Positions 1 to 64,000 of a stretch of 64,000 nucleotides of DNA are shown in pieces. The notes below the pieces were generated by a model. That model was not told the DNA's origin and did not search any database. It was given only the letters and a program-made list of their open reading frames with translations. The stretch is taken from NCBI GenBank assembly GCA_965603825.1, contig CBFDEM010000056.1, positions 186,001 to 250,000 on the forward strand, in the 5' to 3' direction. A program made the translations under genes and the position numbers. Each line of letters opens with the position of its first letter. The stretch's first letter is position 1. The DNA is from Blepharisma stoltei ATCC 30299 (Eukaryota > Protista > Ciliophora).

Positions 1-1
1 T

Positions 2-904
2 GTACAATGTGCAACTGGAGGCTCATTAGAAGATAAAGATGATATTATTAGAGATAAAATTGACTTGCTAGATGACATAGTTGGATCTAAAGATGAGTAT
101 TGTGATCACGATGACAATGACGATAGAGACGATAGAGATGACTGCGACGACAAAGATGATCATGATGATTGGGATGATAGAGACGATCATGATGATAATG
201 ATGACTGCGATGACAGAGATGATCATGATGATTGGGATGACAATGATGACTGCGATGACAAAGATGATCATGATGATTGGGACGATAGAGACGATCATGA
301 TGATAAGTGTGATCGCGATGACAGAGATGATCACGATGACTGTGATGACAGAGATGACCATGATGATAAATGTGACCGTGATGATTGGGATGACAATGAT
401 GACTGCGATGACAAAGATGATCATGATGATTGGGATGATAATGATGACTGCGATGACAAAGATGATCATGATGATTGGGATGATAATGATGACTGCGATG
501 ACAGAGATGATCATGATGACTGGGATGATAACGATGACTGCGATGACCATGATGACCACGATGACCATGATGACAGAGATGACTGCGATGACCATGATGA
601 CCATGATGACCATGATGACAGAGATGACTGCGATGACAGAGATGATCACGATGACCATGATGATTCTTGTGGCTGTGATGAAAACCATTGGGAAAATGAC
701 GAAGATGAGCACAAATATGGCAACTGTGAAAGAGACGAACACCATAGACATCATAGAGGGCATGGATTCTCAGGAGGGTGTTGCGAAGGTGATGAAATTG
801 CAAATATTTTACCAGGAAGAAGAACTTGCATTAAAATTTATAGAGCCGATAAGGATGACTGTTGCCAATATGACGAGTCTAATCACTGTGAATCTGATGA
901 ATAA
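2..904 (+). CDS. Asp/His/Cys-rich repeat protein, 5'-partial
   Basis: The frame is open from base 2 (VQCATGGSLEDKDDIIRDKIDLLDD...) to TAA 902-904. It has a (DDX)n repeat core and a His/Cys-rich tail. The true start lies upstream of the window. Confidence 0.7.
   Translation, partial: VQCATGGSLEDKDDIIRDKIDLLDDIVGSKDEYCDHDDNDDRDDRDDCDDKDDHDDWDDRDDHDDNDDCDDRDDHDDWDDNDDCDDKDDHDDWDDRDDHDDKCDRDDRDDHDDCDDRDDHDDKCDRDDWDDNDDCDDKDDHDDWDDNDDCDDKDDHDDWDDNDDCDDRDDHDDWDDNDDCDDHDDHDDHDDRDDCDDHDDHDDHDDRDDCDDRDDHDDHDDSCGCDENHWENDEDEHKYGNCERDEHHRHHRGHGFSGGCCEGDEIANILPGRRTCIKIYRADKDDCCQYDESNHCESDE
103..662 (+). repeat. Coding tandem repeat with a 9-bp base unit (GAY GAY NNN) and a 45-bp higher-order unit (DDWDDNDDCDDKDDH)
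   Basis: Recurring copies of gatgattgggatgataatgatgactgcgatgacaaagatgatcat and its variants. Confidence 0.9.
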
Positions 905-1049
905 ACTCCAGGTAGAGCTTAAAGCTAACTAATAAAAAAAAATTTATTCAATATTTTTTACTTTCAAAAATAATTTTACAAATATTATTTAATTTTTAAT
1001 ATTTTATATAGCTACTTTAAATAATGATTATTTAATTTAGAGCATTCTC

Positions 1050-1892
1050 CTATACGTTAATGACTAATCTTTCTCTCTGTACTACAGGCGGCTCGCTTTC
1101 CCTTTCTTCCCTCTGTTCTTCTTCTATTATTGCTTCTTTTCTCAAACACCACTGACAATTTGCCCTTAAAAATTTTTGAGCTTGTGGTGGAATTTTATCT
1201 TGATTGAAGAAATAGTATACGATTGTTGCAAGTGCACTACAAACAATCACAAAAATCAAAAATGTAATTAAATATCCCACAACATTAATATTTTCCTCTT
1301 GGCTTTCTTCTGCGGCATCTTGGCAAAACTGTCCTGAAAACCCAACCGGGCATTCACAGTTCCCATCAGCACAAACTCCTCCATTCTTGCATTTCCCAAA
1401 ACAAGCCATGCTATTCGTGGATCTGACTTGAATTTCGCTGCATTGATAAAAAGTTCCAATATAAGTTTTCCAAATCCATTGCAAAGTGCATTCATCGCAT
1501 GTAAAATGATCAGGAAATACTATAGTTTTGCTTTCATGATAAAGCTCTTTTCTTCCACATGGAAACCACCCTGATCCATCTGCTGAGTTATCAGTTGGAG
1601 CCAATGTTACATATTTATTGAAATCTGTCCCTGATGTAAGTCGAAGGGTGCAGTTTCCAGTCTCTGCAGGGTGAACTATCATTCAGGTCACAGGGTGATA
1701 TTGCCCTGGCTCCGCTAATGTATGTGCTAAACCTTTTCCTCGGCCTCCACATGGAGGATCTTCCATGGTTTTTCCGGAAGTGTCTTTTCTGGGCACTGGG
1801 TCGATTAGAACGGCTTCCTAAATAAAGTTTACAGGCTTTATAGGGGTCGTCTGCTGCGCCAAAGCTACGCTTATTAAAAACAGCAGGATCAT
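1050..1892 (-). CDS. Type I membrane protein: signal peptide, LPMO-like/chitin-binding-type-4-like domain, EGF domain, TM helix
   Basis: ATG at 1892 (MILLFLISVALA). A 15-nt intron at 1818-1832 and TGA=Trp at 1683-1685 join it to ORF 1050-1682. Motifs: LIDPVPR..PPCGG, CDECTLQWIW..FYQCSEI, EGF CKNGGVC..CECPVGFSGQFC, and a hydrophobic TM. Confidence 0.8.
1818..1832 (-). other. 15-nt spliceosomal intron GTAAACTTTATTTAG
   Basis: GT..AG with A at position 10. Removing it deletes an in-frame TAG and joins the signal-peptide exon to the rest of the gene. Confidence 0.85.
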
Positions 1893-2383
1893 TTTTAAAC
1901 TATTTATGTAAGAAATGATGGTTAAACAGAAATTGGTCTAATCCGCTTATGCTTATAGGGTTGATTTTAGAAATCTTTAGGCCAGATTTGAAAATTCTTT
2001 ATATAAGAAAGATTTTTGAATTATGAAAATATTTTCTTACAAATGAGTGATAATCATTAATAAAATTTTGGAAATTTTAGACAGCCACTCTTTGTGTTAT
2101 TGCTTCATTTTGTTATCCCATTTTCTCTTATTGAATGTTTATTTTTCATCAAAGATTTTTCACTTATTAAATTGTGTAGAGATGCATATATAAACAAATT
2201 TAATTTTTATCAGAATCTTTTCAATGAATATAAAAATGATCCTTCAAAATTATAATAGCTAAATTAGAATGGATTTTTTCTTATCAATTTTAAATAATTC
2301 TCTTGGTAATAAAAATATTAAAATCAATTTAAAATTTTATAAAACTCACAAAAAACTTGACTTCCATATTAAATTCTTTACAA

Positions 2384-3682
2384 ATGCTAAAATTTTATCT
2401 ACTTATTTGGCTAGCCCTCGCTTCAAGCTCAATTTATCAGCCTGAACAAATCCATCTCTCCTGAACTGAGCACGAAAATGAAATGCGCGTTACTTGAATA
2501 ACCTATCTTCAGCTTGACTCATCAGTCAAATATCGCCCCCTTCTCTGCTCAAATATACTTTCAGACTGGCTCACTGTGCCTTCCTCTATCCAAGGTTTTA
2601 ATGCAGGAGAAATCATATACCGTCTCCAATACATATACACCTCGGTAATTCCAAACCTAAGACCAGACTGTTTTTATGAATATTATATTACCAATCCGAT
2701 GGCACAAAGCAAAGTCTATATGTTTAGTGGGAGAACTCCAAATTCTTCGCTCCCCAATAAGGACTCTCAAAATCTTTTATCAATGATTATTTATGGAGAT
2801 TTAGGGATAGGAAAAAATTCAAAACATGTAAAAAATAGACTGAGTCAGGAAATAAAAATTAGAAGCTTTTTAGGAATACTTCATATAGGAGATATTGCAT
2901 ATGATATGGACCAAGATGATGGCATGGTCGGAGATAGATTTTTGAACTCTGTCCAAGACATAGCAGCTAATTTTGCATATATGGTAACGCCCGGGAATCA
3001 TGAAATTAGGCATAACATGACACATTATAGGACAAGATTTAAAATGCCTTTGAATGATGCAAATAATGGGACAAACTGGTTTTATTCTTTTAATTTAGGA
3101 GCTGCACACTTTATTATAATAAATACTGAATTGTACATTTATGATCACCCAGAGCAAATTTTAACACAATTTAACTGACTGAAGCAAGACTTAGAATATG
3201 CAAATAAAAACCGAGACACTTGGCCTTGGATTTTTGTGCTTACCCATCATCCTCTATATTGTTCTCTAATGACAGTTGCTCAATGCACACATGAAGCTGA
3301 GCTATTAAGATCGTCTTTAGAGGATTTGTGATATGAATATGCAGTTGATATAATGTTCGAAGCCCATAATCATTATTATGAGAGATGCACACCAATTTAT
3401 AAGAATGCTCCGATAAAGAGTGAGTATGATGATTTCAATACTCATTACAATGCAAATGCAACTCTGTATATAATTACTGGAAATGGAGGAAATAATGAAG
3501 GGCATAATGACCCAGTCCCAGAAGTCTGGCAGGAATGAACATTATTTATGACTGAAGAATATGGGTATGGAAAGTTAGAAGTTTTTAATAAAACACATAT
3601 GCGCTGGATACAATATGGAGCAGTAAGTGGAAGGGAGATAGACCATGTGTGACTTATTAAAGATAGAACGAGATTTAATTAG
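2384..3682 (+). CDS. Secreted purple acid phosphatase (ACP7/PAPL-like)
   Basis: One frame with TGA=Trp. Signal peptide, PEQIHLSW..MRVTW, and metal-ligand motifs GDLG, GDIAY, GNHE, HHPLY, AHNHYYER. Ends at TAG 3680-3682. Confidence 0.92.
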
Positions 3683-3686
3683 ATAA

Positions 3687-5093
3687 TTAATCACTAATTG
3701 CTCTTCTCCTTTTTTCGCACCTCTCCTTTCTTGGGCAGGCTTGCTGATCATGACCTTTGTCGAAACATAAAGAACAACTCAAGCAGGAGTGATTCAGATA
3801 ATTCCAAGTCTGACCACATTTGAAGCAGAGATTATTCGCTTTTAGATAATCTTTTCTTGATACTTTATCTTTAGCAATGTTTTTTAAAGGATTGTATAAT
3901 CTTAGCAGATTATTTAGATCCTCAGTTTTTGAGTTTACTAGCATTTCTAGCCCTTCATCATCTACTATCAAGCCATTATGGATGAATATGTTTAAGTCTT
4001 TTCGGACCTTTATAAGCTCAAAGAAAGCATCGATATCAATTCTATATACTTCGTTTAAGAAAGTATTTATCGCAATATTGACAGATTCTTCAGTTTCCCC
4101 TTTTAATTCTCTAGCTTCTTGAATTTGATTTAAACTTGATATTTTTGTTCCGAAAAAGACACTGAGCTCTTTGCAAACGTCGTCACGAATTCAACCAATG
4201 ACCTCGCGCATAGTAGATTTGAACTTTATACTACAGATGTCTAATTTAAGATCTTGAATCTCATTATGAAAACATTCTTTCTGATCCTGAAGCTTGAGTT
4301 CAAAATCATTCTTCTGATCCTGAAGCTTGAGTTCAAAATCATTCTTCTGATCCTGAAATCTGCGTTCAAAATTTGCTTCAATATCTTGGTTTTTTCTATT
4401 AAAATGCATTATTAGTCTCTCCTGGGCTTTAAACTTGTTTTCAAAATATAGCTTTTGCTCCTCGAGTTGCTTTTGTATAAAGCTAAATCGCTCATCCATT
4501 TCTTTTTTATCATCAAAAAGTGCCTTATTTTCTTCTGCTATACCTGAAAGACTTTTTATCTTTTGTATAAGTTTCTCATTCAAATTATGGTTCGAAACGT
4601 TCTCTTGAATTTGTTCTTGATTTTCACTAAGTAGCCTTGAGTTCTCGTTAAGCAATACGTTTGATTGCACGGCCAAATTGTAATACTTGTTTCTGTACTC
4701 TGAGGCATTTGCTACAAGAAGATTAAACCATTCTGTCCGCTCCTTTGATAATTCTTTGAATACATCAATTAGCTTATTACTGAATTCGAAAAGTTCATGT
4801 TCTTGCAGACATCGATGTAATCTCTTTTCAACATCTCCTATTAATTCTAATGCTCTTTCGTTATCTCTAAATAGATCTTTAAGTAGCTCTATTGCTTCTA
4901 TAATTTCATCATATGTTTTAGCTTGAGGTAGAGCTTCTAATTTAGCTTTGCATGAATTGATTTTATCTTGCAGATCATAAGAATCTGTTTGATATATGAT
5001 GTCATGAGCTAGTAAATGTTTCTTGTCATGACGATTTTCTTTAGTGATTATGTCCAAGAGTTCCTTAAGCTTGTTGTCTGAAGCCCCTTGCAT
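3687..5093 (-). CDS. Coiled-coil protein with C-terminal CCHC zinc knuckle(s), Gag-like
   Basis: ORFs 4191-5093 and 3687-3971 are in one frame, joined through TGA=Trp at 4191-4193. The C-terminus has LCFKCGQTWNYLNHSC and CSLCFDKGHDQQAC (CX2CX4HX4C). Confidence 0.8.
4279..4357. repeat. 33-bp coding tandem repeat, about 2.4 copies (LQDQKNDFELK)
   Basis: ttctgatcctgaagcttgagttcaaaatcattc occurs at 4279 and 4312, with a partial copy at 4345. Confidence 0.9.
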
Positions 5094-5227
5094 TTCTATT
5101 ATTATTATTATTGATTTATTTGCATATTAATGTTAATTACTCTTCAGTATCCTAAAAACACTAACCCCCAATAATTAGTTTTTATTAAATTTATCAAAAT
5201 TTATAATTAATTATTAATATTGTTAAA

Positions 5228-6076
5228 ATGTTTAGCGACTCCGATTCCTTTACTTATTCCCCCAGCATCCTAAAACAGCTTGAGCAGCAAAACGCAATCC
5301 TTGAAGAAGAAAATAAGCAGCTTCGAGCAACATCATATTTAAAAGGCGAGCTTGAAAAAACCCGAACTGAGCTCATAAGAATGACTTCCCTTAAAGAGCA
5401 ATTTGAAGAAAAATACAACGAAATGGCTGTGAAATGCATGTACTTAGAAATCGAAGACTCAATGATTTATGATGAAAACGAACAAATCACGCTTTTAAAC
5501 AAAAAAATTGAAATGCTGATGCATGCAAATGAAGATCTAAGAAAAGAAGCAAAAAAGTCTAAAGAGGAAGCTTTGAAATATCAGATGGAAAATGTGAGGT
5601 TGCTAGAAGATCTAGAGAGGTACAGAAAGGAAGCTTATAAATTAAAAGAAAATAAAGGACAGAAAGAGAAGGCTGTCAAAGGGAATGATAAACCAAGTGT
5701 CCCAGAGATGCAGCATGTAATCGTTAGTGAAGAAAGGGTAGAGCCTTGTGAGTATCCAAATAAATCGCCAAGCCCAAGGATTGAGCCTAAGAAAAGTAAA
5801 CAAGCTGTAACTGTCAGAAAATCAGCCCCAGTCCAAATAACGACTCAGCCAACTTTTAATTTTGCGCTTTCGTCGCCTAAGTTTTGTGCTACTCCAACAG
5901 TATCTGCATTATCTCCTCGTCAAAAAGCATCACCTATAAGAACAGCTACAAATCAGCATGCAAAATCTCAATATTTGCCAAGCTTTTTGAGGAGTAAACG
6001 AATAATTCGAAAAGATAAAAAGCCAACTCCAAGAAATTCAAATGGAAGCACTCAGTTTGAAATGCCTGTTGATTAA
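5228..6076 (+). CDS. Hypothetical coiled-coil protein with a Ser/Pro/basic tail
   Basis: 282-aa ATG-TAA ORF with a heptad-rich N-terminal half. Confidence 0.75.
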   Translation: MFSDSDSFTYSPSILKQLEQQNAILEEENKQLRATSYLKGELEKTRTELIRMTSLKEQFEEKYNEMAVKCMYLEIEDSMIYDENEQITLLNKKIEMLMHANEDLRKEAKKSKEEALKYQMENVRLLEDLERYRKEAYKLKENKGQKEKAVKGNDKPSVPEMQHVIVSEERVEPCEYPNKSPSPRIEPKKSKQAVTVRKSAPVQITTQPTFNFALSSPKFCATPTVSALSPRQKASPIRTATNQHAKSQYLPSFLRSKRIIRKDKKPTPRNSNGSTQFEMPVD

Positions 6077-6398
6077 TTAAATTATTTTTGATTCAGATTA
6101 TTTATTTAATGTTGTGATTTATGCTGATTTAGTATTACCTTAAATTGGAAAAAATATAAATAATCTTCAAATTGGCACTTTTCAGATAAAATCTAATTAT
6201 AATATATATCAAATAAAGCTTAGCAAGTTTATTACGTAAAATTATCATATATTTTTATCAATTATTTCTGTTTTTAATTACTGAGAATAAAGTTTTTCCA
6301 GCCAAATTTATTATTTTCTGCACTTGAACTATTCATCAATGAAATAAAATCTGACATGTATTCTCTATGACTCCATTTACGGCTTATAATAATTAGAC

Positions 6399-7064
6399 AT
6401 GGTGGAAGCTCCTCAGTCTGTACAATTCAAGCTAGTCTTAATTGGAGACGGTGGTGTAGGAAAAACCACTTTTGTCAAGCGCCACCTCACCGGTGAATAC
6501 GAAAAGCGCTATATCGCTACAGTAGGTGTCGATGTACATCCACTCACTTTTTACACAACCCGTGGCCCAGTCTGCTTCAATGTTTGGGATACCGCAGGAC
6601 AAGAAAAACTTTCAGGTCTTAGAGACGGCTATTATATTGGTGGCCAATGTGGCATTATTATGTTTGATGTCACTTCACGTATCACTTATAAGAATGTGCC
6701 AAAATGGCACAGAGATCTAGTAAGAGTATGTGAAAACATACCAATTGTGTTAGTTGGGAATAAAGTGGACGTCAAAGATAGAAAAGTCAAGGCTAAGCAA
6801 ATCACTTATCACAGAAGACACAATCTTCAATATTTTGATGTATCAGCCAAGAGCAATTATCAGTTCGAAAAGCCTTTCTTATGGCTTGCCAGAAGACTTT
6901 CTGGGGATGCTAATCTTATGCTTGTTGAAGCTCCTGTATTAGCTCCTCAAGACGTTCAGATTGATCCAGAACAGATGGCAGAAATTGAAAGAGAAAACGC
7001 AGAACTTGCAAGCTTGCAAAATGCTCCATTGCCAGCTGAAGATGAAGATGAAAACTTAGGCTAA
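6399..7064 (+). CDS. RAN: Ran GTPase, copy 1
   Basis: [43 protein letters not shown] and acidic tail DEDENLG. Confidence 0.97.
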
Positions 7065-7389
7065 GATGAATATTAATTAATTTTAACCTAATTTAATATT
7101 AATTAAATGCATTTTTATATGCTAAAGCATGCTAAATCGAGTTCTGATTGCGTAAAAGAAGCTCATTAAGCTTGCTTCCAAGGCAAAAATATCAAAAGAT
7201 TAGGGTCTTAACTCTGCTATTTTATTGTAAATTAATGTGTCTTATATATTAAATTGAGTACTATTGTCATACAGGCATAAGCAATAAGCTATAATAAGAA
7301 TTGGTATTTAGAATAGTAAATAGGGAATAGAATAGTAAAAATAGGAACTTAAGTATCTACCATTTACCCGCGATATAATAAATTTAGAT

Positions 7390-8052
7390 ATGGAAGCTCC
7401 ACAATCTGTACAATTCAAGCTTGTTTTAATTGGAGACGGAGGTGTTGGCAAGACAACCTTTGTCAAACGTCACCTCACAGGTGAGTACGAAAAGCGCTAT
7501 ATCGCCACAGTAGGCGTCGATGTACATCCACTGACATTTTACACAACCCGTGGCCCAGTCTGCTTCAATGTATGGGATACAGCTGGCCAAGAAAAACTTT
7601 CAGGTCTTAGAGACGGCTATTACATTGGGGGTCAATGTGGCATTATCATGTTCGATGTCACCTCACGTATTACTTATAAAAATGTCCCTAAATGGCATAG
7701 AGACCTCGTCAGAGTTTGCGAAAATGTTCCGATAGTCTTGGTTGGTAACAAAGTTGACGTTAAAGATAGAAAAGTCAAGGCTAAACAAATTACGTACCAC
7801 AGAAGACATAACCTTCAGTACTTTGATGTGTCTGCTAAATCCAACTACCAGTTTGAAAAGCCTTTCTTGTGGCTCGCCAGAAGGCTTTCAGGGGACCCTA
7901 ATCTTATGCTTGTAGAAGCCCCAGTTTTGGCACCGGTTGATGTTCAGATTGATCCAGAGCAGATGCTAGAAATCGAAAGAGAAAACGCTGAGCTTGCAAA
8001 CTTACAAAATGCTCCATTGCCTGCTGAAGATGAAGATGAAAATCTTGGTTAA
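7390..8052 (+). CDS. RAN: Ran GTPase, copy 2
   Basis: Same motifs as copy 1. The protein differs from copy 1 by about 5 substitutions and one residue of length. Confidence 0.97.
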
Positions 8053-8095
8053 AGATGCGTAATAATTAATTCATTTTGTGAATTTTAATTTTTTA

Positions 8096-10333
8096 ATGTC
8101 TGATTTTTATCAATATAGTCCTCCAGGATCTGCACTTATGACTGTGAGAACTCCTCACAATAAATCAAAATCAAGGAATTCAGCAAGATCATTGCATAAT
8201 TCACCTAACTCGGGATCATTGCCATTTATAGATAGAGCTGAAATAAAAACTGCTCCAAAACCAACTACATCTAATGATAATACTGAGAGAGAAACAAGGC
8301 TCATTACAAAGGAACCAAAAATATATAGAGCGACCAAAATTGTATTAAAAAATAATTATTCTTCAATGAGCTTTGGTAACGTGGAATCGTTCTTGAATAT
8401 GAATATAGAAGAGATTGATATTTATGAACTGAGAAAAATTATGCAAGAACTGATTATAAAACAAAGAGAGCTGTTTAGAAATCTCACTGGGAGATGCGAA
8501 ATATTAGGAAATATGATACGAGTTGTAGAAAACAGCGAAAATTTTTCAGAAAGGGAAGCTAAATCATTAATCCAACTTATTCATGAAATGGCTGAAACTG
8601 CTGCTAATACTTCAGAAGTGGAAATTAATTTTGGTGTAAAAAGCAGGGAGTTAGAAAGGAGGAATTTAGAATTTTCTGCTTTGAAAAGCAAATATGAGTC
8701 ATTGTTAAAAAGATCGTATCAGTCTGAAAATGAGAATAAGGATTTAAAAGAAAAATTAAAAAATCTTCAAGAAGAAAACGCTAGGCAATCTAAACTCACC
8801 ATGACAGAACGGCAAAGATTTTCACGTAGCTTTTATATAGAAATCACATCAAAAATCCAATCACTTGAAGAAGGACTTCAAGCTATGGTCATGACCCAAG
8901 CTGGAAACAACGTAGATGTTGCTGGAAAATTAAAAGGCGCTATAAATGCTTTATTGCGAGAAAGCCAAGATTACCGCAAAGAAATTCAAGAAATGTAATA
9001 GTAATTTAGGAAAAAAGAAAAAGATATATTGGAAAGCAACATACAAAGATTAAACAGAAAAGTGACGAGGCTAACTATAAAATTAAATGAAATAAAAAAT
9101 AGACAAGCAAGAATTGAAGAGCTTGATTTACCAATTGTTTATAAAATAAATTTCGAAGGAAAAGAAAGAGAAATGAATGAGCCAAGAACGCTACAGTATA
9201 GAATTAATAATTTAGCAGCTGAAAGAAAGCAATTTATGAATGACATCTTAGAGCATGGAACTCAAGCCTTGGCACAAATTTATGACACGCCCAGCAAAAT
9301 TGTATATTTAGATACAGTCATCGAAAAAATGCTAAATTTAAATGATTTTGTGGAGCAGGTTGGGCTGATAAAAAATGCTTTAGGAATAATCGCGAAAAGT
9401 GAAGATTTATATGCATTAATAAATTCTATTAATACTGAAATATCAGGATTGCTAAATGCAGAAAGATGCCATTTTTGGATATATGAAAAATCTACTGAAG
9501 AAATATGAACGGTAGCAAATCATAATGAACATAAATTTAGAGCTGATATAGGCCTATTTGGGACGATTTTAAATCAAGGTGGGTATATTAGTACAAATTC
9601 TCCTCAGCAAGAAAATAATTATTCTCCAGAAATTGAAAATGCCATTGGGTATCATACAAATTCTTTATTGTTGTATCCAGTAATGAATTATGAAATCCAA
9701 CAAATATTGGGTTTTTTGGAAGTTGTAAATAATTGTACAGGACACTTTGAGCATGATGATGAGTATTTAGCAGAATTAATTTTACCTACCATTTCATCGC
9801 TTACATTAAAAACCTATTCAAATCATTCTATTGTCACTATGAATCGCATGAAAGATGATTTAATTAAATGCTCGATCGACCTCTTAAAAGTTACTAACCG
9901 AAAAGATTTATTAAAAATTTCAGAAAAATGAATTTGCAGCATTTTTTCAATAAACCAATGCAGGATCTGCTTAGTTTGTGACGGTAAAATACAAAGATTA
10001 TCTGGCGAAGAAGTAATAGATATACCGAAAAATGTTGGATTATGTGGACTAGTTGCAGAATCCCAAATGTCTGAGCATATCAAGGACCCATACAATGACA
10101 CCAGATTTAACTCAGCGTGCGATTTAGAGGTGACTTTACCTTTATTTTTTATTCCAATAACAAAGAAAAATCACACTATTGCAGTCTTGCAGATTCCTTT
10201 TAAAAATTCAAAAAGCTCTTCGGCAAAGCACCATAGATTAGGTTTAAGCCAAAGCCCAGCTATACAAGCATTTGGTAGCTTATTTGTTGGGTTTATTAAA
10301 TTAGTTGAAGAAAGAGAAAAAAATAAAAACTAA
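8096..10333 (+). CDS. Coiled-coil protein with tandem GAF-like domains
   Basis: Four ORF-track pieces lie in one frame, joined by the intron at 8995-9009 and TGA=Trp at 9506 and 9929. GAF-like motifs: LLNAERCHFW..EEIW, TNSLLLYPV..ILGFLEVVN..FEHDDE, GLCGLVAE..IKDPYNDTRFN. Confidence 0.8.
8995..9009 (+). other. 15-nt intron GTAATAGTAATTTAG
   Basis: Removing it deletes in-frame TAA/TAG and gives EIQEMKKEKDILES. Confidence 0.85.
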
Positions 10334-10341
10334 TACATTAT

Positions 10342-10689
10342 TTAGGGTTTTCTATAGAAATTTCTAATTTTTTTGAAATTGTGACAAGGGATTTTATACT
10401 TGGTATAGAATTCTAAAAGCTTTGATAGTAATTCTTCAGGATTTAGGGAGGACAATTCTTGAAGAAATGGGGGAAGATCGTTGTTTTCATTATGAAGTAT
10501 GTTTTTTATAAATAATTTGATCATGGCATCCTCGGATTCTTGAGGGGTATTTATTTCTTTTATTTCATCTTCAGGCAAAAAATAATAAGGAGGAATAGTG
10601 TAGATTTGGCCACAGCCACTGATAGATGCAATTTTATCTTGAACTTTGGCATGTAAAGCACGATGCTGAGCTTCTAGGCTAGTGTCCAT
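10342..10689 (-). CDS. Hypothetical protein, 115 aa
   Basis: ATG-TAA ORF with coding-like composition, convergent with the GAF gene. Confidence 0.6.
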   Translation of the reverse strand: MDTSLEAQHRALHAKVQDKIASISGCGQIYTIPPYYFLPEDEIKEINTPQESEDAMIKLFIKNILHNENNDLPPFLQELSSLNPEELLSKLLEFYTKYKIPCHNFKKIRNFYRKP

Positions 10690-10968
10690 TTTATAAATGA
10701 TTATAAGGGGTATAAGAATTTTTCAGAAAGTATTAAGCAATTTCTATTTAGATTTAATTTTTTATTTAAAGTAATTAACAAAATTTTATTTATCAATTAT
10801 ATTTTAATTTTGGATCATCCTCTTTCTTATAAGTCCTTTATGAGTAAAAATGGCTTGAAACTGATTTTCATTGCAATTATTGTTTAAATCCTTAAAAAAA
10901 AGCTTATAAATTTCATAAAAGCTTAATGTATTATCCCCATTAGGATAAAAAATTTGTATTGTATTAAT

Positions 10969-11568
10969 ATGGACCAGGACGCACAAACCTCTGTTACCCG
11001 CTGTCCTTGTTGTGGAGGCATCCAAAATATTTCTGCTAAACCAAAATCTGATCCTTTACCTCACAAATATGCAATTCAACGTAATAAAGATGAACTTTGT
11101 AATTTAATCACATCTGGAGTCGATGCGAACGTAATTTCAGAAGTTGATTTTGCGACACCTTTGCATCGAGCTGCTGAGAGTGGGTCATTAGAATGTGCTC
11201 AGGTCCTAATAGCTCACGGTGCTCTGCTTAACTTAACAGATTCTGCGGGCAAAACAGCTTTACATATTGTAATATTAAATTAGGCTGCTGAGCATGGACA
11301 TGTTAATTTTGTTGGTTTCTTAATAGAGAAAGGTGCTAAAAAACTGTGCTGTAAGGGCTGCAGAAAATGCTCAATGTACTGTAAATTAGCCTTGAGGAAA
11401 AAACAAAAGAAAGAAGCATCTAAAATTTTGACGCCTCCAGATTCAGAAGACGAACAAGAAAATGACCTTGATAAGCTTGATTTTATGGCAGAACTTGAAA
11501 AACTGAGGCCATCTCTTGGAAGTATTTGTGTGAATAAGCTAGGAGATATAATAGACATCTCTAAGTAG
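10969..11568 (+). CDS. Small ankyrin-repeat protein with Cys-rich segments
   Basis: ATG at 10969 and TPLHRAAESG. Splicing 11269-11283 restores the ankyrin motif GKTALHI|AAEHGHVNFVGFLIEKGA. Ends at TAG 11566-11568. Confidence 0.85.
11269..11283 (+). other. 15-nt intron GTAATATTAAATTAG
   Basis: Removing it restores a canonical ankyrin TALHIAA motif. Confidence 0.92.
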
Positions 11569-11846
11569 TTTAAAATTTAAATTAATTTAAGCTTCACACA
11601 ATTTTTCTAACTAAATATAAATCATTAGGAAAACCGGCTGGCTAATTCTTCATATTATATGGCAAATTATAAATTATCATCAAAACCTCCGACTGATTTT
11701 TTAAAAAATGTCAGGATCCAGCAAAGCTGAGTAAAAACACAGCTATGCATCTCTATATAAAATACCATTATGATAATCTCTTATATATCTCCCTAAAACA
11801 TCTATTAAATTCTTCCTTATCAGTATAATCAATATTTAATTTTACA

Positions 11847-12518
11847 ATGTATTACAAACCATACGGGAAACCTTCATCTCTTAACCAGTCAACAGTATCT
11901 TTACACAAAAAAAGCAATTCTTCTTTGCCTTCTCTACTACAAATAACAAATCCAAAGCCGAAAGCAAAAGAAAAAACAAAATTTATCCGTAAAAAGCTAG
12001 GAAGGACAAATTCAGTCATTAATTTTTGAAATCCTTCACCGTCTCACAAAATAAGCAGCCATAATGAAAAAATCTTTACACCTATTATATCTAATTTCCA
12101 ATCGAGAGGAAATAGCCCGAAAAATTATTCGAAGGGATTTGAATTATGTTATAAACTGTATCCAAGGCCATCTTTTATCTCAGGAACAGAAATAAAAACT
12201 AGTAAATGCAAAAAATCACTGAGAATTGATTATGATTTTAGTAATTTTGATACTGAGAGGTCAATACAGGCAGGAAATTATGGGAGGCCTACATCAATAT
12301 CTAGGAGAGCTTTAGGAAATTTAATTAGTGACCAAGAGATAGTGCCGCTGACACCAAATATGATTGGAAAATTAAATGCCCCGACGAGCTTTTCAAGAAT
12401 GGCTGAAGATTCTGATAAAGATATGAAGTCTGATATAGAAAAAATATTAGAAAATTTACAGAGTAGTAGAGCTAGAAAACGTAAGTTTATTATGAGAAAT
12501 AGTCGTAAATCTTTGTAA
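11847..12518 (+). CDS. Hypothetical basic, Ser-rich protein, about 223 aa
   Basis: Reading TGA 12027-12029 as Trp extends the ORF without a stop to TAA 12516-12518. Confidence 0.7.
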
Positions 12519-13009
12519 AATTAAATTAAGCATATTATATTTTATTGGTTTGATCTCAATATAAATCATTTTATAATTAAAGTAATCTAATTATTTTAAA
12601 AACTGAATGAGAACCTTTAATTTGCTTATTTAATACAGTTTTTTATTGGTTAATACATATATATTTAGAATGTAAAATCTTTATTTTAGCGACTTTTATT
12701 ATTAAATTGTCACAAATGTACATGATTAATAACTTATTAATAAATTAAAATGTTTTTTATAATTAATAAATAAACCCTATTTTATTTAAATAAAGAGATA
12801 CGGCATTCTTAAGCCGTTGCACTTCTTAATATAATTAGATTAGAATCCTTTAATAAAATAAAAGTTATAAATGTAAGCCTTCAAATGCAAGAAGTAAGTA
12901 AATCTTATTATTAATTAAGCATAGTTATGTGTAATTTAGGATTTAAATGGGCTCTACTGACTTCAGGTGAATATGAAATTAATTAAATGAAATTATTTAT
13001 AATGATATA

Positions 13010-14308
13010 ATGGGAAATTACTGCTGCACAAGTCGTATTCGTCCAAAATCTGAATCAATATCTAAACCACATAGCCGTTCTCCTTCGAGAGAACTTAGTA
13101 AAAAATCTACAATGACTTCAATAAAAAGTGGTAAAACGAGTCCACGCAAACTACAAAAGCAAAAACCTAAAAAAGAAATTGATGACATATGGCTTCAATC
13201 TAATTCTTCGAAGGACACAAAAAACACTAAAAAAAGGCATAAAACTACAGCATCTTCTTTTCCCTTAGAATTACTAGAAACCCCTAAGCAAAATGCGCTT
13301 AAGAAATTACCTTCGCCAATTACTGAGGCTCCATCAAATGATGAGTTATCAGACTCGTTCTATCATCGAAAATCTATGTCTTTTAACGATTTTAGTAAGA
13401 CAATCTTAGACGAGTCCTCTGAAGAGCTTGAATACTTTTTAGAGCAGGCAAAATCGCTTCCTCAAGCAGACAGAAAAAAGATATTAACTCTCTTAAATAT
13501 TTATAAAAGTGAAATTCCAGAAGACCAAGAAGAAGTTTTTGATGGTTTTGCAGACATTGTGCTGCATGAATCATCAAATTACACGAAGGAAATGAGACTT
13601 CTGTTAACGTCTCACGCAATTTATATTGTGAGCAGCAAAGATATCAGCAGCCTAAACAGAAGAATCAATTTATTAAATATCAGCTTAATCTCAACAGAAA
13701 AATCCTTAACAAATGCAATATTCCATCTGGTTAAATCTGAGCTCCAAGGGGATTTATGGATATCCTGCAGCAATTTAATAGAGGTCATCAAAGGGGTTGA
13801 ATCTGTATATCAGCATCTCATGAGAAGGTATGTCCCAATATTGAAAAATCCATCATTAGGAAATTTGAAAAGTAAATTCAATTCAATGAGCCAAATGACG
13901 ATTCAGTCGAATTTGGCTGATGAAATGATAAAATTTTCAAATGCTATAATTGGAGATGGAAGGATAGGGGAAAATATAGTTTTTCATAGGAAAACCAGAA
14001 GACTCACAAACAGAAGAGCAGAATTAGACTGTATCGCTTTGCTTACAGACATGGCACTTTACTGTTTGAATGTAGAATACAAAATAGAGTCAAGACTTGA
14101 GCTAAAAGATATAAAAGAAGTTACATTATCTGAATCAATGGACCAAGTTATTATTCAAAGAGCAAATGGAGATGAAGAATTGTGGGTACTCCCATCAAAA
14201 TTTGTGACAGAGCTAGAAAAAGCTATTGCAGGTACAAAACAAAAAAGACTTACAGTAGTGATTGGCAATAAATCAGAGATGAATGATTTTGTAAAAAGTA
14301 TTCAATAA
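13010..14308 (+). CDS. Predicted N-myristoylated/palmitoylated protein with two myosin-TH1/PH-like domains
   Basis: MGNYCC N-terminus. RLLLTSHAIYIV..RRINLLNI and IALLTDMALYCL..SRLELKDI resemble TH1/PH-like segments. Confidence 0.75.
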   Translation: MGNYCCTSRIRPKSESISKPHSRSPSRELSKKSTMTSIKSGKTSPRKLQKQKPKKEIDDIWLQSNSSKDTKNTKKRHKTTASSFPLELLETPKQNALKKLPSPITEAPSNDELSDSFYHRKSMSFNDFSKTILDESSEELEYFLEQAKSLPQADRKKILTLLNIYKSEIPEDQEEVFDGFADIVLHESSNYTKEMRLLLTSHAIYIVSSKDISSLNRRINLLNISLISTEKSLTNAIFHLVKSELQGDLWISCSNLIEVIKGVESVYQHLMRRYVPILKNPSLGNLKSKFNSMSQMTIQSNLADEMIKFSNAIIGDGRIGENIVFHRKTRRLTNRRAELDCIALLTDMALYCLNVEYKIESRLELKDIKEVTLSESMDQVIIQRANGDEELWVLPSKFVTELEKAIAGTKQKRLTVVIGNKSEMNDFVKSIQ

Positions 14309-14488
14309 ATATTATATTCTAATATGATATATCAAGTTATTTATTCGTATTTGTTCATAAAATTAATCTGTTGAGAGCTTCACTGTGATAGTTTATTTTT
14401 AATAGTATTTAGATTATGAATTATACGATTTTTCATTATTTTCAATAGAATTTAAAACTAGCAAGCTGCTAAGGTATAGATATAATTA

Positions 14489-14781
14489 ATGGAGCTTATG
14501 CAAATTTTCGAGCCAGAAGGAACCATGAGGTTGAATATGCGTGGCAATGCACTTCTCCTGGAGCTCTGTCCTGCACTTTGCATTTCAAGAAGCATATGAA
14601 GCTTTCCAATACAGCTCATGTTTTTGACTCGATTTTTATCGATCCATGCAGAGAAACAAAAGAAGCAATACTTAAGCTTCTTTCAAGAGAAGATTCGAAA
14701 ATAGCAAACCGAATGAAAATATCATGGCATCCTTTAGCTCGTGCTTACTTGATTCAAAGAATGATATCGAAGAACTCTTAA
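14489..14781 (+). pseudogene. Probable degenerate gene fragment with a Cys/His (B-box-like) N-terminal motif
   Basis: EVEYAWQCTSPGALSCTLHFKKH lies in a frame not continuous with the upstream ATG at 14489. No 15-nt intron restores the frame. Confidence 0.3.
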
Positions 14782-15016
14782 AACATTTTCATTCAAATTG
14801 AAATCAACAACTATAATACAAAACTTTCAAAAATTATTAAAAATAAAGCAATGCCCATAGTAAATTTATTAGCTCAGTCAATAAAGAGCTTACAATGATT
14901 AATGACTCATCGCATGACGGCCGTGGTTTAGTAATAATAAAAATTAGCTAAGAAATTGATTTAATCAAATATCTAATATAAAGCTTATAATATGTGTATT
15001 AAAACTATAAATATGA

Positions 15017-16291
15017 TTATTGGCCTGCTTCAGGCTCGTTTTCATTTGTAATTATTTTTCCATCCCCATTCTCAAATTCCACAATCACGCACGATATATC
15101 ATCAATCTTCGAAGCTTCCTCCTCCACAATTGAAATTCATCGTGTCCTCGCCTCTTCACACAGCAAATGTGCAATGCAGCTATTTCCTGGATTAGTCAAA
15201 GTATTCCCACTCCATCCATCAATCCCCTTTTTGCATTTTTCTCTATAAAACTCTACAAAATTCACTGCATCTTGGTTTGAAAATACGTCCCATATCCCAT
15301 CACTTGCAATTATAGCAAAACAGTCACTACCTTTATTATAAGGCATGCTATAGCAAATTGGCTTAGAAATCACCCCTAATTTTTCTCCAATTTTGTCTCC
15401 AATACATCTGCTCATTGCAAGTCCTGGCTCATCATTATTCATTTCCCATATTCTATAAGGACCGATTTTTTGCCCATTCTTGTCAGTCAGTCTTTGGACT
15501 CTTCCACCGCTTTCCACAATTCTTGTAAGCTCTTCAGAGTCGTCTGGCTTCTGGTCTTTTGAGAGCTGGACTGGGATTATTTTGGTTTCAGGAGTTACAT
15601 TTCTATTAGCATAGGCATTTTCTTGGAGTCGTCTTTCTTCATTTAATGGGCAGGCTTTGACTGGAAATGATACTGGAGGCTGCTTGGTGGCTAATACAGC
15701 CCGAGAATCACCGACAGAAGCTATATAAAAAGTTGAGTTATAAAATAGTCAAAGTACAGCCGTTGAGCCTGAGGTGGTAACATCGATGAATGATTTTGGA
15801 TTTTTTAACTTAATATCGCAGGTGCTAATAATTTTCTTCAGAAAATCAAAAGGGTCGTTCTAATTGAAAAATACTTGATATTGCTGAGTTGAAATATGAA
15901 ACTTACTTGTCACTTTTCCACAAAAATTTGAAATTTTGGTACCGTTTTCTCCATGCCCATCAAACACAGCACCCAAAATACTATCAGATTTTATTGATAT
16001 AAGAGCATGATCTTGGCATTTATTATGATCTAAATTGTTTATATAAACCCCAGGTAATATGCACCCAGAAACTCACATTGTATTAGCATCAATATTCACT
16101 TGAATCGAAGAAACCATTAAAGGATGCGGTAATTCTAAACTTACACTTTGCCTTGTTGACAATCTCCTTAGTGAGTTTCGCTTTTTTATATTTAAATTTG
16201 TACTCATAGAAAATTCTCTCAAAGAGATAGTATTTTCTGATATAAAAGTATTGGCGACAATATTTTTACTTCTGCATTCGCAGCTTCCCAT
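15017..16291 (-). CDS. PP2C/PPM protein phosphatase, predicted N-acylated
   Basis: One frame with TGA=Trp. MGSCEC, CQD, VFDGHG, SGSTA, SVGDSRAV, GLAMSRCIGD, IASDGIWD, DDISC. Confidence 0.92.
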
Positions 16292-16312
16292 TTAATTAAT
16301 TCTTTGTTAAAA

Positions 16313-18184
16313 ATGTCAAGTTCTCATTTAAGGGTGACAGAAACTAAAAGTTACACTTCAAGCAGAATATCCAAGGTTGAGACTGAACATATGACTCCAT
16401 CACAGCTTCCATCAGCTCCTTTGGTTAGCTTTGATTTGCACTTCGATAATTTAAAGGTTATTTTTATTCAGGATTTTCTTAATAGTGTATCACAAACAGT
16501 TAATCAGCATGGGATGATTCTTAGCACTTTGACTGAAGAAATTAGAAGCAGAGTCACTACTACAGAATTAATTGATATTTTTAAAGGTTTTGGTGGATCA
16601 ATTAATGATGAGCTTGGAGAAGTCAGGAAGCATGCACATGGCGATGATTGAAATAATTCTATTCAATATTGTCTCGAAAAAATCAAAATTCTGAGTGAAA
16701 ACGTCAGAGATTTGAATAAATATAAAGCGATAACTGAAGAAAATGTAAAAAATATTAATGAAGATCTCAGTCAAAAGGCCACAATTAATTTTGTGAAATC
16801 TTTCGTTAAGGCTAAAAAAAAGAAATTACAAAAAGAGGTAAAAATTAGCTAGACCCAAGATGGATTGAAAAAACTCCAAATCGAGATGGCACAAAATGAT
16901 GGAAAATTGGCAGAAAAAATAATGGAGCTTGAAAAGAAATTGGCTGACTTAGAATTAAATACTCTATGGAAAATAAAGGATTGCGAAGAGCTATTAAAAG
17001 TTAGAGTCAATGAAAAATTTGTATATGATGCCATACATGGGATTGAAGACAAAATAAAAAGAGAATTAATCCAATTTAACGAAGGAAGTATGTCGAAATA
17101 TGATAAAATTATCAAAGATTTGCAAAAAGAAACTGAAAAATTTGAGCATGATTCTTTAGGAAAATTCAAAAATTTAAAAGATGATATCAAAAACTTACAG
17201 GAACTCCTAAACAGGAAAAGCGATAAAGAAGTTTGTATTAGAGAAATCGACGAAATAAAATCAATCCTTCAATCTATAAATTTAACTGAATTTCATGGGA
17301 AATTCCACGACATAAATATAAGAATTGACAAATTTGAAGAAAAATTTCGAGACCTTAAAAATATGATTCCACAAAATAGTAACTTAGAAGACGATATTGA
17401 CTTATTGAAACAAATTATTAACCATTTAAAAGATGATATTGATAAAAAGGTTGATAAAAGTATGATTGAAGAATTTTTAACGAAAAATATGAATAAAGAC
17501 CATCCTCCTGTAGCTCAAGAAAAAATTGATATGAATGAATTCTGGAAGTTTAGAGAAAGAGTCATTGAACAAATTAAAAATTTAGAAGCCAGAGTTGAAA
17601 AATTAGGAAAATTAGCAGATGTAAGCTCTTTAAAGAAGCTTGTTAATACTAAAGCTAATGATGATGAGCTTAAAACTGGCTTGGGATCTCATGAATTTAA
17701 AATTAATGAAATCGAACGAGAAACAGCTAAAAATTCAAAAGAGTTAGAAAACTTATTAGCAAATCTTAGAAAGCTCCAAGCGACCATTTCAGAAATGAGT
17801 CAAAAATCAGGCTTCGCTTTAGTAGGCAGAAAAACTTATTTGCCCAGCAACTGCTTATCATGTGGAAGAGGAGATGCAAATTATGCTCCAGTCCAGCCTC
17901 ATGTTTTAGGAAGGGACGGAAGATTATATAAAGCTGAAACTGGAGCTAAGACAACAGACTTCAGTTACATAGGAAATGGAGAATATGATATCGGCAGCGA
18001 AGTCTTTTCTATTGATACTCACGAACAATTTCACTTCAGAAAAGTAATTGAAGAAGGGTCTCCTAGCGACTCCAGACAATTTAAAGCGCCACTAAATGTA
18101 GTTTTAGGTAAAGAAGTCCAAAAAAGTTTGATGAATACTTCACTTACGAATAAAAAAATCAGACCATTGAGCGCCAAAAGATAA
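16313..18184 (+). CDS. Long coiled-coil protein with a C-terminal CLSC motif
   Basis: ATG at 16313. TGA=Trp at 16649 and the intron at 16838-16852 join it to ORF 16865-18184 in frame. Confidence 0.8.
16838..16852 (+). other. 15-nt intron GTAAAAATTAGCTAG
   Basis: Phase 0 with A at position 10. Removing it deletes the only in-frame TAG. Confidence 0.85.
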
Positions 18185-18322
18185 TCATTTTAAAAGGATT
18201 TATTAGATTTTTCATTAATATTCAGCCTTATTTTAAGACCCTAAATAATAATTTCGCCTTTTTCTTATTAAAATATGATTTCATATTCTGTTTGATTTTT
18301 ATCTCAAAATCTAAATTAAATA

Positions 18323-19828
18323 ATGGAACAAAGGCTCACTCCCAGGAAAGCTGAAGTACGTGAAAGGCCACAGATTTCATCATCAGCACGAGAAAGGGCA
18401 GAAGCAGCAAAAGCGTTTATTGAACAGAAATATTCCAAACTTAAACAAATAGAATCAGAAAAGCGCGAAGGGTGGGATCAATTAGCCCAAAAAATGAACG
18501 AACTAAGCCTATCAACGACTGAGCAAGAAATAATCCGACAAGAAATCCTGCACAAAGAAGCAGAGCAGCTGAGACAGTCTCGAAAGCGGATTTCAATTTT
18601 TGATTTTGAACCAATTGCAATAATAGGAAGAGGCGCATTTGGCGAGGTAAGGGTGGTTAGAAGCAAATTGTCAGGTGAAATATTAGCTTTGAAAAAAATG
18701 AATAAGTCTGAAATGGTCAGGAAAAATCAAGTCCAACACGTCAGAGCTGAAAGAAATGTCTTGGCCAAGGCAAATAATCCTTGGATCGTTGAGCTGAAAT
18801 ATTCATTTCAAGATGACAAATATCTGTATCTTGCTATGGAATATCTTGCTGGTGGCGATTTAATGAATATTCTGATAAAGAGAGACATTTTGCCTCAAGA
18901 TGAAGCAAAATTTTATATTGCGGAAATGGTTTTAGCTGTTGATTCTTGCCACAAATTAAATTATATTCATAGAGATTTAAAGCCTGACAATGTATTAATT
19001 GATAGTGCAGGACACATAAAACTGTCTGATTTTGGTCTGTGTAAACTGAGCGAAATACAAACTGATAACCCTTATAGAAATTTGCGTAAACTTGAAGAAG
19101 ATGCGAGAAATAAACAGTATATAGAGAGGAAAAGCGATTTTAGGAGAAACCGAGCACTAGCGTATTCCACTGTAGGGACACCTGATTATATAGCGCCGGA
19201 AGTGTTTGGAAAAGAAGGCTACACGGAATCAATAGATTGGTGAAGTGTAGGAGTCATTTTATTTGAAATGGTTGTTGGATACCCTCCATTTTTTTCCGAC
19301 GAACCTTCTATTACTTGCCAAAAAATTCTTCATTGGCAAAAAACACTTGTAATTCCAAGAGAAGCAAATTTGAGACATTCTACAGTGGATTTAATTAGAA
19401 AACTTGTATGTGATGCAGAAAATAGGCTAGGAAATAGAGGAGTTGAAGAAATAAAGACTCACCCATTTTTCGCAGGAATTGATTGGGAAAGCATAAGAAA
19501 CACACGAGTTCCATGGGTTCCTGAGGTATTTTTCATTTAGCTAAGAAACGAATGAGACACAGCACACTTCGACAATTTTGAAGAAACCGAGCCTTTCTAC
19601 CCTCCAGAAGCTGCCAAAAAGCGAAAATCCAAAAAGGACAACAACTTCATCGGGTACACCTACAAAAAAGACGACGAAAACACCAGAACTAGCCTGGCAA
19701 CAGCTCTACAAGAATTAGATGCAATAAAATACTCAATGCCTAGCCCTAAAGTAAATTCCCAGCCCCAAGTCCAATCCAAAAGATTTGTAATAGACCCCGA
19801 CGAATTTTACTCCAGCAAGCCATATTAA
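18323..19828 (+). CDS. NDR/LATS-family AGC Ser/Thr kinase (STK38-like)
   Basis: N-terminal Mob-binding region, IGRGAFGEV, HRDLKPDN, DFG, LAYSTVGTPDYIAPE and DW(TGA)S. Intron at 19526-19540, then DTAHFDNF and hydrophobic motif FIGYTY. Ends at TAA 19826-19828. Confidence 0.95.
19526..19540 (+). other. 15-nt intron GTATTTTTCATTTAG
   Basis: Removing it restores the AGC tail PWVPE|LRNEWDTAHFD. Confidence 0.92.
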
Positions 19829-19873
19829 ATTTACATACCAGTTTGCATTAGAGAATTTACCAAAAATCCGGAA

Positions 19874-21247
19874 TTATTTCCTTGAGATCCTTGTAAACAT
19901 CTGGCTGTCTTCCATTTCTTCTTTAACTGCAAATAATTCTTTTTTGAATCCCACTGAGGGTGGTGCTGATTCTCCCATATCATAAGTCATCCTCCTTTTC
20001 CTTTCTAAGTTCTTCATAATGTGAGGCCACAAGTCAGGCATGTTTTTGCTTTGGCGGTGGAATTCCCCTACAGAGGATTTGTGGTAGAATAAGAGGTAAG
20101 CTTTATCATTGACAATTTCGGACTCTTCGGTTTCACAGACGTCTTCGTCGTCGAATTTGTACCATTTATTGTCTCTGCAATTGCGGGCGACTGCGTAGTA
20201 GTGGCCCGCTTTGAGCTTGCCTTCGTGGTCGATTTTGGCAAAAAGGTCGTAGATTGGTGGTTCTTTTTGTTCACTAGATACAAAGCCGGATAAATCTAGG
20301 CCAACTACAGGAAAGTCAACAAAGGCTTTATTTTTGCCGAAGTTTCCTTGAATATATTTAAATCTTTTTAAGTGGATAATTAAAATAGGTGGGACTTTCC
20401 ATATATCAAACTTTTTATTAGAAACCACAGGCCTTTCACATTGTGGACAAATCCAGCCTTTTTCCAAATTTTCGTCCTTAGTAAATTCATTTAAGCATTC
20501 TTGAAGGGTTATCATTCCCGTCAATTTGGTTAATGGTAAACTTAGATACATAAACACGTCAAATTTTCTAGAAAGATAAGAGCATTCTTGGCATACCAGA
20601 GTTGATTTTAGCTGGCCTTGAAAAAGATCCACAATTACTGAAGAATTTCCTTTTAAATGATCCTGCCAAGCTTTTGCTGCTAAGAGCTCTTCACTATTTC
20701 CAGAAATCTTTAAGCCGTTTAGCATTGGCGATTTTCCAACCCTATTTAAGTCTTCATGCATCTTGTCAAGCAAAAAAGAGAGGAATTCGTGCACATCTTG
20801 TTCAGTTTCACGATCAAATTGTGATCCATATTTGTATATGGTCTCGACCAGGTTTTTGGGGACAATGCAGTCATAAGACTCTATCCATTGGGTTGTTATT
20901 ACTTCTGCGACAGAAAGGGTTAATTCACCTTGAGTCCCATGCGGATTATGCATATTGATTTCGTCTTCATACACCCCTGATAAAAAATAATCAGTGAGAG
21001 GCTGACAGTTTGAAAGGCACTGTAATGCTGAGTTCACAAAGCAAGTTTTCCCTAGATTTTCAAGACCTCCAACACCAAAAAGTGCTTCTTTTTCTACATG
21101 AGTGCTATTGAAGCGATTTGCGATTGAAATGTAGCCTTGAGTGATTTTCGCTGGAGGTGCGGTATCAGTGGAATTTTCTGTAGAGTCTTTTTTGGCTAAT
21201 AAATCTTCATTTTGTTCAACGGATCTGCTGCAGCAGCCTGCGCCCAT
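19874..21247 (-). CDS. Ubiquitin-specific protease (peptidase C19), predicted N-acylated
   Basis: ATG at 21247 (MGAGCC). Cys box GLENLGKTCFVNSALQCL, QDVHEFL, IHLKRF, His box HEGKLKAGHY and WYKFDD. Confidence 0.93.
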   Translation of the reverse strand: MGAGCCSRSVEQNEDLLAKKDSTENSTDTAPPAKITQGYISIANRFNSTHVEKEALFGVGGLENLGKTCFVNSALQCLSNCQPLTDYFLSGVYEDEINMHNPHGTQGELTLSVAEVITTQWIESYDCIVPKNLVETIYKYGSQFDRETEQDVHEFLSFLLDKMHEDLNRVGKSPMLNGLKISGNSEELLAAKAWQDHLKGNSSVIVDLFQGQLKSTLVCQECSYLSRKFDVFMYLSLPLTKLTGMITLQECLNEFTKDENLEKGWICPQCERPVVSNKKFDIWKVPPILIIHLKRFKYIQGNFGKNKAFVDFPVVGLDLSGFVSSEQKEPPIYDLFAKIDHEGKLKAGHYYAVARNCRDNKWYKFDDEDVCETEESEIVNDKAYLLFYHKSSVGEFHRQSKNMPDLWPHIMKNLERKRRMTYDMGESAPPSVGFKKELFAVKEEMEDSQMFTRISRK

Positions 21248-21549
21248 TTTACTAAGTTCAAGTTTATTAGAAAAAAGAAAGTTTTGGAAAACAAAAGTCA
21301 AATATGCATAATTTGATTTAATTTTTTACTTAGCTAGCAGAATTATATAGGTTTTGTATATTATAAATAAATAAAGAAATAAAAGTGAAATATTTAAAAT
21401 TATCATTGCTAAAGCCAACAAAAAATCAAAATAATTTACACTTGCGATTCTAATTAACAAAATCAGTTATAGCCTAGGCAAAAAAGGCTTATATTCTATA
21501 TTAAATAATCAGAATTTATATTTCAAATATTTATATTAAATATTAATGT

Positions 21550-22821
21550 TTATACAATGTTGCTACGTCTCATGCAATTCATTCTTTTTAGTTTCTGTTT
21601 TCTATCTTGACTATTAGAAGATGAAAAAGAAGAATTTATTAAATTTGCAGTAAAAAATGGTAACCTCAATGCTTCATCAGCGGTAGGTCGACGAGTTGGG
21701 TCTTTTTGTACAAGTTTCAGAAGAGTTTCAATAGCTTGTGCGGTAATATTATTTCAGCTTGAGCCTGTGCATTCTATTGAACATTCCCTATTTTTTCGAA
21801 TAATTTCGTTTACCGATTTGCTACTAAACGGTAGCCGCTGTGACAACATTGCATAAAATACTATGCCAGCACCAAAAATATCTGCTTTATGGCTTCAAGG
21901 TCTTTGGCTTAATACCTCAGGAGCGATATATCCAGGAGTTCCACAAGAATTTTCCATATTTTCTGTAGTTTTACATGCAATCCCAAAATCAATCAGTTTA
22001 AAATCTTCATCATTTTCGTTGGACACTAGTATTAGATTATCTGCCTTGATATCTCTATGGATAACACCCTTTGAATTTAGATATGACAAAATATTTAATA
22101 ATTTTGACATTAATTTTACAGCAACTTTTTCTGAGTAAGGGCCTTTATTGCGGATTCTTTGGCAAAGATTGTCGCCTGCAAGATAATCAAAAACTAGATA
22201 GACATAGCCGTCAGATTCGTAGACTTTATGAAGCTTAGCTATACCTGGATGGTTTAGCTTTCTTAATATGGAGATTTCGTTTTTAATTATTTTTTTAGCT
22301 TCATTTTGATTAGAAAACTGAGATTTATTTATTGCTTTTATAGCAAATTCTTTGTTGGTGCTCTTGTCAATAGCCAAATAAACTAGAGAAAAAGTGCCAT
22401 GGCCGATTTTTTTGATAAAATCAAAATCGTCTTCTATATCATTACAGATCCCAATTTTTGATAAATGGAAAAGCCATTGGTCTAAGTGGACAGAAGAATC
22501 TGTATAAAAATCTTTATTAAGTTGTCCTTCGCTTAAATTAAATCCATACCTTTGGTTTTGGTCTGAAGATTCATAAAATGGCTTAACCGTTTTCCAGCAT
22601 ATGGAAATTTCATTTTTAAAATCTAATTCGTTTTCCATATACATATATAATTTTTTTTTTGTAAGGAGAAATTTCTGACGCTTTAAAAATCCTCATTTAG
22701 TAACAACCCATAAATAATCAGTAAAGATTTCATTCTTTGCTTTTATAGTGCGTGCTGCTTGCGATTTTACCCAAAATTTTTCTTTTGCGTTTCCCTCTGA
22801 AATATTGACTACAGAATTCAT
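21550..22821 (-). CDS. CAMK-type Ser/Thr kinase with an N-terminal PH-like region
   Basis: One frame with TGA=Trp. IGHGTFSLV, AIK, HRDIKADN, DFG, GTPGYIAPE, KADIF and DPTRRPTADEAL. Confidence 0.9.
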
Positions 22822-23695
22822 TTTAATAATTATGGTGGTAAATCTACATTTGGGTTTATTGCTTTGTAAATTTATAATTTAAATCAAGCGGCTGTTACAA
22901 ATATTGCTTGATTGCTTGAAATTTGACTAATTTAAGCTAATAATTTTTAATTATGAGAATGATGAAGGCTATTTAGTCACTTTGCATAGCTTCAATTATT
23001 TTTAGAGTTTTCAAAATTTAGTCATTCTGGAGGATTTATTTTTATAATTTAGCTTAAATTTTATAAATTTCTATATCACATTTAGTTAAATTTTTAAGCT
23101 GTCATAATTTATTCAAGTTCAAAGAAGATGAGATCCTTCAGTTAAAGGATATCTAATGCATTTAATATTAAATAGATAAAGAAATTTTATTATGCTCTCC
23201 AATTAATGGAGTATGACTATTGTGAAATCATAAAAGTTTTCTAATAAAAATATATAATTGGAATTCCAAAACTTCAAATTCGAAGCTTAAGCTCATCAAT
23301 CTTAGCCATCGGTTTTTCATTCAGAAATTAAATTTAAAGATTTCATTTTTATTTTTGAATATTTTGCTTATTCAAGATAAATTCCGAATGATAAAAATAC
23401 ATAATTTTAAATGGCAGCACTTAAGGGCTACCTCTCTTAATTGGATTCAATATGTTTCTTGAGGATCCTTAATCAAGAGATGTGATTTTCAAGAGTTTAG
23501 AGTCTGGACGGACTAGGCTAGCAGCTTGCACTATCTGCTAGAGTTACTTTTGAACAAAACTTGGATTATTCTTTCTTTTAAATGTCTTATAATTAGATCT
23601 TCATAGATGTCTTAATGCAAGCTTTTTGCTTAAAAAATAATAATATAATTTAGCATTATAGAAAAAGTTTTCTTTTAGAAGAAATGCATAGTCTC

Positions 23696-25006
23696 CTAAA
23701 GAAAACTGTATGAAAGAATTTTCCTCCTAAAAGAAGTAGCACAAATAAGCGGTATAAATGGATGCCATGAAACGTCTCTCACCAATTTTTTTTCGGGTGG
23801 GAGGACTCTAACAGTATCTTCAAGAATTCTGACAGTCTTTCCAGTTATAGAATCAAAAATATACACATTCCCTTCACAGCTTCCAGAATAAATAAACCGA
23901 TTTCCTGTTGTAAATAAAGGTGAAAAATAGCATTTTATGCAGGTTTTTCTTACAGTGTGCCTTTTAAAAGTTAGCAAAGAAGAATCAGCTGAGAGTCGTT
24001 TTCTATAGTTTCTCAAAGGATAGTCTTCCCATCTATAGTCAAAATATGTCTGATATCGGTGACTTCTTTTAAAATCTATATAGGCTTTTTGGCTTGTTAT
24101 AGTTCTTATATCTCACAATTTAAGTGTTTGGTCTTTGCTGTTTGAAATTAAAGAAATCCCATTTGAGTGTGGAGCTACATGAGTTATCCCTTCTCTATGG
24201 CCAATTAGCACCCCATGCGCGGATCCATCAGAATTTAAACATCGCATATCTCATATTTTTATGCAGGATTCATCAGAGCCTGAAACTACTATATTTTCCT
24301 TCTCAGGGTCCAAAAAACAAATTGAATTCACGTCATCATCATGAGCTTTTTGCAGGTTAATAATATTTTGCCTTTTTATTAAATCATAAAGTACTATAGA
24401 CTTCCTATTTGTGCTGAAAATAACACTGCTTCCGTCTCCAGAGAATTTAACACTAAAAATTCCTGTATCTGCATTGACCTCATCATAAGAAGAAATACTA
24501 TCAAAATGCATATTATCGCTTGTAGCGTTATTTTCGACTGTGGCCAATCTAAGTTTGGGATCAACTGAACAAAGAATGATAAATTTTTCACAAGGACTTA
24601 TATCCATATCTGTATATGCTCAAAAAGGGTCATCAGTCGTTAGAAACCTTTGAAGAGTCCAGTTAAAAGGATCCACTGTGTTAAAAATCTTAATTTGCCG
24701 CTTAGAAGTGCAGCAATAAATATTTCCGGTCGGTGAAAATTGCCCATTATAAGCTCAGCTATCAAAATCAGCTTTTTCTGAAAAAAACTAAATATTTAAT
24801 ACAGTATTGGGGATGAGCTTATTGGAGCAAGAGGAATTCCAAGAGTAGATAAGTCCGTATTCCCTTTGAGAAATGAGATTTTGAATTGACCCATTTTCTA
24901 GATCTTGGGATTCAAGAAAGGTATCAGAAAAACATTTATCTTCAGGAATATCATCTGGTGATTGAAAAGGGGTGTTTATTGTATTTAAGGATAAAGGCCC
25001 ATTCAT
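23696..25006 (-). CDS. DCAF11: DCAF11/WDR23 (LEC14B-like) WD40 protein
   Basis: The intron at 24788-24802 and TGA=Trp join three ORF pieces. AHDDDVNSICF, SGSDE..IKIWDMR, GHREGITH, SNSKDQTLKLWDIR, DYRW, CYFSP..TGNRFIYSGS and VRDVSWHP. Confidence 0.88.
24788..24802 (-). other. 15-nt intron GTATTAAATATTTAG
   Basis: Phase 0. Removing it deletes an in-frame TAG before AYNGQFSPTG. Confidence 0.85.
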
Positions 25007-25317
25007 TAAATATTAAAGGTATTTTAATCTCATTTAGCATATTTTTACAATAGTTAGACTTAACTAGAAAAAATGAAATATCATAAATTTATAAAATAAA
25101 TCGGGATAACTATGTTTAGATAAAAGTCCTAGCATTAATATGTATAAATACTGATAATGTTTTTTTAATATCTATTTAAAATTTTTATCTTCTAATTTTG
25201 ACAATTCTTAAACAGATTAGCAAAGAATATAATTTATTATTAAAAAAATTTTAAGCTTCTTTGTCTTCAGAGCTGAACTCAAATATCCACAAATTTAAAT
25301 TAAAATCTATGTTACAT

Positions 25318-27258
25318 CTAAATTATAAGCAAAGAATCTTTGCGCGTTTCTTCTTCCATAAGAATCGACAAATTTACTGGCAATGACATCTGCAACGGAT
25401 TTGTTTTTAGCAGCTTCGGGCCAATTAAAGACTGTACATGGCTTACTTTACTTTCAATTCCCCTCATCTCTTCCCTTTCATACCCCGCTTCATTTCTTAC
25501 CAGCTCCATATTTTGTTTATTTTTAATAATTTCTCTAAAAAGTTTCGAAGATTTCCTATTTTTTGTTTGCCCATACAAATGAATAGCATCAACTTTTAAA
25601 ATCCCATCTTCCAGCTCTGATATAAGATTTTCTAATTCTTTACTATACCCTTCTTGATAAAGTTTATATAAGCATTCATATCTTCTTCACAATGGAAACG
25701 TACAGTCTGCTGCTATTTCATAGTCGCCTTTTTCTTCATTTTCTGTGACCTCTGCGCTGATTTCTTCTTTTGAGTTCGCCATGACTTGCTTTTTCAGCTG
25801 TTCTTTTTCTGCTTGAGCAATAAACTTATAGACAGCTAGATCTCCTTTAGAAGTTTCTTTAGGGGTTTTTCCTTCTTTGTTTTTGATGTAGACTTCGCAG
25901 CCTCCTTCTATTAAAGCTTGGACAGCTTTAAAATGCCCAGAATGTGACGCTAAATGTAAAGGAGTCCATTCTTGAGATCCGCCGACTATATTTATGTCGA
26001 AAGGCTCTTTGTTTTCTTTTCGCAGCTTTGAATTTTGATTGATTGCTCAGAAAATAGCTGAAGAGTGTCCTCTTCTTGCGGCCATATGTAGAGCTGTTCA
26101 GTTTTCGTAATTGACTGCATTTACTTCAATTCCTGACTCAAGCAGCATGTCAGCGATTAGTGTGCATTTTCTTTTATGCTTCCCAAAAACCCCCATCAGA
26201 ATGTGCAATGGAGTGTTTCCATCACAATCCCTCGAATTTACATCAGCTCCTGCTTTTAACAACGCCCTTACCAGCCAAGCTTCAGCTTTATAAACAGCTA
26301 AATGCATAGGTGACCCAATATTCCCTCCACCTTCATTTACACTAATTCCTGACTCCAAAAGCAATTTCGACGCTCCAATTTTGTCAGATTTCAAAGCCAG
26401 GACAAGTGGTGAAAACCCTTCACTATCCAAAGTATTTATCTCAACGCCTGCATCAATTAACCCCTGAATAACCCCGCAGTCTCCATTACTTGCTGCAATG
26501 TGTAATAAACTCCTATTCCTAGCATCCACTCTATTAATATCAAATTCATCCTGACTAAAATGCTTTAAAAAGTGAGCCAAATCGCATTCTTGGTGCTTTT
26601 TTTTAGCTAATTTTTGAAATAAACATCGTAAACTTCCAATCATTGCCTCACCAATATGCCCTTTAAGAATCCTTGGCAAAGGCGGAAATGTGTATCGAAA
26701 CCATTCCAGACTGAGCTCTGTAAGCTGTTCTAGCCTAGCCATAGATACAGGAAGGGCTGAATAGTCGTTCCCATGAAGATACAAAACTTGCAAATGCTTC
26801 AATTGGCCGATTTCTGTAGGAAGCGCCTTGATTTGGTTGTCAGAAATGACAAGGGACTCCAGCTTTTTAAGATTTATGATTTCTTTTGGAAGGCAAAACA
26901 GTGAGTTGTTACTGAATGATAATGAAGTAAGAGATGTGAGCGAAAAAAGCTCAATTGGCAAGGTGCTGAGGTGGTTAGAGTCAAGCGTTAAGGTCTTGAG
27001 ATATTGGAATGCTGAGATTTCTTCAGTGAGAATGTCAAGTTTGTTTCCTCTTAAATCGAGGGATCTTAAATGTGTGAGATGGAAAATCGGGGATTTGTGG
27101 AGATTGGTGATTTCATTGCCACGCAAATCAAGGTGAAGGATTCGGTCCCAGCTGCCTTCGAAGAGTTCTTTATTTAAAGTGGAAAGTGAAGATTCTTTTA
27201 GAATTAGTTCGCCGGTTGGAGTTAGGAGAGTGCCTACATTTGAAAGAGGTTTTGACAT
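25318..27258 (-). CDS. Leucine-rich-repeat plus ankyrin-repeat protein
   Basis: LRRs (LRSLDLRGNKL..) followed by ankyrin repeats (SLLHIAA, SPMHLAV, TPLHIL, W(TGA)TALHMAA, WTPLHLA). One frame to TAG at 25318. Confidence 0.9.
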
Positions 27259-27735
27259 AATTCAAATAAAAATTTAAAAATAATTCGGAGATTAATGACT
27301 TCTTTTAGGAGTGTTATAAAACAAAAGGTTTGGGATGCTTTTGGTTGATGAGAGCAACAAAAATGCGCAGTGATACGTTTTATGTATGCAAATAATAATT
27401 GTCTATATTATTATAAATGCATGATTAATATATTTAAAAATATTATCATTCTGGCAAAAATCATTATTATTAAACACATTATGGATTTTTAGTAAAGACT
27501 AAACATTGGCAACACAGTCTTTAGCGTTATTCTTGGTAAAATTATTTATTATATTTTTGCAAGAAAAAAATTATATCTCAAAAATCTCCAAGCTGAAATC
27601 AAATCAAAAGAAGCCGCTCAAGCCCCTGCCCAATCTTTCGGTGATAAACGTTTCTCTCATACTTATTTTCTCTCTTCCCCCAAAGAAAATAATAAGAATA
27701 CTGCTAAAGATATTTATTTTCCTTACTCAGCTAAA

Positions 27736-28995
27736 ATGGATTCTCTAGATGAGGTGAAAGACCATATCAGATTTTCTATTTGCAAAATTCAAAGAAGTCT
27801 AAGACTATTTCACTCAAAACTGCAAAAAGCCCAAGGAAAGTTCCTTCACCGAATAACAGCTCGCCGTGGATGGTCCCTTGAGCCAGTCTATATTATAGGG
27901 ACTTTTTCAAAGTTGCCATGGGAAGATCGCATCCCGATGACATATTCACTTTCAAAAAAAGACTTTTTCATTGAGCTGTGGCTTGCACCAGAGGTTGAAT
28001 TTCTCCTCGTCAAAAAAGATTTTAAATTCCTTATTGACGATTTCCCTAAAAGGCTTAACAAATCAGGAATTTTGGTGAATTATATCCCGAGGCTCAACAC
28101 ACACCACACTGAAATCTACAGGCCGATTAAAAACAGCATGCCGAAATGCTCTGCATTTCGGTTCAAAAGCGGAGGATGCAGCATTGGGAAACATCCTGAC
28201 TTTAATGAAGACGCTTATTTTATAACCCCTTCAGTAATTGGAGTCGCTGACGGAGTAGGAGGCTGCTTATGCGATTTTGGGATTTCTAGCGCGGATTTTG
28301 CGAGTGAATTGATGAGTTATTGCAAAGAATACGCTCAAAATATTGATTTAAATGATTTAAATATATCAGAAAAAGCTTTTAATGCCAGAAAATTATGCAA
28401 AGAAATAGTCAGTAAAGCGTATTCGCAGGTCATGAGCGGAGGCAGCACAACTTATCTTTTGGCGTCAATTTTTGGAAGAAAGCTCCATATTTCAAATCTA
28501 GGGGACAGTGGGTTGATGATAATAAGGTTCACTAATAATAAGGGCAAAATCTTGTTTCAAACGTCTGCAAAGCAGCATTCGTTTAACACCCCGTTCCAGC
28601 TGTCTAGGAAATTTTCAGCAAAACAGATGAAGTGGGAGCAAGACCAGAAAAAAGCAAAAAATGGAATTAGTGATCATATTAATGATGCAGATGATTATAT
28701 GATCAGTGTAGAAATTGGAGATATCGTTATTATGGGCTCTGATGGAGTATGGGATAACTTGTATAGTGAAGAAATTTTGAGTGAAGTAGAAAGATGCTAT
28801 AATACAGGGGAAATTAACCCAGAAGAAGTTGCAAACAATATTGCGAATTTGGCAAAGATGAAGTCAATTGGAGGGTCGAGCACTCCTTTTGGGGATGAAG
28901 TTAAGAGGAAAATGGGACAAGAATGGAATGGCGGAAAGAAAGATGACATAACAGTTGTTTTGTCATTAGTGCTGCCTGGAGATGATATAAATTAA
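27736..28995 (+). CDS. PTC7/PPTC7-type PP2C phosphatase with an N-terminal CBM48-like domain
   Basis: NEDAYF, GVADGVGG, GSTT, NLGDSG, QHSFNTPFQL, GSDGVWDNL and GGKKDDITV. The N-terminal VYIIGTFSKLPWEDRIPM resembles the AMPK-beta glycogen-binding module. Confidence 0.9.
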   Translation: MDSLDEVKDHIRFSICKIQRSLRLFHSKLQKAQGKFLHRITARRGWSLEPVYIIGTFSKLPWEDRIPMTYSLSKKDFFIELWLAPEVEFLLVKKDFKFLIDDFPKRLNKSGILVNYIPRLNTHHTEIYRPIKNSMPKCSAFRFKSGGCSIGKHPDFNEDAYFITPSVIGVADGVGGCLCDFGISSADFASELMSYCKEYAQNIDLNDLNISEKAFNARKLCKEIVSKAYSQVMSGGSTTYLLASIFGRKLHISNLGDSGLMIIRFTNNKGKILFQTSAKQHSFNTPFQLSRKFSAKQMKWEQDQKKAKNGISDHINDADDYMISVEIGDIVIMGSDGVWDNLYSEEILSEVERCYNTGEINPEEVANNIANLAKMKSIGGSSTPFGDEVKRKMGQEWNGGKKDDITVVLSLVLPGDDIN

Positions 28996-29019
28996 TGCTT
29001 ATATTAAAATCAATTAATA

Positions 29020-30033
29020 ATGAGAATTCTCAAAGGAAAATCCAAAAAGCAAATCCTTAGTATCCCTCAAGTTTTACAAAGAATCGAAGCTTTAGATGCC
29101 AAAACCAAACGAATTGCCCACCTCCTTGGCTACCGTAGCAACGAAATATCAAAAACTTTCCGACAAATGTTAACAATGTGCAACTCTGTATCTATCATTT
29201 TTTTACAATTTGATTTATTACACGCAGCTCTCTATATCCTTTTAAAAGCAGCTGAAACTGACGTCTGTATGTTTTTTGAAGGCAACTCATCAGATAGAAT
29301 TTGACATGGCAGAGTCCTCGTCTATTGCAATCTTGGCTATTTTTTACATAGAATTGATGACTACACAGGCAGTTTAAAATTCCTTTATGATGCAGAAAGC
29401 CTTATCCTTGAAATTAAAGATATGAAAAGAAGGGCAACAGCCCTCAATACAGGCGATATAATGCTTGCCCATGCTTCTATAGCTTTTTTAGTGTTATGCA
29501 GAATTGAGAGATTTAAAGAAGCTGAGCAGTATCTGGAAATCCTTACAACACAATTTAATTCTATAATAAAAGGAAGAAGAAGCAAAATAAATAGCACTGG
29601 GCTGTCGAACTTGTATTGCCTTATACATCTGTCGATTGAACTTTTTAGGGTCATGAAAGGAGTTGATATGGAGGAAGCAATTTCGAGCTGTAAAGCAGCA
29701 TTAGAAAACGTGAAAAATGAAAAAACAGCTGCGATGACGCTACTAGAGCGATTTTCACAGTCAAAAGAATACAATGAAGGGCTTGATATTTTACTATCTG
29801 ATGAATTTCAGAGTGTTATGTTCATAACAGCCTTTTTCCCCTTCATAGGCACTTCTACTCCTATAATTAACTTCACCGAGCTTTGTCAAGCCCAAGAACG
29901 AGCCCGATTCAGTCCTATCACAAAAGCAGACATCCCAAGCATGATTGCTCCAAATCTTAGCCCTAGCGATATTCCTGATAACTATTCTTTGATAATGAAA
30001 ACTGCGCTAGCCTCTGTAAAAGGTCATAATTAG
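29020..30033 (+). CDS. Hypothetical alpha-helical (TPR-like) protein
   Basis: ORFs 29020-29304 and 29422-30033 are joined by TGA=Trp at 29302. VYCNLGY.. is TPR-like. Confidence 0.75.
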
Positions 30034-30044
30034 CATTAATTACA

Positions 30045-30977
30045 TTACGAATTCGACAAATATCGTTGCCTTATAGCAGATATTTCTTCTTTTCTCCTCT
30101 TTTCTATCTCTTGTACAGCGTTTTCTATTTCTTCTCCTAATGTATCATTCATGGTCTTTATAAGTGAGCCAATCAGCAAGGACTCTCCCATGCTTTGGAT
30201 TTCTTTGATTTGTTCTTGGTAGCTCTCAGTCAGTTTTCTTTTTACATTAATTTTTTCCTCTATATATTTTTCCATGACTTTTTCTACCTCTTCTTCAAAT
30301 AGTTCTATGTGTGACTTTTTGGGGGCGCCGCCACTTCTATCACTTTCTTCAAGAAACTTCTTTATCCCTAAAGATCCTGCAGAAAAGGTATTTGACCGAA
30401 AATCTCGTCGATTTGTAGAAGCTGAGCGCTGATTTACCCTATCTCTAAGCCTTGAATTCAAATTTTCAGCCTGCGATTGTAGATTTTCCTGTATCCTTTT
30501 GCTTGCTGAGCTACTTTCAGTTGTGTGGGATAAAATAGCTTTTTCAGCATTTCTTTCTATCGTTATGTCTTTATTGGGAGGCGAATTCATCAATTTTGCC
30601 TTAATTTTTTGTTTTTCTTCAGCACGTTTCCTATAAGTGTCACGAACAGATTCAGGCGTAGGAGTGAGACTGGATCTTAATGGCTTTTGTGGATTTTGAT
30701 AATCTTTTATTACTTTTAAGACTTCTTCTCGTGCAAGAAATTTCTGCATGCGGTCTTGGTAATGTAAATATCTTGGGTCTTTAATAGATTCTAGTTGTTC
30801 TATAGCTTGGGAATATAGCGCTAAAAGTCTTTGAATCATGGGAAAACTAACACAAAAATCGAGCTCACCTTCTAAATCGAGAACTTCTTGAGCGAAGGTT
30901 GGAGAAAGGACTGGCAGGGAGTCATCAGGGTAGTCATCAGGAACTGTTTTTGACTGGTGCTTTCTTCCAAACATCAT
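30045..30977 (-). CDS. Hypothetical coiled-coil protein, 310 aa
   Basis: Uninterrupted ATG-TAA ORF. Confidence 0.75.
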   Translation of the reverse strand: MMFGRKHQSKTVPDDYPDDSLPVLSPTFAQEVLDLEGELDFCVSFPMIQRLLALYSQAIEQLESIKDPRYLHYQDRMQKFLAREEVLKVIKDYQNPQKPLRSSLTPTPESVRDTYRKRAEEKQKIKAKLMNSPPNKDITIERNAEKAILSHTTESSSASKRIQENLQSQAENLNSRLRDRVNQRSASTNRRDFRSNTFSAGSLGIKKFLEESDRSGGAPKKSHIELFEEEVEKVMEKYIEEKINVKRKLTESYQEQIKEIQSMGESLLIGSLIKTMNDTLGEEIENAVQEIEKRRKEEISAIRQRYLSNS

Positions 30978-31398
30978 ATGAATATAAATATCTAATTATC
31001 TTCGCCATCTTCTAGGAAATCAAGATTAGTAATTAAGAATTAATATTTTTTGAAATAAGCAAAATGCTTTAGATTTGTGAAGAGTGCTAGGCTATTTTTA
31101 TTCTTGTTTCTGAGTCTATAATTTGGAATGGCTGTCAAGCAGATCTAGTATATTTTAGACAGCCTGAGTATAAATGAAATGCTATAATAATGATGACAAT
31201 ATGAGAAAATAATCTGAGAGAAAAGGAAAAAAGCCTCTATTGAAGTTATTATTCAAATAATGAATTCTAATTCAAAAAGCTTCTTTTGATATCATTTCAC
31301 ACTGTAAAATCCGCCATCATATATAAGCAAGCTTCCTACAAGCACAATTTTACAATAAAAATCAAAATAATCTGCTAATAAATTAAAAGACTAACTAT

Positions 31399-31638
31399 TT
31401 AGACCAACTTGCTATTCACAATATAGCCCATCCTTTTTGCAGCCCATGATCCTATTTTCGGTCCCAAAGAAGTCGATGCATACAGAAAAAGTGCCGGATA
31501 AAGCATATTTTTCACAATTTTCGCTAGATGATCAATCGAAAATCCACCTTTTTCTTCCCCCTCAATTTCCTCCTCATCAAAATCAAAGTCCTCTATGCAA
31601 TCGCTGTTCCTATGATTCCTTCTCACTTCATCCTCCAT
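31399..31638 (-). CDS. Small protein with an acidic N-terminus and one hydrophobic helix
   Basis: 79-aa ATG-TAA ORF immediately downstream of SAS6L on the same strand. Confidence 0.55.
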   Translation of the reverse strand: MEDEVRRNHRNSDCIEDFDFDEEEIEGEEKGGFSIDHLAKIVKNMLYPALFLYASTSLGPKIGSWAAKRMGYIVNSKLV

Positions 31639-31676
31639 TTTATTACTATTTAATAACCAAAGTAACTTAATTTATC

Positions 31677-32351
31677 TTAACTCTGATTTTGAAGTCCCTT
31701 CTTTGGCTGTCTCTGCAGCTGTAGCAATAATGAAGGGTTTTTCACTTTAATCGCAGCATTCACATCTTGCAGACGAGCTTGGACAATTGCGAGCTTGCTT
31801 TTAACTGCGTTATAACGATAAGTGATCTGCTGGCGGACCATTTCTTCAGTGCTGGCTAAGAAGTCCAAGGACAGGAGCTCGATGAACTTGTACTCCATGT
31901 TCTGGATGAAGTCAAGACGAGCGCGGCCATCTCTATGCATAATGAAGACCGCCAAGAAGTTGTGAGGCTCCTTGATGCAAGAATTCAGCATCCTTATCAT
32001 GATTGTGGGGAGCTCTGAGAAGTCAATCATCAGTTTTTGGGATTGCTGCAGTTGTTGGAAGCTGGCTTCGTCTAAAGCGTGGATATAGTGGAAGAAAAGG
32101 TCGTTCTCACTTGTGAGCTCGACTTTTACGTGCTGAGGGTTGTTGTTGTCGCCGAGGACCAGAAGCTTTACTTTGATGGCTTCGAGAGTCCCGACTTCTT
32201 GAGGGCCACTTCCTGACTCTTGAATTCTGAGCTCGAATGGGACTTCTCGGTCATATGCTACATGGTGGCCTTCACTGAGGCTGGGGTCCATCTCTTCGAT
32301 TGCGGAGAAATCGAAGGAGTTGATTAAACTGTCTCCACGTTCGTCATGCAT
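31677..32351 (-). CDS. SAS6L: SAS-6-like protein (SAS-6 head domain, short coiled coil)
   Basis: ELTSENDLFFHY..F..LQQSQKLMIDF..PHNFLAVF..LDFIQNMEYKFIELLSLDF is the SAS-6 N-terminal fold. It lacks the long coiled coil of true SAS-6. Confidence 0.85.
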   Translation of the reverse strand: MHDERGDSLINSFDFSAIEEMDPSLSEGHHVAYDREVPFELRIQESGSGPQEVGTLEAIKVKLLVLGDNNNPQHVKVELTSENDLFFHYIHALDEASFQQLQQSQKLMIDFSELPTIMIRMLNSCIKEPHNFLAVFIMHRDGRARLDFIQNMEYKFIELLSLDFLASTEEMVRQQITYRYNAVKSKLAIVQARLQDVNAAIKVKNPSLLLQLQRQPKKGLQNQS

Positions 32352-32455
32352 CTTTACCAATTGAATTTATGAATTAGGTTTGAATGAGAAAAAAGAAATG
32401 GAGACTTTTTTTGTAGTCAGTTTTCTCCTTGGTTTTATTTTATAATTTAAATTAC

Positions 32456-34066
32456 TTAGAGTTTTTCAGCGGCATTTTGCTGTTGTTTTCCTCTGCTGTT
32501 ACCTCTGCTACTTATAGAAGGAGTTCTTGTTCCAGGACCACACAAAATTCTGATTACTGAATGCAATTTTTCAGCAAGAACTACCGTTTCTGGTTGATTT
32601 GCCAAAGCTTGCTCGATTTCTTCTTCATTAAAAGGAACAGTCTGTGCAAGCCTTACAAGAGTCTCAAGAAAATCAGGGAATAACATTTGTGAGTCCTTAG
32701 CACTTGAAAAAAATAAGGTGTCCTCACACAGCTGCTGAAGATTGTCTTTTGTAATGACTTCTGCTAGCTGCTCAGACTCCATAATCAAGTTTATAAAGTC
32801 CTGCACTTTCAGCTCAATTCTAATTCCCTGTGAAGGTGTCGCTTTTACCATATACTTAGTTACAAGAAAATCAGCATTTTCCATGAAAAGCTCAAAAATT
32901 TCTGGTTTAAGGAGCTCTGATTTCACATAGTCTTGCAGCCAGACAGCTTTACTTTTAGCAATAGTCTCAATTACAGTTATATAGCCTGTATCTTCTGGGT
33001 GTTTGAATTCAGAAAACCGAACCAAAAGCAATAAAAACATTTGGAGACTAATAGTAGGGGCTAAAACATCAGTCATGGCATTATCCAAGTCATCCCCGAA
33101 TTCTATGACAGTTTGGACTATTTCGTCAGAGTCAGTTATTAAATCAAAAGTCCTCAGAATGTGGAAAAAATCGTGGGCTGAAATCATCTCTTCGTCAGGC
33201 AGGTGAAAATAAGTATACAAGGTAAACACGTCGTATAGCAGAGGAAAATGAGCTGCAAGAGATGCAGGGGCATCTGGCCATACGTCATATAAAGTCTTCA
33301 CTGGGATGTTTGGCTGCGTTTCTTCTTGTTGCAGCTGCTCCTGGGCTTTTTTTAAGGCTTCTTCTTCTTTCTTTCTCTGCTCCTGCTCTTCTTGTATCAT
33401 AGCTTCTTTATGCTTTTTCTTGCTCCATGGGTCAGGAAACAGCCCAATCGACACATTTATTTTTTCATCATTCCCCAGCTCTCTAGGCTCAGAATTTTCA
33501 TTTTCCCTTTGTGGCGAAACCTCACAAACCTTCATGATTTTCACCTCCCCAAAGGGCAAGTTAAGTTCTCCTCTGAACTCTTTTCTTGCCAAATCTACTG
33601 GGTAAAGCTCAACTTCTCTATTTCCTTGTACCTCTTCGCTGAACTCTTTTTCCAGTTCTTTGAAGATGGTATAAGTGAATTTCACAAGGACAATTGAATG
33701 CTGCCTATTGGAAATGGTGAAATCAGTTTTAGTTGGCCTGAAAAGAAACTTGCAGCTCATAATGTTCCTTTGACTGCCAAAGGCTTGGTCATATCATTCT
33801 ATGTACTTAGGATTTGGAGGCTGCGTCAGGTCTCTGAGGGTTACAAAGACTTCATCCCCGTCATGTAGGGCAATATTGATGCGCCATCGAGGATGATGAG
33901 CTGCTCCATCCACATTGCAGAGATAAGTAGGAATGTATTGGCCTTTAGGATAGGCTTCTTTTCCATACAGAAATGCAGCACTTAAGGCGAGCCATGCCAG
34001 ATCTTGTATACCTGAGCCACAGTTGACTTCATATACTTGTTCCTTTATATGAACTTTGATTTTCAT
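32456..34066 (-). CDS. Hypothetical protein with a Par3/HAL-N-like ubiquitin-fold N-terminus and EF-hand-like helical region
   Basis: ORFs 33794-34066 and 32456-33760 are joined by TGA=Trp at 33794. N-terminus MKIKVHIKEQVYEVNCGSGIQDLAWLA. Confidence 0.75.
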
Positions 34067-34100
34067 AACTTATTTATATGAAGTAAATTTATATTTAAAT

Positions 34101-35855
34101 TTATTTTGATTTTAATGACGGCCGGAACGTGCAGCTTTGGAGCTCTTGGTGCTCCTTCATTTCTTTTTGCTTGGCCAGTTTCAATTGGTTTAGCTTAGTC
34201 GTCATAACTGAGCGCTCATAGATGTCTTCTGGAAGTGATGACCTTGATTTCTCTGCAAGTTTAATAGACTTTTCACTAATAAGAACTGGAGCTTCTTGGC
34301 TGGTTTCTTGCTGTTTGATTTCTGCAATGGTTTCTCGTTTAAGGAGATGAGCTCTTTCTTCAACAGTCAGAGTGTTGCAAAGTTCTTCCAATTTTTCAGC
34401 AAATTCGGGAAATTCCATTGGAGATTGGGAGGTTTCAATGTCATTGAAAATTGGGGTCAAAATCGCAAGGTTTTTGCCATCAAGGTCATCTATATTGATT
34501 TCTTGGGACGAAATTTTCCCGTCGTTGTCAGAATCGAGGGTAGAGAAGAGCTTTTGATATTGCTTGATTCTGAAATCCTTAAAAATTTTTTGAGATGCTG
34601 CACTTGCTTTCTGTGCAGCTGCTGTCGCATTCCAAAAAGTCTGTGTTTCCGCAGTTACCTCATTAATTTTCTTTTGCTTCTCATCTTTTAATGAATACAA
34701 ATGTTCCCATATAGGCTGCTCATTTCTATTCGTTTTGCTATAAGTTTGTGGGTGGAATAATCTTTGCCCAGTGCTTTCATCATGCGTAGGCTGCTGCTGC
34801 AATCTCATAGCTTCCAGCTCTTCTTCTACCTTTTTCTTTGAATTTACAAGTCTTTCAATAAATTCATTAGTGCTTTCCACTTCTTTTTTTTCTACATGGA
34901 TTTCAGGTCTAAAACTGTACTGTCTAATGCTTTCTTCTTCCAGCTCAATCTGCTTTTCTTTTTTTCTACTAGCTTGTGAAAACAACTCTTCATGAATAGG
35001 CTTAGTGCTAGTCCTGGATCTATTCCACGATGTTTCTTTAATTGCTGGCGTAAATGTGCACTCCTTCATCTCATCAACTTCTACCTTTGCTTTTAAATCA
35101 GCTAATCTTTCTTTATACTCCTCAGCTTTTCTATTAAGCAAATCCTCAGTTTTCTCATAGTTTCTAGGAGAAAGCAAGCTTGAAAACTTGTTGATTTGTG
35201 GCTTAAAACTGTAGCTCATCAGCTCTTTGCTTTCGTTTTCTTGTCTTTTGGCTTCTCCGTTCTTAAGCAGTGCTTCTTTTTGCTTAAGTCCTTTTATATA
35301 CAGCCATTCTCCATAGTTAATATTGCTTTGAGTTTTAGATTTGGTAAGTGCAGTGGTCGTGTTGTTAGAAAGCACAGATTTTGAAGGCTTGGCTCCTTGT
35401 CGATAAAGCCGATCATATACACTCCCTTGGCTTTGTCGCTTATTTGCAAGAGCTTTTGAGCGGGGGTTAATTGTAGGGGCATGATTGCCTTTGCTGTTAG
35501 TTTCGAATAGAAAATTGTCCTTTGGGGTGTAAGAGCTAGAGTATGAGCCAAAGAAATCAGACATTTTTCCTAGGTCTGGAGAAGTTGAATTTGCACGCTT
35601 CTCGACGAGCTCTTTGTTCTGTCTAATCACATGGGCTAAAGACTGCTGAAGAGATTTGTCAAGTTTATGCTTCATTGCAAAGTCGTGAGCTAGCTGGAAG
35701 GGATCATCATTTTCGCTTATAGTAATAATATCTTGACGGCCATCACCAATCTCAACAGTCATTACTAGGAGTTCTTGATTTTTAGGCCTTGCTTTAGGTG
35801 AATCTTCTTGAGCACTGTATTCCTCAGTGTCAGAAAGGCTAACTGGGTCTTCCAT
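34101..35855 (-). CDS. Coiled-coil protein with repeated [CY][ST]FxP motifs, an EF-hand and an N-terminal PFU-like domain
   Basis: 584-aa ORF. YSFKPQIN, CTFTPAI, YSFRPEI, CTFRPSL, EF-hand LDSDNDGKIS. Paralog of 52626-53999. Confidence 0.8.
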   Translation of the reverse strand: MEDPVSLSDTEEYSAQEDSPKARPKNQELLVMTVEIGDGRQDIITISENDDPFQLAHDFAMKHKLDKSLQQSLAHVIRQNKELVEKRANSTSPDLGKMSDFFGSYSSSYTPKDNFLFETNSKGNHAPTINPRSKALANKRQSQGSVYDRLYRQGAKPSKSVLSNNTTTALTKSKTQSNINYGEWLYIKGLKQKEALLKNGEAKRQENESKELMSYSFKPQINKFSSLLSPRNYEKTEDLLNRKAEEYKERLADLKAKVEVDEMKECTFTPAIKETSWNRSRTSTKPIHEELFSQASRKKEKQIELEEESIRQYSFRPEIHVEKKEVESTNEFIERLVNSKKKVEEELEAMRLQQQPTHDESTGQRLFHPQTYSKTNRNEQPIWEHLYSLKDEKQKKINEVTAETQTFWNATAAAQKASAASQKIFKDFRIKQYQKLFSTLDSDNDGKISSQEINIDDLDGKNLAILTPIFNDIETSQSPMEFPEFAEKLEELCNTLTVEERAHLLKRETIAEIKQQETSQEAPVLISEKSIKLAEKSRSSLPEDIYERSVMTTKLNQLKLAKQKEMKEHQELQSCTFRPSLKSK

Positions 35856-36094
35856 AGTTTATTTTATATAAATAGTTCATCCATTTAGAAAAAAACCATT
35901 AAGTTCAAAAATGAAATCCTTGGATTTCTCTTTTTGTAAGGCAATTAAACGCTTGATAGGTTTTTTAATAATTTAGCCACAATAACTAATTTATTTCTTA
36001 CGATTTTTAAATTAATTATTTAACTTGCCTATTAAATTCATCTATTTCTATTTTTAATCTAAAATATTCTTATTACCAGATAATTTGTTAATAA

Positions 36095-37105
36095 ATGCTA
36101 GTTTTTAGAAGAAGGATAATTCCATTCCCATTAAAGAGATTCGTCAGCAGTGATGACGACGATGTACTTTTTGCGAACGACAAAATCGAGTCAAAGCATA
36201 ACCCCAAGTCCAACTCTCCCTTCAGAATTGCACTCAGGGTTCTGGGAAGGATTGTCTTTTATGGTAGCGTCTGCTTATACGGATACACTTATTACACCTA
36301 CAAGCACCAACAAGACCCAGAAAATCAAATGCTAATCAACCCTTACTTTCTCTCAGCTGTAAAGTGGACTGATACACGTGTCAAGGCAGTTTATTCTTTA
36401 TTTGTGGATCCTCCGCTTGACAAATTGCTGCCAGACTTGGTTTTGCCTCCAGGATATATGAAGCCAAAAACACTTGTACTGGATTTAAGAGGCACCCTTG
36501 TCTCTACAGAGTACGTCTTCGGAAAAGGCTTTGAAGTAATGAAGCGGCCTGGCCTGTCTGATTTCTTAAATCGTATGGCTCGCATGTACGAAGTCGTCAT
36601 TTTTAGCGACGAAGAGACCTTTCTCACATCTCAGCTGACAGATTCTTTGGACCCAAGACATATGATTTTTACGGCAAGGCTTGGCAAAGAATGCTTAGCT
36701 TATAGGTCAGGAGAGTTCATTAAAGATTTAGATTACCTTAACAGAGATCTGAAAAATGTAATTATCATTGAAAAAGACCCTGCAAGAGTCAAGAAACACC
36801 CTGATAATGCTATTTTGCTACCTGAATTCAAAGGAGACGTTTCGGATAACAGTTTGCCTGAGCTGACTCCTTTTCTTGAGCATTTGGTAAAAGATAATGT
36901 GCAGGATATAAGAGAAGAACTCAATAAATATGGGCATACAGAAACAGGCAAAAAATACTTGAAAAAGATCGCAGGACTTAGAGACCAAGTCTTACTGCAA
37001 CAGCGAAAAGGGCTTGGAGGGTTTTTATCTAAAAATAAAACCTTCAGCAACAAAAAAGCCAATGTGGAGCCACTTGAAGATCTGGTTCCAAAGCCAGGAG
37101 ATTAG
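36095..37105 (+). CDS. TIM50: Mitochondrial inner-membrane translocase subunit TIM50
   Basis: Basic presequence, one TM, P..DKLLPD..P..KTLVLDL..TLV, KRPGL..FL, YEVVIFS and KDLDYLNRDLKNVIII (FCP1-like fold). Confidence 0.9.
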   Translation: MLVFRRRIIPFPLKRFVSSDDDDVLFANDKIESKHNPKSNSPFRIALRVLGRIVFYGSVCLYGYTYYTYKHQQDPENQMLINPYFLSAVKWTDTRVKAVYSLFVDPPLDKLLPDLVLPPGYMKPKTLVLDLRGTLVSTEYVFGKGFEVMKRPGLSDFLNRMARMYEVVIFSDEETFLTSQLTDSLDPRHMIFTARLGKECLAYRSGEFIKDLDYLNRDLKNVIIIEKDPARVKKHPDNAILLPEFKGDVSDNSLPELTPFLEHLVKDNVQDIREELNKYGHTETGKKYLKKIAGLRDQVLLQQRKGLGGFLSKNKTFSNKKANVEPLEDLVPKPGD

Positions 37106-37150
37106 TTAAGTGATTAATTTCTAAAGGACAAAAGGATTATATAATAGATT

Positions 37151-38509
37151 CTATAGTAGATACTTCCTGAGATCTGTCTGTTTCGTCATTTCTTTTACTT
37201 TGCTATTCACCAACTCAGCTGTGACGACAACCTCTTGGTTTTCATAGTCCAGCGCATTAAAAGAGATATCCTCCAAAATCTTTTCCATTACCGTTGTGAG
37301 TCTTCTTGCACCAGTGTTTTCTATGGTTTTATTGATTTCGTCGGCGACCTCAGCAATCCTATCAACTGCTTCTGGGGTGAATTTCAGGTCAATTTTTTCA
37401 GTCTTCAAGAGTTCTGTGTTTTGCTTTATCAAGTTGTTTTCTGGCTCAGTCAAAATTCTTTTAAGGTCGTCTTTTTGTAAAGCTTTTAGGTTGACTCTGA
37501 CAGGAAGACGGCCTTGGAGCTCAGCGAGGAGATCAGATGGTCTGGTTTCGCTAAAAGCTCCTGAGGCAATGAATAAGATGTGGTCAGTTTGGACGTCGCC
37601 ATGCTTGGTGGTGATCATGGTCCCTTCTATTATAGGCAATAAGTCTCTTTGTACTCCTTCTGCACTTGGATTTGTGCCAGTTTTTATTGCGTCAGCTGAG
37701 GTGGCGATTTTGTCGATTTCGTCAATAAAAACAATTCCATGCTCTTGGACTGCTTCTAAGGCTTCTTTAATTATATTTTGTTCTTTCATGTAGCCTTCAG
37801 TTATCTGAGTTGCCAGTGTTTTTTTGGCTTCCCCGATTTGGATTTTTTCTTTATAAGCTTGGAGAGTTCTGCCTGGCTTATATCTTTTCAGGGTGTCGAG
37901 GTAGTCCTCTATTGACAGAGCATCAGCTTGGGTGTTTCTCTCTACAATCTTTTCTAAATCAGGGATTTCTACATAAATCATCCTCTGGTCCATTTTTCCT
38001 GACCTCAGCTGCTCACGCTTAACTTCTTTTCTCTCATTCTCTGGAAAATCAGGCCCTAGCAGATGGCTTAGCAAGTATTCCTCCACAATGGCGTCAATTT
38101 CTGAAGAAAAGCTTTTCAGTTTGCTCCTCAAATTTTCCTTGGTCTGGTGTATCCCTGCTGAAACTAAATCCTTGATAATTTGATCCACATCTCGGCCATG
38201 ATACCCCACTTCCGTAAACTTCGTAGCCTCAACCTTTATAAATGGTGACCCACAGAGCTTTGCAAGCCTTCTAGCAATTTCTGTTTTTCCGCATCCAGTT
38301 GGCCCAATCATCAAGATGTTTTTTGGTGTCACCTCAGCTTGAAGATTTTCTGGCAATTGCTTCCTTCTTCACCTGGTCCTAAGAGCAATTGCTACAGCCT
38401 GTTTCGCCTCTTGTTGCCCGACTATGAATTTATCAAGCTCTGAACACAGCTGTTTTGGGCTGAGACTGAAGGACGAGCTGGAAATTGCTCTTCTCATAAA
38501 TCGCAGCAT
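37151..38509 (-). CDS. hslU: Mitochondrial HslU (ClpY) AAA+ ATPase
   Basis: Presequence MLRFMRRAISSS, ELDKFIVGQ, LRTRW(TGA)RR, PKNILMIGPTGCGKTE, VFIDEIDK, GVQRDLLP, ELQGRLP, GARRL and C-terminal DLRKYLL. Confidence 0.95.
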
Positions 38510-38581
38510 TTTATTAGTTTTCTTAAAAAATGCTAGGAAAATTAGCTGCAAATATGCCTCCAAATAAAATATAATCCCGCC

Positions 38582-39604
38582 ATGTTCGTTCAGAGTACCC
38601 TCGCTCCTCAAAAGCCTGTAGTTGAAGTCACCCAAACCCTCCCATGGGTAGAAAAATACAGACCACAAAAGATTGATGAACTGGCCCACCAAGAAGAAAT
38701 TGTGAATGCCCTTCAGACCTCCCTCAGCTCTGGCTCTTTGCCACATCTTCTTTTTTATGGGCCTCCTGGCACAGGGAAGACCTCTGCAATTTTAGCTATT
38801 GCTAAACAAATGTTTGGGCCTGATTTATACAAGTCAAGAGTGCTTGAATTAAATGCATCAGATGACAGAGGAATCAATGTTGTCAGAGAAAAAATTAAAA
38901 AATTCGCACAGGTGGCAGTTACTAAGTACCAAAACGCACAATGTCCTAATTTTAAGATTATAATTCTAGATGAGGCTGACTCACTCACATCAGATGCGCA
39001 ATCAGCCTTAAGGAGGGTTATTGAAAAGTATACAAAAGTGACGAGATTTTGCTTGATTTGCAACTATATTAGCAAAATCATTGATCCTTTGGCATCAAGA
39101 TGTGCGAAGTTTAGGTTTAAGCCAATCAGTGAAGAAGCGCATTTAAATAGGCTGAAGTATATTTGTGAGCAGGAAAGGATTAATTGTACAAATGATGCAT
39201 TTTCGCTGCTTATTCAAGTATCTGAAGGGGATTTAAGGAAAAGTATCACAGCTTTGCAGAGCACAAGCAAATTGCATGGGGATTGGATTTCGGATCAAAT
39301 GGTGCTTGATGTTGCTGCGGTTATCCCTGCTGATGTTATAAACCAGATTTATCAGTCTCTTCAAGGGACTTTTGAGGAAGTTCAACAGCTGTCAGCGGAT
39401 TTGATTCTTGAAGGTTTCCAGCCTGATAGCATTATTTTTCAGTTATTTGATTTTCTGCTGAGCAGACAAGAAATATCTGACATTAAAAAAGCAAAAATTG
39501 TAGAGGTTTTAGCAGAAGTAGACTATGGACTTGTGGCTGGAGGAAATGAAAGCCTTTTAATTTTGAAAGCGCTGAGCTCAATTCAAGAAATTTTAAATAA
39601 TTAA
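38582..39604 (+). CDS. RFC4: Replication factor C small subunit (human RFC4/yeast Rfc2 type)
   Basis: PWVEKYRP, PHLLFYGPPGTGKTS, ELNASDDRGI, FKIIILDEADSLTSDAQSALRR and SRCAKFRF. Confidence 0.93.
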   Translation: MFVQSTLAPQKPVVEVTQTLPWVEKYRPQKIDELAHQEEIVNALQTSLSSGSLPHLLFYGPPGTGKTSAILAIAKQMFGPDLYKSRVLELNASDDRGINVVREKIKKFAQVAVTKYQNAQCPNFKIIILDEADSLTSDAQSALRRVIEKYTKVTRFCLICNYISKIIDPLASRCAKFRFKPISEEAHLNRLKYICEQERINCTNDAFSLLIQVSEGDLRKSITALQSTSKLHGDWISDQMVLDVAAVIPADVINQIYQSLQGTFEEVQQLSADLILEGFQPDSIIFQLFDFLLSRQEISDIKKAKIVEVLAEVDYGLVAGGNESLLILKALSSIQEILNN

Positions 39605-40200
39605 TGGTAAGTTCAAATATGATGGAAAATGCTTAAAATAGATTTGAATGATAGGGTAAAAAATATTACATGATAGCGACAAGTAAATTTTGAATTATAA
39701 TTTTTCCTATATTTGCATTTTTATATAATTTCCGACTATTATGGTTTTTACAATAATTTCCCCAATTAAATAGTGGATATCAAAAACTTTGAGAGTTCAA
39801 ATTAAATTTATTATAAAATGAATTAGAACTACTAAGATTTTAGAATTATAGAGAGACTGCATTGTTGCTAATTAATAATAAAAATTAGTATTTTGCTAAT
39901 TTTATAAATTAATCAATTTAACAAGAAGAAATTGCATGCGAATTGATATGCTATTCTACCAATTTATAAAATAATCTTGTGTGCATTCAAACCGAACAAA
40001 ATTATTAAAATTTATAAAAATTGCTTTTCATATATTTTCCATATCCTTTTTATTAATTCTGTTTTTTTTTTGAGGATACCAGCTCTTTAATTTTGCTTAT
40101 ATCATAATATCTTTTGAGTTAACTTTCTTATAAAATTCAGGCAAATTGTGTATTATCAAATTCATGAATATCCATTATTAAATTATAAATAAATTAGAAA

Positions 40201-43200
40201 ATGCTTTTCATTGTTTATCTTAGCCTTATTCAATTTACACAATCACTTGGAGATTTCATGATTTACGTACTTTATTCTGAACAAACAAACTCAAATTTTG
40301 TATCAGATGCAAAAAACTACTTATCTAACACAATCAATCACAGTGAACAATTTTTTGATATTGAAGTCATAGAGATGGTTTTAAATCAAAATTTGGCTGA
40401 TATTCTAGATACCAACCTGAATTTTTTAATTGTTGACGCAACTTTTAACGTTTATTGGAATAGGATAATTTATGAGTACACTGAGAATAATAGCATAGTG
40501 AACCTTATATTGAGTCTTGAAGCTAGCCATAAAGGAGATTGACAGTTTTTTCTCCATAATTCTGTTGATCAACATCAAAATATTGCTGAATCAGTTATAA
40601 ACTTTTTTGGATGAAACAATTTAGCCATAGTTTCTAGTGAAGTCCAGGCAAACCTTAAAATAGCTTCTAATATTGAAAAACGGTTAAATAAAAAAGTTTC
40701 CCTAAAAGTGGTACTTCCAGATTCAATAATTGAAGAAAATATAGAAAATTATATCGGGAAAATCATAAAGCCTGAAGGTATTCAAATGTTTTTGATTCTT
40801 GTAGAAGGAGGACACTTTCAGTATTTATTAGGAGGTCTTAAAAATGAAAAAATCTATAAAAAAGGTGCAGGCATATTAGCTGGCAGTTCCAGTGTTTGGG
40901 CTGATGGCGAGGATGGAGTAATTATGTATGTTGAGAAGGGATTGGAAACAGCGACGTCGTATTCTGAATATGAGTTTTTGGCAATAAAGCAATTTACTGA
41001 TATGATACTTGATTTCAAATTAAAATATATGAGCACTGAGCCATTTGATTTACGGTTAATTCGGCAATTATTTGAGTCCAACACATATCAACATAGAAAA
41101 TTGCCAATTTTTTCAATAATAAATATTGACAAAGGAGAGAAGATTTTAAAAGCTGAATTTGAAAACACAAAATTTCAGGTCTTCAACCGCACATTTCTTT
41201 ATCCAGGAAATACAACTGCTTTTCCAAAAATATCAGAAACTGAGATTGTAATTTCAGTTGCTTCAGGATCAACTGAGCCAAATGGCTTGCCTAAAAATCT
41301 TTTGAACCCTCAAAATTTTTTGGGCTCTTTATATGCACAGTGAGTTGTAAATAACTCAACCTCTCTTCTTAACAATTTCTACATCACTCAGTTCCAAACA
41401 GACTGCGGCTCAAACACATATGATTTCAATTTTTATTACAACTGTATGAGTACAAACAAAGATCAGCTTGGTGTCGCATTTCTTTCTCCTTCATTCAGTG
41501 CTGGAGCAGTAGGATACGTTTCAGTTTTCCGAGAACTAGGACTAGAGATTCCTCAATGTGGGGCTGGTACTCGAGTTGCTACCTTATCTAATAAAACTCA
41601 ATATCCTGAATATATGAGGGTCACTACCAGTGCTGAATATTTTGCAGTTATTTTAGCCAAAGGAGTTGCGTATTTTGGCTGAAATAACGTTGCCGTCATT
41701 TATGCTAATAAATCATCGATTATCCCTGTCTACAAGAGATTTAAACAGCAATGCGAAACACTTGGGATAAATATTTTGAACGATGAAAACGAAAGAATGA
41801 TTTCGCCAGGATATTTGAGGACAAATTTCACGCAGTATAAGCATATTTTTAAAAATATTTATGAGTCTAAAGCGAGGGTTTGTATTATTCTTTTAGAAAA
41901 TCCGAATGCTTGGCATGCAATAGAAGGGCTCTATGATGTTGGGTTTAGAAAAGGGGATCTTGTTCCTGTTTTTTACAGTAAAACTGGTGGCGTTCAGGCT
42001 ATTTCAAATGAGCTTGATGAATATATAAAGAAAAGAAAAGAACTTATGCTTGGGTCTTTAAGCGTGTTTAGCAATGAGTATATTGGGGATTATGGAAAAC
42101 AAATTAAATCTGAAATAGCCCAAGCCTTTTACCCTCAAGATCCCAGCTATAAATGCTTTTCATTTGATGCCTTTATGCTAGCAGCACATGGGCTTGATTA
42201 TACCATTAATCGAGGTGATGATATAGAAAATCCATTAATACTGAATAAAAATTTGAGGAAACAAAGATTTGTAGGCTGCAGTGGAATTATTTCTATTGAA
42301 TCAAACAGCAATAATAGAAATTCTGCGCCTATAAATCTGTTTAATTTTTATTATAATAAAACGAGCAAGACTTATATCGAGACATCAGTCATAGTTTATA
42401 ATCCTGAGTCATCTACACCGTTTATTGTGATGCAACAAATAATGTGGCCTGGAGGCTCCAACACAGTGCCTGAAGACATGAGAGATCAAAATTTTGACTG
42501 CCCATTCGAAAAAAAGCTCGTCAGAAATTCTGGTAGTGGCATTGGAATGCTTTTTGGGGTATGTTTCTCAATTTTCTCAGTATCTGGTATTATCACTTGA
42601 TTAATATGGAAAAAATGGAAAATTGTTGATTATCCTAAATTGGAGAAAACTAAAAAGTTAAAGTTTGCTGATATGATTGTTTATTTGGTCATTGCTATTG
42701 AATTCTTTCAATATTTATATTTAGGTCCACCAATTTCTTCAATGAATTCTGCAGTAGCTTATGCTAGTGAAGCAACTTCTGTTGATTTAACAAGTTTTAT
42801 TACTTTTAAAGGGGCAATATTTTGGATTGCAATGATTATCACTCTTTGCACTGTTTTATTAAGTATATTTTTAAATATTTTTACAGTTACAAGATTTAAG
42901 CACGTTTTTAAATGAAGATGCTGTGTAAATTTAAGACTATTTGCAGAGACATTGATGCCTTTACTAGGAAATGCTTTATTTATCCCAATAATTTCATTTC
43001 TATTAAACGTGTTTTCATGCACTCATGCAACCGGAGACTCTATTTCTGATACTTATTTAGATAAAGATTGCTATCAATATTGTTGGCAAGGAAAACACTT
43101 AGCATTTGCTATGCAATCTATAATTGCAATTTTTATTTACGTTCCTTTGACTGTATACTACAGGCCAGTTTATCAAGAAGTGCAAGAATCCTTGCACATC

Positions 43201-43851
43201 AAAACAATGCCAAAATATCTTGTTATTAAAAGCTTAACACAAATATTCTTTGTAGTCCTTAAAAAAACCCTTGGTCTTTATCAGCCAGAAATCCATGGAT
43301 TTGTCTACTTGATTTTATTTTCATTCTACATTTGAATTATCCTTCGCATAAAAGCATATAATTATGACAGAATGTGTTTGCTGCTATTCATATCAATGCT
43401 AATGGTAGTTTGGTCTGTGCTGTTTACATCTTTAGCAAATATACTTGAAGTAACTTTTATACTTTGGCTGTGCTGCCAACTGACTGGCTGAGCTGCTATT
43501 TTACTCTGAGGAGCAATCAAAGCAAAAAAAATTCCATCCTTAATTATCACAGAAAAAGGAATTGACATATCCGTTTTGTTTAAATTTATGCTTGGGAAGA
43601 TTGAAGCTAACCAAATTGACAAAAAAGAAATCAAGTTTGTTTCTAAGAAAGAAATTACTGACCCTGATCAATGCAAAAAAGTTGATTCTAATGAAAAAAT
43701 AGCAGACGAAGAAAAAATAGAAATAGTTATTGAAGATGAGATGTCTGACGAAAAAGTTTTGAGCTCTGATAACGTGCTAAAAATTGATGAAAATGAAGAA
43801 GGAAAGAGTGACGATACAACAAGAATGAATACAAATAGGAAATTTATTTAA
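40201..43851 (+). CDS. Receptor-like protein, copy 1: signal peptide, Venus-flytrap (ANF-receptor-type) ectodomain, about 9 TM
   Basis: One frame (about 1,216 aa) with TGA=Trp. PQCGAGTRVATLSNKTQYPEYMRV, YFGWNNVAVIY, FDAFMLAAHGL and LRKQRFVGCSGIISI. Confidence 0.88.
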
Positions 43852-44534
43852 ATAATGTAGGTGCTATGATTTTTATGGCAATCTAAAGAATTTTTAAATT
43901 GTTGATGAATTTAATAATTCAATTTTTTTATATATGCCAATTTGTTTCTTGAATAGTTTTTAAATATATGCATTTATATATTTCTATTTGAAAATTTATT
44001 TATTCTTAAACTAATTAGAATTATTTCAAAATCTCACTACATAAAAATAATTATTTATATAATAATAAAAAATCCAAGAGCTTTTTATTTAATCTATTTA
44101 GATGGTTATTTTTTGATAAATTAAGCTTTTAATTCTTGGTAATTCTGAACGAATTAAAGAATTTCACTCATTTGGATTTTAAATAGACAGATAAATGGAT
44201 CATTATTAATCTAGAATTTTAATAAAGTTAGCCAGCTTTCAATTTGAGTTCAGCAAACAAATGCTGAAAAATACTTTAAAAATTTATAAAAAAATCGGAG
44301 AAAGCAAGTCATCACATAAGGATTCCACCTGATAAAATAGCGGGATTTTGCCAAAAAATATTTTCACTGGATTTATTCGAATACAAGGGTTTTCCTTTTT
44401 TTTTTAAAAGGTCAAGGATGTTCTAATTTTGAGGAAATTTTTTAAGTTTATTGATTTTGTGCAAGAAATTTAGGCAATATCGAACATTATAATAAATTAA
44501 ATTCATTCTGGCCTATAATATAATTAATTAAAAA

Positions 44535-47500
44535 ATGATGCTCATTATCTATTTTGGCCTTTTTCAACTAGCGTACTCACTTGGGGATATAATGATTTAT
44601 GTACTTTATTCTAGTCAAACAAATTCAAATTTTGTAAGCGATGCTAAAAACAACTTATATAACACAATTAATCAAAATGAACAATTTTTTGACATTCAAT
44701 TAATAGAGGTAGATTTAAATCAAAATTTGGCTGATAATTTAGATGCTAAAGAAAATTTTATGATTTTGGATGCAACTTTTGATATATTTTGGAATAAAAT
44801 GATTTATGAATATAGTGAGAATAACAATATAGTGAATCTAAAAATGAACTTTGATGCAAGCTATGTCGGAGAATGACAATTTTTTCTTCATAATTCTCCA
44901 GATCAGCATAAAGAAATAGCCGAATTGGTCATAAAATTTTTTGGTTGAACGAATTTGGCAATTATATCAAACAATTTTCCAATAAATGTGAAAATGGCAT
45001 CTAATATTGAAAAGCGGTTAAAAAATCAAGTTTCACAAAAAATAATTCTTCCGGATTCAATAAATAAAGAAAGAATTAGTAATTTAATTACCAAAATTAT
45101 TAAACCGGATGGGATTCAAATGTTTTTTATTTTAGAAGAAGGAGACAACTTTCAGTATTTAATTGAAAACCTCAAGGACGAGAAAGTTTATAAAAAAGGG
45201 GCAGGAGTTCTTGCTGGGAGCTCTAGCATTTGGGCAGCTAAAGAAGATGGCTTAATTATATATGTCGAAAAAGGTTTAGAAACTGCAGAATCATATACTG
45301 AGTATGAAATCTTAGCAATAAAGCATTTTACTGATATTATCCTAGAATTCAAATCTAGATATTCAAGCTCCCAACAGTTTGAAGGATTCAATTCACTTCT
45401 TCTTAAGCAATTACTTGAGTCAAGTACCTTTCAGCATAGAAAAATACCTATATTTTCAATTATAAATATTGACAATAATGATAAAATTTTGAAAGCTGAA
45501 GTAGAAAACTCAACATTTCACATATTTAATAAAACATTTATTTATCCTGGAAATACCACTTCTTTTCCAAAAATATCTGAAACAGAGATCGTATTATCAA
45601 TTGCTTCTGGATCATCTGAACCAAATGGTGTGTCAAATCTCTTTAACCCTCAGAACTTTTTGGGATCGTTATATGCACAGTGAGTCATAAATAACTCAAC
45701 CTCTCTGCTTAAAAATTTTTATATATCTCAGTTTCAAACCGATTGTGGAGCAAGTGTATACAATTTCGATTTTTATTATAAATGCATGAGCCCATTAAAA
45801 AGCCAGCTTGGGGTTGCGTTTCTTTCTCCTTCATTTGGTTCTGGAGCGGTTGGCTATATTTCGATTTTCCGAAAATTGGGATTGAAGATTCCTCATTGTG
45901 GCGCAGGAGTACGAACTGCTATATTATCAAATAAAACCGCATATCCTGAATATATGAGAGTAATAACAAGTATTGATTATTTTGCAGTAATTATAGCGAA
46001 AAGTTTAGCGTATTTTGGGTGAAAAAACGTCGCAGTTATTTATAATAGTAAAGCATCTGCCATAGCTGAATACAATACATTTGCTCAGGAATGTGAAGGG
46101 CTAGGAATCTCTATTTTAAATGATAAAGACAAAAGAATGCTTCCAGCAGGATACTTAAGGACTAATTTCACACAGTATAAACACATTTTTCAAAATATTT
46201 ATGAGACCAAGGTGAGGGTTTGTGTTTTGTTCGTTGATAATCCAAGCGCTTGGCATGTCATTGAAGGGCTTTATGATGTTGGATTTAGAGAAGGAGACCT
46301 AATTCCTATTTTCGACAGTAAAACCGGAGGTGTTCAGTCTATTTCAAATGACCTTGAGGAGTATATAAAAAAAAGGAAAGAACTTATGCTTGGATCTTTG
46401 AGTGTTTTTAGTAATGAATATATTGGAGACTACGGAAAACAAATTAAAGCTCAAATAACTCAAGCCTTTTACCCTCAAGATCCCAGCTATAAATGCTTTT
46501 CATTTGACGCCTTTATGCTAGCAGCCCACGGGCTTGACTATACAATTAACCGAGGGGATGATATAGAAAACCCATTGGTATTGAATAAAAATTTGAGAAA
46601 GCAAAGATTTGTAGGGTGCAGCGGAACAATTTCTATTGAATCAGATAGTAATAATAGAAATTCTGCTCCTATAAATCTCTTTAATTTTTATTATAATGAA
46701 ACTAGCAAATCATATATCGAGACTTCAGTAATAGTTTATTCCCCAGAGTCAGCAATTCCTTTTAATGTAATGCAGCAAGTAGCATGGCCAAAACAATCAA
46801 AAACTGTTCCAACTGATATAAGAGATAAAAATTGAGATTGCCCATTTGAAAAGCGGCTAGTAAGAAATTCTCAAGCTGGTGTTGGAGTTCTATTTGCCGT
46901 ATGCTTTTCGATTTTTTCTATTTCAGGGATTATTACCTGGCTTATATGGAAAAAATGAAAAATTGTTGATTATCCTAAATTAGAAAAACCAAAAAAATTA
47001 AAATTTGCTGATATGATGGTTTATTTGGTAATTGCAATTGAGTTCTTTCAATATATATATTTAGGTCCACCAGTCTCATCAATGAATTCTGCTGTAGCTT
47101 ATATGAGTGAAGCAACTTCTGTTGATTTAACAAGCTTCATTACTTTTAAGGGAACAATTTTTTGGATAACAATGATATTTACTCTTTGTGTTGTTTTATT
47201 AAGCATATTTCTGAATATATTTACAGTTACTAGATTTAAAAACTTACTCAAATGGAGAATTTGTATAAGCATAAGAGTTTTTGCAGAAGCATTAATGCCT
47301 CTTTTTGGCAATGCTTTATTTATTCCAATAATCTCATTTCTATTAAACATCTTTTCATGCACTCATGCTACTGGAGACTCTATTTCTGATACTTACCTAG
47401 ATAAAGATTGCTATCAATATTGCTGGAAAGGGAAGCATTTAGCATTCGCTCTGCTGTCAATAGTTGCAACTTTTATTTATGTGCCTTTAACTGTGTACTA

Positions 47501-48179
47501 CCGGCCTGTATATCAAGAAGTGCAAGAATCTTTACACATTAAAACAATGCCAAAATATCTCGTGATTAAAAGCTTAACTCAGATTTTTTTTGTAGTTCTC
47601 AAAAAAACACTTGGTCTTTATCAGCCAGAAGTGCATGGTTTTGTCTACTTGATTTTATTTTCAATTTATATTTGAATTGTCATTCGCTTGAAAGCATATA
47701 ATTACGATAAAATATGTTTGCTATTGCTTACAGCGATGCTTATGGTGGTTTGGTCTGTGTTATTTACTTCTTTATCAAATATACTTGAAGCAAACTTTAT
47801 ATATTGGCTTTGCTGTCAAATGACTGGATGGGCTGCTATTCTACTCTGGGGAGCTCTGAAAGCTAAAAAGCTCCCATCTATGATTATTATTGAAAAAGGA
47901 ATGGATATATCTATTCTTTTTAAATTTATGTTAGGAAAGGTTAAAGCTGAAGCAATTCACGCAAAAAAAATAAAATACGTTTCTAAGAAAGAAATAAATG
48001 ACTCATGCAAAATCAATATTTCACATGAAAAGGTAGATGAAAATAAAATAGAAATAATAATGGAAGAAAATGCATCTCAAATTTTCTGGAGCTCTGGCAA
48101 TGCATTGCGCATTGATGAGAATGAAGAAGCGAAAAACGATGAAACAGCTAGAATGAATTCAAACAGAAAACTCTTATAA
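44535..48179 (+). CDS. Receptor-like protein, copy 2
   Basis: Colinear paralog of copy 1. One frame (about 1,214 aa) with TGA=Trp. Confidence 0.88.
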
Positions 48180-48794
48180 TCAACACAAATTTAAAATGTT
48201 TTATCGTGCTAGAACGTTATAATTTTAATGAATAGATTAATTTATCTATTTTAATGTTAATTTTGTTTTATATATATTAAAGAATTTGTATTAGTTATTT
48301 CTTTGATTTAACTTTCAGCTAGTAAATAAATAATGAACTTTAGCTGGTACAATGAATAATTATTATTGATTTATCATTTAATAATCAAATAGCTTACGTT
48401 TGATTTATAATGTAATAAAGCAAAAGCAATTTAGCACGAATCAATATAAAATTCAAAAATCTTATTTAAATCAACATTAAATATTAATAATATTTAAACA
48501 AAACTGCTATCTTGCTTTACCAAAGAAAAGCAAATTTTGAGCTGATCTCTTTGTCGTTCAAATTTTGTTTTTAAAGGTCAAAATTTTTTATTCTAAGAAA
48601 ATGTTTTATGGTAGAAAATTTCATTTAAAATTGAAGGCTTAAACATTTGTTTTATTAATTCATAGCGAAAAGCTTCCTTATTCATTAAATTGAAAGAGAA
48701 TTTTCATTGTTTATTTGCCCTTATTTAATTAATGCGTTCATTAATCAATTATTTAATTCAGAGCGAAAAACTTCCTTATCAAATAAATTGAAAT

Positions 48795-51700
48795 ATGATT
48801 TTCATTGTTTATTTTGGCCTTATTCAACTAGTGCATTCACTTGGAGATATTATAATTTATGTGCTTTATTCGGAGAAAACAAATTCAAAATTTGTAACAG
48901 ACGCGCTAAATAGCTTATCTGACACAATTAATCAAAGTGAACAAATTTTTGATGTGAATTTCATAAGAATGGCTTCAAGCCACAATTTGAATGATATTTT
49001 AGATACAAACATAAACTTTATGATTATTGATGCGACTTTTGATGTATACTGAAATAGAATTATTTATGAATACACAGAGAATAACAAAATAATTAATCTC
49101 AAAATGAACTTTGAGGCAAGTTATGATGGAGAGTGGCTATTTTTTCTTCATAATTCAGCTGATCAACACCAGGAAATTTCAGAATTAATTCTAAATTTTT
49201 TTGGCTGAACTAATTTAGCAATTATATCAAACGATTTACCAAAAAATGTGAAAATTGTGTCAAATATCGAAAAACGGCTTAAAAATCAGATTTCCTTAAA
49301 AGTAATTCTTCCTGATGCAATAAATACAGGAAGAATAAGCAGTTTAATTAGAAAAATTATTATACCGGATGGGATTCAAATGTTTTTTATTTTAGAAGAA
49401 GGAGAAAATTTTGAGGATTTAATTGAAAATCTCAAGAAAGAAAAAGTTTATAAAAAAGGGGCAGGTGTTCTTGCTGGGAGCTCTAGCATTTGGGCAGCTA
49501 ATGAGGATGGCTTAATTTTGTATGTCGAAAAAGGTTTAGAAAATGCAGAATCATATTCTGAGTATGAAATCTTAGCAATAAAGCATTTTACAGATATGAT
49601 CCTAGAATTCAGATCTAGATATTCAAGCTCCCAACAGTCTGGAGAGTTCGATTCACTTCTTCTAAAGGAATTATTTGAATCAAACACTTATCAGCATAAA
49701 AAATTGCCTGCATTTTCAATAATAAATATAGACAGCAATCAGAAGATTTTGAAAGGTGAGGTAGAAAATTCAAGTTTTCACTTTTTCAATAGAACATTTA
49801 TTTTCCCTGGAAATACAACTGTCTTTCCTAAAATATCAAAAACAGAGATTGTGCTATCAATTGCTTCTGGATCAACTGAACCAAACGGACTTACAAATTT
49901 GTTAAATTCTCAGAACTTTTTAGGCTCTTTATATGCACAATGGGTTATGAATAACTCAACTGATCTACTAAAAAATTTTAACATTTTGCACTTTGAAACG
50001 GATTGCGGAGCAAATGTATACGATTTTGATTTTTATTATAACTGTATGAGCCCATTAAAGGATCAGCTTGGAGTTACATTTCTTTCACCCTCATTCAGTG
50101 CTGGAGCAGTTGGCTATATTACAATTTTCAGAAAATTAGGATTAGAGATCCCTCATTGTGGTGCTGGAACTCGAGTTGCAGCTCTCTCAAATAAAGCAGA
50201 ATATCCAGAGTACATGAGGGTCATAACAAGTTCAGAATATTTTGCTGTAATTATGGCAAAAAGTTTAGCTTATTTTGGATGAAGTAATGTAGCAGTTATT
50301 TATAGTGATAAATCGTCAGTCTTATCTGTATATAAAACATTCGTACAGCAATGCGAAATACTCGGAATATCTATATTGAATGACGCTGACAAAAGATTGA
50401 TTCCACAAACATATTTGAGGACAAATTATACACAGTATAAGCATATATTTAAAAATATATATGAATCTAAAGCAAGGGTCTGTGTTATTTTTATGGAAAA
50501 TCCATATGCTTGGCATGCAATAGAAGGATTTTATGACGCTGGGTTCAGGGAAGGCGAATTTGTTCCATTTTTTTACAGTAAAACTGGTGGGGTTCAATCT
50601 ATTTCAAATGACCTTGAAGAGCGTATAATGAAAAGAAAAAAGTTAATGCTAGGGTCTTTGAGTGCTTTTAGTGACGAGTACATTGGTGATTATGGAAAAC
50701 AAATTAAATCTGAAATAGCACAAGCCTTTTACCCTCAAGATCCCAGCTATAAATGTTTTTCATTTGATGCTTTTATGCTTGCAGCTCATGGACTTGATTA
50801 TACAATTAACAAAGGGGAAGATATAGAAAATTCGACAATATTGAATAAAAATTTGAGAAAACAAAAATTTGAAGGCTGCAGTGGAACAATTTCTATTGAA
50901 TCAAGTAACAATAATAGAAATTCAGCTCCTATTAATCTTTTTAACTTTTATTATAATACTACTGATGATACATACTACGAAACTTCAGTTGTTGTTTATA
51001 CACCAGGATCATCAATTCCGTTTAATATAATACAAAAAGTCACATGGCCAGGAAACTCCAAAACAATCCCAACAGATATGAGGCACAACAATTTTGACTG
51101 TCCGTTTGAAAAAATACTTGTAAGAAATTCTAGTGTTGGCATTGGAATGTTTCTTGTGGCATGCTTCACAATTTTCTCGATATCTGGAATTATCACTTGA
51201 ATAATATGAAAAAAATGGAAAATAGTTGACTTTCCAAAATTGGAGAAACCCAAAAAAATAAAATTTGCTGATATGATGGTTTATTTAGTTATTGCAATTG
51301 ATTTTTTTCAATATTTATATTTAGGTCCATCTAGTTCTTCAGTGAATTCTGTTGTTGCCTATATAAGTAAAGCAATTTCAGTTGACTTAGAAGGCTTAAT
51401 TTATTTCAAAGGGACAGTATTTTGGATTGCAATGGTCTTTACTCTTAGTGCTGCAACATTCAGTATATTTTTAAATATATTTACTGTTACTAGGTTCAAA
51501 AACATTTTCACATGAAAATTTTGTGTAAATTTGCGCTATTTTGCAGATGCTATATTGCCTCTTATAGGTAATGCTTTATTTATTCCAATAATTTCCTTTT
51601 TATTAAATATCTTTTCATGTACTCATGCAACTGGAGATTCTATTTCTGATACTTATTTAGATAAAGATTGCTATCAATATTGTTGGAAAGGAAAGCATTT

Positions 51701-52439
51701 AGCATTCGCTCTGCTATCTATAATAGCAATTTTTATTTATATGCCTTTAACGGTTTACTATCGGCCAATGTATCAAGAAACGCAAGAATCTTTGCATATT
51801 AAAACAATGCCAAAGTACCTTATCATTAAAAGTTTGGCCCAGGTTTTCTTTGTAGTTCTTAAAAAAACTATGGGCTTTTATCAGCCAGAAATACATGGAT
51901 TTGTATATTTGGTCTTATTCTTGATTTATTTATGGATTATACTTCGAGTAAAGGCATATAATTACGATAAAATATGTTTGCTGTTGTTTATAACAATGCT
52001 TATGGTGATTTGGTCTGTGTTGTTTACTTCTCTAGCAAATGTTCTTAAAGTGACTTTTATACTGTGACTCTGCTTTCAATTGACTGGCTGGGTTGCAATT
52101 GTAGTATGAGGAGCTTTTAAAGCGAAAAAAATTCAGTCCCTAATTATCACAGAAAAAGGTATGGACATATCCATTCTTTTTAAATTTATGCTTGGAAAGG
52201 TAGATGCGAGTGCAATCAGCAAAAAAGAAATTAATTTTGTTTCTAAGAAAGAAACAAAGAGCACATCAGAAAACAAAGGCTCTCTTGAAAAGGTAGATCA
52301 AGATCTAGTAGAAATAGTAGAAGAAGATAACGCATCAAAAGAATTAAAAAACTCTAATATTGTGCTTTGCATAAATGACAATGAAGATGAAGAAAATGAT
52401 GAAACTGCAAGGTTAGATTCAAATAGGAAATTTATATAG
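48795..52439 (+). CDS. Receptor-like protein, copy 3
   Basis: Colinear paralog of copies 1 and 2. One frame (about 1,214 aa) with TGA=Trp, ending at TAG 52437-52439. Confidence 0.88.
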
Positions 52440-52625
52440 GTTTACTAGGCAAATTTACAAGTTGCCATTTTAAGAAGAATAATGTTTTCTGAAGACTAAT
52501 CAGATTATATTTCAATTATAATCTAATAAACAAATTAAAAGTATAATCTTTATGATTTTAGCAAACTTATTTTTGTTTTTTTATAAAGACAAAAAATAAT
52601 TTTAATCCTATTTTAAATGTTAATT

Positions 52626-53999
52626 CTACTTTTTCTTTTTTTTCCCTGCTTTTGTTGCAGGCTTAAACGTGCAGCCAGATAGCTCTGCCCGCTCTCTCAT
52701 CAATCTCAGTTCATTCGCCTTCAACTCATTCAACTGTGAAGTCCAAACAAGTCTATCATAAATATTATCCGGCAATGATCCTCTTCTTTTTTCTGCCAGT
52801 TTCGTTGACTTCGGACTTACAAGGACAATTTTTTCTTCTACAACAGGCTTTTCTTCTCTTTTCAAAAGATGAGACTTGTCGCCCACATTCATTGACTTCA
52901 TTAGTTCATCCATATAGCCTAAGAATTGTTCTAAATCATGTTGTTCCTTACTTTCTTCAAGATAATTTAAGTAAGGAGAAAGAATCACAAGACTCTTCAC
53001 ATCTAAGTGTTCTATTTTTATAGATCCAGACGATATTTTTCCATCCTCATCAGAATCGAAAGACTTAAATAGCTTTTCCAGCTGCTTTTGCTGAAAGTCC
53101 AGGAAGATCTTTTGAGAAGCATCACTTAGTTTCTTAGCAGCAGAGCTGGCTTCCCAGAATTTCAAAGTTTTATCGTTTTCTTCTTGTTGCTTTAGAGAGT
53201 GATTATCTTTCAATGAATAGAGATGGTCCCATATTGGCTCTTCTCCTCCTCTGGTGATTGAGCCTTTAGTATTATTTATGGCTGGGTGAAAAAGCTCTTG
53301 ACCACTGACTTGGTCAATTGAAGCTTCTAAAGACTCCAATTCCTTTTTCCTTTCTTTCATGTCTTCATAAAACTTAGATTTCGAGCTGTAAAGCCTTTCA
53401 AAGATTTCTTCTTTGGTTTCAGTAGAAGCTCTGTTATGGTTTTTTACCTTTGGCTTGAATGAGTACTGGCTGACACTTTGCTCCGTTAGTGAGGTGTTTC
53501 TTGACTTTCTTTGTTCAGCATCATTGTAGAGATCAGTATAAACATCTCTAAATTGCTCTCTACTCCTGGAAGTCCTTGAGCCACTAATTGTAGGGTGAAA
53601 TGAGCACTCAACCATTTCTACGTTTTGCTGCTCTTCTCTTAGCTCATCTAAGTGGGCTTTATATGTCTTTCCTGCTTCTATGAGCAGATTTTCAGCTTTG
53701 TTATTTGGCCTGTTTTGAAAATGCTTGGAGCTTTTCTCAATGTTTGGACGGAATGTCTCTTCTTTTTTCCGTTCTTCTTCAAGCTTCAGCCGCTCATTTT
53801 CAATGATTTTCATTGTTTCTTGTTTGAATTTTAACCCTTTAGAATAGAAGTCAGTTTTGAGCCTTGGAATAGAGTTCATACTATCTGATTTTCTAAAGCT
53901 TGCAGACTCAGAAGACATGGATCTTGAAAGCGCTTGTTTAGTGTTTTGGTAAAGTCGGCTATAAATATTTCCACTCGATTTTTTGACAGAATTGGACAT
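52626..53999 (-). CDS. Coiled-coil [CY][ST]FxP-repeat EF-hand protein, paralog of 34101-35855
   Basis: Shares ELFHP, PIWDHLYSLKD, SQKIF.DF, FDSDEDGKIS, LP.NIYDR and CTFKP with the 34101-35855 protein. Confidence 0.82.
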   Translation of the reverse strand: MSNSVKKSSGNIYSRLYQNTKQALSRSMSSESASFRKSDSMNSIPRLKTDFYSKGLKFKQETMKIIENERLKLEEERKKEETFRPNIEKSSKHFQNRPNNKAENLLIEAGKTYKAHLDELREEQQNVEMVECSFHPTISGSRTSRSREQFRDVYTDLYNDAEQRKSRNTSLTEQSVSQYSFKPKVKNHNRASTETKEEIFERLYSSKSKFYEDMKERKKELESLEASIDQVSGQELFHPAINNTKGSITRGGEEPIWDHLYSLKDNHSLKQQEENDKTLKFWEASSAAKKLSDASQKIFLDFQQKQLEKLFKSFDSDEDGKISSGSIKIEHLDVKSLVILSPYLNYLEESKEQHDLEQFLGYMDELMKSMNVGDKSHLLKREEKPVVEEKIVLVSPKSTKLAEKRRGSLPDNIYDRLVWTSQLNELKANELRLMRERAELSGCTFKPATKAGKKKKK

Positions 54000-54328
54000 T
54001 AATTGCTATGATGGATAAAGAAAAAATGACAAATATTAAATTAACGAAATTTCTTAGTTCAGATAATATTTTTATTTCATGACCTTAAGAAATTGAGTCA
54101 AATTTATAATTTAACTTTTATTACTTTTAATGTCTCTTATGGCCGGATATTTCAAAACTTCAGTGAAAGAAACACCCCACTTTGGATATTTATCTATCTT
54201 TAAGATCAAAACAATCTCAGAGCATAATAAAGATACCAGCCTTTAAAATATTTATTTTCTTGCTTTAAATTTCTAATGCGCTCAGATTGCAATTAGAAGT
54301 AAAATAATTTTTAAAGTTATAATAAAAA

Positions 54329-56555
54329 ATGAAATGCAATTTAATATGCCAAGCACAAATTAATTTAATTTTGGCCAAAAAAATCATCAAAAACTTTTGT
54401 AAGTCAAGAAGTCTCAAGGCATTAGAAAAAAGCTATCTTAATAAAATCTGTCTTAACTCTCTATTACAGGTAACTAGCTACATTATTGATCTACTTACAG
54501 AAGATATAAAAGAAACTCTTTATAATATAGTTTTGTCATCAAGAACATCAAACTTTATAAGCCTAGCAGCAAGTAATGCTATCACAATTCTCAATAAAGC
54601 TCGATTCTCATTCGCAAATAAAGACTTAAGCAGGATAAAAATTCCTTATGCTGACTTATCATATGGATTTATAACTGGCACAAATTTTAGCTCAAGCAAT
54701 CTTCATAGAGTTAAGCTATTAAAGTCACAGATCTATGACACTAACTTTAAAAACTGTGATATGGCTAAAGCAGATTTTGGAGAAAAGCTTTTAATTGCTG
54801 GATTAAAAGCTAATGTCAAAATTTTAGCTATTTCACCTTGTGGGAATTTTCTTGCAATTTCATTTGATTGTGAAACAATAATTTTATATAATGCAAAAAC
54901 CTACTGAGAAATAGGCCCATTTATTGGAGAAATTTCACCAATCGAGTCTTTATCATTTTCGTGTAATGGGAGTTATTTATTATCAATAAATCGCAGCAGA
55001 ATGATTGTAGATTTATGGGATACCTGTTCAAAACTTCAAATTTCCCATTTTGCAAATTCATGCAGCTTTTCTAGTTTCTCGCCTTGTAATAGATACCTAA
55101 GCATGGTTTGGGCATCCTCTGATAGTAGAGAAGCAATTATAAAAATTTATAGCATAAATTCAAAACAGGTTTTAAATAAAATTAAGGGATTTAGCTTATC
55201 GGTTTTAGCATTTTATTCAGTCACAGGAAACAATTTGCTAGTTTTAGAGAAAAATTCCCTTGCTCCCCTCAGTAGTTAGCAAATGGGATTTATCTGCAAA
55301 CAAAAACACAAGCCAAATTGCTTGCCCATATTCTGATCCAGTTACTATATCTTCTGATCATGAATATATAGCTTGCATTCATACTGAGGACAAGATCTCT
55401 ATCTATAACACTGAAATAATGGAAGCTATTTGAACTTTTTCACGGAAATGTTCTCATTCAGTATTTTCTCCAAGCGGAAGATATTTAGCTATAGAAGTTC
55501 AAGATTATGGAATAGAAATTCTTGATTTGTCTATAAAAGAAACAAAATACGCAATTTTGAAAAACAAAAACAAACTCCCTGTTTTTTCTCCACACGGAAA
55601 ATACATAATTTTAGGAACAAATGATAAAAAATTAAAATCATTTAAAACTACGAGAAATCCTGAGTTTAAAAAGAAACCTATTACTCAGAAAGGAATAAGC
55701 ATGATTTCTTTTTCTCAAGATAGCCAATATTTTGCTGTTGGAACTAATGAAGGATTTATTATTATATTTTCAACAGAAAATCAAAATATAATCAAGGAAT
55801 TTGAGGCTCATTATTCAGGAGTTTCATGCATTTGCTGATCAGGCAACTTTTTAGCCGTAACAGGCAACGATCCATGGATTAAAATTTGAAATATTTACGA
55901 TAATTTTTTCTTAAAGATCATAGAAACAGATTATACTTCGCAATCTATTGAATTTTCTCCTGATGGCAAAAAAATCATTACCTGGGGTCAATGAGGTTTT
56001 GTGATAATAAGAGAAATTGATACAAATAAAATAATTGCCCAATGAAGTGTTAGTTACAATTCTGTTTCTATATGCCATTGATCGCCCTGTGGCAATTATA
56101 TATTAGCATGCTTTTCTGATTCATCTATAAAAATTTGGAGAATAGATAATCAAGAGCTGTTGACTGAACCTATTAAACATTATCAATATTATCATTCAAT
56201 AAGTATTTCACATTGTTGAAACTTTTTAACTACTTTTCACTGGGACACAAATTTAAAGATTTGATACTTAGGAGGCATGAAGCAAAATCAGGTGAAGTTG
56301 CTTAAAGAATTTGACCCTGAAGATTGAATTGGAATTATAGAATGGGCACCTTCAGGAAAAAGAATCGTTTGAGGTGAAGGAAATGGAAAAATAGTAGTAT
56401 GGAATTTTCAAAAACAAAAATTGGTTCGAAGTATAGCTGCTCATAAGGGATCTGTTAACATTCTTGTTTTCTCTGCAAATGAGCGTTTTCTTATATCTGA
56501 GAGTCAAAATATAATCAAATTATGGAATTCTGATATGTTTAGGATAACTGAATAA
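54329..56555 (+). pseudogene. Pentapeptide-repeat plus WD40 protein, frameshifted and apparently 5'-truncated (NACHT-WD40-family-like)
   Basis: AASNAITIL..FANKDLSRIKIPYADLSYG..TNFSSSNL followed by many WD40 repeats. The first frame stops at TAG 55277-55279. The WD40s continue in the +1 frame to TAA 56553-56555. Confidence 0.65.
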
Positions 56556-57653
56556 ACCTGATTATTTCTGATATCTAAATATGTTGAAAGCTCGTAAAAA
56601 TGAGTGTAAACATAATTTTAATAAAATTATAACAGATAAGCCAATTTTGAAATTTGAAACGGGTTTAAATTAGCTATTTATTTATTTAAATTAGATTATC
56701 ACCTGTGCTATGAGGTTAACTCTTCTCAAAATCTCCTTCCTATAATCAAGCAACTGTACCAAATAACTCTCTACTAATTTGTCCAACTTCCTCTTCTCTT
56801 CTCTTCAAATCATCAATCTCTTTGTCTGATTTTTCACTTTGCAGCCCTATATCTAATAATCCAGCCTTTTAAAATTAGTTAAAAATTTGATATAAAAGTG
56901 GCAAAACGAATAACTAATGAGATGAACTAAAAAAGGAGAGTATCTTTTGTATAAATTTTTGAAGCATTTATTTTATTCTTAAATTATGTTCTCTATCTTA
57001 ACATAATGAACTTTTTCATTTATTTCATCTTTGATTTTATAATATTTCCTTTTAACCTCTATCAAAAAGATCAAAATAATATATTTTTATATTTTTTGAT
57101 ACTTGATTATTAATTTTCGGTGATTCTTTCAAGCAAAAAAATGTGCGAATTAATTTAAATAGCATTGAAGCTAGTTAAAAATTGTAAGTTGTTATTATGC
57201 TTAATCATATACTTTATTAATATCATTAAAAAATTATTTAACAATGAAATTTTTAAGACCATAATAAAATCCTTTAAATTTAATAAGACTTTTGGGCGAT
57301 TTTCATCAAAAACTTTATAGTTAATTTAAAAAATTTGGCATGCTGCTATCTAAACCGCTTATCTTTGGAAAGTTACATAAAACTTTATCTTCATATTTGC
57401 ATATTCTCTCGTTAATTCTAATATAATAATTAATATCTTGTAAGAATTTTCTTTCATTAAATTGCATAGTTCTCTATAAAATCCCCAAATCATGATATTA
57501 ATTTTAAAAAATGATCAGTATTCAACAAAATTTTACCTCCTATAATTAACAATAAAAACCTACCTAAATTTAAACTTACCCACTACTTTCATAATTCAGT
57601 AACTTAACCACATTATTTTAAAATAAATCTAATCACTGAATTCTAATATAAAA

Positions 57654-59261
57654 ATGATCATTGAGACTACCCCTAAAAACTCATCAATTTTTTGCTCACA
57701 GCTGCTTTATATCGAGGAAAAGCCAATAAAAAAGCACCGAGATCACGATTATTTAATGCGTCTTCTTCCAGAAGTTATTCTTGAAGAGAGTTCGATAATG
57801 GTGAATCCTCCAGCAGACCCCACTTGCACTAAATTAAGTAGAGAAGAAGAATACACCCATTTACTAGAGCTCGAAAAAATCAAAGATAGCACAGAGCTCT
57901 ACCTAGTTGAGTCAGGCTGAATCAAAGAATGAGCAAGATATATAAACGGCAACAAATTGCCAGGAAAAATCAAAACTAAAAAATTGCTAGACATTGAAGG
58001 AAAAATTAAAAAAGGCTTAAAACTTAAAGTCGACTACAGGATTCTTAATAAAGCTCAATGGCTCTTCTTAAAAGACCGATATGGAGCAGAAATGCCAGCT
58101 AGATATGAAGAGTTATCTATAGCCAGTCATAAAAGACACAACTCCCAAGTCCTCTCAACAAATAATAAATTTACAGAAGAAATCTCAAAAACCGCCCACG
58201 ATAATTTAAATAAATCCTTTGATTTTACAACTGACCCTTATATGGATCCTAAAGAGTCAACATACACAAGCCCATCGAAATCTAAAGTTGACCCAGAGGA
58301 AGAAGTCCAGGTCGTCACTTTGATGGACGAAAACATTGAAGCTTCGCATTCTGATACAATATCATCAACAGGTGAAAATTCTAGCTTGCATATTGGACAT
58401 CCTCATGCTTTTAATGCTCCCACATTGCGAAGAGGAAAAGTTGGATTGGAAAATCCTGGGTTTTTTTGTTATATGAATGCAGGTATGCAGTGCTTAATGA
58501 GCATTGTGCCTTTTAGAGACTATTTTTACCAAATAGAGTTTTCGACAAATAAATTTGTATATGCTGAGCTTGTCAGTGAATTGACTAAATCAATTTTTAG
58601 ATTAAATAAAGGAGTTGTTAGGCCTGTTAGACTTTGGAAGTATATTAGCCAACATTTTTCTCCAGGAAAACAGCATGACTTGCCTGAGTTTATAAGATTC
58701 ACTATTAATAGACTAGAAAGAGAGCTTCCTGAAAATGTGCTTGCCAGAGATATTTTTAATGGCGTCACTAGCAGTTATCTAAAATGCAATTCATGTGGGT
58801 ATACTTCAATTACTAAGGAACCTTTTATTGATGTCCAATTAGAACTTAACTCTTCCATTATAAAAAGCATCCAAAGCTACACAAAAGACGAAAGTGTCTG
58901 CATTTTCTGCGAAGGCTGCAACTCAAGAGTAAACGCCACAAAAAAACTTATGTTTTCAAAAGCCCCAACCGCTTTAATTATCCAATTGAAGCGGTTCAGA
59001 TCCTTAGGTGGATCACAAAAATTAGATTTCCCGTGCAAATTTCACAAGTTTTTGGATTTAAGTCCATTTTGTGAAGAAAAAGCAGACTACAAACTTGTGG
59101 GAGCCGCTGTGCACTACGGATCAATTTTATCAGGACATTATGTTTCGTACTGTAAGAGAGGGAATTTTTGGTATGAATTTGATGACGCTATATGCTCTAA
59201 AACAAGCTTAAAAGAAGTCTTGGCAAAAAACCCTTATGTCATTGTTTATAAAAAATGCTAA
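57654..59261 (+). CDS. Ubiquitin-specific protease with an N-terminal DUSP-like domain
   Basis: YLVESGW(TGA)IKEW(TGA)ARYI..PGKI, GLENPGFFCYMN, QHDLPEF, IQLKRF, HYGSILSGHY and WYEFDD. Confidence 0.9.
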
Positions 59262-59280
59262 AATTAATTTTCTTTAAGAA

Positions 59281-61524
59281 ATGGGTAACACAGACAGCCG
59301 GACGATTTTCCGCGACCAAATCCAGCATTTATTGAACGAAAATATCCCTGATTCAGAAACTGAGTTTTGGGACATGTTTTTTACGCTGCCAGTTACAAGT
59401 GAAGATGTTTTTGCTATGGTCCTTTCTGATGACGTAAGAAAATTAATAGACGATAAGCCGAATAATCTTTACCACATCATTGAGTATAGCTTGATTTTTA
59501 TGGACGAAGCATGGCAGCAAGTGGAGGAATTGAATAGCAATAGAATGATCGCTGTCAACAACGCTGTCAGATTTTTGACAAGAATAGTCCCTTTTACTTT
59601 AGAAAATCAAGAACGCACAGGATTTTATGAGTTTTGGTGGGGAGAAAATCCACGAGCTTTTAGGCTATTAAAAGCCTGTGTAGGGCTGATGTTTACTCCG
59701 CTTTATTCAGTGGTTGCATCTTTACAGAGAACGAGCATTGATAATTTCAATCAAGTAGAGCTAGCTTTGTTGTGGAAAGGTGGGTTACTGACTCCTAATA
59801 TTGGTGAAGATGTAAGTACACAGATGTGGGATAATAGATATGAGTTACTAAGGCTGCTTTTGGCATGTATTGGAGAGAATATGTATGAAGAAATGAGTAA
59901 GATGAGCGAAAGAGTAAACCCATGACTTTGACTTTTGTGCTCACAAGCGATTCCATTTAGTGCACAGTTGTTTTATTCAATTGTGAATATATTGATTTCA
60001 TATGATCCGTATGGGATGTGAAACTTACCGTATGCTAGCTATTGGTCTTCAGCTGTAAAAGAGAGAGCGCTACAGAGCTCTTTAGATATTTTGGTTCTTA
60101 TGCTTGAATTTGTACCTCCAAATGATGAAAGACTTAATAAGTTAAAGCCTCATGAATTGAGGGCTAAACAGCTGATTGAAACTAGACAAGTTACGCAAGG
60201 GGCTTTATTTAGAAATGAAATGCAGTTGAGATTGAGGGATATCTCCAAAGATGAAGACTTTCAAAAAATAATTACAGGGTTTAACAAAATTGTAACAACT
60301 GGAATTGTTGCGCAGAACACATATCTCCCATCTTCTCAAAAAATAGTCCCCTGCACTGAGGAAATTTTGATTTTGCTTTGGCTACTTATAGAGTCTAATG
60401 AAAAATTTTATAACTATCTTATAAAAAGCAACGCAAAAGAGCTAATTGTGCCAATTATATACTGCATATTAGAAAAAATGGAATCAGTAAGCCACTATGG
60501 CTTATTGTGCATTATCACAAATATTTTAATCAAACTGAGTGAAAACAGAAAATTCTCTGTATCCCTCAATGCAAAGTATTCAGGCAATTTGCCAGTCAGT
60601 TTCCCTAATTTCAATGGAACTTATGCAGATGTTTTAATTATCACTGTTGGGAAAATCATTCAAGCTGGAAATCAAGCTTTAGAAGGAATATATCCAAGCT
60701 TGCTTATAATCATCACAAATATATCTCCATATCTCAAATCTCTATCAGTAGTTTCTTCACAAACAATCATGAGGTTTTTTGAAACATTTTCTTTACAAAG
60801 ATGGCTCCTTGCCTCTCCTACAAACCATTATTTGATTTTTTATGTGCTTGAAATCATTGCGAATTTAATCCAATACCAATGGCAAGCAAGCTCATATTTA
60901 ATTTTGTATATTATTAGAAAAAAAGATTTATTTGTAAAATTGAATAAATTGAAGCTGGAAGAGGAAGAAAACAATAAGGAAGAAACGAAAAAAAGCGAGG
61001 AAAGCAAAAAAAGCGAAGAGGCAGGAGTTGAGGAAGAAAAAATCCCTGAAAATAGAATTATTGGGCTACTTTCAGAAAGAGTTGAAGAAAAAGTGGTGAA
61101 TTCTTCGATTTTGCAAAGCCATGTAAGTGCTGAATCTGATGAAATTGAAAATACAAACACAGCACAGAATCTACCTAGTGAAGAAGATTGAAAGCCATCA
61201 CAACAATGGCTGGCTTCGTGAAAAAAGAAGCTACCTATGGCAGTTCCCATGATCTGCATACAGGAATTACTACCTGAGTTGGAAAGCTATACGTTGAAAA
61301 ACCCAAAATGCCAAGATAAAGAGTTAATTGACCTTATACAAGAAGAGGTGCTTGTTGGGATTTTACCAGTCCCGCATCCTATTGTAACGCGAAAATATTT
61401 GAATAATCCTATCACAAGATTGTGGCTATCATGCTCAATTTGGGGGATTATTTATTTGAAAAATCAATACATGCCTCTTTATGATCCAAAAAATATAAAA
61501 ATGTTCTCTGTGCAATTCGAGTAA
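59281..61524 (+). CDS. HID1: HID1/Ecm30 (dymeclin-like) Golgi protein
   Basis: MGNTDSR..FR, FWDMFF, EDVF, NISPYLKSLS, NLIQYQW..LILYIIRKK, W(TGA)KPSQQWLASW(TGA)KKKLP and VGILPVPHPIVTRKY. One frame. Confidence 0.9.
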
Positions 61525-61615
61525 TAATTTATTATTTTATTTACCTTTTAATAATTATATTTTGAAAAAGTTTAAAAGCACTATTATTTAAACAATTAAA
61601 AAAAATCATTTTGGT

Positions 61616-62554
61616 TTATTCAACATCAATAAATTCTTCAGGACTCTCAAGAATTTCTTTAATTCTATTTTGAGCTTTACCTGCGTACACCCCATCGCAA
61701 AATCTGTGATCAAAAGTATACAGTAAAGTGAGCATTTTTTCTACAGTTATTTTTCCATCAATAACAGTTACCTCATCACGTATAACAGAAAGTAAAATGA
61801 TGACCCCAACTCGCATAATACTAGGAAAAGGGGCATATCCCATTTCTATTCCTGTCATCCCAACATTTGTTATCACTGCTCCGCCAGCAGGAAATTTTTG
61901 TGTATTTAAAAATTTCAGCGGAATTCCAAGGGCAGCAACTATATAAGAAATGATTTCTATAACAATTCCAGCAATGCAAGATGGGATTAGTCAGAAAGGC
62001 TTGCTTGCCTTTTCATGTTTTCGTCTCTCTTCTCCGATTTTTAGCGATTTAACTTTTGTTTCTGCGTCTTCAATAATTTTCATCAACGATTTTTCTCCAG
62101 CATCTCTATAACAAAAATAAGCTAAATCTTTTCCATCATCAATAGAAACTAAGCACCCAATATCTGCATTTTCAAATGGAACAAAATTTCCCATTGAAAG
62201 ATGCCCGTTCAAGTCTGGGAATTCTTTTAAAGTCATCCCGACAGCTTTGCAGGCTAAATGAGTGATAGTGACCTTTTTCCCTGTTTTCTGATTAATTTTT
62301 TCAATTAGCCTAAGAGCGTTAGAAATCCTTATTTTTCGATGTGCAATAATCTCAGGACCATCAGGATCACTCCAAGAAGAAATTCGCTCTTTAGTGCTAT
62401 TTGTGTTATATTTCATATACCCTGAAGGTGTCAGAATAGCAGACAGCATAAAATAAGATCCCAAAAAGAAAGCATATATGATTATAAAAGTCCAATTATG
62501 GATTGCCACATAAATAATGACAGAAATAATCCCACAGACGCCAAGCCCATTCAT
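61616..62554 (-). CDS. Stand-alone 2-oxoacid dehydrogenase E2-type acyltransferase catalytic domain with N-terminal TM helices
   Basis: ORFs are joined by TGA=Trp at 61991. KVTITHLACKAVG..P.LNG, DIGCLVS, ITNVG and catalytic TFDHRFCDG. No lipoyl domain. Confidence 0.85.
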
Positions 62555-62592
62555 TATAAATTACCCTTTTTATTAAAAATGTTATGTTATTG

Positions 62593-63909
62593 CTACTCTT
62601 CTTCATTAATAACAACTGTGCTCTTTTCTTTGATATTTTTAATATTTTCAGGCTTTGTGTGTGCTCTTCTATTTCTTTCCTTTCTAAACTCACTCTCTTT
62701 TTGAATCTGTTTAATCTTTCTTGTCTTAAACAGATATCTTGGCAAATGTCTGTGCTTCAATATCCTTCTCATCTCTGGGACGTACTGATATTTCTTTTTA
62801 AGTCTTTCTCTATAATTTATTGCTTCCTGTTCTCTTGGCATCAAGGTCTTAAGCTGTTCGTCTGCTTTGGCTTTCCACACCCTCACATTTGTGTCATCAG
62901 AACCAGTTAGCACGAATTTTCCGTCACCTGTAAATTCCACTGCGTGAATCCACTGCATCCTTCTTGTGTGGTAAACTTCTTTGCTTCTGCCGTCTCTAAC
63001 ATCAAAAATCCTTACAGTTTTATCAAAAGAGCCTGAAGCAAATTCCCTGCCTGTAGGGCTGTAAGAAACACTTGTGACTGCATTTATATGGTCTTTGTGG
63101 ATTTTTATGGGCTCTGATAAATTTCTCATATCAAAAGTGTATAAGTTGGTGTCTTCGTTTGCGACTGTAAAATTCATTGGCTCCCTCGGGTTCCATGCAA
63201 AGTCATTAGATTTCATTTTAAGCGTGAATTTTTGCAAGCAGGAGTTCGCTCGAGTATCTATCAAAATAATGCTTCTATCAGTGACTGTGGTCCCTAGTAA
63301 ATGAAATTCAGTAGGGTTGTACTTAATCTTTGTAGTTGAGTCTGAGCCCCATTGGTATTCGCTTAAAGGCTCAGACCTTTTGAAATCCCACACCTGGACT
63401 CCATCATGTCCGCAAGAAGCAAATAAATCTCCTTCCCAAGAAATGTCTACTGCATTCAAGGGCATTGAGGAATTATAAATCTCTGAATTTCCATCAAAAC
63501 TCCATAGCTTTATCACAGAATCTCTTCCAGCAGAAGCAAAATAGTCTCCTCTCATGCTGAGACCATTGACAAAGCCTGCGTGGGCTTCATTCATCGATAA
63601 TTTGCAAGTCATTTTTGTAAGATCCCACAGCTTGATTTCACCATTGGCACTGCCTGAAACTGCAAGACTTAAGTACTTATCAGACCTTGCCAACGATAAA
63701 ACTGAATCTGTATGGTCTTTGAGCGCTGCTATAAAAGGCTTCGCAAAAATCTTTTCCAGCTTCGCAGCATTCAGTGCTCTGACGTACTCCCTAGCTTGTT
63801 GAAAAGGATGCAAAGTTGAGTCTGTGTTTTTGTGGCGCTTAAAAATATCGTTCTGTGTTTCTCTGGACTCTTCCTCTTGGATGCGGACTATGGTTTTTAC
63901 TTTGACCAT
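62593..63909 (-). CDS. DCAF13: DCAF13/SOF1 WD40 ribosome-biogenesis protein
   Basis: LHPFQQAREYVRALNAAKLEKIFAKPF, WNPREPMNF, YHTRRMQ, GSDDTNVRVWKA and a Sof1 C-terminal domain. Confidence 0.95.
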   Translation of the reverse strand: MVKVKTIVRIQEEESRETQNDIFKRHKNTDSTLHPFQQAREYVRALNAAKLEKIFAKPFIAALKDHTDSVLSLARSDKYLSLAVSGSANGEIKLWDLTKMTCKLSMNEAHAGFVNGLSMRGDYFASAGRDSVIKLWSFDGNSEIYNSSMPLNAVDISWEGDLFASCGHDGVQVWDFKRSEPLSEYQWGSDSTTKIKYNPTEFHLLGTTVTDRSIILIDTRANSCLQKFTLKMKSNDFAWNPREPMNFTVANEDTNLYTFDMRNLSEPIKIHKDHINAVTSVSYSPTGREFASGSFDKTVRIFDVRDGRSKEVYHTRRMQWIHAVEFTGDGKFVLTGSDDTNVRVWKAKADEQLKTLMPREQEAINYRERLKKKYQYVPEMRRILKHRHLPRYLFKTRKIKQIQKESEFRKERNRRAHTKPENIKNIKEKSTVVINEEE

Positions 63910-64000
63910 ATTAAATAATAATTTGGTTAAATAAATACTTAACGAGAAGTTAAGGGAAAGCTTTCTTAGTCATGATGTTGTAGAAGTCTTCTGGGGTTAC

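Follow-up and report, generated by a model that had tools for sequence, protein, structure and literature searches.

The window, a 64,000-nucleotide stretch of the Blepharisma stoltei ATCC 30299 genome (contig CBFDEM010000056.1, positions 186,001 to 250,000), contains three colinear plus-strand genes, here termed g1, g2 and g3, whose products of approximately 1,215 amino acids are paralogs. A first-pass annotation made from the nucleotide sequence alone had described them as candidate chemoreceptors that become intact only when TGA is read as Trp, and had quoted a set of diagnostic motifs. The motifs are all found in the translations, and the gene models hold with the start of g3 amended. The features are as follows, with positions counted in the window.

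40201..43851, plus strand: g1, 1216 amino acids with TGA read as Trp, stop codon TAA
40201..40248, plus strand: g1 signal peptide, about residues 1-16, a hydrophobic N-terminus shared by the three paralogs and by most family members
40249..41235, plus strand: g1 flytrap domain 1 (D1), divergent PBP type I, residues 17-345, assigned by HHalign, profile and secondary structure
41236..42465, plus strand: g1 flytrap domain 2 (D2), PBP type I/ANF_receptor, residues 346-755, assigned by PF01094 and a model of paralog P0080
42499..42507, plus strand: CPF motif with invariant Cys767 in the linker ahead of the first transmembrane helix, 100% conserved among 111 family members
42532..43530, plus strand: g1 nine-helix module, residues 778-1110; one extracellular loop folds as a beta-hairpin and carries invariant Cys940, Cys957, Cys961 and His966
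43531..43848, plus strand: g1 C-terminal tail, charged and variable, predicted from topology to be cytosolic
44535..48179, plus strand: g2, 1214 amino acids, same architecture as g1
48655..48740, plus strand: decayed duplicate, in tandem, of the region around the g3 start, a copy of 48753-48839 at a spacing of 98 bp, own ATG lost
48795..52439, plus strand: g3, 1214 amino acids from the aligned Met, stop codon TAG

Genetic code, gene models and expression

Translation in alternative codes leaves the three frames intact only with TGA as Trp. The standard code fragments them into pieces of at most 357 amino acids, and it was rejected along with a code in which TAR encodes Gln, as both break the genes. 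The TGA codons (nine in g1, seven in g2, nine in g3) often align with TGG in another paralog, and several of these columns hold Trp in 30-79% of database homologues. UGA encodes Trp in this genome, which is indeed that of a Blepharisma, as the annotation had supposed in raising its pheromone suggestion. The genes are intronless. The first in-frame Met of g3 (ATG at 48732) would give 1235 amino acids; because this codon sits inside the decayed upstream duplicate (98 bp; 87% over 62 nt and 81% over 27 nt), the start was moved to 48795, from which the protein most likely begins. Identity to g1 is 68% in D1, 78% in D2 and 85% in the membrane part for g2, and 66%, 78% and 79%, respectively, for g3.

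The genes are probably transcribed: contigs from four probable RNA runs jointly cover most of 40219-43854 in g1 without splice joints, a sign of transcription. Between paralogs, dN/dS is 0.10-0.29 across D1, D2 and the membrane part, and strain differences comprise 29 synonymous against 9 non-synonymous changes; judged from these substitutions, the trio is under purifying selection. Contigs of the same runs also cover one intergenic stretch, and the run type is itself a guess.

Tandem flytrap domains

The ectodomain follows a signal peptide, as had been proposed for each protein, and its membrane-proximal half is recognizable as the class-C-type ligand-binding domain named in the annotation. 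Pfam scores for the trio come from TGA-delimited pieces searched separately, with read-through translation carried out in local scripts; PF01094 gives 37.8 bits for the g3 piece (cut-off 25.4), 21.7 and 19.4 for the g1 and g2 pieces, which are partial domains, and 63 bits for the g3 locus read through TGA. Structure models are those of two natural paralogs, L031 and P0080, in place of the trio proteins. The D2 model of P0080 (63% identical) matches GABA-B, LivK, LivJ and AtGLR3.4 at Z 34-36 and an rmsd of about 3-4 Å, the best figures being Z 36.5 for GABA-B2 and 35.6 for LivK, and hydroxybenzoate binders are also among the matches. On this model, D2 is a bilobed PBP-I flytrap, with matches at Z of about 35.

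The N-terminal region, suspected earlier of being a second, degenerate flytrap, is homologous to D2 (HHalign 98.7%, E 3e-16). Its fold is assigned through profile homology, the structure search having covered D2. The ectodomain profile matches the GluN1 amino-terminal domain (ATD) within D1 (i-E 1e-7), PF01094 matches D1 of conserved paralogs, and the secondary structure is alpha/beta in a high-confidence model. The canonical amino-acid-binding motif has been lost from the D2 pocket of the trio, so these proteins may bind ligands of various classes. A conserved clade of the family retains the class-C-like S-Y-x-A-T/S and D-x-aromatic-G motifs, and the expanded clades have variable pocket loops. 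Flytrap folds are sometimes non-binding dimerization domains, as in the iGluR ATD and GABA-B2. The ectodomain and linker of g1 contain eight cysteines, and each protein has at least seven N-glycosylation sequons in its ectodomain.

The nine-helix module and its relatives

Nine transmembrane helices were counted in the model of a paralog and mapped to g1, in agreement with the earlier estimate of about nine. The module has four invariant extracellular cysteines across the family, and polar residues are conserved within the helices (D824 in 99% and Q837 in 97%, together with R988, K1010, Q1014, N1054 and R1057). The tail of about 100 amino acids has no recognizable domain; it had been called acidic, and charged residues do abound in it, yet acidic ones are only slightly in excess in g1 (26 D/E versus 18 K/R) and are balanced by basic ones in g2 (17 versus 17). 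The single helix followed by kinase-like and cyclase domains of receptor guanylyl cyclases and natriuretic peptide receptors is thus absent, and PF00003 (7tm_3) is not among the Pfam matches listed for trio pieces, family members or aligned membrane sequences. The annotation's statement that neither class C GPCRs nor receptor guanylyl cyclases share this architecture therefore stands.

Searches by sequence placed the module with no described family. Among the matches listed (25 top families) for 134 aligned membrane sequences (60 + 74), searched at E up to 1, PF06011 (threshold 28.5 bits) is absent and only scattered weak matches appear; the PF06011 and PF24633 matches of this genome are at other loci, and no TRP-like module was found among the loci examined. 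A PDB sequence search with the membrane profile returned nothing at E 10, and word searches with the membrane region, its profile and D2 recovered only family members and one plant GLR, a result uninformative on distant relatives. By structure, the PDB yielded no credible match to the membrane model (Foldseek best E 0.33, VIA best Z 7.8), no transporter fold or 7TM structure by either method, and no GPCR in the top 50 VIA matches from a library holding many class C structures. Predicted models were more informative. Proteins carrying PF06011, DUF7630 or Ephrin_rec_like domains reach feature scores of 0.91-0.94 against the module, and predicted models match at TM 0.47-0.63, the best at 0.58-0.63 over 279-303 of 370 residues; models carrying PF06011 match at 0.47 and 0.62, compared with 0.34 for a viral 'TRP' protein. 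Motifs also match TgCRMPA by eye. The nine-helix part, as modeled, resembles the CRMP/DUF7630-associated and PF06011 (Pkd2/Flc) module, and therefore has a concrete functional analogue. The earlier view of an uncharacterised family stands insofar as the module is distinct from 7tm_3 and lacks a relative of solved structure, but needs to be tempered by this resemblance.

CRMPs (TgCRMPA/B, PfCRMP1-4 and Tetrahymena TTHERM_00442310/00637180) likewise carry a large signal-peptide ectodomain on nine transmembrane helices (PMC9815656) and act in contact-triggered exocytosis, including that of Tetrahymena mucocysts (PMC9815656, PMC9670195). Shared with them, by eye, are a Cys-bearing loop following the fourth helix and a late Q/K-P-F/Y...N-x-L motif; repertoires are enlarged in free-living alveolates and a sensing role has been proposed. 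Unlike CRMPs, the family has two PBP-I flytraps in place of EGF, ephrin-like or DUF7630 cysteine repeats and a tail of about 100 rather than 478-565 amino acids, and the likeness comes from structure models and from motifs compared by eye. Fungal PF06011 'TRP-like' proteins (S. pombe Pkd2, Trp663 and Trp1322; Flc1-4) also combine a signal peptide, an extracellular domain, nine transmembrane helices (predicted for Pkd2; bioRxiv 2022.08.11.503631) and a disordered cytosolic tail; here the likeness is to predicted structures of PF06011-bearing clusters. They differ in having an Ig/ML-like lipid-binding ectodomain and only 3-4 genes, against more than 150 here. CRMP-type proteins with an N-terminal flytrap do occur among green-algal-type proteins of about 1460-1500 amino acids with Ephrin_rec_like and DUF7630 domains (ESM Atlas clusters; scores 0.87 and 0.79, leads only), which have cysteine repeats and are uncharacterised; this likeness concerns the flytrap. 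The iGluRs and plant GLRs have two stacked clamshell layers as well, and D2 is nearest by sequence to the AtGLR3.4 and GluN1 amino-terminal domains; however, both clamshells of the family are PBP type I, and neither a split PBP-II ligand domain nor an M1-M4 pore is found among the Pfam or structure matches.

Family expansion and proposed function

This genome contains at least 150 loci with the membrane module (230-253 candidates) and at least 106 with PF01094, many of them in tandem arrays. The architecture is fixed in all 79 full-length matches of an exhaustive search and in every ANF locus fetched, and members occur in Stentor, in metagenomes and in many other genomes. One clade is slow and conserved; many, including that of the trio, are fast. 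Databases name the family solely by its ANF domain, and no paper on it was found within an incomplete coverage of the literature, in line with the annotation's description of an uncharacterised family.

We consider it fairly probable that the trio belongs to a large heterotrich-ciliate cell-surface family of diversified small-molecule receptors with a non-GPCR output. A sharper form of this reading, in which the nine-helix module, alone or as an oligomer, is a cation pore gated by the flytraps, is tentative: reconstituted S. pombe Pkd2 passed Ca2+ in vitro (PMC9727806), and the conserved intramembrane polar residues and the lack of a recognizable cytosolic effector are consistent with a pore, but the sequence link to PF06011 was not detected among the matches listed and CRMPs are not known to act as channels. 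Somewhat less probable is that these are variable surface or adhesion proteins for contact, prey or self recognition or for the coat, with flytraps that bind macromolecules or nothing, perhaps triggering extrusome discharge on contact in the manner of CRMPs (PMC9670195). Large, fast-diverging tandem arrays are typical of surface antigens too, the sequons suit such a role, and in natriuretic-peptide receptors the ligands of the ANF-type flytraps are peptides. Against it speak the strong purifying selection that acts on the ectodomain, the two intact flytrap folds and the small-ligand motif of the conserved clade.

The remaining explanations are far weaker. A solute importer would use the flytraps to capture substrate for transport by the nine helices, as PBP-I proteins do for bacterial ABC importers. 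Flavin carriage was the role originally assigned to Flc proteins, and Flc1 is linked to flavin transport (PMC9600462), but the missing transporter match and more than 150 diverging paralogs suit sensing better than uptake and make this improbable. Highly diverged class C GPCRs (seven helices plus two, signaling through G-proteins) are more improbable still: GABA-B, mGluR, CaSR and T1R also join a flytrap (D2 Z 33-36) to a multipass domain and PANTHER classes TgCRMPa as GPCR-like (PMC9670195), yet the family has two flytraps and no cysteine-rich domain, a ciliate GPCR survey reports no family C (PMC9960496), and the fold of the membrane model largely refutes this reading. Equally doubtful is a role in mating, with the trio as receptor for gamone 2, the pheromone on which the annotation had speculated, or for gamone 1. 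A small aromatic acid such as gamone 2 (bioRxiv 2021.12.14.471607) is a kind of ligand bound by PBP-I proteins, and gamone receptors are so far only putative (PMC10892320), but there is no reason to single out the array because it represents 3 of at least 150 loci, and nothing ties it to gamone 2. The family also extends to Stentor and many other genomes, and runs carrying different strain alleles all yield contigs over g1.

Under the receptor reading, a small solute would bind in a flytrap cleft, most likely the membrane-proximal one, and cleft closure would be relayed to the CRMP/Pkd2-type helical bundle by way of the linker with Cys767, which probably forms a disulfide with the hairpin loop. 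The bundle would then signal by conducting cations (Ca2+), the activity reported for yeast Pkd2, or by acting on partner proteins, the route proposed for CRMPs, with about even chances, and tandem duplication with pocket divergence would generate a range of ligands, including food, conspecific or environmental cues. A bolder and rather unlikely extension is that the tandem flytraps gate the module as an undescribed class of ligand-gated receptor or channel, in which the conserved clade would supply a common subunit and the variable members, more than 100 in number, would determine ligand choice, forming the main heterotrich chemosensory repertoire and possibly including a gamone receptor.

Ciliate chemoreceptors and the gamone receptors of Blepharisma are essentially unidentified, and a flytrap family of more than 150 members whose pockets vary is a direct candidate. 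The family could also provide the CRMP/Pkd2 field with something it lacks, a nine-helix member whose ectodomain fold is known for binding small ligands, which would allow the module to be activated and its output recorded.

The array and its genomic setting

With TGA read as tryptophan, translation of the window yields the three colinear open reading frames that the first-pass annotation had described at 40201-52439:

g1: 40201-43851, + strand, 1216 aa
g2: 44535-48179, + strand, 1214 aa
g3: 48795-52439, + strand, from the signal-peptide Met aligned with g1 and g2

The earliest in-frame ATG of g3 (48732) falls within the decayed upstream copy of a 98-bp tandem duplication of the start region (48655-48839), from which the start ATG has been lost and which creates a misleading extension of 21 codons; the Met at 48795 aligns with the starts of g1 and g2 and begins the signal peptide. 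Identity of g2 and g3 to g1 is 66-68% in the N-terminal domain (D1), 78% in the membrane-proximal domain (D2) and 79-85% in the membrane (TM) module. Purifying selection on the three genes is reflected in dN/dS values of 0.10-0.29 in D1, D2 and the TM module and 0.20-0.39 in the tail, and 29 of the 38 listed strain differences in g1 are synonymous. Patches of raised DNA identity among the paralogs (up to 91%, residues ~180-300 and ~600-720) suggest gene conversion inside the array. The nearest paralog beyond the window (L048:1705-5334, on contig G000:C30 of the same genome) is interrupted by an in-frame stop, leaving ORFs of 263 and 946 aa, and represents a pseudogene, an allele or an assembly error; locus L047 carries a further split member.

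The genome containing the window comprises 64 contigs and 41.46 Mb; the published macronuclear assembly of B. stoltei ATCC 30299 has 64 sequences, 41 Mb and UGA=Trp (bioRxiv 2021.12.14.471607). TGA=Trp translations of loci in the former are identical, letter for letter, to two NCBI B. stoltei proteins. The array's neighbors are unremarkable eukaryotic genes (RFC subunit, Clp-like ATPase, NIF phosphatase, USP, Hid1, Sof1) with no evident connection to it. Two adjoining, near-identical Ran-like GTPase genes, called from N-terminal sequence, lie at 6393-7064 and 7345-8052.

In four runs guessed to be RNA, contigs span most of g1 and show no splice joints, while 40001-40200 and 44001-44200 are left uncovered by all of them. 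Three of these runs also cover 44284-44499, an ORF-free stretch upstream of g2 that could be a long 5' UTR, a small transcript or DNA carry-over, so transcription is indicated rather than proven.

Two flytraps and a nine-helix membrane module

The window genes were searched as separate pieces, and natural paralogs were folded instead. Pfam placed PF01094 above cut-off on the g3 piece. The ectodomain of P0080, a B. stoltei paralog with 57% (D1) and 63% (D2) identity to g1, was folded with 102 sequences into two alpha/beta domains (pLDDT 94, pTM 0.91). Its D2 has the flytrap fold that had been predicted, matching GABA-B, LivK, LivJ, AtGLR3.4, mGluR and T1R at Z 33-36 and CaSR at E 1e-19 (Foldseek). 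The second, N-terminal flytrap, previously only suspected, is real: D1 is homologous to D2 (HHalign 98.7%), its profile matches the GluN1 amino-terminal domain, and PF01094 matches it in conserved paralogs.

The TM module was modeled on L031, a TGA-free paralog whose module is that of the window clade (HHalign 100%; g1 778-1110). The model (pLDDT 85, pTM 0.82) has nine long helices, in agreement with the earlier estimate of about nine; TM2 is followed by a short amphipathic helix and TM4 by a beta-hairpin loop. Four cysteines (767, 940, 957 and 961, g1 numbering) are invariant in the family, and D824, Q837, H966, N1054 and R1057 are more than 90% conserved. Pfam searches of family TM sequences assigned no family, and among solved structures neither Foldseek (best E 0.33) nor VIA (best Z 7.8) found a relative or any GPCR match; the module does not resolve to a canonical 7tm_3 receptor.

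Among predicted structures of the ESM Atlas, resemblances extend across ~280-300 residues (TM 0.58-0.63) in chlorophytes, haptophytes, heteroloboseans, sponges and cnidarians, on proteins carrying PF06011, DUF7630, Ephrin_rec_like, LRR or Chlam_PMP domains. Eukaryotic ESM Atlas clusters also resemble the module (feature scores 0.91-0.94), one with PF06011, and a giant-virus protein matches at E 5e-4. Giant-virus (Megaviridae) proteins A0A5J6VI06 and A0A5J6VHI1 (BFVD) share this nine-helix fold with the module.

Relation to known systems

The defining features of class C GPCRs, receptor cyclases and iGluRs were tested and are absent from the family, and these identities were rejected; PF06011 membership was rejected on its score and CRMP membership on the absence of the cysteine repeats. 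CRMPs carry ephrin-like repeats on nine TM helices (PMC9815656). Compared by eye, TgCRMPA (PMC9815656 supplement) and the family consensus have the same motif order: TM4 ends in a Cys, Y/F-L and a second Cys lie in a loop, the next helix has a Pro and TM6 a Lys, and a Q/K-P-F/Y...N-x-L motif comes late. Likeness to PF06011/CRMP proteins is a resemblance in predicted structure and by-eye motifs, with no scored sequence homology. Separate large-gene arrays with DUF7630 and weak PF06011 matches (contigs C1, C8, C25, C30, C35, C36, C39, C43 and C51) are probably this genome's CRMP-like repertoire.

Flytraps and nine-helix module are each of an already known kind. Our literature search found no paper on their pairing, the flytrap tandem or the family expansion, and UniRef labels on members name only the ANF domain; the proposal of an uncharacterized family with neither class C nor cyclase architecture is supported.

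Family expansion and proposed function

The g2 TM piece matches at least 150 genome places (230 candidates) and PF01094 at least 106, many of these loci lying in tandem. The same architecture occurs in every fetched ANF locus and in all 79 exhaustive-search hits of at least 1000 aa. Named members come from Blepharisma and Stentor only, the rest lying on gene-dense eukaryotic metagenome contigs of unassigned taxon; the closest ESM Atlas clusters are mostly Ciliophora. One such contig (52% GC) carries three tandem family genes of different subclades (L051:6570-17720). In the tree, five Blepharisma and four Stentor genes join metagenome members in one slow clade (support 1.0); the fast clades are many, and g1-g3 fall together in one of them. 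The slow clade retains pocket motifs that we take, from mGluR and GABA-B, to be class-C-like; the pocket loops are highly variable across fast clades and altered in g1-g3. That the slow clade supplies a shared subunit is speculation.

We favor, with some reserve, the reading of g1-g3 as receptors in which extracellular flytraps would bind small solutes and their closure would act through the Cys767 linker and hairpin loop on the helical bundle, giving a non-GPCR output. No link to gamone 2, raised earlier as a possible ligand, was found in this analysis. By analogy, the family probably works like PF06011/CRMP proteins: the output could be Ca2+ entry, for which reconstituted S. pombe Pkd2 offers a reported precedent (PMC9727806), or signaling through partners, a mode proposed for CRMPs; those proteins trigger the release of rhoptries in Toxoplasma and of mucocysts in Tetrahymena (PMC9670195). 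A self-contained channel, to which the Pkd2 precedent would point, we consider rather unlikely. For the receptor family we propose, ESM Atlas leads to flytrap-bearing CRMP-type proteins in green algae suggest that the pairing of flytraps with a nine-helix module may be older than ciliates.
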